A stretch of 29,413 nucleotides of DNA. It comes from an archaeon. GTDB taxonomy: Archaea; Iainarchaeota; Iainarchaeia; Iainarchaeales; CSSED10-239. How positions within the stretch are numbered: the stretch's first letter is position 1; each line of letters begins with the position of its first letter. Under the pieces are notes generated by a model. That model was not told the origin of the DNA and made no database searches. It worked only from the letters and a program-made list of their open reading frames with translations. The position numbers and the translations under genes are program-made. Where the stretch lies: NCBI GenBank assembly GCA_035387745.1, contig DAOOON010000001.1, positions 1-29,413 on the forward strand, read 5' to 3'. Shown piece by piece: positions 1-29,413 of this stretch.

Positions 1-2
1 GT

Positions 3-371
3 GTAAATACAGCAAATGAATTGGTTAATCAAAAATGTGATAAAGCAACAATTCAGATTACTGATTGTGTAATTAATGATGATGGTAATGTCGTGCTTAC
101 TATAAAAAACACCAGTTCTCAGTATAATTATGATATATCAGATGCTTTTTTAGTTTCTATATATAACGATTCTGGCACAATGGATATAGAAAAAGAAATA
201 ACCTTGTCTTCAGGTACTTGGGACGGTCTAGAGGGGGGAGAGACAATTATGGCAAATATTGAGCCAACAACGTCAGCCCTAACAGAAGATTCTGGGGCTT
301 GGATTAATGTGACTTTAAGGTCCACAATATGCCCTTTAGCAGCAACCACCTATTATGGGTGCCATAGATAA
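3..371 (+). CDS. Type IV pilin-like protein, C-terminal part (5' end outside window)
   Basis: The frame is open from nt 3 back to the window edge, so the TTG at 21 is probably internal. The translation aligns with the three downstream paralogues. It has a C-x9-C pair (KCDKATIQITDC), a KNTSS sequon and a C-terminal LRSTICPLAATTYYGC that matches their V-RS-x-x-C...C ending. Confidence 0.7.
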   Translation, partial: VNTANELVNQKCDKATIQITDCVINDDGNVVLTIKNTSSQYNYDISDAFLVSIYNDSGTMDIEKEITLSSGTWDGLEGGETIMANIEPTTSALTEDSGAWINVTLRSTICPLAATTYYGCHR

Positions 372-372
372 G

Positions 373-382
373 CTTTATATAT
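373..382 (+). promoter_or_regulatory. TATA-box-like element upstream of pilin gene 434
   Basis: CTTTATATAT lies in the 62-nt AT-rich spacer, about 55 nt upstream of the ATG. This fits a short leader carrying the SD at 420-426. The whole spacer is AT-rich, so the exact box is uncertain. Confidence 0.35.
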
Positions 383-419
383 GTTTTTATTAATAATATA
401 ATTAATATTTTTAATATTT

Positions 420-426
420 AAGGAGG
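420..426 (+). promoter_or_regulatory. Shine-Dalgarno ribosome-binding site for pilin gene 434
   Basis: AAGGAGG sits 7 nt upstream of the ATG at 434. It is the strongest SD match I saw in the window. Confidence 0.6.
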
Positions 427-433
427 ATATAAA

Positions 434-553
434 ATGAATTTTAAAAAGAAAGCAATAGAACCAATAGTTGCAACAATTCTTTTGGTTGTAGTTGCAGTTA
501 TTTTAGTCACCATTGTTCTTGCATGGGGTAAGAATTTCACAACTGGTGGTTTA
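434..553 (+). repeat. Conserved 5' pilin module, copy 1 (pairs with 907-1026)
   Basis: These 120 nt encode 40 aa identical to copy 2. The two copies differ at 14 positions, all synonymous third-codon sites. Confidence 0.9.
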
Positions 554-892
554 AATGAAGCAGGCGCTATAACAAGCGATGCTTGTAAAGGCGCAACATT
601 GTCTTTAGAAAGTTGTGATTGGAATTCTGATACAAACAAAGTCGTATTCACATTAAAGAACACAAGCGACACATACACCTTTGATGTTAATGGTTTTTAC
701 ATTAATGTAGCAGACAGTTCAACGGTTACAGAATCAGATTTAGATAATGTTTCTTCAACTACAGCTTTAGGCCCTGGTGCAAGTTTAGTTGAAGATATTA
801 CAGTATCAGACATAGTAGCAACAAAAGTAAAATTAAACGTGCGTTCAATTACTTGTCCAACCACAGCAGTAAGCGAACTGGAATGTAGTTAA
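434..892 (+). CDS. Archaeal type IV pilin (Pilin_N/DUF1628-type N-terminus), four-Cys scaffold paralogue
   Basis: The N-terminus MNFKKKA|IEPIVATILLVVVAVILVTIVLAW has a basic stretch, a small residue and a roughly 22-aa hydrophobic helix, which is a class III signal peptide. It also has a C-x9-C pair, a KNTS sequon, a C-terminal VRSITCPTTAVSELEC and several N-x-S/T sequons. Confidence 0.8.
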   Translation: MNFKKKAIEPIVATILLVVVAVILVTIVLAWGKNFTTGGLNEAGAITSDACKGATLSLESCDWNSDTNKVVFTLKNTSDTYTFDVNGFYINVADSSTVTESDLDNVSSTTALGPGASLVEDITVSDIVATKVKLNVRSITCPTTAVSELECS

Positions 893-906
893 AAGAGGTA
901 AAAAAC

Positions 907-1026
907 ATGAATTTTAAGAAGAAAGCAATAGAACCAATAGTTGCAACAATTCTTTTAGTTGTAGTTGCTGTAATATTGGTAACGATAGTTCTTGCATGGG
1001 GTAAAAATTTTACAACCGGCGGATTA
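907..1026 (+). repeat. Conserved 5' pilin module, copy 2
   Basis: See 434-553. Codon-by-codon comparison gives 0 non-synonymous and 14 synonymous differences. Confidence 0.9.
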
Positions 1027-1377
1027 GATGAAGCAAATAACTTAACAAACGATAGTTGTGCTGGTGCAACCATTTCACTACAAAGTTGTGATTGGAATAG
1101 TACTTCAGAAGTTGCAACACTTTTGATAAAAAACACAAGCAGTACCTATACCATAGCTGCAGATGATTTATCCTGTAATGTTACAGACGATTCAAATGCA
1201 TTAAATAATCATCAAACTATACCGACTGCAACAACAGCAGCAATACTTCCTGGAGCATCAATATCAACAACTTGTACAGCATCTTCATTAGCAGCAGCTG
1301 CAACAAAAGTTACGGTGAATGTTAGGTCAGAGACCTGTCCAACAACAGCAGTAAGCGAAATAAAAGGTTGTTCATAG
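907..1377 (+). CDS. Archaeal type IV pilin paralogue (four-Cys scaffold plus two extra Cys)
   Basis: The first 40 aa are identical to ORF 434. It has the same C-x9-C pair, KNTSS sequon and VRSETCPTTAVSEIKGC ending. The central part is a divergent Ala/Thr-rich core. Confidence 0.8.
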   Translation: MNFKKKAIEPIVATILLVVVAVILVTIVLAWGKNFTTGGLDEANNLTNDSCAGATISLQSCDWNSTSEVATLLIKNTSSTYTIAADDLSCNVTDDSNALNNHQTIPTATTAAILPGASISTTCTASSLAAAATKVTVNVRSETCPTTAVSEIKGCS

Positions 1378-1399
1378 ATCAAAATAGAATTGAAAAATT

Positions 1400-1849
1400 A
1401 TGATTTCCAAAAAGGGGGTGTCACCAGTAATTGCAACTATACTTTTAGTTGTTATAGCTTTAATACTGGTGGGCATTCTTCTTTCTTGGGGTCAAAATTT
1501 TGTAAATAAAAATACTTCTGATGCAGATAGCGCAATTGATAGAAAATGTATTGGTGCAGGAATCACCATTAATAATTGTGACTATAATAGCCTTTCTGAG
1601 ACTCTTACTTTTATTATTGTTAATTCAGGAAAGGTTAATTTCTCTGCAGATCAAAACCTTAGTCTTATTCTAATTGATGCAGATACTAATCTTGTCAATG
1701 AGCATCAAGATATAATTGATGGGAATGCCTTTAATAGAGGCGATTCTTTTAGAATAGAAATTGACGAGTATGTAGCAACAACACCAATAGATGTGGAAGT
1801 AAGAAGTACACAGTGTGTTAATTATTTTGCAAGAGTTTCTTGTAATTAA
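1400..1849 (+). CDS. Archaeal type IV pilin paralogue (more divergent)
   Basis: The N-terminus MISKKG|VSPVIATILLVVIALILVGILLSW is the classic archaeal Pilin_N motif. The cysteine scaffold is retained (KCIGAGITINNC ... VRSTQCVNYFARVSC). Confidence 0.8.
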   Translation: MISKKGVSPVIATILLVVIALILVGILLSWGQNFVNKNTSDADSAIDRKCIGAGITINNCDYNSLSETLTFIIVNSGKVNFSADQNLSLILIDADTNLVNEHQDIIDGNAFNRGDSFRIEIDEYVATTPIDVEVRSTQCVNYFARVSCN

Positions 1850-2353
1850 TTAGATTTTTTCTATTTTTATAAACTGTATTCTTTCTTCTTTATCAACAAT
1901 AGCCATAACAAACTTAGCACGTATGGTTGTTGCAAGTCTTTCTGATTTTATGATTTCTCTAGTTGCAATCTTTGTGCTTTTAAAAACATCCACAACCATT
2001 TCTGTGTGCGTGTGCTCTCCAGCCTTTGATTTTTGATAAACTCTAAAATCAAATCCAAAGATGTTTCCGTCTTTTACCACACACCCTTTGTTTGTTAATT
2101 CCTTAAATACAAGATATTTTTCAGAGAAGTCAGATATTTCTTTATTACAGGTCTTTTCTAGTTCTTTTGTGCTTATTGTCTTGTTGTTTTTATCAACAAT
2201 TATAATTTTCTTCTTTTCTAGAAAATAAAAACATTCAAAAAGATCTAAGTACATCTCAAGGCCTTTTCTAAATCCAAAGCCTTTCTGAGTAATTTGGCTT
2301 TTTAGGTTATTATCTTTTATAAGGCCGCTATTTTTTTCAAGCATTACTTTCAT
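1850..2353 (-). CDS. endA: tRNA-splicing (tRNA-intron) endonuclease
   Basis: YLVFKELTNKGCVVKDGNIFGFDFRVYQKS...HTEMVVDV...RAKFVMAIVD matches the EndA catalytic domain pattern (YLVYKDLR.RGY.VK.G.K.G.DFR.Y...HS.YLV...K..L.AIVD). Its 167 aa fit the single-unit archaeal type. Confidence 0.8.
   Translation of the reverse strand: MKVMLEKNSGLIKDNNLKSQITQKGFGFRKGLEMYLDLFECFYFLEKKKIIIVDKNNKTISTKELEKTCNKEISDFSEKYLVFKELTNKGCVVKDGNIFGFDFRVYQKSKAGEHTHTEMVVDVFKSTKIATREIIKSERLATTIRAKFVMAIVDKEERIQFIKIEKI
1855..1868 (+). terminator. Oligo-T tracts that could terminate the pilin array transcript
   Basis: A T6 run (1855-1860) and a T5 run (1864-1868) lie just 3' of the pilin stop at 1847-1849, inside the 3' end of the convergent endA gene. 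Oligo-T is the usual archaeal termination signal. Confidence 0.25.
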
Positions 2354-2368
2354 GTTTTCTCTTTTTCC

Positions 2369-2656
2369 TTATTTATAAAGCGTAAATAAATTTCTATCAA
2401 CTCCATAGAATAAACCAATCCTAACACCAGCATCAATCCAGCCATAAGCATAGGAATAAGACGCTAAGGCCCTTGTAAAGTCGCCTTTTTCTTCTAAGAC
2501 TTTCCCATCCAAAAGATAGTTATTTGCCATCTCTAGGTAGTTGTCTGCCATGTCTTTAAGGAAAGAATCATTTTCTATATTTATTTTAATTGTGGTTAAT
2601 GCTTTTTCTAGTAGTCCTCTATACTTAATGCAATATTTTTTAACGTCTGTATTCAT
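2369..2656 (-). CDS. Small helical protein, DUF357-like
   Basis: This 95-aa protein contains GDFTRALASYSYAYGWIDAGVRIGL. From memory this resembles the archaeal DUF357 signature (..ALA..SYA.GWLDAG..LGL), which needs an HMM check. It overlaps the dphB stop by 17 nt. Confidence 0.5.
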   Translation of the reverse strand: MNTDVKKYCIKYRGLLEKALTTIKINIENDSFLKDMADNYLEMANNYLLDGKVLEEKGDFTRALASYSYAYGWIDAGVRIGLFYGVDRNLFTLYK

Positions 2657-3377
2657 TTATTCCATCTCTTTCAATATCATTTAATGCTCCACAGATTATT
2701 AAGCTTTGTGGAAGGCTTTTGCTTTCGACTTTTTTATAGTCTAAAAAATCAAAAGTTATAATCTCTTGGTCTTTACCAGAAATGCCACAAAGCCCAACAC
2801 ATACTGCGTTTTTTAGTTTCTCGCCTTTTTCTTTGTCAATTTCTTCAAGTATCTGGCACCCCTCAAATAGCGTCATAAATTTTTGCTTGTCTGTCTTAAT
2901 ATCAAGAAGACAAAGTGTATGCGTATTATTCTTTAGGTTTTCAATAATACAATCATAGAAGCTTGTTGGCTTGTAGTTACCCTCAGGATAAACAATGCTT
3001 GTGGTTTTTCCAAACTTATACTCAAATAATCCAGAAGCACCCCTATAATTAAATATAGAAATTCCAGCAATAATCTGTGTTTTAATTTTTCGCTTGTTTG
3101 CTTCTTCAATTAATGTAAAATGAGTGGTTGCTGAAAAGGGATTACCAATAACTAGAAGGCAAGATTCGTCTTTGAGATATTTCTTTTCTTGTTCAAGTTC
3201 TGTTCTGTTTAATGGTATTATTTTTTTTTCTAATATTTTTTCGAGTTCTGTTAAGTCTCCTTGTGAGAAAATATTAGTGTAATTATCAATATAGACTTCT
3301 GTGCATTTTTTTATGCACTCAATTGCTTCAAGAGTAAGCTGTTTAGGATTTAACCCCACTCCAATTATGTAAAACAT
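2640..3377 (-). CDS. dphB: Diphthine synthase
   Basis: It begins MFYIIGVGL and contains GNPFSATTH, YKFGKTTSIVYPEGNYKPTSFYDCIIEN and HTLCLLDIK. These closely match archaeal DphB/Dph5 motifs. Confidence 0.9.
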   Translation of the reverse strand: MFYIIGVGLNPKQLTLEAIECIKKCTEVYIDNYTNIFSQGDLTELEKILEKKIIPLNRTELEQEKKYLKDESCLLVIGNPFSATTHFTLIEEANKRKIKTQIIAGISIFNYRGASGLFEYKFGKTTSIVYPEGNYKPTSFYDCIIENLKNNTHTLCLLDIKTDKQKFMTLFEGCQILEEIDKEKGEKLKNAVCVGLCGISGKDQEIITFDFLDYKKVESKSLPQSLIICGALNDIERDGINEYRR

Positions 3378-3378
3378 T

Positions 3379-3774
3379 TTAACTATAAACTCCTACTTCT
3401 ATATATATCTTATTATTAGAATTATTAATATACTTTATGGAATTAGATAGAATCTTTGTTTTTTCTGTTTTAAAAGAATTTATTTCTTTCCGGTTATTAT
3501 TTATTATAATATACCCAGAAGTTATTGGAAAAAGCAAAAGATAGTTATTCTCTAAAGCTTCAAGATTATCAATCTTAAGATATTGTGAAGTAATTAAAAG
3601 GTCATTTATTTTTTGCATCTTTAATAATTCAATATTGTTTTCTGTAAGGCTGCTTGAGTTAAGTGTTTGTGCCATTACTATTAAAAGTGAGGCAAAGATT
3701 AGTGCAAAAATTCCGTCAATAACAAATATTTGTCCATTATTTGCATTTTGTAAATTCCAGAACTTTAAAGCCAT
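3379..3774 (-). CDS. Pilin-like protein with class III signal peptide (minor pilin candidate D)
   Basis: The N-terminus is ...NANNG|QIFVIDGIFALIFASLLIVMA. The C-terminus IYIEVGVYS resembles that of ORF 4328-4837 (TIEVIVYT). It overlaps the upstream gene by 38 nt and ends 1 nt before dphB. Confidence 0.55.
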   Translation of the reverse strand: MALKFWNLQNANNGQIFVIDGIFALIFASLLIVMAQTLNSSSLTENNIELLKMQKINDLLITSQYLKIDNLEALENNYLLLFPITSGYIIINNNRKEINSFKTEKTKILSNSIKYINNSNNKIYIEVGVYS

Positions 3775-4168
3775 TATTAAATATCACCCCTCTTTGTATA
3801 GTCATTTCAATCTCTGTTATTTCGTTTTGATAAATAGTTATTTGACCTGCTCTAATTCTGCAGATCTTTTCTTTTTTCAGTTCTTCTTCAAACATCAGAA
3901 ATTTCAAGTCCAAGATATTCTGATAGCACAGGCTTTCATGATTGATTTCTGTAAAAGCCAGATAATTACACTCACTAACAAGCTTATCAATAAATAAAAT
4001 GGATTTTAAGTCATCAATTTCTTTCTGATTATTTATTTGTTCTTTGGCATAATTCTCAAAAAATAAAATTTCGAAATATAAAACAAAGATAAGACACAAA
4101 GAAAAAAACAAAACATCAAGTACTATTGCTTGTCCCTTGTGATTCATATTTCTCCCAGTTTTTTTCAT
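3737..4168 (-). CDS. Pilin-like protein with class III signal peptide (minor pilin candidate C)
   Basis: The N-terminus is MKKTGRNMNHKG|QAIVLDVLFFSLCLIFVLYF. The start could instead be the second ATG at 4147. It lies on the same strand and overlaps both neighbours. Confidence 0.55.
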   Translation of the reverse strand: MKKTGRNMNHKGQAIVLDVLFFSLCLIFVLYFEILFFENYAKEQINNQKEIDDLKSILFIDKLVSECNYLAFTEINHESLCYQNILDLKFLMFEEELKKEKICRIRAGQITIYQNEITEIEMTIQRGVIFNNGFKVLEFTKCK

Positions 4169-4331
4169 TATAATAATTGGTTTTTATAATTTTTATAATT
4201 TCTTTTAGATTCCTGTTTTTTTCTAGTCTTTCTTTAAACTCAAGATTGATATTAATAAAAAATCCAAGTACAATAATAATTATTAAAACACACAAGATAA
4301 GTTCTAAAGTGATTATCCCTTTTCTATTCAA
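4116..4331 (-). CDS. Short pilin-like protein (candidate B), E at +5
   Basis: The N-terminus MNRKG|IITLELILCVLIIIIVLGFF has G at -1 and Glu at +5, followed by a roughly 20-aa hydrophobic helix. This is the canonical type IV pilin signature. It is 71 aa and has a 4-nt overlap with the upstream gene. Confidence 0.6.
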   Translation of the reverse strand: MNRKGIITLELILCVLIIIIVLGFFININLEFKERLEKNRNLKEIIKIIKTNYYNEKNWEKYESQGTSNST

Positions 4332-4837
4332 GTATAAACAATCACCTCGATTGTGTAATTTTTAGGGAAAGTAAAAGTTGTTTTAGAATACGAGGTCTTC
4401 TGTTCAAAGCCAAGATATTTATTTTTAGCTATGCCGTTAGTTATTGTATATCTTTTTATATAAACATTTGGCATTGGTCTTAAGACTATGGTTTTTGTTA
4501 TTTCTTGTAGTTCTAAAAGATTTATTTTTTGTTTTTTATTTGTGTTTATATTTAGAATAAACCATTCTTCTGTTTGGGCGTCTTGGTTTGACAGATAGTT
4601 TATTACTTTAGCATTAATTTGTGCATTAAGCGTTAACTGGTCGTTATTTGGCATAGAAAGTTCTTTTTTAACCATTTCTTCAAAATTAATAGTTGCGCTA
4701 TGCTTTTTTGTGCTTTGGGATTTAACTACTACAAACTCTAAGTTATTTTCAATTCTGCCATTACCAGCTATAGACAAGAAAACAAGCAAAAACAACAGCA
4801 CCCCTAGACTTAAAAAGCCTTTATTTTTTGTGTTCAT
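4328..4837 (-). CDS. Pilin-like protein with class III signal peptide (candidate A)
   Basis: The N-terminus is MNTKNKG|FLSLGVLLFLLVFLSIAG. The remainder looks beta-rich and ends NYTIEVIVYT. It is the first gene of the minus-strand operon running 4837 to 1850. Confidence 0.55.
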   Translation of the reverse strand: MNTKNKGFLSLGVLLFLLVFLSIAGNGRIENNLEFVVVKSQSTKKHSATINFEEMVKKELSMPNNDQLTLNAQINAKVINYLSNQDAQTEEWFILNINTNKKQKINLLELQEITKTIVLRPMPNVYIKRYTITNGIAKNKYLGFEQKTSYSKTTFTFPKNYTIEVIVYT

Positions 4838-5000
4838 TAAATATTTAATGATTTTTTTCCTTTATTTAACCAGTTGCTTGTTTTTTTTGTGTTTTTGAAG
4901 ATTTTGTTTTATCTATTAAAGCTTTTACAAAAAATCTAACAAATGTTTTTAAATAGCTCTATCTACAATAAATATATTAATATCAAAAATCGGAATTGCT

Positions 5001-6089
5001 TTGAAGAGAAACATATTTGTTAAAGATTTGTCTGATACACAGGTCAGTATCTTTAAAGATGAGTCTGTATTTTATTCAAGTTATTTGCCTGAAGACATAA
5101 AAGCAAGAGAAAAAGAGATTCAAGAACTAAGTTATAATTTGCGGCCAATCTCTGAGAACAGAAAAGCACGAAATGTCTTAATCTTTGGGCCTCCAGGAAC
5201 AGGTAAAACTTTAATTTCTAAGTTTGTGATAAGGCAGCTTTCTGAATTTACACAAAGAGCAAAATCAATTTACATTAATGCAATTGAAGATAATACCAGA
5301 TTTGCAGTTTATTCAAAGCTATTAACTCTTTATAATTCTCCGCTTCCAAGAAGAGGGCTAGGTATTGATGAATTAATTTCAAGAGTAAAAGAAGAGATGA
5401 GTAAAACTGATTTTATTCCTGTAATTGTTATTGATGAAGTTGATAAGCTAGAAAAATCCGAAATATCAACCATTCTTTATGATCTCTCGCGTATTGAAGT
5501 ATCAATGAAATATTTTGCTTTAATACTAATAACAAACCACAAAGAATTTGTAATAACACTTGACCCAAGAGTAAAAAGTTCTCTTTTCCTTTCTGAAATA
5601 GAGTTTAAAAAATATTCTCCTCAGGAATTAAAAGAAATTTTAAAGGAAAGAATTTCTTACGGGCTTATTCCAAATGCCATTTCTGAAGATATGGTCGGTT
5701 ATATTACTGGCTATGCTGCAAAGAATGGAGGAGACGCCAGAATTGCAATCGACATTCTATATAAGTCTGCAAAAACTGCAGAAAAGAAAGGAAACCTAAA
5801 GATTGACAAGGAAACAATACAGGAGTCAGAGAAGCTAATTGATGCAGTTAAGCTTTGTGATAAATTAAATTATATTGAACCAATTGAAAAAGATATTCTA
5901 AATGCAATTCCAAAAGAGGGAATAGAGAGTGGAAATCTGTATGCTGCTTTTCCAAAAGACTCAGATAGGACCGTAAGGCGCCACCTAGATACTTTAGAAA
6001 AAATCGGTCTTATAAAAACAAAAGATAACATCTCTCAGAAAGGAAAGACAAGGAAAATAGAATTGACTTTTAGTAAAGAACTATTATAA
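5001..6089 (+). CDS. cdc6: Orc1/Cdc6 replication initiator (AAA+ ATPase with C-terminal winged helix)
   Basis: It has Walker A GPPGTGKT and Walker B VIVIDEVD, sensor-region GDARIAIDIL, and a C-terminal RTVRRHLDTLEKIGLI winged-helix-like segment. The start codon is TTG at 5001. Confidence 0.9.
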   Translation: MKRNIFVKDLSDTQVSIFKDESVFYSSYLPEDIKAREKEIQELSYNLRPISENRKARNVLIFGPPGTGKTLISKFVIRQLSEFTQRAKSIYINAIEDNTRFAVYSKLLTLYNSPLPRRGLGIDELISRVKEEMSKTDFIPVIVIDEVDKLEKSEISTILYDLSRIEVSMKYFALILITNHKEFVITLDPRVKSSLFLSEIEFKKYSPQELKEILKERISYGLIPNAISEDMVGYITGYAAKNGGDARIAIDILYKSAKTAEKKGNLKIDKETIQESEKLIDAVKLCDKLNYIEPIEKDILNAIPKEGIESGNLYAAFPKDSDRTVRRHLDTLEKIGLIKTKDNISQKGKTRKIELTFSKELL

Positions 6090-6123
6090 ATCTAATGCCA
6101 ATATATTTTTATGAGGATAAAAC

Positions 6124-6609
6124 ATGCCACTAAAACCAATTAAACCAACAGGGATACATCTAGTAAGAGCTAGAGAAAAAGCTTTAAGCACACATTCAAG
6201 TAAGAGAAGTCTAGAGCTTAAAAAAAAAATTTCAAATAAAGACCTAAAAGAAATGCAAGCCAGAATTAAAGAGCTTAAACAAGAACTAAGAAGTCAAGAG
6301 TATAGGGTTTCTAAGTTTAAAACTGTTAGAGAACTAAATTCAGTAAAGCAAAAATTACTTAAAGAAAAAATAAGAATTCAAGGAAAGTTACTTGCGGCCT
6401 TTGATGATTATTATTCTTTAAATGGAGAACTTAAAAGAATTTATGTTGATTCTTTAGAGGTCTATGGTAAAGACCTTTTAGAAAGACAAAAAATGAATTC
6501 TGAGATTTTAAAGATGCTTAACAAGATAACAAAGCCTGAAGAAAAAGATATGATTTTAAGAATTATAAGAAAGAATATAAAGCTTTATTATCACATGGAT
6601 ATAAAATAG
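6124..6609 (+). CDS. Hypothetical coiled-coil protein
   Basis: This 161-aa ORF is Lys/Glu/Leu-rich with heptad-like stretches. A GAGGAT SD-like element lies about 8 nt upstream. I recognised no family. Confidence 0.5.
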   Translation: MPLKPIKPTGIHLVRAREKALSTHSSKRSLELKKKISNKDLKEMQARIKELKQELRSQEYRVSKFKTVRELNSVKQKLLKEKIRIQGKLLAAFDDYYSLNGELKRIYVDSLEVYGKDLLERQKMNSEILKMLNKITKPEEKDMILRIIRKNIKLYYHMDIK

Positions 6610-6617
6610 ATAATGAT

Positions 6618-7367
6618 TTACTCATTATCTACTCTTGGTGCCAAATAGTATCTGATTGCTGCGCTACCGATTGTGTAGTTTAATTCAATTGGCATATCGT
6701 CTTTTAGCTTTAAAGTTATTGTTGTTTTGGCATTTTTAATCATGTTCTGCAAATAGTCTAATGGAAACATAGCTCTTGCTTTATTTCCAGAGATAACAAT
6801 ATCTCCTGCTTCAACTTCTTGCTTGAACTTTCCTTTAGAGCTTTGTGTTTCTAAAATAAACTTTTCGTCTCCAACTTTTAAAGAAATATGTGAACTGAAA
6901 AGTGCAGCGTCCTTGATTCCTGAAAGTAACTGATCAGAACCGACCTGCACAGTCACATCAAACTGTATTTGTGGAAGTGGGTGTTGCTGGTCTGAGACGT
7001 CAATTAAAGGGATAGTAAAGGATCTCTTGGATTTACCAATAAACTCTAACTGAATGCTTGGCTTTCCTTCTTTAATTTCAATTGATAATTTATCGTCTGC
7101 ATTTGAGTGTGCAAGAATCTGCAAAAGATTATTAATATTAATACCAAACGAGACTTTGTTTGCTGATTCTGGGCCAATGTCTGCGATAAATTCTTCAAAT
7201 GCAGTTTTTGGCATTACAAAATCCACAAGGCTTATCTGGCTTGGGTCTGTTGCTCTAAGATAAAACTTGTCTTTGTCTATTGTAAACAGTCCTTCGTTAA
7301 TCAATACGCCGATAGCGTCAATACATTTATAAAATTCTTTTGCGTCTTTTATTATTAATTTTATCAT
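6618..7367 (-). CDS. pcn: DNA polymerase sliding clamp PCNA
   Basis: It is 249 aa. MIKLIIKDAKEFYKCIDAIGVLINEGLFTIDKDKFYLRATDPSQISLVDF matches the archaeal PCNA N-terminal pattern. Confidence 0.9.
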   Translation of the reverse strand: MIKLIIKDAKEFYKCIDAIGVLINEGLFTIDKDKFYLRATDPSQISLVDFVMPKTAFEEFIADIGPESANKVSFGININNLLQILAHSNADDKLSIEIKEGKPSIQLEFIGKSKRSFTIPLIDVSDQQHPLPQIQFDVTVQVGSDQLLSGIKDAALFSSHISLKVGDEKFILETQSSKGKFKQEVEAGDIVISGNKARAMFPLDYLQNMIKNAKTTITLKLKDDMPIELNYTIGSAAIRYYLAPRVDNE

Positions 7368-7383
7368 AATCCCACCTCATATA

Positions 7384-8130
7384 TTATTGAAACAAAACTA
7401 ATTTAATATATCCTATATATGGTATTTTTCCTAGTTTCTTGCCTTTTAGGTCTTTTTCCTTTATTGGATAGATATTAAGGCACGGCTTTTGAATTGTAAT
7501 TTCGTTATTTATTATTTCTAGTTCACAATCCTGGTCAATATACACGTTTGTCTTGTGGTTGTCTCCCTTTGTTAATAGGAAGGTTCCGTCTTTTGCATTT
7601 ATTTTAACTATAGCTCTGTGTATTATGTCTTTTCCAGTAACGTTAGATGGATAAACAATTATACTATTATTATTTTCTATGCTTTCAAGCAAAGAAATAT
7701 TTTTGTCTCCAATCTTAATATACTCAATTTCTTCTATACCAAATTTGTTTTTAAAAAAGTTAAGTTCTGCAAAGTCTTTAAGGTCTTTGTTTGTAATATT
7801 TTCGTTAATTGTTATTTCTTCAAGTTTTAGATTATTTGCTTTTGTAAGTATTACAATATCTCCTCTGTGTAAATTAGGTTCCATTGATGAGCTATATACA
7901 ATCGCCATAGGCATAGACACTCCAAGTATCCATCCCAGAATATCATAGATTGCTATTGCTAAAAAGAAAGCAAGGCAAATATAGCAAAGCCAATAAATAG
8001 TGGATTTCCAGAAGTCCTCTGGCTTACCAATCCATTTTTCTAAAGCCATGTCCAAATAATTAAATGGATCCAGATAATACCAAAAATTCTTTTTTGGTTG
8101 TTTCTTTGAAGCTTTATTTTTTTTATTCAT
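7384..8130 (-). CDS. Signal peptidase I, archaeal/eukaryotic Sec11 (S26B) type
   Basis: An N-terminal TM segment is followed by SSSMEPNLHRGDIVIL (catalytic Ser box), IIHRAI (His box) and TKGDNHKTN (GDN box). An insertion of about 65 aa lies between the Ser and His boxes. Confidence 0.85.
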   Translation of the reverse strand: MNKKNKASKKQPKKNFWYYLDPFNYLDMALEKWIGKPEDFWKSTIYWLCYICLAFFLAIAIYDILGWILGVSMPMAIVYSSSMEPNLHRGDIVILTKANNLKLEEITINENITNKDLKDFAELNFFKNKFGIEEIEYIKIGDKNISLLESIENNNSIIVYPSNVTGKDIIHRAIVKINAKDGTFLLTKGDNHKTNVYIDQDCELEIINNEITIQKPCLNIYPIKEKDLKGKKLGKIPYIGYIKLVLFQ

Positions 8131-8432
8131 TTTTTAGCAACGGCCTTTTCAAGATTTTTGATAATACCATTAAACTTTTCTTCTGCTTCAGCTATACAGT
8201 CTAGTAAAACGTCTTTTGCTGCTTTGTCTCTTGTTCTAAGATATATAGTAAATCTACCTGTTAAATTGTCTTCTTCTTTTTTTGAGACAAACTCTACGTC
8301 TTTCTTTCCTGAAGCAATATCAACAATCATATCAAAGAAAGAAGAGTCTTCATCAGCAATCATAAATTCGATTTCATTCTTGCCTTTATTTATAAGTTCT
8401 ATATCCATTTTAAAAGTCACCATTTTTTGCAA
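8127..8432 (-). CDS. rpoL: DNA-directed RNA polymerase subunit L (Rpo11)
   Basis: NEIEFMIADEDSSFFDMIVDIASGKKDVEFVS...RFTIYLRT matches the RpoL pattern (NELEF.I.GEDHTL.N.L...L....V.FA.Y...). The true start is probably the ATG at 8408 (MDIELINKG), which removes the overlap with csl4. Confidence 0.75.
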   Translation of the reverse strand: MQKMVTFKMDIELINKGKNEIEFMIADEDSSFFDMIVDIASGKKDVEFVSKKEEDNLTGRFTIYLRTRDKAAKDVLLDCIAEAEEKFNGIIKNLEKAVAKK

Positions 8433-8844
8433 ATTTTTTTATTATTGTGTTTCCGCAATCACATATTACTTCCCCATTTGGTGAAGCCCCGATTGCCGCT
8501 TTACATTTTTTACATATTGTTCTAATTACTCCAAGCTCTTGGTTGTTTGTTACTAGCTTATACTCGTATGGCCCAACCTCCATAACCTTTGCTTTAATTA
8601 TATCGCCTTTAGAAAAACAAGCGCTAGTTGATTCTACAAACTTGGTGTCTATGTTTTTAACAAATATAATTCCCATGTCTGCAGGAGATAATACTTTATT
8701 ACCAGCATTAACAATCTCAACAACTACCATGTTATCCTTAACAACAACAATTTCTCCAATCACCACATCTCCAACATTTAGTTTTTCTTTTTTTCTAATA
8801 TTGGCTAGAATGGTACTTAATTCTAAATTACTCACAAAAATCAC
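8410..8844 (-). CDS. csl4: Exosome complex RNA-binding protein Csl4 (S1 domain plus zinc ribbon), N-terminal domain reduced
   Basis: It has an S1-like core (VGDVVIGEIVVVKDNMVVVEI ... GDIIKAKVMEV) followed by LGVIRTICKKCKA...VICDCGN, a C-x2-C ... C-x-C zinc ribbon. Confidence 0.75.
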   Translation of the reverse strand: MIFVSNLELSTILANIRKKEKLNVGDVVIGEIVVVKDNMVVVEIVNAGNKVLSPADMGIIFVKNIDTKFVESTSACFSKGDIIKAKVMEVGPYEYKLVTNNQELGVIRTICKKCKAAIGASPNGEVICDCGNTIIKKFAKNGDF

Positions 8845-8958
8845 AAATTAGTTCGTTTTTTATATCTCTCTACAATATATTTATATAAAAAAACATTTAT
8901 ATATTGTTGGTTTAAATATTCTTTTAGGCAAAGATATAGAAAAAGCGAGAACAATAAA

Positions 8959-9819
8959 ATGGTACTAGAATTCATATATAGCACTCAGAGGATATCAAGG
9001 CATCCGAGTATTATTTTTTTTGAGTCATTATTATTGTCAGTTTTAGCAGTATTGCTTGCTAAGTTTTTTTTTCTTCCAGAGCACCTAAGTTTTGGTATCT
9101 TTATTTTTATTACTGTGGGTTTAATTCCTATTTTTACTAAACTTTTTTCATATAATTCTTATCTTTTTAATTATTCCTCTAATTTCTTTCAAAGACACAA
9201 GACTTTAATGTTACAGCTTTTGTATGTGTTTTTGGGTGTTTTTGTGGCCTTTACTTTTATTTTCTTTGTTGTTAACACAGAGACAAGAGAAGAAATTTTT
9301 GCAACTCAATTATCAGAAATTGAAAAAATTACAGACTCTCGTAGTTCTCTAACTGGCCAGATTTCAGGTACTGAATTAAAAAACAATAACGCCTTTTCTA
9401 ATGCTTTTAATCTTATATTTTCTAATAATTTAGGAGTTGTATTAAGAGCAGGTCTATTATCTTTATTCTATGGTGCTGGTGCAATTTATTTGATTGCGTG
9501 GAATGCTTCAATTTTAGCAACAGCCATAGCTAATGATATTCTTGTTAATCTTGGCGGTGTTGTAGGTGTTAGTGGAATTTTTGAAGGTATTGGTAATGCC
9601 TTAGTCACGCTTATTGGCTATATCCCTCACGGCCTTCCGGAGGTTCTTGCTTATATATTAATAAGTCTTGCTGGTGCAATCTTTGCAAGAGATCTAATGA
9701 AGGGGTTGTTCTTTACAGAGTTTAGATGGGTAATAATTAAGGACATAATCCTTTTGGTTATTGCTTCAATTGTTTTACTTTTAATTGGTGCGCTAATAGA
9801 AGCTAGTTATTTTATCTAG
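8959..9819 (+). CDS. Integral membrane protein, SpoIIM/DUF95-like
   Basis: It has several TM helices. The C-terminal half, LIAWNASILA...IPHGLPEVLAYILISLAGAIF, resembles the SpoIIM family HG.(F/P)E...... G motif. This is from memory and needs an HMM check. Confidence 0.55.
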   Translation: MVLEFIYSTQRISRHPSIIFFESLLLSVLAVLLAKFFFLPEHLSFGIFIFITVGLIPIFTKLFSYNSYLFNYSSNFFQRHKTLMLQLLYVFLGVFVAFTFIFFVVNTETREEIFATQLSEIEKITDSRSSLTGQISGTELKNNNAFSNAFNLIFSNNLGVVLRAGLLSLFYGAGAIYLIAWNASILATAIANDILVNLGGVVGVSGIFEGIGNALVTLIGYIPHGLPEVLAYILISLAGAIFARDLMKGLFFTEFRWVIIKDIILLVIASIVLLLIGALIEASYFI

Positions 9820-9830
9820 TTTTCTTGTAT

Positions 9831-9840
9831 CTTTATATAT
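9831..9840 (+). promoter_or_regulatory. TATA box for priL (leaderless-type spacing)
   Basis: CTTTATATAT is centred about 27 nt upstream of the ATG at 9863. No SD is present. Confidence 0.4.
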
Positions 9841-9862
9841 TTTTACGTGTATAAATATATTT

Positions 9863-10867
9863 ATGCAAGATTACAATTATCTTCTAAGGTTTCCTTTCTC
9901 TAAACAGGCAAAGGAATATATTTCAAGCAAGAGAATTGACTTGCTATCAGTGGATTATAAAGTTTTAGAAAAGGTTAAAAAGTTTTTAATTGATGAAATT
10001 AACCAGGACTATAAAAATCTAGAGAAATATTGGTTTAATATTTCAAAGATTGATGATGAGATTATTGCGACAAGCTATGTTATGATTTATCCACTATCTA
10101 AGATTATTATTTCAATAATTGATAACACGCCATTAACTCAAAGCTTTGCAAACTATTATCAAAAAAGATTTATGTATTTTTCTAAAAGAGAAGATTTAGA
10201 AAATCTTAAAGAAATAATCACAGATGTTTGTCCTCAGTTGTTTTATGATTCTTATAAAGAACAATACTTTATATCTTTGATTGACCTATTGACTTTAGAT
10301 TTAGGCGAGGACTATAAGCTACAATACACAAACCTTAAAGAAGGAAACATTTTCTTTCCAAGTAAAGACGCGCTTCTAGAGTTTCTGTCTGTTGTCCTAA
10401 AGAAAAGAATATTAAGAACCACAGAAATAAACAAAAAAGAGATTCCAAAATCTTTTCTGGAGATTTCAGAAATTGTAAAAAAGCATTTTTTGTCAACTCA
10501 GAAAGCCAGGGAAGATTTGGATTATAGGTTTTCTGGTAAGCTTTCGAATGGGGATTTCCCACCATGCTTTGATAAATTATATAATGATCTCTTGTCAGGA
10601 AAGAAGCTGTCGCATATCGGTAACTACCACTTGGCAGTTTTTCTAGCAGGCGTTGGTTATACTTATGACGACATTATAAATATTTATAAAAACGCACCAA
10701 ACTTTGATGAAAGAATTGCGGGCTATCAGATTAAAAAGATTATTGAAAAGAAATATTCTATAGGTAATTGTGAAACTTTAAAGTCAAATGATTTGTGTGT
10801 AGCAGACTGTAAAGTCAAGCATCCCTTACAATTATTAAGAAAACAAAATCTAACAGAAAAAACATGA
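9863..10867 (+). CDS. priL: DNA primase large (regulatory) subunit PriL
   Basis: It has the FPPCFDKLYNDLLSGKKLSHIGNYHLAVFLAGVGY motif (PPC...G..L.H..R..L..FL) and downstream Cys residues (NCETLKSNDLCVADC) consistent with the Fe-S cluster domain. Confidence 0.85.
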   Translation: MQDYNYLLRFPFSKQAKEYISSKRIDLLSVDYKVLEKVKKFLIDEINQDYKNLEKYWFNISKIDDEIIATSYVMIYPLSKIIISIIDNTPLTQSFANYYQKRFMYFSKREDLENLKEIITDVCPQLFYDSYKEQYFISLIDLLTLDLGEDYKLQYTNLKEGNIFFPSKDALLEFLSVVLKKRILRTTEINKKEIPKSFLEISEIVKKHFLSTQKAREDLDYRFSGKLSNGDFPPCFDKLYNDLLSGKKLSHIGNYHLAVFLAGVGYTYDDIINIYKNAPNFDERIAGYQIKKIIEKKYSIGNCETLKSNDLCVADCKVKHPLQLLRKQNLTEKT

Positions 10868-11565
10868 AACCATCAAAAATTAAAATATTAAGAGCAAAGT
10901 CGCCTATTCATGAGAGATTAATAGATGAACGTGGCCGAAGAAGAATTGATGGAGATATGGACGTTCAGGGCATTATCGAAGGAGATCTAACAGATACCTG
11001 GGACAAACCAGGCAGAGATATTTCTAAATATAAATTACAAGGAATATTAACAAGAAGAGGATTAAATACAGATATTAGGGCCTTAAAAAAAAGGGAAACC
11101 CCTATAAATATCATGGTGTTGGGCCCAGGAGAAGGAGCAGAAGTGTTATTATTAAATGAGAAATTAAAGGGCACAAAAATAGGAATAGACACATTAGGTT
11201 TAACCAATAATTTGTCTCCCGAGGCAAAAGAGATAATTAGAAAAGATTATTCTCCAGAGAAATTAACAGCAGCAAATATATTTGAAAATATGAATCATTT
11301 AAAAATGGTAAGAAAATACGATTACGTTTATTCTAGATTTGGTCCACTTTCTCATACACATCAACCAGAAATTGTAATTTTAAAAGTTGCAAGCCTGTTA
11401 AAACCCGGCGGCTTTGCAAGATTTTATCCGATAGTATTTAGTACCCCTATGGAAATAAAAGAAATTATAATTAACTGCCAAAAATACCTTGCAAAAAGAG
11501 GTTATAAGAAGGCAATTAAATTTAAAGTGTTTGCAGATAATTTAATAATAATTAGAGAAAAATGA
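10864..11565 (+). CDS. Class I SAM-dependent methyltransferase-like protein
   Basis: INIMVLGPGEGAEV resembles motif I (VLG.G.G). KIGIDTL provides an acidic end to beta-2. YDYVYSRFG and LLKPGGFARF resemble the later motifs. Its ATGA start overlaps the priL stop. Confidence 0.45.
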   Translation: MKPSKIKILRAKSPIHERLIDERGRRRIDGDMDVQGIIEGDLTDTWDKPGRDISKYKLQGILTRRGLNTDIRALKKRETPINIMVLGPGEGAEVLLLNEKLKGTKIGIDTLGLTNNLSPEAKEIIRKDYSPEKLTAANIFENMNHLKMVRKYDYVYSRFGPLSHTHQPEIVILKVASLLKPGGFARFYPIVFSTPMEIKEIIINCQKYLAKRGYKKAIKFKVFADNLIIIREK

Positions 11566-11571
11566 GATATT

Positions 11572-13113
11572 ATGTTTGGATTTAAAAAAAAGAAAACTAA
11601 CAACAATAAATTATTATTGATAATTCTAGATGGTGTTGGAATCAATAAGCCATATCCAGGGAACGCAGTAACTTTAGCAAACATGCCAATCTTTAATTCT
11701 CTAAGAACCAACTATCCAAATATGTTACTTGGCGCAAGCGAAGAGTATGTTGGGCTCCCAAAAAAGCAGATGGGTTCTTCAGAAGTTGGCCACTTTACTA
11801 TTGGTGCTGGAAGAATTATAGATTCTGAAATTGTTAGAATCGATAAGGCCATAAGAACTGGCGAGTTCTATAAAAACATTGTTCTTAACGCAGAGCTACA
11901 AAAGATAAAAGGTTTTCAGGCGCTTCATGTTGTTGGCTTATTAAGTGACGGCGGAGTTCATTCTTCAATCAATCATCTTTTTGCTTTGCTTGAAGTTATT
12001 AACAGACACAATAATCTTTCTCAAGTTTATCTTCATCTTTTTACAGACGGTAGAGATGTTGATCCTAAGTTTTCAAAGCTTTTTGTTTCTGAGCTTTTGA
12101 AAAGAATTGCAGGAAATAACAGGATACACATAGCAAGCATTTGCGGTAGATATTATGGCATGGATAGAGATAATCGTTGGGATAGGCAAAAGAAATTATA
12201 TAATTTAATTGTTAATGGTATTGGCGAAAGATCCTCTGATCCTTTAAGTTACATAGAGTATTGCCATTCAAAAGAGATTACTGATGAGTTTTTGCCACCT
12301 GTGTTATTTAATGAAAACGGTTTAATCAAGAACAATGATACAGTAATATTTTTTAATTTCAGAAGCGACAGAGCAAGAGAGTTTACAAAGATGTTAATGG
12401 ATAAGTCTTTTGACAAGTTCCAGACAAAGAAGATGTTTTTAAATTTTTTAAGCTTTACAGAGTATGACTCAAAGTTTAAAAACGTAAAAGTTTTGTTTCC
12501 TCCAGAAAAGCAAAAAGCAGGTCTTGGTAAAATTATTTCGGAACTTGGTTATAAACAATTAAGAATTGCAGAAACCGAAAAGTATGCTCACGTTACTTAT
12601 TTCTTCAATCTTGGCGAGGAACATCCTTATAAAAAAGAAGACAGAATACTTGTGCCTTCTCCAAGTGTTGCAACATATGATCTAAAGCCAGAGATGTCTG
12701 CAAAAATTATTACTCAAAGGCTTATAGATAAATTAAATGAAGACTATAAGTTAATTGTTGTTAATTTTGCAAATGGAGACATGGTTGGGCACACAGGAGA
12801 TATTCAGGCAACAGTAAAAGGTCTAGAGATTGTTGATCAGTGTCTTGAGCAGATAATGAAAAGAGTTAATCTAGATAACACTACAGTAATAATTACAGCA
12901 GATCATGGCAACTGCGACGAGATGATAACCTCTGATCATAAGGTGACATGCCACAGTATTAATAAAGTTCCGTTTATATTAATTTCTAATAAGGAACACA
13001 AACTAAGAGCAGACAATCACGAGTCATCGATTGCTAATGTTGCCCCAACAATTTTAAAGTTATTAGGAGAAGAAGTTCCAAAATATATGTCTGAAGATTT
13101 ACTAGATTATTAA
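11572..13113 (+). CDS. gpmI: 2,3-bisphosphoglycerate-independent phosphoglycerate mutase (bacterial GpmI/iPGM type)
   Basis: It is 513 aa and contains LLIILDGVGIN, MGSSEVGHFTIGAGRI (catalytic Ser), HLFTDGRDV, NFANGDMVGHTG and ITADHGN. All are canonical iPGM motifs. Confidence 0.9.
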   Translation: MFGFKKKKTNNNKLLLIILDGVGINKPYPGNAVTLANMPIFNSLRTNYPNMLLGASEEYVGLPKKQMGSSEVGHFTIGAGRIIDSEIVRIDKAIRTGEFYKNIVLNAELQKIKGFQALHVVGLLSDGGVHSSINHLFALLEVINRHNNLSQVYLHLFTDGRDVDPKFSKLFVSELLKRIAGNNRIHIASICGRYYGMDRDNRWDRQKKLYNLIVNGIGERSSDPLSYIEYCHSKEITDEFLPPVLFNENGLIKNNDTVIFFNFRSDRAREFTKMLMDKSFDKFQTKKMFLNFLSFTEYDSKFKNVKVLFPPEKQKAGLGKIISELGYKQLRIAETEKYAHVTYFFNLGEEHPYKKEDRILVPSPSVATYDLKPEMSAKIITQRLIDKLNEDYKLIVVNFANGDMVGHTGDIQATVKGLEIVDQCLEQIMKRVNLDNTTVIITADHGNCDEMITSDHKVTCHSINKVPFILISNKEHKLRADNHESSIANVAPTILKLLGEEVPKYMSEDLLDY

Positions 13114-13602
13114 ATGGTGAAATACATGAAAATTTTAAGGAAATTATTTAGTAAAAAACCAAAATCCGAAAAAATAGTTTTAGATAAAATAAAAACATTA
13201 AAAAAAGAAAAGCCAAATAATGGCAATTATCATTATTTAGGTGGTAACTGGATTTCTAAAGAAGCAGGGTCTTATCACATAACTTATAGGCAGAAAGGGA
13301 AAATAATTAGTTTATTTGATTTAAGAAAAACAGAGAAAAGAAAAGAAATAAATCCAAAAGAATATAGAGATTTACTAGAGAAATCAATTAAAAATTCCAG
13401 AAATTTAGGCTGCGAGATGATTGTTATAAAAACCTGGATATTTGCAAAATATCCGGAATTAAAAGAATTTGGGTTTTTAGAGATAAAGCCTGGTTCAGAA
13501 GCAAAGTTCTCTGAGTTTATTTCTAAAAGAAAAATAACTGAGGAAAAATTATTAAGTAATCCAGAGAATAGTAGATACCCTCTCTACTATCTTAAAATTT
13601 AA
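13114..13602 (+). CDS. Hypothetical protein (weak GNAT-like C-terminal resemblance)
   Basis: This 162-aa ORF starts on the nucleotide after the gpmI stop. LGCEMIVIKTWIFAKYPELKEFGFLEI vaguely resembles the end of an acetyltransferase fold. I saw no clear acetyl-CoA binding motif. Confidence 0.4.
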   Translation: MVKYMKILRKLFSKKPKSEKIVLDKIKTLKKEKPNNGNYHYLGGNWISKEAGSYHITYRQKGKIISLFDLRKTEKRKEINPKEYRDLLEKSIKNSRNLGCEMIVIKTWIFAKYPELKEFGFLEIKPGSEAKFSEFISKRKITEEKLLSNPENSRYPLYYLKI

Positions 13603-13611
13603 TGGATAGTT

Positions 13612-14646
13612 ATGAATATTCTTTCTTTACAAAAGGACGGAAAAGTTATTTTTATTCCTCAGACTCTTGAGGACCTCTGGGTTATTAAGTCTATTACTGA
13701 TTTAGGGGATGTTGTTTCTGGTTCTTCTTATAGGCGAATACGCGGTAACGAAGCAGACAACGAATCAACAAGAAAACCAGTCTTTGTTTCTATTGCTATT
13801 GAGAAGTTTGATTTTTCTAAAGAGCTTAATTCTTTAAGATTTACTGGTAAGATTATTGATAGTAAGCCTGAAGAGCTTGCGCCCCTTGGCGAGTACCATA
13901 CTCTTGAAATTTCTCTTTCTAAATCTTACACTCTAAAAAAGCCACATTTCTTCTCTCATCAATTGGATTTACTTGAGAACAATAGTTCTGTTTTTTCAAG
14001 TTCTATTCTTTTGATTGCTCTTGATGATGAGAAGTCAAATATTTTTGAGCTTACAAATATTGGCATAAAAGATATAGCAGTGATTGACTCAGGAAAGCCT
14101 GGCAAAAGATATTCTTCTGATTTTGATTTTTCTAGTTTCTTTTCTGAAATCTTTTCAATAGTTTCAAGATATGATTGTCAGATTATTATTGCTGGTCCTG
14201 GTGCAACAAGATCTAAGCTTTCTGAATTTATTAAACAAAAGAAAAGTTCTTTAAAAATTTTAGAATTATCAATTCAAAATACTAACAAGTCCTCAATCAA
14301 CGAGTTATTCTCTAAAGAAGAAGTTTCTAGATTTTTTGAAAACTCAATAATCTACAAAGAACAAAAGGTTCTTGATAGCTTTCTTGAAAATCTAGGAAAG
14401 AACAATAATAAAGTTGCATACGGTTTACAAGAGGTGTCAAAAGCACTTGATGTCGGCGCTTGCGAAAGCATTATGGTTTCTGAAAAGCTATGGAAGACAG
14501 AACTTGATAAGGTTCAAGAGCTTATTAGAAAAGCAGATATTGTTAAAACAAAAGTGCATATTGTTGATGAAGAGCACGAAGTCTCTAAGTCTTTAAGGTC
14601 TTTTGGCGGAATAATCTCCACTTTAAGATATCCTTTAAGTTTTTAA
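13612..14646 (+). CDS. pelA: Pelota (aDom34) mRNA surveillance / ribosome rescue factor
   Basis: The N-terminus reads GKVIFIPQTLEDLWVIKSITDLGDVVSGSSYRRI (Pelota pattern ..L.PE..DDLW.LYN.I..GD.V...T.R). The C-terminal region is eRF1-like. It is 344 aa. Confidence 0.85.
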   Translation: MNILSLQKDGKVIFIPQTLEDLWVIKSITDLGDVVSGSSYRRIRGNEADNESTRKPVFVSIAIEKFDFSKELNSLRFTGKIIDSKPEELAPLGEYHTLEISLSKSYTLKKPHFFSHQLDLLENNSSVFSSSILLIALDDEKSNIFELTNIGIKDIAVIDSGKPGKRYSSDFDFSSFFSEIFSIVSRYDCQIIIAGPGATRSKLSEFIKQKKSSLKILELSIQNTNKSSINELFSKEEVSRFFENSIIYKEQKVLDSFLENLGKNNNKVAYGLQEVSKALDVGACESIMVSEKLWKTELDKVQELIRKADIVKTKVHIVDEEHEVSKSLRSFGGIISTLRYPLSF

Positions 14647-14672
14647 AATAAGAAAAAGAGAAATAAACACAA

Positions 14673-14942
14673 CTAGTGTGTTATGTTTCTGTTTATTGGT
14701 TTTCTTGTAGGAATTGCATTAGGATCTACTTTTATCTTTAATGCTTCTTGTTCTTTTTTTTCTTTCTTTACTGTTCTAGTAATATAAGCAGACATTAAGT
14801 TAATTGTTAATTTAGATAATGGAAGATTCATGGTTTTTATAAATTCCTTGTTTGCTTTAAATTCTGTACCAAAGTCTTCTTTAAACTCGTTATATATTAT
14901 CTTTGCTTTTGCTTTTATTTTATTTGACATTGCTTTACCCAT
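14673..14942 (-). CDS. rps17e: 30S ribosomal protein S17e
   Basis: MGKAMSNKIKAKAKIIYNEFKEDFGTEFKANKEFI...SKLTINLMSAYITRTVKK matches the eS17 pattern MG.....KR.A..L.E.....FT.DF..NK.......SK.LRN.IAGY.TR. It has a basic C-terminal extension. Confidence 0.8.
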   Translation of the reverse strand: MGKAMSNKIKAKAKIIYNEFKEDFGTEFKANKEFIKTMNLPLSKLTINLMSAYITRTVKKEKKEQEALKIKVDPNAIPTRKPINRNITH

Positions 14943-14955
14943 GGTTAATTTCTCC

Positions 14956-15162
14956 TTAATTTACTGTGATTACAACCTTACTATTGTTTATGTGTCTAAT
15001 AACTGCAAGCGGTATAGTCTTAGTATCAAACTCGTCTTTTGCTATAGTGTAAGCTGTACTGTCTTTATGTACCTTTACTAAAGCCGGCGCCCCGCAGGAT
15101 ATTTGCTGTGCTCTAGCAGATATTAATCTAGTTATTTCATATTTTGTAAGTTTTGAAACCAT
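14956..15162 (-). CDS. rpoK: DNA-directed RNA polymerase subunit K (Rpo6)
   Basis: LTKYEITRLISARAQQISCGAPALV ... TIPLAVIR matches the RpoK/Rpb6 signature (LT.YE.ARI.G.RA.Q...GA.P.V ... P..I.R). Confidence 0.85.
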   Translation of the reverse strand: MVSKLTKYEITRLISARAQQISCGAPALVKVHKDSTAYTIAKDEFDTKTIPLAVIRHINNSKVVITVN

Positions 15163-15253
15163 ATTAATCTTTTGTTTAATTATTATAGAACTAAAATAAG
15201 GTCCTTTTGTCTATATAATATATAGTAGAGATAAGGTTTAAATATTATTCTTT

Positions 15254-15787
15254 TTAGATTACTAAGAGATATAGCCAAAATCCCACAAGTATTAGCCTTA
15301 TTGCTATGACTTTATCAAATATCTTGAATAATGCTAAGATTATGATTAATAAAAGAAAGAAAGGCGAAAAAACAATCTTTAATAGCAACCACCAGATACT
15401 CTGCTTCTTTGTATATGTCCTTTTGATAGCATCAAAAGAATTGTCTGTGTCCTGGTCGCTTGGCACACAGAAGAAAAGAGCCCCAATTCCAATCCAGATA
15501 AGCAAAAAGATATAGAATGGCTCGCTTGTAACTTTTATGATGCTTGCGCAAATTAATGAAATAAAGATATTAAAGAAAAACGGAAATAAAGAAATAATAA
15601 TTATCTTATAGTCCTTGGAGTCTTCATGCACAACATAGCCGCCAGATTTATCAATAAACTTAATTTTTTTTATCTTTACACCAAACATTAAGCAAGCAAG
15701 AGCATGTGCGCATTCGTGCAGAACAATTCCAGGAAAGAAAAGTAGATGCATTATTTCATTAAGTTCCATAAATAATAAGTATTTCAA
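15254..15787 (-). CDS. Polytopic membrane protein with HExxH motif, M50B/site-2-protease-like metallopeptidase candidate
   Basis: HECAH (nt 15704-15718) lies inside the first hydrophobic segment. GIVLHECAHALACLMFGVKIKKIKFIDKSGGYV resembles the Peptidase_M50B-like pattern HE.GHAL.A...G.......... G, recalled from memory. Four or more TM helices follow. The track start is TTG at 15787, and the first ATG is at 15769. Confidence 0.5.
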   Translation of the reverse strand: MKYLLFMELNEIMHLLFFPGIVLHECAHALACLMFGVKIKKIKFIDKSGGYVVHEDSKDYKIIIISLFPFFFNIFISLICASIIKVTSEPFYIFLLIWIGIGALFFCVPSDQDTDNSFDAIKRTYTKKQSIWWLLLKIVFSPFFLLLIIILALFKIFDKVIAIRLILVGFWLYLLVI

Positions 15788-16164
15788 TCAATATTTAAAA
15801 TATTGTTCTGTTTTGTTAATGTTATTTTTTGCGTTTCTGTGATTTCTGTTATTGTGCAGTTAATAGAAAGTGTAGTTCTAATCTCGCAGGTCTTCTGGTT
15901 GTTTTTCAAAGTTATCTTGTTATTGCTTTTCTCTATTTGCCAAGCACTAAGTGCGCCAGGCTCAATCTCAATCTTTCCTTCGGGCATGATTTCAAATAAC
16001 TCGATTTCTGCCTTTAGATCTTTACAGAAGCCTTTTAGTCTATAGTTGTCATTAGCCGTTATATTTCTATTATAAAGATTAATGATTCCAATAATGCTTG
16101 CGCCAAGAACAGAGATAATTCCTGCAATCAACAAAACATATTCTAAAGTAACAAACCCTTTCAT
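15784..16164 (-). CDS. Pilin-like protein with class III signal peptide, E at +5
   Basis: The N-terminus MKG|FVTLEYVLLIAGIISVLGASIIG is close to the classic GFTLIE-type prepilin signature. It is 126 aa and starts 2 nt after the small pilin gene ends. Confidence 0.65.
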   Translation of the reverse strand: MKGFVTLEYVLLIAGIISVLGASIIGIINLYNRNITANDNYRLKGFCKDLKAEIELFEIMPEGKIEIEPGALSAWQIEKSNNKITLKNNQKTCEIRTTLSINCTITEITETQKITLTKQNNILNID

Positions 16165-16166
16165 AT

Positions 16167-16346
16167 TTATTCAATATCTGATATCTTGTCAAATATCTTA
16201 TCTGAAGTTTTTTCAACAGTAGTGTTTGCTTTTGTTGTGGTTTTTTGTAATTGCGTGATAATGACAAGAACTATAGCAACAATTGCTGCTAAAAGTATTA
16301 TCATTTCTGCAGAGATTTGTCCTTTACAATCTTTTATTAGATTCAT
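16167..16346 (-). CDS. Short (59 aa) Epd-like type IV pilin; not in the supplied ORF track
   Basis: Hand translation of the minus strand gives MNLIKDCKG|QISAEMIILLAAIVAIVLVIITQLQKTTTKANTTVEKTSDKIFDKISDIE, with ATG at 16346 and TAA at 16167-16169. The KGQ + E(+5) + hydrophobic helix pattern is the class III signal peptide consensus of short methanogen-type pilins. Confidence 0.7.
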   Translation of the reverse strand: MNLIKDCKGQISAEMIILLAAIVAIVLVIITQLQKTTTKANTTVEKTSDKIFDKISDIE

Positions 16347-16413
16347 AGATATTTCTGTGGTTTTCTAGTTTATAAATCCAGACCCTTAAGTTTTTTGTAA
16401 ATTTGAAGAAATA

Positions 16414-16425
16414 GTTATTTAAAAC
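16414..16425 (+). promoter_or_regulatory. TATA-like box for rad50 (leaderless-type spacing)
   Basis: GTTATTTAAAAC is centred about 30 nt upstream of the ATG at 16450. No SD is present. Confidence 0.35.
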
Positions 16426-16449
16426 AGAATATACACAAATATATTAGAT

Positions 16450-18672
16450 ATGATAAAATCAATAGTTCTAGAAAACTGGAAAACGCACCAGAACACAAAA
16501 GTTTCCTTTGAGAAAGGCACAAACATAATAGTAGGCAAAATCGGGGCAGGGAAATCTAGCATAGTTGATGCAATTTGTTATTCTCTTTATGGCGTTTTTC
16601 CATCCCTTCAGAATAGAAAAATAACTTTAGCAGAAACCATAATGTTTAAGCCAGTAAAAAGAAAAGAAGCAAAGCTAAGATTAGAGTTTGAACACGATTC
16701 TAAAAACTATAGAATAGAAAGAGAGGTGTTTGCTGAGAAAGTAAATATCGCTAAGCTTTTCCTTGAAGATAAATTGATAGCTGGCCCAAAGCAAACAGAT
16801 GTTAATGAAAGAGTTTCTGAGATTTTAGGTATTGACTATGATCTTTTTGTTAAGATTGTCTATAGCGAGCAAAACGAGATTGATTATTTCCTTAAGATTG
16901 CTCCAGGTAAAAGAAAGGAGCAATTTGATACTCTTTTTGGTATCAATAATCTTGAGAAAATAAAAGTTAATTCTCGTGCTTTAAAGTCTTATCTTGACAC
17001 AGAACTTGATGCCATTCAAAGATTGATTGCACAATTAAAAAGCCAAATTTCGTCTTTTAATATTTCTGACACAGAAAAAAGCATTTTAGAAAACCAAGAA
17101 AAGATAAAACAACTTTTAGATTCTACAAGTAATCTTAAGTCCAAAGAAGAGGGCCTAAAATCTAAAGTTGAGATTTTAAAAGTGCAAAAAGCCGAGTATG
17201 ATTCTCTTAATCAAGAGATAAAAATTTTAGATTATAGAGAACAAGAGCTCTCAAAAGAGCTTAGTTTTTTAGAAACGCAAAAAACGAATTTCTTTTTATT
17301 GTCTAAAGATGTGCTTTTAGAGAAAAAACAAATTTTACAAAAGCAATTAAAAGAAATCCAAGAGCAAGAGACCAAGCTAAAATCAATTGCGTCTCAACTT
17401 TTTATTTTTGCTAATCAGCTTGAACAGATAGATAAGTCCCTCGACGTCTCTTTAGATTTATCAAAAATAAATCTAGAAAAAGGAAAGCTTTCTGAAGAAA
17501 TCAATAGCACGATTCAGAAACAAGCAATTCTTAATTCTCAAAAATCCGAGAACCTAAAAGCCATATTTGAGCTTGAAAAGGGCTTTTCTAAATGCCCGGT
17601 ATGTGATTCTCAATTATCTGATTTTCAGATTTCTGAAAAATTAAAATTAAAAAAAGATTTAAACGCAAAATTAATAAACGATGTCCTTGTGCTTGAAAAG
17701 GCGCAGTTATCTCTTAAGCAAGAATTTAGTCTGCTTCAGATAAAAGAAAGAAAAGCAAGTGAGCAGCATTTATTAATGGATAGAAAGCAAAGAATACTTG
17801 AAGAAAAGAAGAAACTTGAAGAACAAGAAAAGGCTCTTGGTAAGCCTCAAGACATTTCTGTGCTTGACAAAGAAATCGATTCAATAACTCAAGCAATAGA
17901 TTATCAAACTAAAAAAGAGCAATTGTCAGGTATTATAGAAAAACAAGATTTCTTTTCTAAAAAACTTTCAAATATAAGCTATGATGACAACAACTATCTC
18001 TCTTTACTTGCAGATCTAATAAATCAAGAAGAAAAGTTAAACAACAACGCAGTGCAGATATCTTTGATACAAGGAATAATAAAAAATCTAGAAAGCACAA
18101 AAGCACAATATGAAAAATTATCTTTACAGCTTCAAGAAAAGCAAGCAATAATAACAAAATTAGAAACAAAACAAAAAGATATGACTTTTTTTGTCGCTGC
18201 TCTTGAGAACAGCCAAGAGCATTTAAGAAGGGTGCTCGTTGATAACATCAATCAGACACTTGAAATAATATGGCCAAAAGTCTATCCTTATGGCGATTAT
18301 CTTTCTGCAAGGCTTAGAGCAGAAAACGATTATGTCTTGGAAGTCTTGACTCTTCAAAAAGAATGGATAAGAGTTGAAGGTCTGTTGTCTGGCGGTGAAA
18401 GAACCTGTGCTGCATTAAGCATAAGGGTTGCGATTGCCTTGTCTTTAACAAAAAAACTAGGTCTTTTGATTCTTGATGAGCCAACTCATAATCTTGATAG
18501 TAAGACGATCACTATGCTCTCCTCTATTCTAGATAAAGAGCTTCCAGAGCTAGTTGAGCAAATCTTTATAATAACTCATGACCAAAAGTTATTAGAAACT
18601 TCAAACTCAAGTAAATACATAATTGAAAGAGATAAAGAAAATGACGGTGTATCGTTTGTAAAAGAGGAATAA
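16450..18672 (+). CDS. rad50: DNA double-strand break repair ATPase Rad50
   Basis: MIKSIVLENWKTHQNTKVSFEKGTNIIVGKIGAGKSS carries Walker A. A long coiled coil holds the CPVC zinc hook (nt 17593-17604). The signature motif is LSGGERTCAALSIRVAI, Walker B is LLILDEPT, and the H-loop is ITHD. At 740 aa it is at the short end for Rad50. Confidence 0.9.
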   Translation: MIKSIVLENWKTHQNTKVSFEKGTNIIVGKIGAGKSSIVDAICYSLYGVFPSLQNRKITLAETIMFKPVKRKEAKLRLEFEHDSKNYRIEREVFAEKVNIAKLFLEDKLIAGPKQTDVNERVSEILGIDYDLFVKIVYSEQNEIDYFLKIAPGKRKEQFDTLFGINNLEKIKVNSRALKSYLDTELDAIQRLIAQLKSQISSFNISDTEKSILENQEKIKQLLDSTSNLKSKEEGLKSKVEILKVQKAEYDSLNQEIKILDYREQELSKELSFLETQKTNFFLLSKDVLLEKKQILQKQLKEIQEQETKLKSIASQLFIFANQLEQIDKSLDVSLDLSKINLEKGKLSEEINSTIQKQAILNSQKSENLKAIFELEKGFSKCPVCDSQLSDFQISEKLKLKKDLNAKLINDVLVLEKAQLSLKQEFSLLQIKERKASEQHLLMDRKQRILEEKKKLEEQEKALGKPQDISVLDKEIDSITQAIDYQTKKEQLSGIIEKQDFFSKKLSNISYDDNNYLSLLADLINQEEKLNNNAVQISLIQGIIKNLESTKAQYEKLSLQLQEKQAIITKLETKQKDMTFFVAALENSQEHLRRVLVDNINQTLEIIWPKVYPYGDYLSARLRAENDYVLEVLTLQKEWIRVEGLLSGGERTCAALSIRVAIALSLTKKLGLLILDEPTHNLDSKTITMLSSILDKELPELVEQIFIITHDQKLLETSNSSKYIIERDKENDGVSFVKEE

Positions 18673-18673
18673 T

Positions 18674-19348
18674 ATGCCAATAAAAAGAACAACATTTAAA
18701 TCTCAGATTGAATCAGTTCCTGGAAGAACCAAACACGAGATATTTGGTTATAAAAAACCGCGCGAGAAATTTATTGATAAAACTATTAAAATAGATAAAT
18801 ATAAAGTAAAATATGATGAAAAACACAAATATACAACTGGAGAATATACAGAAATACACACACATCTTTGTAATCCCAAATTAGCAACAGAATCAACACC
18901 AAGCCCTCATGATTTTCTTGGCTGGATTGACGACTATTTAACAACCAGTGGTAAGAAGAATAGAGCGGTGGTTTCTTCTATTCATTTTAAGAATGGAGAA
19001 GAGCTTGGGAGAGTTCATGTTCTTTTTAAAAAAGAGGCGCTAAATAATCAATTAAGAAGCCATATTTATGATTCTTATCTGGAATTTGCAAGAGGAAATG
19101 GCAGACAAATAATTCCTTTTGAAAAATTTAATGCAGATTTATTTTTTATTCCAGAAAGTGGAAAAGTAAGAAAGTATCTTAATACTATGATAGAAAAAGA
19201 TTTTGATTTTGAAAAAAGATTAAAAGTTTCAAAAACAAAGGATTTACGGGAAATATTTGTGGATATAGAGAAGAAATGGGGCATAATAATAAGGCCATTT
19301 TCTCATCCTGGTCATGCCTTTGATTATAAAAAAGGTTCATTTTATTGA
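18674..19348 (+). CDS. Hypothetical protein with JAB/MPN (JAMM)-like metal-binding motif
   Basis: E22 sits in HEIFGY, and H62-T-H64 ... S77-P-H-D80 follows (nt 18857-18913). This resembles E...HxH...S-x-x-D, but with 12 rather than 7 residues between the second His and the Ser. It starts 2 nt after the rad50 stop. No Mre11 phosphoesterase motifs are present. Confidence 0.35.
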   Translation: MPIKRTTFKSQIESVPGRTKHEIFGYKKPREKFIDKTIKIDKYKVKYDEKHKYTTGEYTEIHTHLCNPKLATESTPSPHDFLGWIDDYLTTSGKKNRAVVSSIHFKNGEELGRVHVLFKKEALNNQLRSHIYDSYLEFARGNGRQIIPFEKFNADLFFIPESGKVRKYLNTMIEKDFDFEKRLKVSKTKDLREIFVDIEKKWGIIIRPFSHPGHAFDYKKGSFY

Positions 19349-19362
19349 TTTTTCAAGTTAAT

Positions 19363-19373
19363 ACTTTAAAATA
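19363..19373 (+). promoter_or_regulatory. TATA-like box for priS (leaderless-type spacing)
   Basis: ACTTTAAAATA is centred about 27 nt upstream of the ATG at 19395. No SD is present. Confidence 0.35.
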
Positions 19374-19394
19374 CTTGTTTTACATATATTATAT

Positions 19395-20645
19395 ATGGCA
19401 AGTACTGAAATTTCTCAATTCACTGTTTCTTATCTAAGAGATCTTTTCAGAAGCTATTATGCACATAATCCAGTTACAAGCACTATTGCTCTTGAAAAAA
19501 GAGAAGTGGGTATTGGTGATTTTGGAAAAAAAATAAGTGCCAGGCATCTTGCATTTTCAAATAATACAGAATTAAATAGATTTTTAGTTGACAAAACCCC
19601 GTTTTATATTTCTTATTCTACAGCCTACTATAAATATCCAGAAAGGCGACCAATGGAAAATAAGATTCTTGAAGGCAGCGACATCGTCTATGAGTTTGAT
19701 GCTGATGATTTTAATCTTCCTTGTAAAGAAGAACATGATGTTTGGTTTTGTCCTACTTGTGAGGCCAATGGCAGAGGACACAAGGACGCTTGTCCAGAAT
19801 GCCAAGGAAAAACAGAGGTTATTGAATGGACTTGTGATAAGTGTCTGGGGCATGCAAAAGCAGAGACATTAAGACTAATAGATTTTTTAGAAACTGAATT
19901 TAAACTGGATGCTACTAGCTTTATTATAAGTTTTTCTGGTTCAAAAGGCTATCATCTAAGAATTACAGATAAAAGTATAATTTTATTATCAAAATCTTCA
20001 AGAATACAAATGATTAATTATATTTTAGGTAAAGATATAAGTCTTGAAAAACTAGGCTTTGAATACAAAGGCAAACAATGGTATTGCCCAAACCCAGATA
20101 CAAATAACGGTTGGGCAGGCAAGTTATTAGTATTTTTAAAAGATTATATATCAAATATGACAGAAGCACAATTAAGGAATGACTTTGGTTTTTCAAAAAT
20201 ACGGGCTTCTAAAATTTTAGAGCATAAAGAAGTTATTTTAAATAAGATGTATAATAATATATTATGGCACAATTTTTCAAGCGATTCAAAACAAGATGCC
20301 AAATTTTGGGAGGATTTATTAGCTTTAGCAATTTCTAAACTTAGTTTTAGAATTGATCCAACATCAAATGACATCTTCAAGATAATGAGAATGCCAGATA
20401 CTATTCATGGTGGAACAGGGCTTCTTTCCAGTAAAATTAAGGACAGAGAGGCACTAGAACATTTTGATCCTTTTGCAGACCCTGTTCTTTTCAGACCAGA
20501 CAAAGAAAGAAACGGAGAAGTGACAAGACCCATTCCAAAGTTTAGATTGCTTGAGAAAAAATTTGGGCCGTATAGTCTAGGAGAGAAAATAGAACTCCCA
20601 GAGTATGCAAGCGTTTATTTATTATTAAAAGGGGTATTAAAATGA
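19395..20645 (+). CDS. priS: DNA primase small (catalytic) subunit PriS
   Basis: It has DIVYEFDADDF (catalytic DxD), a Cys-rich zinc module (CPTCEANGRGHKDACPECQG...CDKC), SFSGSKGYHLRI and RMPDTIHGGTG. All are AEP primase hallmarks. Confidence 0.9.
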   Translation: MASTEISQFTVSYLRDLFRSYYAHNPVTSTIALEKREVGIGDFGKKISARHLAFSNNTELNRFLVDKTPFYISYSTAYYKYPERRPMENKILEGSDIVYEFDADDFNLPCKEEHDVWFCPTCEANGRGHKDACPECQGKTEVIEWTCDKCLGHAKAETLRLIDFLETEFKLDATSFIISFSGSKGYHLRITDKSIILLSKSSRIQMINYILGKDISLEKLGFEYKGKQWYCPNPDTNNGWAGKLLVFLKDYISNMTEAQLRNDFGFSKIRASKILEHKEVILNKMYNNILWHNFSSDSKQDAKFWEDLLALAISKLSFRIDPTSNDIFKIMRMPDTIHGGTGLLSSKIKDREALEHFDPFADPVLFRPDKERNGEVTRPIPKFRLLEKKFGPYSLGEKIELPEYASVYLLLKGVLK

Positions 20646-21199
20646 TGGATTACAAAGTTGATTATGATGAATTATCTAGAATTTATAGACTGGAGACAAA
20701 GTCACCAAAACTAACAAAACTTGATGCGTCATTTTATAAAGAACTTAAAAAATATCTAACTTTAGAAAAAACAAAATATCTTTCTGCTCTTGAAAGTCTA
20801 TCTCCGGCGGATTTAAAAAAATTTGAAATGTTAAAGCAAACAGTAAATAAAATTAGAGAAATGAGATTAAAGAAATGTCTTAATCTTTGTTTAACATATA
20901 GTAGAACAAACGATCTTTCAGAAGATAACTTAATTGATTTTGAAATTGATTTTGTTAAAGATATTAAAAAGCTTCTTGACAAGCAAGCAGAATACACAGA
21001 GAGTCTGTTTGGTACAAAGACAAAGAAAGAAGAAAAACGCGTGCCTTTAGTAAAGGTTACTGCCCTTTCAAGTATTCCTTCTTTTATTGGTTCAGACATG
21101 CAAGAATATGGGCCATTTGATAAAGACGCAATATGCGAGATTCCAGAAAATATTTTTTTGATTCTTTCTTCAAAAAATATTGTTCAAAAAATAGAATAA
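20642..21199 (+). CDS. GINS complex subunit, Gins51 (Gins15)-like
   Basis: The N-terminus reads YDELSRIYRLETKSPKLTKLDASFYKELKKYL. The C-terminal B-domain, VKVTALSSIPSFIGSDMQEYGPFDKDAICEIPENIFLIL, fits the archaeal GINS51 pattern (V..L.DIP.F.G.D...YGPF.KGD...LP...A..L). Its start overlaps the priS stop, a known priS-gins linkage. Confidence 0.7.
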   Translation: MMDYKVDYDELSRIYRLETKSPKLTKLDASFYKELKKYLTLEKTKYLSALESLSPADLKKFEMLKQTVNKIREMRLKKCLNLCLTYSRTNDLSEDNLIDFEIDFVKDIKKLLDKQAEYTESLFGTKTKKEEKRVPLVKVTALSSIPSFIGSDMQEYGPFDKDAICEIPENIFLILSSKNIVQKIE

Positions 21200-21216
21200 T
21201 TAAAATGTGAAAAATA

Positions 21217-21990
21217 ATGACAGAATATCCAAAAATTTCAGATACCGTGATTTGTAAAGTCACAAAGGTTACAGACTATGGAGTGTTTGTAGAACTATTA
21301 GAATATGATAATATTGAAGGGTTCATCCATGTTTCTCAAGTTTCTTCAACTTGGGTAAAGAATATACATAACCACGCTAAAACAAACCAGATAAGAGCAG
21401 CAAAAGTTCTTCACATAGACAATTACAAAAATCAAATTGATCTTTCTTTTAATAGAGTGACACCCGCAGAAGAAAAAAGAAAGATTTCAGACTATCGTTT
21501 GTTTAAAAGAGCGCAAAGCCTATTATCTGCAATTGCAAAAGAATTAAAAGTCAGTGATGAAGAGGTTTGGTCTGCTGTTGCTGAGCCAATTCTAGAGAAA
21601 GAAACAAGTCTTTATAGTGGTTTTATTCATATTCTAAAGAACGGAATAGACAGCTTTCCAGAGATTGATAAAAAATATACTATAAAATTAGTTGATATTC
21701 TTTCAAAAAGTATAACAATTAAAGACAAGAAAATAATAGGCACTCTAGAGATTTCTAATTCAACAGAGAACGGAATTGAAATTATTAAAAAAGCATTAAA
21801 GAAAATAACAGATGAGCATAAATATGTTAGCATTACTTATGTTTCTGCAGGAAGATACGAATTAAGTGTTACAGCAAAAGACTATAAGACTGCTTCAAAA
21901 CAGTTTAATGAGGTTACTAATAAACTTGAGAAGTCTTTAAAGGGCTCAAACATAAAAATAATTCCTCAAGAGAAATCCAAAGCTAATTAA
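21217..21990 (+). CDS. eif2a: Translation initiation factor aIF2 alpha subunit
   Basis: The S1 domain reads YPKISDTVICKVTKVTDYGVFVELLEYDNIEGFIHVSQVSSTWVKNI...IDLSFNRV, followed by FKRAQSLL. This closely matches aIF2-alpha. Confidence 0.9.
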   Translation: MTEYPKISDTVICKVTKVTDYGVFVELLEYDNIEGFIHVSQVSSTWVKNIHNHAKTNQIRAAKVLHIDNYKNQIDLSFNRVTPAEEKRKISDYRLFKRAQSLLSAIAKELKVSDEEVWSAVAEPILEKETSLYSGFIHILKNGIDSFPEIDKKYTIKLVDILSKSITIKDKKIIGTLEISNSTENGIEIIKKALKKITDEHKYVSITYVSAGRYELSVTAKDYKTASKQFNEVTNKLEKSLKGSNIKIIPQEKSKAN

Positions 21991-22003
21991 TGGTGTTTAA
22001 AAC

Positions 22004-22798
22004 ATGGCAACTAAAATTGATGTTCTTAAATCTCAAAAACTAAGAAACCCAGTAATGCTTGTGGGGTTACCAGGTATTGGTCTTGTTGGCAAGATTGCAA
22101 TTGATTATTTAATCTCAGAATTAAAACCAAAAGCAACTCTTTATGCAACAATTATTTCTGATACTTTTCCTCCCGCAGTTCATGCAAAAGCATCATTATT
22201 AGAAATGATTTCTGATAATATTTATCTTTACAAAGGAAAGTCAAGGGATTTTCTTTTTGTAGCAGGGCCAGTTCAGCCAAACCTAACAAGTATCTCTAAT
22301 AGCCAAGAGCATTATGAGTTTTCAGAAAGTCTTGCTGAGTTTGCAAAAAAGCAAGGGGTTAAAGAGATCTATACTTTTGCTGGCCTAAATATCGGCGAGA
22401 AAAGACTAAACCAAAAACCAAGAGTTCTAGCAGTATCCAGCGATAAAGACACTAAAGAAAGACTAAAAAAGAAAAAGACAGATAATATTATTTTTGATGA
22501 TACTCAAGGCGACACTTTGATTTCTGGTGTTGCTGGGCTTCTTGTGGGCGTTGCTTATTATAATCACAAGATTTCTGGTTGCTGTTTTATGGGAGAAACT
22601 GATCAAAAACTAATTTTTGGTGATCAAGGTTCTGCAAGGAGCGTTGTTGGAGTTATTTGCGCTCTCTTTGATTTTAAAGTAGATATGAAAAGAATAGATA
22701 TTCAAGCAAAAAAGATCGAAGAATCATTTACAGAGATTCAAAACAAGATAAAAGAATTACAAAAGAAAAAAGAAGAACCAGTAAGTTATATTAGGTGA
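22004..22798 (+). CDS. PAC2-family proteasome assembly chaperone-like protein
   Basis: NPVMLVGLPGIGLVGKIAIDYLI matches the conserved PAC2/COG1938 N-terminal motif (L.eG.PG.G.VG..a..yLi). It is 264 aa. Confidence 0.7.
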   Translation: MATKIDVLKSQKLRNPVMLVGLPGIGLVGKIAIDYLISELKPKATLYATIISDTFPPAVHAKASLLEMISDNIYLYKGKSRDFLFVAGPVQPNLTSISNSQEHYEFSESLAEFAKKQGVKEIYTFAGLNIGEKRLNQKPRVLAVSSDKDTKERLKKKKTDNIIFDDTQGDTLISGVAGLLVGVAYYNHKISGCCFMGETDQKLIFGDQGSARSVVGVICALFDFKVDMKRIDIQAKKIEESFTEIQNKIKELQKKKEEPVSYIR

Positions 22799-22807
22799 TT
22801 TTTTTAA

Positions 22808-23656
22808 ATGCATAGGTTAGTAAAAATCAGAAAACCGCCAGTTAATGCAGAAATAAAAATCGTTAGGCACAGAGTTACAACTGAAAAATTAGATTCTTCT
22901 AATTTTAATAGTTCTTTTATTAGTGAATTAAAGTTTTCAAAAGATGCTAAAGGAAAACCTCTAAAAATTGGAGAAGGACTTCATGAACAATTTCTTGGAA
23001 CAATTATTTTTAAAGACGGCTCTAAGAAAAGAGTTGCAATAAAAAGATTTAATGAGCTTCTTAAATTAGATGATTTTTCTGCAAAGAAGTATCAGCACGT
23101 TATTGATGCGCTAAGGCAAATAGAATTAGAGCACGACGTTGTTTTTCCTAACAGACAGATAGGAAAAGCAAAGATGATACCAAAGATGGCAATGGTAAAG
23201 ATTCAAGAGAAAGGCAAAGATCCAGAATGGGTATTGGTTTCTCAAGCTTTTGTCAAGAATGGTAAATCTAAATTAAAACCTAATAATGACGTGATTATAA
23301 ATAAATTAAATATTTCAGAATATACTTGGGGTTTACTTAAGCTTGGCGAAAGTGGATTTATGAAAGAAAGTTCGCTTGGCCTTGTGGCAGATTTGTTTGC
23401 ACACCACAAAAGCGGGTCATTAATTCCAATAGATATGGATTTTGCGCAATTGATTGATTTTAAAAAGAGAGACCGTAACACTAGAGCAAACGATATTTTA
23501 AGAGCGTTATCCCAGCAGGCGCAAAGCATTTCAAAAAATAAAGATAATATTAATTCAGTATATAAAACATTAGTTATAGAATTATTAAAGCACAAAATGG
23601 ATCCTAAAGTAAAGGATCTTTTGATAAGCTATAGAAAAAAATATTTAATAAAGTGA
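22808..23656 (+). CDS. Hypothetical protein with protein-kinase-like (PKL/APH-like) motif order
   Basis: IGEGLHEQFLG (aa 54-64) looks like a Gly-rich loop. It is followed by KRVAIKRF (VAIK Lys79), a hinge-like WVLVSQAF, a catalytic-loop-like LVADLFAHH (D195) and a DFG-like IPIDMDFAQ (D209/D211). The spacing is kinase-like. It ends 4 nt before herA. Confidence 0.35.
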   Translation: MHRLVKIRKPPVNAEIKIVRHRVTTEKLDSSNFNSSFISELKFSKDAKGKPLKIGEGLHEQFLGTIIFKDGSKKRVAIKRFNELLKLDDFSAKKYQHVIDALRQIELEHDVVFPNRQIGKAKMIPKMAMVKIQEKGKDPEWVLVSQAFVKNGKSKLKPNNDVIINKLNISEYTWGLLKLGESGFMKESSLGLVADLFAHHKSGSLIPIDMDFAQLIDFKKRDRNTRANDILRALSQQAQSISKNKDNINSVYKTLVIELLKHKMDPKVKDLLISYRKKYLIK

Positions 23657-23660
23657 TATT

Positions 23661-25202
23661 ATGACAACAAAAGAAGAAAAAGGGATTGTAATTTCAACGC
23701 TTGACGGTCCATCAACCACAAAGCTATCTTTTGTTTGCACTAAAAATGACGTCTTTAAAGGAGAATATATTCAGATTGATTATTCTCAAGGTTCTCTTAT
23801 TGGTATAGTAACAGATGTCATAAAAAGAAATAGATATTTTGAAAATTCTGATTCTGTTAAGGATTTTGAAAATAACGACATAGATATAAAACGATTATTC
23901 CCAAGCGACGAGTGGGAGTTTTTAGAAGCCATTGTTAAGCCTCTTGGCGTTTATTCTGTTGCAAACGGCTTTACAAGAACAAATCTCCCGGTTTCTCCTG
24001 GACAGAAGGTTTTTCTTGCAGATCCAATAGTGCTTTCTAAGTTTTTGCATTTTGATAAGTCTGGAGTTTTCTTAGGCGCAATAGAGCATCCACATCTCGA
24101 TGTTACTCTTAATGTTGATAGACTTCTTCAAAAGCATTTAGCAATCCTTGCACAGTCTGGTGCAGGTAAAAGTTATCTAACTTCTGTAATTATTGAAGAG
24201 CTTTTGGACCGAACAAAAGAGCAAGGTCGAATTGCGGTAGTATTGTTTGATACTCATGGCGAGTATTCGTCTTTTGCTCAAAAACCAACAGATAAAGAAA
24301 AGATAGATTATTCTTCTAAAGTCACGCTTATAGATTCAAAGGACGTTAAGATTGGTTGTACTGGTCTTTCTGCGGGTTTCTATTCTACATTAATTCCAGA
24401 ACTAACTGCTCCTCAAAAAATAAGGCTTTCAAAAGTTATAACAAAATTAAATGAGGATAAAAAGCATGGTGCTGGTCCTTATTCTCTTTCAACCATTGTT
24501 AAAGAAATAGAAAATTCAGGAGAAGACGATAAGACGTTAAAGAATCTAAGAGACAGGCTTCTTGATCTTGAGCGTTTTAGGTTATTTGATAAGATTGATT
24601 ATCCTTCAATTAATGATATTGTTTCTCCAGGCAAACTAACAATCATTGATCTCTCAAGAGAAATTGACAAAAAGAAAAAGCAAATTATTCTTTATTATTT
24701 TGCTAACAAATTATTTAGAGCGCGAATGGAAAATAATTCTGTTCCGCCATTTACCTTGATTGTTGAAGAAGCACATCAGTATGCTCCTGAGATGGCAAGT
24801 CGTGAGAATGCTTTAGCAAAAAACATACTAGAGACAATTGCTAGAGAAGGTCGTAAGTTTGGAGCAAGCGTTTGGCTAATTTCTCAAAGGCCAGTTAAGC
24901 TTTCTACAACAATTCTTTCTCAAGCTAACACTCACATAATTCTAAGAATAACAAATCCTTACGACCTTAAACATATCGGAGAATCAAGTGAAGGCCTTGA
25001 TCAAAATTCCATTAATATGATAACTTCTCTAAGGGTTGGCGAAGCCTTAATTGTTGGAGAAGCCAGTAGTTATCCTGTTTTTTTTAAAGTGCGAAAAAGA
25101 AAATCACAAGAATCTCATCTTGATGTCTCGTTATCGGGCCTAGCCAAGTCCTTTGAAGACAAAAAAGAAAAAAACAATAAAGAGCTTGATGATTTAATCT
25201 AA
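23661..25202 (+). CDS. herA: HerA-type hexameric helicase/ATPase (FtsK-HerA superfamily, DUF87)
   Basis: An N-terminal HAS-barrel-like segment (GIVISTLDG...GEYIQIDY...LIGIVTDV) is followed by Walker A AQSGAGKSY, Walker B FTLIVEEAHQY and GRKFGASVWLISQRP. It is 513 aa. Confidence 0.85.
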   Translation: MTTKEEKGIVISTLDGPSTTKLSFVCTKNDVFKGEYIQIDYSQGSLIGIVTDVIKRNRYFENSDSVKDFENNDIDIKRLFPSDEWEFLEAIVKPLGVYSVANGFTRTNLPVSPGQKVFLADPIVLSKFLHFDKSGVFLGAIEHPHLDVTLNVDRLLQKHLAILAQSGAGKSYLTSVIIEELLDRTKEQGRIAVVLFDTHGEYSSFAQKPTDKEKIDYSSKVTLIDSKDVKIGCTGLSAGFYSTLIPELTAPQKIRLSKVITKLNEDKKHGAGPYSLSTIVKEIENSGEDDKTLKNLRDRLLDLERFRLFDKIDYPSINDIVSPGKLTIIDLSREIDKKKKQIILYYFANKLFRARMENNSVPPFTLIVEEAHQYAPEMASRENALAKNILETIAREGRKFGASVWLISQRPVKLSTTILSQANTHIILRITNPYDLKHIGESSEGLDQNSINMITSLRVGEALIVGEASSYPVFFKVRKRKSQESHLDVSLSGLAKSFEDKKEKNNKELDDLI

Positions 25203-25223
25203 TAAAATATATTTATTAAGTAT

Positions 25224-25697
25224 TTGGTTTTAATTATTATTATGTATTTTATGTCCTGGAACGAGCTTGAGGGGTTGTCTTTTGAGCTTATTAAAAAAAT
25301 TAAAGAAAAGAACAAGGATAAGCAAATAGATATTGTTATTTGTGTAAGTCGTGGTGGCCTTTTCCTTGGCAAGATTCTTTCTGAAATGCTTAATAAGCCA
25401 CTAGCTGTAATTTCTGCAAAATATCTGGGAGACAAATATACGGTAGGCACAATTTCTTCAATCTATCCAGTAAAAGGCAGAGTGCTATTGGTTGATGATG
25501 TTATGGAACCTGTAGTTCAAGATATTATAAAAGTCATAAAACAAAATAAGGCAGTAACGTCTGTAGAGCTTGCTTGTTTATTTTATAGAAAGAAAAACAA
25601 AAATTTCGTTCCAGATTTTTCAATTAACGAAATACATAATGAGATTTGGATAACTTTCCCATATCAAACCGAATGCTTAAAAGAGCATAGCTATTAA
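25224..25697 (+). CDS. Phosphoribosyltransferase-fold protein (Gpt-like) with degenerate PRPP loop
   Basis: DIVICVSRGGLFLGKILSEML, VLLVDDVMEPVVQ and WITFPY follow the xanthine-guanine PRTase architecture. The usual D-T-G-x-T after VDD is missing. The likely true start is the ATG at 25242 or 25251 (MSWNEL), since the track start is TTG. Confidence 0.6.
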   Translation: MVLIIIMYFMSWNELEGLSFELIKKIKEKNKDKQIDIVICVSRGGLFLGKILSEMLNKPLAVISAKYLGDKYTVGTISSIYPVKGRVLLVDDVMEPVVQDIIKVIKQNKAVTSVELACLFYRKKNKNFVPDFSINEIHNEIWITFPYQTECLKEHSY

Positions 25698-25698
25698 T

Positions 25699-26871
25699 AT
25701 GAATATTGCAATATTTACTGATAATTTTTATCCTCAGATTAATGGAGTAGTTACTGCAGTTCTAAATCTTGCTAAAGGCCTTGCAGATAAAGGTCACAAG
25801 ATCTATTTTGTTGCCCCAAAGTATAAAGGCGAAAAAGAATTTACTTATCCAAACATTACAGTAAGATATGTTGCAAGTAAGCCTGCCGGGTTTATCTATA
25901 AAGGCCTAAAGATTGTTTCTCCAATAAGTCGGAGAACAAAGAAGTTTATTAAAGACAATAACATAGATGTTGTTTATTTTGTAACGCCTTGGACAATTGC
26001 AGCAAAAGGGATAATTATTGCTAAGCAATTAAAGCTTCCAATTGTGGGAACCTACCATACCTTTATTTGTGAGAAGGAATGTTTAAAACACCTAAAACTA
26101 AATTATAATTTTGTAATAAAGTTTGCTTGGAAATACACAAATCTTTATTATAATACTTGTCAGATTGTAACTTGTCCCTCTGCGCTTACAAAAGAATTAT
26201 TGCTTAAAAACAAATGTAAAAGACCAGTAAAAGTAATATCTAATGGCCTTGATACATCCTCTTCTCCAAAATCAGAAATTCAAAAAATAAAAAAGAAGAT
26301 TAATTCTAAAGGGAAGACCTTGTTGTTTGTTGGTAGACTTGCTTACGAGAAGAATCTTTTATATCTTCTTGATTGCTTTAAAGAAATACATAATAAAAGA
26401 CCAAAAACAAAACTTGTATTAATCGGCGATGGTCCACAGAAGAAAGAAATTCTAAAAAAGATAAAAGAACTAAAATTAAAGGATTCAGTAAAGCTACTTG
26501 GCGCAGTAAAATATCAAGACTTGATGACAAAAGGCTATTACGGTGCTTGTGATATATTTGTAACCGCTTCAGAAATTGAAACCTTTGGCTTGTCTGTCCT
26601 TGAGGCGCAGGCAAACGGGCTAGTTTGTGTTGGCGTAAATAAAAGTGGAATTAAAAATTTAATCAAAAGTAATTATAATGGTTTCTTAGTTAATTCAAAT
26701 GATAAAAATGCTTTTTCTCAAGCAGCAATAAAACTAATAGATAATAAAAAACTATATTCTAAATTTAAAAAAAATAATAAGAAGTTGCTTGAAAAACACA
26801 AGATGGAAAATGTTATTTCAGAATATGAAAAGACGTTTAAGCAAGCAATAGAGATGTATAAATCTTCTTAA
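25699..26871 (+). CDS. Glycosyltransferase family 4 (GT-B fold)
   Basis: MNIAIFTDNFYPQINGVVTAVLNLAKGLADKGHKIYFVAP is a typical GT4 N-terminus. The C-terminal domain contains ETFGLSVLEAQANGLVCV, an E-x7-E motif. Confidence 0.85.
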   Translation: MNIAIFTDNFYPQINGVVTAVLNLAKGLADKGHKIYFVAPKYKGEKEFTYPNITVRYVASKPAGFIYKGLKIVSPISRRTKKFIKDNNIDVVYFVTPWTIAAKGIIIAKQLKLPIVGTYHTFICEKECLKHLKLNYNFVIKFAWKYTNLYYNTCQIVTCPSALTKELLLKNKCKRPVKVISNGLDTSSSPKSEIQKIKKKINSKGKTLLFVGRLAYEKNLLYLLDCFKEIHNKRPKTKLVLIGDGPQKKEILKKIKELKLKDSVKLLGAVKYQDLMTKGYYGACDIFVTASEIETFGLSVLEAQANGLVCVGVNKSGIKNLIKSNYNGFLVNSNDKNAFSQAAIKLIDNKKLYSKFKKNNKKLLEKHKMENVISEYEKTFKQAIEMYKSS

Positions 26872-26902
26872 TTTATATTTATTTTCTTTCTATATTATAT
26901 AA

Positions 26903-28141
26903 GTGAGTAATATTATGGATGAATCACAAGTTCTATTATTAAAGAAAAAACTTAAAGAAATTAAGACTTACAAAGGCGATGGTACACAACTAATAAGCCT
27001 GTATATTCCTCCGAATGCGGATAGGTCATCTGTTACTAAGCAATTAACTGATGAAATCTCACAAAGCTCAAACATTAAGTCTCAACAGACTAGAAAAAAT
27101 GTTCAAGCAGCTCTAAGAAGACTTACAAATTATTTAAGACAAATAGATTTTAAACTCCCAGAAACCGGTCTTGTTCTGTTTTCTGGTAATGTTTCTGAAA
27201 ATCCTGCAAAAAACGACGTTGTTCTTTTAACCGTTATCCCCCCAAAACCGCTAACTACAAAACTATATTGGTGTGATTCTGAGTTTCATATCGCGCCTTT
27301 AGAAGATATGTCTTTAACTGACGAAGTTTATGGCCTAGTTACTATTGATAAGCGAGAAGCCACTGTTGCAGTTTTAACAGGCAAATCTTATCACATAGTT
27401 GTTCATGAGACTAGTGGCGTTCCTGGTAAGACTAGAGCAGGTGGGCAGTCTTCTGTAAGATTTGAAAGACTAAGAGAAAAGGCTGCGCAGGATTTCTATA
27501 GACGAGTTGGGGAAAGAATGAGTATAAGTATGGTTGATATTCCAAAACTAAAAGGAATAATTGTTGGCGGGCCAGGAATGACTAAAAATGAGTTCTTAGA
27601 AGAAAGCGAATTGGATTACAGATTAAAAAATATGATAATGGGTACAGTTGATACAAGCTATACAGACGAATCGGGAATAAAAGAAATGCTTGATAAAGCT
27701 GGAGAGCTTTTAAAAGATGCAAGTATAATTAAAGAAAGACAACTGATAAATAAGTTTATAGAAAAGGTTGCAACAAATGGTCTTGCAACCTATGGTTATA
27801 ATGAAGTTATTGAAAGTATTATGCAAGGAAAGGCTGAAACAGTTATTGTTTCTGAAGGGTTAGAATGGAGTGTACATAAATATCAGTGCACATCTTGTGG
27901 GCAGTTTACCCCTAAAGTTATTAGAGATAAGAATAAGCAAGTAACTGTGCCAACAACTTGTCAATATTGCGAATCTTCAACAAATGAAGAAGAGGTAGAG
28001 ATTGCAGATCTTTATGAATATCTTGTTGATTTATCGTACAATTTTGGCACAAAAGTGGTTTTAATTTCTATAGAGACGCCAGAAGGAAATCAATTTCTAA
28101 ATACCTTTGGTGGTCTTGGTTCGTTTTTAAGATATAAATAA
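26903..28141 (+). CDS. prf1: Peptide chain release factor aRF1
   Basis: It has the NIKS motif (SSNIKSQQTRKN) and the GGQ motif (KTRAGGQSSVRFERL). The C-terminal domain carries a CTSC...CQYC mini zinc ribbon. The track start is GTG at 26903, and ATG at 26915 (MDESQV) is an alternative. Confidence 0.95.
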   Translation: MSNIMDESQVLLLKKKLKEIKTYKGDGTQLISLYIPPNADRSSVTKQLTDEISQSSNIKSQQTRKNVQAALRRLTNYLRQIDFKLPETGLVLFSGNVSENPAKNDVVLLTVIPPKPLTTKLYWCDSEFHIAPLEDMSLTDEVYGLVTIDKREATVAVLTGKSYHIVVHETSGVPGKTRAGGQSSVRFERLREKAAQDFYRRVGERMSISMVDIPKLKGIIVGGPGMTKNEFLEESELDYRLKNMIMGTVDTSYTDESGIKEMLDKAGELLKDASIIKERQLINKFIEKVATNGLATYGYNEVIESIMQGKAETVIVSEGLEWSVHKYQCTSCGQFTPKVIRDKNKQVTVPTTCQYCESSTNEEEVEIADLYEYLVDLSYNFGTKVVLISIETPEGNQFLNTFGGLGSFLRYK

Positions 28142-28149
28142 GTAAAATT

Positions 28150-29413
28150 ATGGATTTCAAATATATAACAACAACAAAAGGTGTTGGTGGAAGAATCAAG
28201 CAATTCTGTGAGGATTTTGTTGTTGAGGAGATAGGCTATACTTATTCTACAAACCTAACTTATCTTCCAGACAAGAAAGTTCCAGAACAGGATTGGCAAA
28301 AAATCTTTGAAGAAAAGAAAGACAACGACCAGCTTCTTGTAGATATGGAAAAGTTCAATCTTTCAACAACTACAGCAATTAACGAGATGTCAAGATTTTT
28401 AAGAACAAGTAAAAGTAGATTTGGCTATGCTGGCTTAAAAGACAAAAGAGCCTTAACAGTTCAGAGGATTTCTATTTTTGAACCAAACATGGAAAGGCTT
28501 TCAAAGTTTTATTTTAAGACAATTAAGATTTATAATCCGGTTTGGTCAAAGAACAGAGTAGATATTGGAGATTTAAAACAAAATCGTTTTACAATAACTT
28601 TTAGAAAAATAAATGGTTATTCCAAAGAAGAGTTAGAAAGATTATTTTTAGATTTTAAAAAACAGATAGAAAAAACCGGGCTTATCAATTACTTTGGTGA
28701 GCAGAGGTTTGGAGGAGTTAGAGATATAACTCACAGAGTTGGTAAATTAATTCTTCAAAATAACTATAAAGATGCAGTAATGCTCTATTTAACAGAGTCC
28801 ACGGATTTAGAAATTCCAGAACTTCAAAAAGCAAGACGCGAATTAAAAGAAGATAATAATTTCAAAAAACACGCTTATGATTTCCCTAGTGGAACAGGCT
28901 ATGAGAGAGTAATGTTAAACTACTTAGCAAACAATCCTGACAACTATCTCGGAGCTTTCAAAGCTTTACCAAAAGCTATTCAGTATCTTTTTATTCACGC
29001 ATATCAATCATATCTTTTTAATGAAATAATAAACGAGAGAATAAAAAGAGGTTACGGAATTGAAAAGATTGAAGGCGACACAATAATTAATGATGAAGTT
29101 GCAATTCCTCTCTTTGGCTTTTCTTCAAAATTCTCAGAAGGTCTTGCTGGAGTTATTGAGCACGAAATCTTGGACAGAGAAGGGGTTACGATTGATGCCT
29201 TCTTTAATAAAGACCATTCAGTCTTTTCCAGCAAAGGTGATTATCGCCCAATAAGGATTCCAGTTTATGATTTGCAACTTTTAGAAATCAAAGAAGATGA
29301 GAAAAACCAAGAAGAACTTCCTGGTTCTTTGTCTTTGACCTTATCCTTTACTCTTGACAAAGGCAACTACGCCACAAATCTTGCTAGAGAACTTATTAAG
29401 CCTGCGCCAGAAG
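28150..29413 (+). CDS. truD: tRNA pseudouridine synthase D (TruD/Pus7 family), 3' end outside window
   Basis: It is not in the ORF track because there is no stop in the window. Hand translation from the ATG at 28150 is open to 29413. It reads MDFKYITTTKGVGGRIKQFCEDFVVEEIG, FGYAGLKDKRALTVQRISI (catalytic Asp motif) and NYFGEQRFG. Confidence 0.9.
   Translation, partial: MDFKYITTTKGVGGRIKQFCEDFVVEEIGYTYSTNLTYLPDKKVPEQDWQKIFEEKKDNDQLLVDMEKFNLSTTTAINEMSRFLRTSKSRFGYAGLKDKRALTVQRISIFEPNMERLSKFYFKTIKIYNPVWSKNRVDIGDLKQNRFTITFRKINGYSKEELERLFLDFKKQIEKTGLINYFGEQRFGGVRDITHRVGKLILQNNYKDAVMLYLTESTDLEIPELQKARRELKEDNNFKKHAYDFPSGTGYERVMLNYLANNPDNYLGAFKALPKAIQYLFIHAYQSYLFNEIINERIKRGYGIEKIEGDTIINDEVAIPLFGFSSKFSEGLAGVIEHEILDREGVTIDAFFNKDHSVFSSKGDYRPIRIPVYDLQLLEIKEDEKNQEELPGSLSLTLSFTLDKGNYATNLARELIKPAPE

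Follow-up and report, generated by a model that had tools for sequence, protein, structure and literature searches.

Tandem pilin paralogues, fast pilin evolution and disulfide-stabilized archaeal pilins have all been documented, and the locus examined here is no new kind of system. Intramolecular disulfides are found in Pyrobaculum pilins (PMC7347861; PMC10334743). The P. calidifontis type IV pilus subunit 8FK7, the best structural match to the pilins of our array, carries an intramolecular disulfide and N-glycosylation (PMC10334743); with one disulfide reported against the two or three predicted for the array, the likeness covers the presence of disulfides and not the positions of the cysteines. 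The two also differ in that they share only 19% identity, and 8FK7 comes from the hyperthermophilic Thermoproteales, with a KaiC-like ATPase gene in its locus (PMC10334743). In Haloferax volcanii, the paralogous pilins PilA1-PilA6 have a conserved hydrophobic N-terminal domain and any one of them builds a pilus; major pilins tend to duplicate in tandem (PMC4858521). Two genes of our array, M1 and M3, resemble this set; the Haloferax genes, however, are dispersed and lie apart from the ATPase/TadC locus, whereas M1 and M3 belong to a fixed A-B-[M]-Z operon, the rest of which does not look interchangeable.

A platform split between two genes and accompanied by many pilins constitutes the archaeal TFF 'System 1', found in DPANN archaea, and two platform genes also occur in some DPANN loci of subsystem 4A (bioRxiv 10.64898/2026.04.22.720090). 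System 1, or clade 1, type IV pili (the Epd pilus of Methanococcus maripaludis) resemble our locus in the two-gene platform, the number of pilins and the occurrence in DPANN, and short genes that may encode DUF361-type prepilins lie near the array; the array pilins, however, are of the Pilin_N type with a globular head, whereas the Epd major pilin is headless and about 70 aa long. In bacteria, type IVa pilins possess a C-terminal disulfide loop (the D-region), and Neisseria displays pilE/pilS variation. A conserved helix, a variable exposed head, C-terminal cysteines and a hypervariable major subunit are common to these bacterial pilins and the array, although the fold is another one and the third conserved cysteine of the array pilins appears to pair with the first rather than to close a local C-terminal loop. 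Type IV pili are prime candidates for the attachment of ultra-small DPANN archaea to their partners, and to our knowledge almost nothing has been characterized of the pili of Iainarchaeota.

The DNA analyzed here (the window) is the 29,413-nucleotide contig DAOOON010000001.1 of assembly GCA_035387745.1, taken in its entirety (ENA ERZ761564 NODE_1628), from a member of the Iainarchaeota (Diapherotrites). Open reading frame calls place four pilin paralogues on the same (+) strand between positions 3 and 1849, and no tRNA or Rfam features were found in the window. The features are as follows.

3..371, + strand: 3' part of a B-type pilin gene, 122 codons plus stop, its 5' end lost at the contig end (copy 1 of the preliminary description)
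372..433, + strand: B-M intergenic region, with a TATA-like box, a T-run and GGAGG
434..892, + strand: M1 pilin (copy 2), 152 aa, beginning MNFKKKA/IEPIVATILLVV (the slash here and below marks the predicted cleavage site), cysteines at 51, 61, 141 and 151
907..1377, + strand: M3 pilin (copy 3), 156 aa, six cysteines at 51, 61, 90, 123, 144 and 155
1400..1849, + strand: Z pilin (copy 4), 149 aa, beginning MISKKG/VSPVIATILLVV, the terminal gene in every array

A preliminary description drawn from these letters had counted at least four tandem paralogous pilins. All four are present, but the full array comprises five: a longer contig from the same strain (L001) supplies the upstream flank, with one further copy, A, and a complete B of 160 aa (L001 3810-4292; MKKLKA/LNVLVTTVLLVV), the second of five genes that run A-B-M1-M3-Z directly after a split ArlJ/PilC-like platform. 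We consider it likely that window positions 1-1849 are the 3' four-fifths of a five-gene type IV pilus operon of this DPANN archaeon, operating by the mechanism and with the division of labor among paralogues proposed below. The locus provides a phylum-wide operon plan, a split platform followed by A-B-[M]n-Z.

That the N-termini are those of archaeal prepilins, as the preliminary description had read them, agrees with all five paralogues, each of which has a charged leader ending in K-[GA] followed by an uncharged run of 25-37 residues, where archaeal type IV pilins are expected to show [KR]-[GA] and a hydrophobic helix of about 20-30 residues. The predicted cleavage sites lie in the contexts KKG/VSPLIATILLV (A), KA/LNVLVTTVLLVV (B), KKA/IEPIVATILLVV (M1 and M3) and KKG/VSPVIATILLVV (Z). 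Against the NCBIfam model TIGR02537, with its cut-off of 20 bits, Z scores 33.5, A 31.7, M1 20.0 and M3 19.0, and B has no match; Z alone matches Pfam Pilin_N (PF07790), at 23.7 just below the gathering score of 25.2. An AF2 model of M1 (pLDDT 81.7) consists of a helix spanning residues 8-46 and seven strands forming a beta-sandwich. With this model as query, Foldseek ranks first the pilus subunit 8fk7_A of P. calidifontis (E 4e-5, TM 0.58/0.63), ahead of FlaF/FlaG and archaellins, and a profile search of the PDB with hmmsearch also retrieves 8fk7 (E 6e-8), through an alignment that spans the N-terminal helix and reaches into the first strands of the head. Because the best PDB match is this pilus subunit, the head has the usual archaeal pilin fold, and the C-terminal domain, which the preliminary description had not recognized as a described pilin head, is not an undescribed one; the head also aligns with PF07790-type two-cysteine pilins from other DPANN archaea. 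Three lines support the identification of the array genes as archaeal type IV pilins, namely the class III signal peptides, the resemblance of the helix and beta-sandwich model to archaeal pilins of known structure, and a location directly downstream of a split T2SSF platform.

Inspection of the surrounding genes shows the order GTPase, two T2SSF genes and three to five pilins in L001, L062, L063 and L022. The T2SSF pair (Pfam PF00482) lies directly upstream of the pilins in L001, L062 and L063, and L022 has size-matched open reading frames in the same position; in L001 the pair matches the N- and C-terminal halves of ArlJ, such that the ArlJ/PilC platform is split between two genes and physically linked to the array. 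Apart from this linkage, the array neighborhood contains only housekeeping genes. The window contains neither a T2SSE-type ATPase nor an A24-type prepilin peptidase, and none turned up at distances of up to about 10 kb from the array at any locus examined; an EpdA-like peptidase and an ATPase were likewise not found in the locus. The two-gene platform and multiple pilins of the locus correspond to System 1, an assignment that is tentative because two platform genes also occur in subsystem 4A.

The absence of an adjacent ATPase would suit a different reading, in which these class III signal-peptide proteins do not form a long adhesive pilus and serve instead as a short pseudopilus, as a surface-anchored complex (secretion-, uptake- or bindosome-like) or as something like an archaellum-type stator. 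Weak NCBIfam similarity to ArlF/ArlG and BasA (16-20 bits), the FlaF/FlaG entries among the Foldseek matches and the conserved A, B and Z proteins, which resemble a fixed complex, point the same way. The filament-forming pilin 8FK7 is, however, the best match in both structure and sequence, the ArlF/ArlG and BasA scores fall far under cut-offs of 110-230, the neighborhood lacks archaellum accessory genes, and the fast evolution and duplication of M are what an exposed major subunit typically shows; we therefore regard this alternative as quite improbable. An archaellum proper was rejected, since there are no archaellin equivalog matches, no accessory genes (ArlC/D/E or X, F, G, H, I, J) in the neighborhood, and ArlF/ArlG matches of just 16-20 bits against a cut-off of 110.

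Downstream of the array, on the opposite strand, lie four small genes whose N-termini resemble class III signal peptides.

3379-3774, - strand: 131-aa gene, N-terminus NG/QIFVID
3737-4147, - strand: 136-aa gene, N-terminus KG/QAIVLD
4116-4331, - strand: 71-aa gene, N-terminus KG/IITLE
4328-4837, - strand: 169-aa gene, N-terminus KG/FLSLG

The N-terminal motifs and synteny of these genes are conserved across Iainarchaeota loci, and to judge from such motifs the four genes (3379..4837) may be Epd-like prepilins of the DUF361 type, for which Q-x-S-x-E is the expected motif, tentatively linked to the array. Orthologues of the 71-aa gene score 24.5 (L021, Forterrea) and 22.0 (L011) against PF04021, which has a gathering score of 23.7; the window copies themselves have no family match, with none from Pfam or NCBIfam for three of the four genes and no PF04021 match for the 71-aa gene. 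This 71-aa Epd-like protein, rather than M, could serve as the major subunit of the pilus that the platform assembles. An AF2 model of the 169-aa protein (pLDDT 59) was too poor for a fold search.

Having placed the array among type IV pilins, we turn to the cysteines of the head. A four-way alignment of the window copies shows C51, C61, C141 and C151 to be invariant, along with N76, G115 and R137-S138; across 45 homologues, C51, C141 and C151 never vary, at least 90% keep C61, and N76 falls within an N-x-S/T sequon in 39. The four conserved cysteines and sequon-like asparagine of the preliminary description are thus borne out well beyond the window, and the pattern did not arise by chance. 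Cysteine counts are either four or six in all 63 tallied array members from 17 genomes. M3 has two extra cysteines (C90 and C123) together with an Ala/Thr-rich tract, and 5 of 12 M-type genes have both members of this extra pair. Such even counts fit with disulfides.

Connectivity was judged by the co-retention of cysteines in distant homologues. Two-cysteine PF07790 (Pilin_N) pilins from Woesearchaeota/Pacearchaeota-type DPANN archaea (P0076-P0106, L041, L056), some of them in tandem (L041, L056), have the length and architecture of the array pilins, and their first and third cysteines (C1 and C3), N76, G115 and P126 align with the array, invariant or nearly so; they lack C2 and C4, and their heads are only about 15-25% identical to those of the array. 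All 33 pilins of one alignment have C51 and C141, and exactly these two cysteines are found in 22 of 26 Woese/Pacearchaeota-type relatives. Because the two-cysteine pilins retain precisely C1 and C3, the likely pairs are C51-C141 and C61-C151 rather than two local loops, and the earlier assignment of the cysteines to two sequence-adjacent pairs is disfavored. C51 and C141 are separated by 90 residues, as are C61 and C151. The distance from C1 to C2 (9-17 residues) changes independently of that from C3 to C4 (9-13 residues), a pattern that local loops would fit as well. On these alignments, the head is probably braced by two disulfides, C51-C141 and C61-C151, and we propose that C1-C3 is the ancestral pair common to two-cysteine DPANN pilins, with C2-C4 added in the four-cysteine lineage. 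This prediction is testable.

That the four invariant cysteines form a metal-binding Cys4 site is very improbable. Their invariance would accord with such a site, as would the difficulty that disulfides might face if the habitat is anoxic and reducing. Related pilins, however, have just two of the four cysteines, the extra cysteines always come in co-occurring pairs with even counts throughout, and solved Pyrobaculum pilins use disulfides. We know of no metal knuckle with a C-x9-C spacing.

A head-only profile search identified 32 representatives among 1.84 billion proteins, indicating that the four-cysteine family of Iainarchaeota is a narrow offshoot; two of its hits, P0053 and P0064, were spurious repeat proteins and were discarded. 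Two apparent exceptions to the four-cysteine pattern were set aside. L016 9930-10472, with C1 and C2 only, is merely cut by a masked run of N. P0012, in which C2 is missing, reads 'SRPPWHK' at this point, an anomalous run suggestive of a local frameshift error. A 519-aa protein in L024 with many C-x9-C units reads as a pilin N-terminus fused to apparent RCC1-like repeats, unrelated to the head.

The paralogues differ markedly in their evolution. In a tree built from 70 members of 18 arrays, they cluster according to their place in the array, as A, B and Z, plus M copies derived from B, with the Z gene falling in clade Z for all 18 arrays. Compared with the sister lineage L062, A, B and Z are 95-97% identical (B 95%, Z 96%) with dN/dS values of 0.06-0.09 (B 0.09), like housekeeping genes, whereas the M3 orthologue is just 71% identical (dN 0.19). 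A, B and Z are thus ancient, position-conserved, slowly evolving orthologues, and M genes evolve about ten times faster in the head. The most divergent head is that of M in six genome pairs and that of B in three-gene arrays. For M, dN/dS is 0.26-0.6 overall and approaches 1 only at residues 81-130 of the M1/M3 comparison, values that relaxed constraint fits as well as positive selection.

Within the window, copies 2 and 3 are 62% identical and the remaining pairs about 30%. The first 40 residues of M1 and M3 are identical in protein and the heads have diverged; over residues 1-45 the two show 93% protein identity with a dS of 0.81, and near-identical variants differ solely from position 48 onward. 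Arrays contain 3, 4 or 5 genes, so that copy number does vary among related genomes, as the preliminary description had thought worth checking: M copies number 0-2 and their subtype varies between lineages and apparently strains, M1 being missing from L062 and from the strain variant L008, and L007 having an additional M-like gene upstream of M1. The strain-level variants are short metagenome contigs, possibly chimeric across the conserved 5' segment of about 100 nt.

These rates bear on the idea, put forward in the preliminary description, that every copy is an equivalent filament subunit or adhesin able to replace the others, the array forming an antigenic-variation or host-contact module whose proteins each have two local disulfide loops and a freely diversifying core. 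Paralogous heads within a genome are only 16-49% identical between conserved ends, M1 and M3 share their N-terminus, the cysteine spacings vary independently, and H. volcanii PilA1-6 are interchangeable (PMC4858521), all as this idea would have it. The paralogues, however, are position-specific orthologues throughout the phylum, and in A, B and Z the heads of related genomes are 94-98% identical, as conserved as the N-terminal 45 residues (93-100%), the very outcome that the preliminary description had said would count against it; the two-cysteine relatives, moreover, retain C1 and C3 and no local pair. A diversified core between conserved ends, and with it a variable, interchangeable subunit, thus describes copies 2 and 3 (M), the fastest-evolving orthologues of the locus, and not copies 1 (B) and 4 (Z). 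Nor is there a sign of a cassette-type antigenic-variation mechanism. No silent cassettes of the Neisseria pilE/pilS type, truncated or promoterless, were found; all copies retain their full length, a start codon and a signal peptide, and a dS of about 0.8 in the conserved 5' part of M1 and M3 indicates that there has been no recent gene conversion. Equivalence of all copies is hence unlikely.

Our preferred reading, with specialized paralogues, would work as follows. Each gene product would start out as a prepilin bearing a class III signal peptide, and cleavage after K-[GA] would fall to a prepilin peptidase whose gene lies elsewhere; the hydrophobic helix would then pack in the filament core, leaving an Ig-like beta-sandwich head of about 105 aa facing outward, with the probable disulfides C51-C141 and C61-C151 linking the beginning of the head with its final loop and strand. 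A, B and Z most likely have fixed roles, for example those of minor, priming or tip pilins. The M genes arose through duplication of B and carry a TATA-like box of their own, along with a strong Shine-Dalgarno sequence. M most likely supplies the major, surface-exposed, fast-evolving subunits, with M copies gained and lost via unequal crossing-over through the conserved 5' segment. In this array a single pilin, hypervariable and duplicating, stands apart from the conserved ones, and M serves well as a marker of surface variation among strains. It is possible, though doubtful, that the M genes go further and form a recombination-driven, strain-variable array, in which unequal crossing-over via the protein-conserved 5' segment of about 120 nt adds, deletes and swaps heads behind one conserved promoter. 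Were this so, the pilus surface would vary at the level of the population, for partner or host specificity or for evading pilus-binding viruses, while A, B, Z and the double-disulfide frame held the assembly interface constant.

The region between B and M1 (372-433), finally, is likely to be a separate promoter and ribosome-binding site for the M genes, as judged from its sequence elements. Since the organism is archaeal, a sigma-70 promoter/terminator scanner was set aside and TATA-like boxes were sought by alignment. The box, CTTTATATA, lies at 373-381, immediately after the B stop codon, and is followed by the T-run and by GGAGG 8-9 nt before the M1 ATG; it is kept in six genomes, including L062, L012, L010, L014 and L018, in which the flanking heads have diverged to 40-50% identity.

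Translation of the listed open reading frames in the window gave four consecutive pilin genes on the same strand, which we name B, M1, M3 and Z by position in the array:

3-371, + strand: B pilin (copy 1), 122 codons, 5' end cut off
434-892, + strand: M1 pilin (copy 2), 152 aa
907-1377, + strand: M3 pilin (copy 3), 156 aa
1400-1849, + strand: Z pilin (copy 4), 149 aa

A four-way alignment leaves C51, C61, C141, C151, N76, G115 and R137-S138 unchanged in all four proteins, with M1 and M3 62% identical and the remaining pairs ~30%. Across 45 homologues, C51, C141 and C151 never vary and C61 is present in at least 90%, confirming the four same-strand paralogues and the conserved four-cysteine scaffold of the preliminary description; the gain of two cysteines (C90, C123) and an Ala/Thr-rich tract ascribed to M3 was likewise borne out. 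The proposed archaeal prepilin N-termini also held: these are class III signal peptides (K-[GA], then 25-37 uncharged residues), and the NCBIfam model TIGR02537 (cut-off 20) scores Z at 33.5, M1 at 20.0 and M3 at 19.0. Z is the sole match to Pfam Pilin_N, slightly under the gathering score, and Pfam and NCBIfam scans of the window pilins returned no family model covering the head domain.

Using the 45-sequence alignment as input, AlphaFold2 modeled copy 2 (pLDDT 81.7) as a helix (residues 8-46) followed by seven strands, bearing out the expected pilin fold. The best Foldseek match in the PDB was 8fk7_A, the type IV pilus subunit of P. calidifontis (E 4e-5, TM 0.58/0.63), ahead of FlaF and FlaG soluble domains and archaellins, the rest being Ig/FN3-like domains of GH3 enzymes. 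Searching the PDB with a sequence profile likewise recovered 8fk7 (E 6e-8), the alignment spanning the helix and first head strands. These matches to 8fk7 identify the modeled head as the usual Ig-like sandwich of archaeal pilins (PMC10334743), which the preliminary description had not recognized as a known pilin head. At the sequence level the head family is narrow: a head-only profile (E <=1e-3) recovered 32 representatives from 1.84 billion proteins.

The window corresponds to an entire metagenome contig, ENA ERZ761564 NODE_1628. The array continues upstream of the window start in L001, a 35.8-kb JGI contig whose proteins are identical to those of the window. Its gene order (a Drg-like GTPase; two T2SSF genes of 295 and 270 aa; five pilins of 156, 160, 152, 156 and 149 aa; and a convergent tRNA endonuclease) indicates that the array, previously counted as at least four genes, has five members and forms the distal end of a platform-plus-pilin operon. 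The adjacent T2SSF pair (L001 1568-3278) matches the N- and C-terminal halves of ArlJ/FlaJ and UpsF, and is an ArlJ/PilC-like platform split over two genes. Having a two-gene platform together with many pilins is the hallmark of TFF System 1 of archaea, which has been reported from DPANN, but a split platform also occurs in some DPANN 4A loci (10.64898/2026.04.22.720090). The same GTPase/T2SSF pair/pilin synteny recurs in the sister-lineage locus L062 and in L063 and L022. Neither a secretion ATPase nor a prepilin peptidase is encoded within ~10 kb of the array in these four loci, and the 29-kb window as a whole lacks a type IV pilus ATPase, platform or prepilin peptidase; it is archaeal chromosome encoding a tRNA-intron endonuclease, Cdc6, PCNA, the two primase subunits, GINS, aIF2-alpha, aRF1 and Rad50/HerA-like proteins. 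The gene at 7384-8130 (- strand) encodes an archaeal-type signal peptidase I (TIGR02228, 53.1 bits, cut-off 51.85) with a long insertion, not a prepilin peptidase. Two eRF1-family genes (13612-14646 and 26903-28141) occur within this one stretch, the 344-aa product probably being Pelota and the 412-aa product aRF1. A neighboring protein has an 82%-identical counterpart labeled Candidatus Diapherotrites archaeon, and NCBI taxonomy assigns Forterrea, which carries a related locus, to the phylum Candidatus Iainarchaeota (kingdom Nanobdellati); the source is therefore most likely a DPANN archaeon of the Iainarchaeota. The array is genuine, but as an archaeal type IV pilin operon it is of an ordinary kind.

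Scanning all fetched loci with an HMM revealed tandem arrays of three, four or five four-cysteine pilins in every related genome. In a neighbor-joining tree with 70 members drawn from 18 arrays, grouping follows array position, not genome: clade A holds the first gene (upstream of the window start), B the second and Z the last. Clade M comprises extra middle copies, is confined to the sub-lineage of the window and is sister to that sub-lineage's B genes. Its subtypes are patchy, with M1 and M3 in the window strain, M1 and M2 in L010, only M2 in L012 and only M3 in L062. Between the window strain and L062, whose housekeeping proteins are mostly 92-98% identical (dS 0.4-0.7), A, B and Z retain 96.8%, 95.0% and 96.0% identity (dN/dS 0.06-0.09), versus 71% for M3 (dN 0.19, dN/dS 0.26). 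In each of six genome pairs, divergence is greatest in the M head (40-65% identity versus 53-98% for A, B and Z); where arrays have three genes, B varies most. The copies are thus not equivalent, and of those in the window only M1 and M3 fit the first idea of variable, interchangeable subunits. P0001, a near-identical variant of M1, and P0045, one of B, show changes only from position 48 onward. Residues 1-45 of M1 and M3 are 93% identical despite a dS of 0.81; what holds this segment constant is protein-level selection rather than recent gene conversion. Over residues 81-130, dN/dS is ~1. Tandem duplication (PMC4858521) and fast evolution are both documented for major pilins.

Copy-number variation between lineages is secure for L062 versus L001. 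Near-identical strains also appear to differ in their number of M cassettes (L008 1-300 and L007 1-96 against window 372-520 and 880-993). L008 lacks M1: the 3' end of B and an identical AT-rich spacer lead straight into M3, whose protein is the same as in the window, and then Z. In L007, an M1-M3-type spacer and the end of a further M-like gene stand in front of M1. Either arrangement could be a genuine product of unequal crossing-over in the conserved 5' segment, or a chimera assembled across its ~100 nt. Many assemblies break inside or beside the array (L003-L008, 1.3-2.7 kb), and the window too starts within B, a pattern that strain heterogeneity or repeats would produce.

Inspection of the B-M intergenic region revealed the following element:

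372-433: B-M spacer, opening with a TATA-like box (CTTTATATA) right after the B stop, then a T-run, and GGAGG 8-9 nt upstream of the ATG

Six genomes keep this arrangement although their M heads are only 40-50% identical, which suggests a dedicated archaeal promoter and ribosome-binding site for the M genes, which would fit M as an abundant major subunit.

All 63 tallied array members have four or six cysteines, and the extra pair (~C90/C123) occurs jointly in 5 of 12 M genes; these even counts argue for disulfides. More distant pilins from DPANN archaea (Woese/Pacearchaeota-type, many carrying a precomputed PF07790 assignment) align over their full length, with C51 and C141 invariant and N76, G115 and P126 nearly so in a 33-sequence alignment. 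Numbering C51, C61, C141 and C151 as C1 to C4, 22 of 26 database relatives have exactly two cysteines, at C1 and C3. The simplest reading of this retention is that an ancestral C1-C3 disulfide would link the beginning of the head with the loop preceding the last strand, with a C2-C4 disulfide added later in the Iainarchaeota family. The equal offsets (141-51 = 151-61 = 90) would fit two rungs joining side-by-side segments. The model places C141 in the loop following strand 132-138 and C151 at the distal end of strand 146-151; a hairpin of these two strands, if present, would hold the two residues far apart. Local loops (C1-C2 and C3-C4) keep a point in their favor in that the two spacings vary independently, but the two-cysteine relatives retain one member of each such pair. 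The disulfide-stapled frame of the preliminary description thus gains support, although more likely through C1-C3 and C2-C4 pairing than through local pairs. Intramolecular disulfides are already known in Pyrobaculum pilins, namely Cys80-Cys139 of P. arsenaticum (PMC7347861) and that of P. calidifontis (PMC10334743). The sequon-like position noted after the first cysteine pair is also real, N76 being invariant in the array; 39 of 45 homologues have it within an N-x-S/T sequon. Since N76 is kept in the two-cysteine family even as N-x-G, its conservation is structural; glycosylation there is a possibility.

Specific to this locus are a phylum-wide A-B-[M]n-Z plan, a single hypervariable pilin of variable copy number, and a probable double disulfide cross-brace in an organism whose low G+C content (~31%) suggests a mesophile. 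Type IV pili reportedly drive host association in episymbiotic Saccharibacteria, and by analogy a host-contact role is plausible here.

Three housekeeping genes separate the array from a further set on the other strand:

3379-4837, - strand: four small genes (131, 136, 71 and 169 aa) with class III-signal-like N-termini

Both their synteny and their N-termini ([KN][GA]/QIFxID, K[GA]/QxxVxD, KG/IITLE and KG/FLSLG) are maintained throughout Iainarchaeota, and the genes may encode another, Epd-like prepilin set using the same platform. The 71-aa protein (KG/IITLE, Glu at +5), whose Forterrea orthologue scores above the Pfam PF04021 gathering score, is an alternative candidate to M for the major pilin, as a headless subunit like that of the Methanococcus Epd pilus (10.64898/2026.04.22.720090, PMC4858521). 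Elsewhere in the same and related DPANN genomes, tandem arrays (L037 1531-9122, L026 9944-14717, L027 1070-4497 and L047 17-3724) encode up to six consecutive large proteins (350-620 aa) with the same pilin-type N-terminus and a cysteine pair near residues 120 and 155, and in L024 (9986-11545) a pilin N-terminus is fused to what appear by eye to be RCC1-like repeats.

Follow-up and report, generated by a model that had tools for sequence, protein, structure and literature searches.

Bacterial Tad/Flp systems combine a Flp mini-pilin with the pseudopilins TadE, TadF and TadG and a TadB/TadC platform pair, and GspK is a protein without the conserved acidic residue. In archaea, the Epd pilus of Methanococcus maripaludis comprises the minor pilins EpdA-D, the mini major pilin EpdE/MMP1685, the platform proteins EpdJ/EpdK and the peptidase EppA. 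EpdA-C are 130-156 aa in size (PMC3875500) and EpdB-E are processed at KG/QV, KG/QV, KG/QL and KG/QI, where the slash marks the processing site (PMC4371748). Substrates of EppA carry a signature of Gln+1 and Glu+5 (PMC3875500, PMC4371748). The hallmarks of this archaeal TFF 'system 1' (Epd) are two platform paralogues, a major pilin lacking a globular domain and several extra class-III proteins (bioRxiv 10.64898/2026.04.22.720090; PMC4858521), and the system has been reported in DPANN (bioRxiv 10.64898/2026.04.22.720090). Here we compare with these systems a cluster of small genes in a window from an ultra-small (DPANN-type) archaeon, that is, the whole stretch of 29,413 nucleotides that was analysed.

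The four-gene array and its junction with dphB

The array consists of the following genes, as called in the open reading frame list:

4328-4837, minus strand: ORF1, 169 aa
4116-4331, minus strand: ORF2, 71 aa, TTG start
3737-4147 (136 aa) or 3737-4168 (143 aa), minus strand: ORF3
3379-3774, minus strand: ORF4, 131 aa

ORF1 and ORF2 overlap by 4 nt, ORF2 and ORF3 by 53 (or 32) nt and ORF3 and ORF4 by 38 nt. The stop codon of ORF4 occupies 3379-3381 and the ATG of dphB lies at 3377, leaving a gap of 1 nt. An earlier note on this DNA had described four minus-strand ORFs with these sizes, overlaps and dphB gap and had quoted their N-termini, and it was exact on these points. ORF3 most likely starts at MNHKGQ (4147), giving 136 aa and the 32-nt overlap, since its homologues are 134-137 aa long.

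ORF1-4 are real, conserved genes under purifying selection. They recur in the same order, which the note had proposed to check in relatives, in about 30 distinct related metagenomic loci, and identity among homologues falls as low as 29% for ORF1, 26% for ORF3 and 41% for ORF4. Against five relatives, dN/dS is 0.11-0.19 for ORF1, 0.18-0.37 for ORF2, 0.19-0.39 for ORF3 and 0.19-0.26 for ORF4. The clade is narrow, since a scan of genome contigs found five species only. The ORF4 family amounts to just 20 clusters among 1.84 billion representative proteins. A homologue of ORF1 heads the array in the distant locus L049 (hmmsearch E=2e-6).

The genes downstream of ORF4 (Pfam matches) and the putative transcription signals are as follows:

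2640-3377, minus strand: dphB
2369-2656, minus strand: DUF357 gene
1850-2353, minus strand: endA
4861-4869, minus strand: putative TATA box of the four-gene unit, TTAAATAAA, -32 to -24 from the ORF1 ATG
3400-3408, minus strand: putative internal TATA box, ATATATATA, ORF4 codons 123-125, -31 to -23 from the dphB ATG
3424-3432, minus strand: companion block inside ORF4, TATATTAAT, -55 to -47 from the dphB ATG
3390-3393, minus strand: companion block inside ORF4, GGAG

The block at 4861-4869 is the putative promoter of the four-gene unit, and GGTTAAATAAA is kept in the upstream alignment of six closer lineages. At the other end, dphB, DUF357 and endA are housekeeping genes that lie immediately downstream of ORF4 and outside the pilin module. 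Codon choice at 3400-3408 and in the companion blocks is invariant over 30 distinct loci. Within the last 19 codons of ORF4, synonymous change is suppressed around the TATA-like blocks, where synonymous diversity is 0.22 vs 0.50 in the rest of ORF4 (Mann-Whitney p=0.001). Judged by this pattern, 3400-3408 is likely an internal promoter for dphB-DUF357-endA. Moreover, the ORF4-dphB adjacency holds throughout the window's clade only and is absent in L048, L049 and L050. The earlier note had taken the arrangement to imply co-transcription of surface-filament genes with translation and tRNA-processing genes. Because the junction is clade-specific and shows signs of an internal promoter, neither obligatory co-transcription nor a translation/tRNA tie is implied; the tight junction is a clade-specific outcome of genome compaction and not of functional coupling.

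N-terminal signals, paralogy and predicted fold

A class-III (prepilin-type) N-terminus is defined here by a short charged leader whose last two residues are [KR][GA] and, directly after it, ~20 hydrophobic residues, all at the extreme N-terminus. In the window ORF1-3 have such an N-terminus, which ORF4 shows in most relatives; it is kept in about 30 loci. When every ORF of 40 aa or more in the six frames of the window was scanned for [KR][GA] plus 20 hydrophobic residues, only seven matched, namely the three PilA-like pilins, ORF1-3 and a 59-aa mini-pilin, leaving no false positives in the window.

ORF1, the largest of the four, begins with a class-III-like MNTKNKG/FLSLGVLLF and conforms over all lineages to [KR][GA]/[FM].S, with an acidic residue at +5 or +6 absent from every lineage. 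In the window, ORF2 has KG/IITLE with Glu+5, followed by a short polar tail; its motif is [KN][GA]/[QI]..[ILV]E over all lineages, and the form seen in its orthologues across the wider clade, [KN][GA]/Q[ILV]SIEF, is the canonical class-III one. ORF3 starts with MNHKG/QAIVLD, giving Gln+1 and Asp+6 (all lineages, K[GA]/Q....D). ORF4 reads NNG/QIFVID in the window and KG/Q or KG/I in relatives, with Asp/Glu at +6 (all lineages, [KRN][GA]/[QIFL]....[DE]); its residue -2 is Asn in the window copy and Lys/Arg in most relatives. Where the earlier note had read all four N-termini as prepilin-type, the motifs are indeed conserved in all four families, but the window copy of ORF4 has N-G and not K/R-G.

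The KG/Q junction is that of the EpdB-E processing sites, the leaders of 5-14 residues end in Gly/Ala as in Epd, and the minor-pilin sizes are comparable (131-169 aa here vs 130-156 aa for EpdA-C). Gln+1 is shared by ORF3, ORF4, the mini-pilin and most ORF2 orthologues. In contrast to Epd, the acidic residue of ORF3 and ORF4 sits at +6 instead of the canonical +5 and is absent in ORF1, and Glu+5 occurs only in ORF2, the mini-pilin and a 126-aa protein described below. Four Cys are conserved in the mature part of ORF3, and ORF4 keeps an N-x-S sequon (N117-S119) whose middle residue varies; both features would fit an extracytoplasmic location.

A further difference from Epd is that ORF1-4 have no detectable homology to annotated families (Pfam, NCBIfam): none reached the cut-off of a family in either collection, where only sub-threshold N-terminal noise was seen, and the window ORF1-4 gave no match to PF04021 (Class_IIIsignal) or TIGR02537. 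Orthologues of ORF2 matched PF04021 (E about 1e-3, 19 bits; cut-off 23.7) and TadF (E=2e-3; TadF scores 14.5-18.6 bits, cut-off 27.3), and the window ORF2 matched ComGE (NCBIfam, E=3e-4, 20.7 bits; cut-off 49), all of them sub-threshold and restricted to the hydrophobic N-terminus. ComGF gave a weak N-terminal match (NCBIfam, E=0.022). A Pfam scan of ten ORF4 homologues taken from an HMM search, the most distant included, gave no match.

Compared by profile with hhalign, ORF2 matches the pilin126 family at its N-terminus (E=1.5e-5), and ORF3 and ORF4 align over 99 columns (probability 84%, E=7.6e-6). By this comparison ORF3 is a remote paralogue of ORF4. The C-terminal strand that the earlier note had found common to ORF1 and ORF4 is literally there, but profile comparison gives no homology; hhalign aligns the two at the N-terminus only and we rejected a kinship through this strand.

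The AF2 model of ORF4 (mean pLDDT 86.5) has a continuous helix of 54 residues (13-66) that begins at the predicted cleavage site; after it come a short helix and a sheet of four strands (87-91, 94-98, 108-116 and 122-130). In the type IV pilin fold, an alpha-1 helix of ~50 residues packs its C-terminal half on an antiparallel beta-sheet, and the succession of helix and strands predicted for ORF4 gives it a pilin-like architecture. By its paralogy with ORF4, ORF3 may share this architecture. When the PDB was searched with Foldseek, the ORF4 model found no pilin, its best matches being ribosomal proteins (E=0.12), and nothing meaningful came from searching PDB sequences with profiles of ORF1, ORF3 and ORF4. 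The AF2 model of ORF1, built from 16 close homologues, was unreliable (pLDDT 51) and was left out of the fold search.

Linked pilins and pilus machinery

Other pilin-like genes in the window are as follows:

434-892, plus strand: PilA/UpsA-like type IV pilin
907-1377, plus strand: PilA/UpsA-like type IV pilin
1400-1849, plus strand: PilA/UpsA-like type IV pilin
15784-16164, minus strand: 126-aa pilin-like protein, MKG/FVTLEY, Glu+5 and Tyr+6
16167-16346, minus strand: 59-aa class-III mini-pilin, KG/QISAEMIILLAAIVAIVLVII, no globular domain

The mini-pilin passes PF04021 (E=4.3e-6, 26.9 bits vs a cut-off of 23.7) and its mature N-terminus is almost invariant in the clade. It is most likely the candidate major subunit, of an Epd/Flp-like class shared with ORF1-4. 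In the distant lineages L048, L049 and L050 two genes stand tail-to-tail with the array, one for a pilin-like protein of 135-143 aa and one for a mini-pilin of 55-56 aa. The former is a homologue of the 126-aa protein (hmmsearch E about 1e-10), and the latter has the class-III signal motif and matches PF04021 weakly, below its cut-off. The partners of the array in these three loci are homologues of the window genes at 15784-16164 and 16167-16346. The gene of a HExxH membrane zincin (DUF3267-like) at 15254-15787 overlaps the 126-aa pilin gene. An M50 peptidase that adjoins the array in L049 was considered as its counterpart and rejected: the DUF3267 HMM misses this peptidase, and its neighbour is NFACT, as it is for the housekeeping M50 of L009.

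Among the PilA-like pilins at 434-1849, TIGR02537 matches were obtained at E=2e-8 and 3.5e-4. An ORF at 21-371 occupies the expected place of the C-terminal part of a fourth pilin. A fifth pilin lies just beyond the left edge of the window, and so do two T2SSF platform genes; in longer contigs with identical genes the pilins measure 160 and 156 aa, the T2SSF proteins 270 and 295 aa. The two T2SSF genes and five PilA-like pilins adjoin the array in every locus of the clade. The entire region is collinear within the window's clade, and adjacency to the platform genes is therefore weak evidence when taken alone. A T2SSE ATPase gene was found in L008 only, 2 kb upstream, and the locus of this genome has none within about 50 kb. 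A scan of all ORFs of the fetched loci for the A24 prepilin peptidase motif G.GD[VIALMF][KR] gave zero matches, and the rightward extension of the window holds housekeeping genes only and no prepilin peptidase. Leader processing is therefore something that we infer. Thus, of the pilus machinery that the earlier note had looked to find in the genome, two platform genes and, in L008, an ATPase were located, but no prepilin peptidase was found in the fetched loci.

The short major-pilin candidate lacking a globular domain (59 aa here vs 74 aa in Epd), the two platform paralogues and the scattering of pilin genes away from the ATPase all resemble Epd. On the other hand, an EppA-like peptidase was not found in the fetched loci and the platform genes are followed here by PilA/UpsA-type pilins, so that a machine of the '4A' type, which has been described for some DPANN, would be just as possible. 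Likeness to Tad/Flp is seen in a mini-pilin of ~50 mature residues that goes with several larger accessory proteins of pilin-like type and with a pair of single-domain platform genes, in the Glu+5 and Tyr+6 of the 126-aa family, which is the Flp motif pattern, and in weak N-terminal matches to TadF/TadE. These matches, however, are sub-threshold and confined to the helix, the organism here is an archaeon, and the linked genes include neither a TadV-type peptidase nor a CpaC secretin nor TadZ.

Interpretation and significance

We favour, with a probability of about two in three, the reading that ORF1-4 are the minor-pilin set of an Epd/Tad-like pilus, because of their conserved motifs, the ORF4 model, the linkage to the mini-pilin and the 126-aa protein and the neighbouring platform genes. 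The motifs, the model and the linkage to pilin and platform genes speak for the minor-pilin idea of the earlier note, whereas homology through the shared strand and the operon tie are not supported, nor was a prepilin peptidase found in the fetched DNA. In their layout of four consecutive overlapping small pilin-like genes, ORF1-4 recall GspH-I-J-K, FimU-PilV-W-X and ComGD-GG, and the modelled long helix and small sheet of ORF4 would suit a small minor pilin. The bacterial quartets nevertheless show no sequence or Foldseek similarity to ORF1-4 and differ in order and sizes, so that this is an analogy only.

We propose that each protein would insert into the membrane via its N-terminal hydrophobic helix, whereupon a prepilin peptidase would cut off the leader of 5-14 residues after the conserved Gly/Ala. 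A platform/ATPase machine, with the ATPase encoded elsewhere and the two T2SSF genes adjoining the locus, would then pull the proteins into a filament. There, the products of ORF1-4 would serve in small numbers as minor subunits, priming, capping or decorating a thin Epd/Tad-like pilus; its bulk subunit would most likely be the 59-aa mini-pilin. ORF1 may be the tip-most subunit by analogy with GspK, since ORF1 never has the acidic residue.

It is unlikely, though the best placed of the alternatives, that ORF1-4 are uncleaved bitopic signal-anchor proteins of a pilus-machine accessory complex (cf. ArlF/ArlG, PilN/PilO) or of an unrelated envelope complex. Such anchors would be in keeping with the lack of a prepilin peptidase in any fetched DNA, with an ORF1 that has neither Gln+1 nor an acidic residue, with the +6 acidic residue of ORF3/ORF4 and the window ORF4 without a basic -2, and with the absence of a significant fold or sequence match to solved pilins. 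However, a plain signal anchor would need neither the [KR][GA] that precedes the helix in four families and >30 lineages nor the Epd-type Gln+1. Moreover, the model of ORF4 has a single unbroken helix of 54 residues that joins the hydrophobic segment to the globular domain in the manner of pilins, and the array travels with bona fide class-III pilins.

Somewhat less probable again is that the six class-III proteins form not an adhesive pilus but a short pseudopilus for DNA/substrate uptake or secretion, like ComGC-GG or T2SS. Four overlapping minor genes and one small major subunit do recall comG and gsp operons, weak N-terminal NCBIfam matches to ComGE and ComGF exist, and an adhesive pilus could come from the separate five PilA-like pilins beside the platform genes. 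Yet the ComG matches fall far under cut-off and cover the hydrophobic helix only, DNA-translocation or secretin-like genes were not found at the linked loci, and Epd, the nearest characterised archaeal analogue by signal type, is an adhesive pilus.

More speculatively, and with a slightly smaller chance still, ORF1-4, the 126-aa protein and the mini-pilin could be a six-protein pilin module confined to a small group of DPANN, with a +6 signal of its own, possible non-A24 processing and a role as a host-contact filament. The HExxH zincin at 15254-15787 might then be the candidate processing enzyme, and the filament would serve ultra-small cells to attach to or tap hosts. Lastly, that ORF1-4 work with dphB-DUF357-endA as membrane proteins tied to translation/tRNA processing is very improbable: the 1-nt gap and a junction constant through the window's clade point that way, but distant four-gene arrays are followed by pilin genes and not dphB, nucleotide constraint lies inside ORF4 at -31 to -23 and -55 to -47, and dphB, DUF357 and endA are cytoplasmic enzymes.

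The cells of DPANN archaea are ultra-small and thought to be host-dependent and, to our knowledge, little is known of their means of attachment. According to a groundwater study of 2020, DPANN genomes lack type IV pilus components; a 2026 census places system 1 and 4A machineries in some DPANN (bioRxiv 10.64898/2026.04.22.720090). Minor-pilin sets are an expected feature of archaeal pilus loci (PMC4858521), and our result is therefore incremental: most likely, an expected kind of pilus component is found here in unannotated protein families. The locus shows how pilins get missed, with six class-III proteins in families that have no annotation. Returning to the minor-pilin reading, naming these families provides concrete candidates for the filament, and for its tip, by which the cells could make contact with their hosts.

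A conserved array of four small genes

The window is AT-rich (GC ~31%) and its housekeeping genes are archaeal (Cdc6/Orc1, PCNA, primase, aRF1, Pelota, dphB and endA). Matching proteins from metagenome-assembled genomes are named 'archaeon' or 'Candidatus Diapherotrites archaeon' by NCBI, and therefore the source is a DPANN-type archaeon. A mechanical ORF list exactly reproduced the four overlapping genes described in the earlier note, with successive overlaps of 4, 53 (or 32) and 38 nt, and 1 nt between the ORF4 stop and the ATG of dphB:

4328-4837, minus strand: ORF1, 169 aa
4116-4331, minus strand: ORF2, 71 aa, TTG start
3737-4168 (143 aa) or 3737-4147 (136 aa), minus strand: ORF3
3379-3774, minus strand: ORF4, 131 aa

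The predicted start of ORF3 is put at MNHKGQ by the lengths of its homologues, which measure 134-137 aa.

These ORFs are true genes. At least 21 independently assembled contigs carry identical copies, and clustering at 90% identity sorts the homologues of ORF1, of ORF3 and of ORF4 into 16-20 groups; five loci came from a scan of GTDB species genomes and 32 from JGI metagenomes. The earlier note had proposed a synteny check; the array recurs across related loci, and wherever a locus is of sufficient length its order is ORF1-ORF4, with identities as low as 29% (ORF1), 26% (ORF3) and 41% (ORF4). BLAST did not pick up ORF2 in the loci that are further removed, but of 11 ORF1-ORF3 gaps examined 8 contain an ORF of 63-87 aa. 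In pairwise comparisons with five relatives, the dN/dS of every one of the four ORFs falls within 0.11-0.39.

N-terminal motifs and predicted structure

The best-conserved feature of each ORF family is the motif preceding its hydrophobic helix (a slash marks the junction):

ORF1: [KR][GA]/[FM].S, acidic residue never present
ORF2, window's lineage: KG/I[IM][ST][LV]E
ORF2, wider clade: [KN][GA]/Q[ILV]SIEF, the textbook class-III QxSxE motif
ORF3: K[GA]/Q....D, with its acid at +6
ORF4: [KRN][GA]/[QIFL]....[DE], acidic residue at +6

A crude motif rule ([KR][GA] in the first 25 residues, then 20 residues averaging >=1.8 in hydropathy and uncharged beyond position 6) was applied to all six-frame window ORFs of >=40 aa. 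It matched only the three PilA-like pilins (434-1849), ORF1-3 and a 59-aa ORF (16167-16346). ORF4 of the window fails the rule only because its lineage has Asn at -2. In the Epd pilus of Methanococcus maripaludis the processing sites of EpdB-E are KG/QV, KG/QV, KG/QL and KG/QI, the leaders are Gly-ended and 5-13 residues long, and Gln+1 with Glu+5 is the signature of substrates of EppA, its prepilin peptidase (PMC4371748, PMC3875500). The KG/Q-type junction is common to Epd and ORF3/ORF4; however, the acid lies one position later in ORF3 and ORF4, which is a true departure from the Epd signature. The pseudopilin at the tip in type II secretion, GspK, is without the acidic residue, as ORF1 consistently is, and by this analogy ORF1 may, with low confidence, be a cap.

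An AlphaFold2 model of ORF4, built on a 39-sequence alignment with distant homologues included (mean pLDDT 86.5), has an unbroken helix (13-66) that begins at the predicted cleavage site, spans ~52 residues of the mature protein and is followed by a short helix (71-81) and four strands. This predicted architecture follows the general plan of a small type IV pilin, but a Foldseek search of the PDB with the model returned no pilin (best E=0.12), which leaves ORF4 a candidate for that fold. The ORF1 model was unusable (pLDDT 51). With alignments drawn from all loci, hhalign paired ORF3 with ORF4 (99 columns, E=7.6e-6, probability 84%) and ORF2 with the family of a neighbouring 126-aa protein over the N-terminal 24 residues (E=1.5e-5). 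ORF1 aligned to the others at the N-terminus only, and therefore the C-terminal strand common to ORF1 and ORF4, to which the earlier note had drawn attention, is no evidence of relatedness. Four Cys in the mature part of ORF3 are kept in most lineages and ORF4 keeps an N-x-S sequon with a variable middle residue, features that would suit an extracytoplasmic protein. No curated family reaches threshold with the four ORFs, and searches of the PDB by fold (ORF4) and by sequence profile (ORF1, ORF3 and ORF4) matched no solved pilin.

Linked pilus genes and the dphB junction

Against 1.84 billion representative proteins, the ORF4 HMM found only 20 clusters, all of 116-131 aa, the weakest of which retain KG/F....[ED]. 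The contigs of these weakest members hold four-gene arrays of 180, 124, 161 and 118 aa (L049) and >159, 124, 151 and 120 aa (L048), whose first gene matches the ORF1 HMM (E=2e-6) and whose last matches ORF4; dphB does not follow them. Instead, each array faces, tail-to-tail, a pilin-like gene of 135-143 aa (R[GA]/Q..IEY) together with a class-III mini-pilin of 55-56 aa. The window also holds such a pair:

15784-16164, minus strand: 126-aa pilin-like protein, Glu+5/Tyr+6, whose HMM finds the distant 135-143-aa genes (E~1e-10)
16167-16346, minus strand: 59-aa class-III mini-pilin that scores above the PF04021 threshold (26.9 vs 23.7 bits)

In intermediate lineages the pair is ~3.5 kb upstream of ORF1. 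From the distant linkage and the pair in the window we infer that the ancestral unit is a six-gene pilin module, split by housekeeping genes in the window's lineage.

In the distant arrays (L048 478-1663, L049 8648-10357) the second gene encodes 124 aa as against ~70-85 aa and retains a class-III-like start (QKG/LAVIE in L048), so that in the window's clade ORF2 seems to have been shortened. The mini-pilin and 126-aa protein form a conserved trio (15254-16346, minus) with a 177-aa HExxH membrane zincin (DUF3267/M50B-like, minus), whose gene has a 4-nt overlap with that of the 126-aa pilin; pilin and zincin stay paired across the window's whole clade.

Longer contigs with identical genes hold a pilus locus that is cut by the window's left edge, in which two T2SSF platform genes (270 and 295 aa) precede five PilA/UpsA-like pilins (TIGR02537 N-terminus), convergent with endA. 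The order Cdc6 (leftward), ORF1-4, dphB, DUF357, endA (rightward), then pilins, T2SSF-a, T2SSF-b and DRG GTPase (leftward) is kept in all loci of the clade. Since the whole region is collinear, platform/pilin adjacency is only moderate evidence for a pilus link. One relative (L008) has a T2SSE ATPase 2 kb upstream of ORF1; none is found within ~50 kb of this genome's locus, and a prepilin peptidase motif is absent from all retrieved DNA of the loci.

In L008 (1-6400), whose ORF1 protein is the same as that of L007, the ATPase, an M48 peptidase and a LigT-like gene stand upstream of ORF1 in place of the Cdc6-PCNA block, either through a strain rearrangement moving a pilus ATPase beside the array or as an assembly chimera. 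Two tandem PilA-like pilins (434-1377, plus) have identical first 40 residues (MNFKKKAIEPIVATILLVVVAVILVTIVLAWGKNFTTGGL) and divergent C-terminal domains, and relatives differ in paralogue number (4-5); the pattern would fit genes that were recently duplicated or underwent gene conversion while their head domains diversified.

The arrangement had been taken to imply co-transcription with dphB. The ORF4-dphB junction is confined to the window's clade, and over 30 distinct loci synonymous variation in the last 19 ORF4 codons is far below that of other conserved ORF4 codons (mean pairwise codon difference 0.22 vs 0.50 elsewhere, Mann-Whitney p=0.001); the ORF1 and ORF3 C-termini have no such drop. 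Invariant blocks lie inside ORF4 (minus strand, positions from the dphB ATG):

-55 to -47: TATATTAAT
-31 to -23: ATATATAT[AT], at the distance expected of a TATA box in archaea when transcripts are leaderless or have a short leader
-16 to -13: GGAG

Moreover, distant ORF4 homologues without dphB downstream are missing the invariant KIYIEIGVY end. These features suggest that a promoter and/or RBS of dphB-DUF357-endA is probably embedded in the ORF4 3′ end (3379-3440, minus). The arrangement allows co-transcription of ORF1-4 with dphB but does not imply it. For the pilin unit itself, a putative promoter is the conserved block GGTTAAATAAA, which lies at ~-34 to -24 relative to the start codon of ORF1. 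Between the divergent cdc6/orc1 and ORF1 (4838-5000), blocks GTAGATAGAGCTATTTAAAAACATTTGTTAGATTTTTTGTAAAA and CAAAAACACAAAAAAAA are conserved in closer lineages and could be promoters or origin-recognition elements beside cdc6.

Candidate minor pilins and rival readings

Archaeal TFF system 1 (the Epd pilus) has as hallmarks two platform paralogues, a major pilin without globular domain and several more class-III proteins, and is reported in methanogens, Thermococcales and DPANN (bioRxiv 10.64898/2026.04.22.720090). For loci of this kind, Makarova et al. predict five or more minor pilins each (PMC4858521). We therefore consider ORF1-4, with a probability of about two in three, to be minor pilins. 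Their filament would be Epd/Tad-like, and the 59-aa mini-pilin is probably its bulk subunit. Their leaders would be cleaved, the proteins would be incorporated into the filament and each would have its individual role. Alternatively, the platform pair could be of the '4A' type, since in some DPANN that type has two platform genes as well (bioRxiv 10.64898/2026.04.22.720090).

Chief among the rival readings is that the four proteins form a bitopic membrane complex and stay uncleaved. The want of a matching solved pilin or of a peptidase motif in the retrieved DNA would agree with this, but the conserved motifs and the linked class-III pilins argue against it, and we regard it as unlikely. A pseudopilus with a non-adhesive role, a variant of the minor-pilin reading, is somewhat less likely again. 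A functional tie of ORF1-4 to dphB and endA, which are neighbours of the array in the window's clade and not in the distant loci, is very unlikely. The set is one of real, conserved, previously unannotated pilin-like genes, and ORF1-4 are chiefly of value as candidates for a host-contact filament of DPANN cells.
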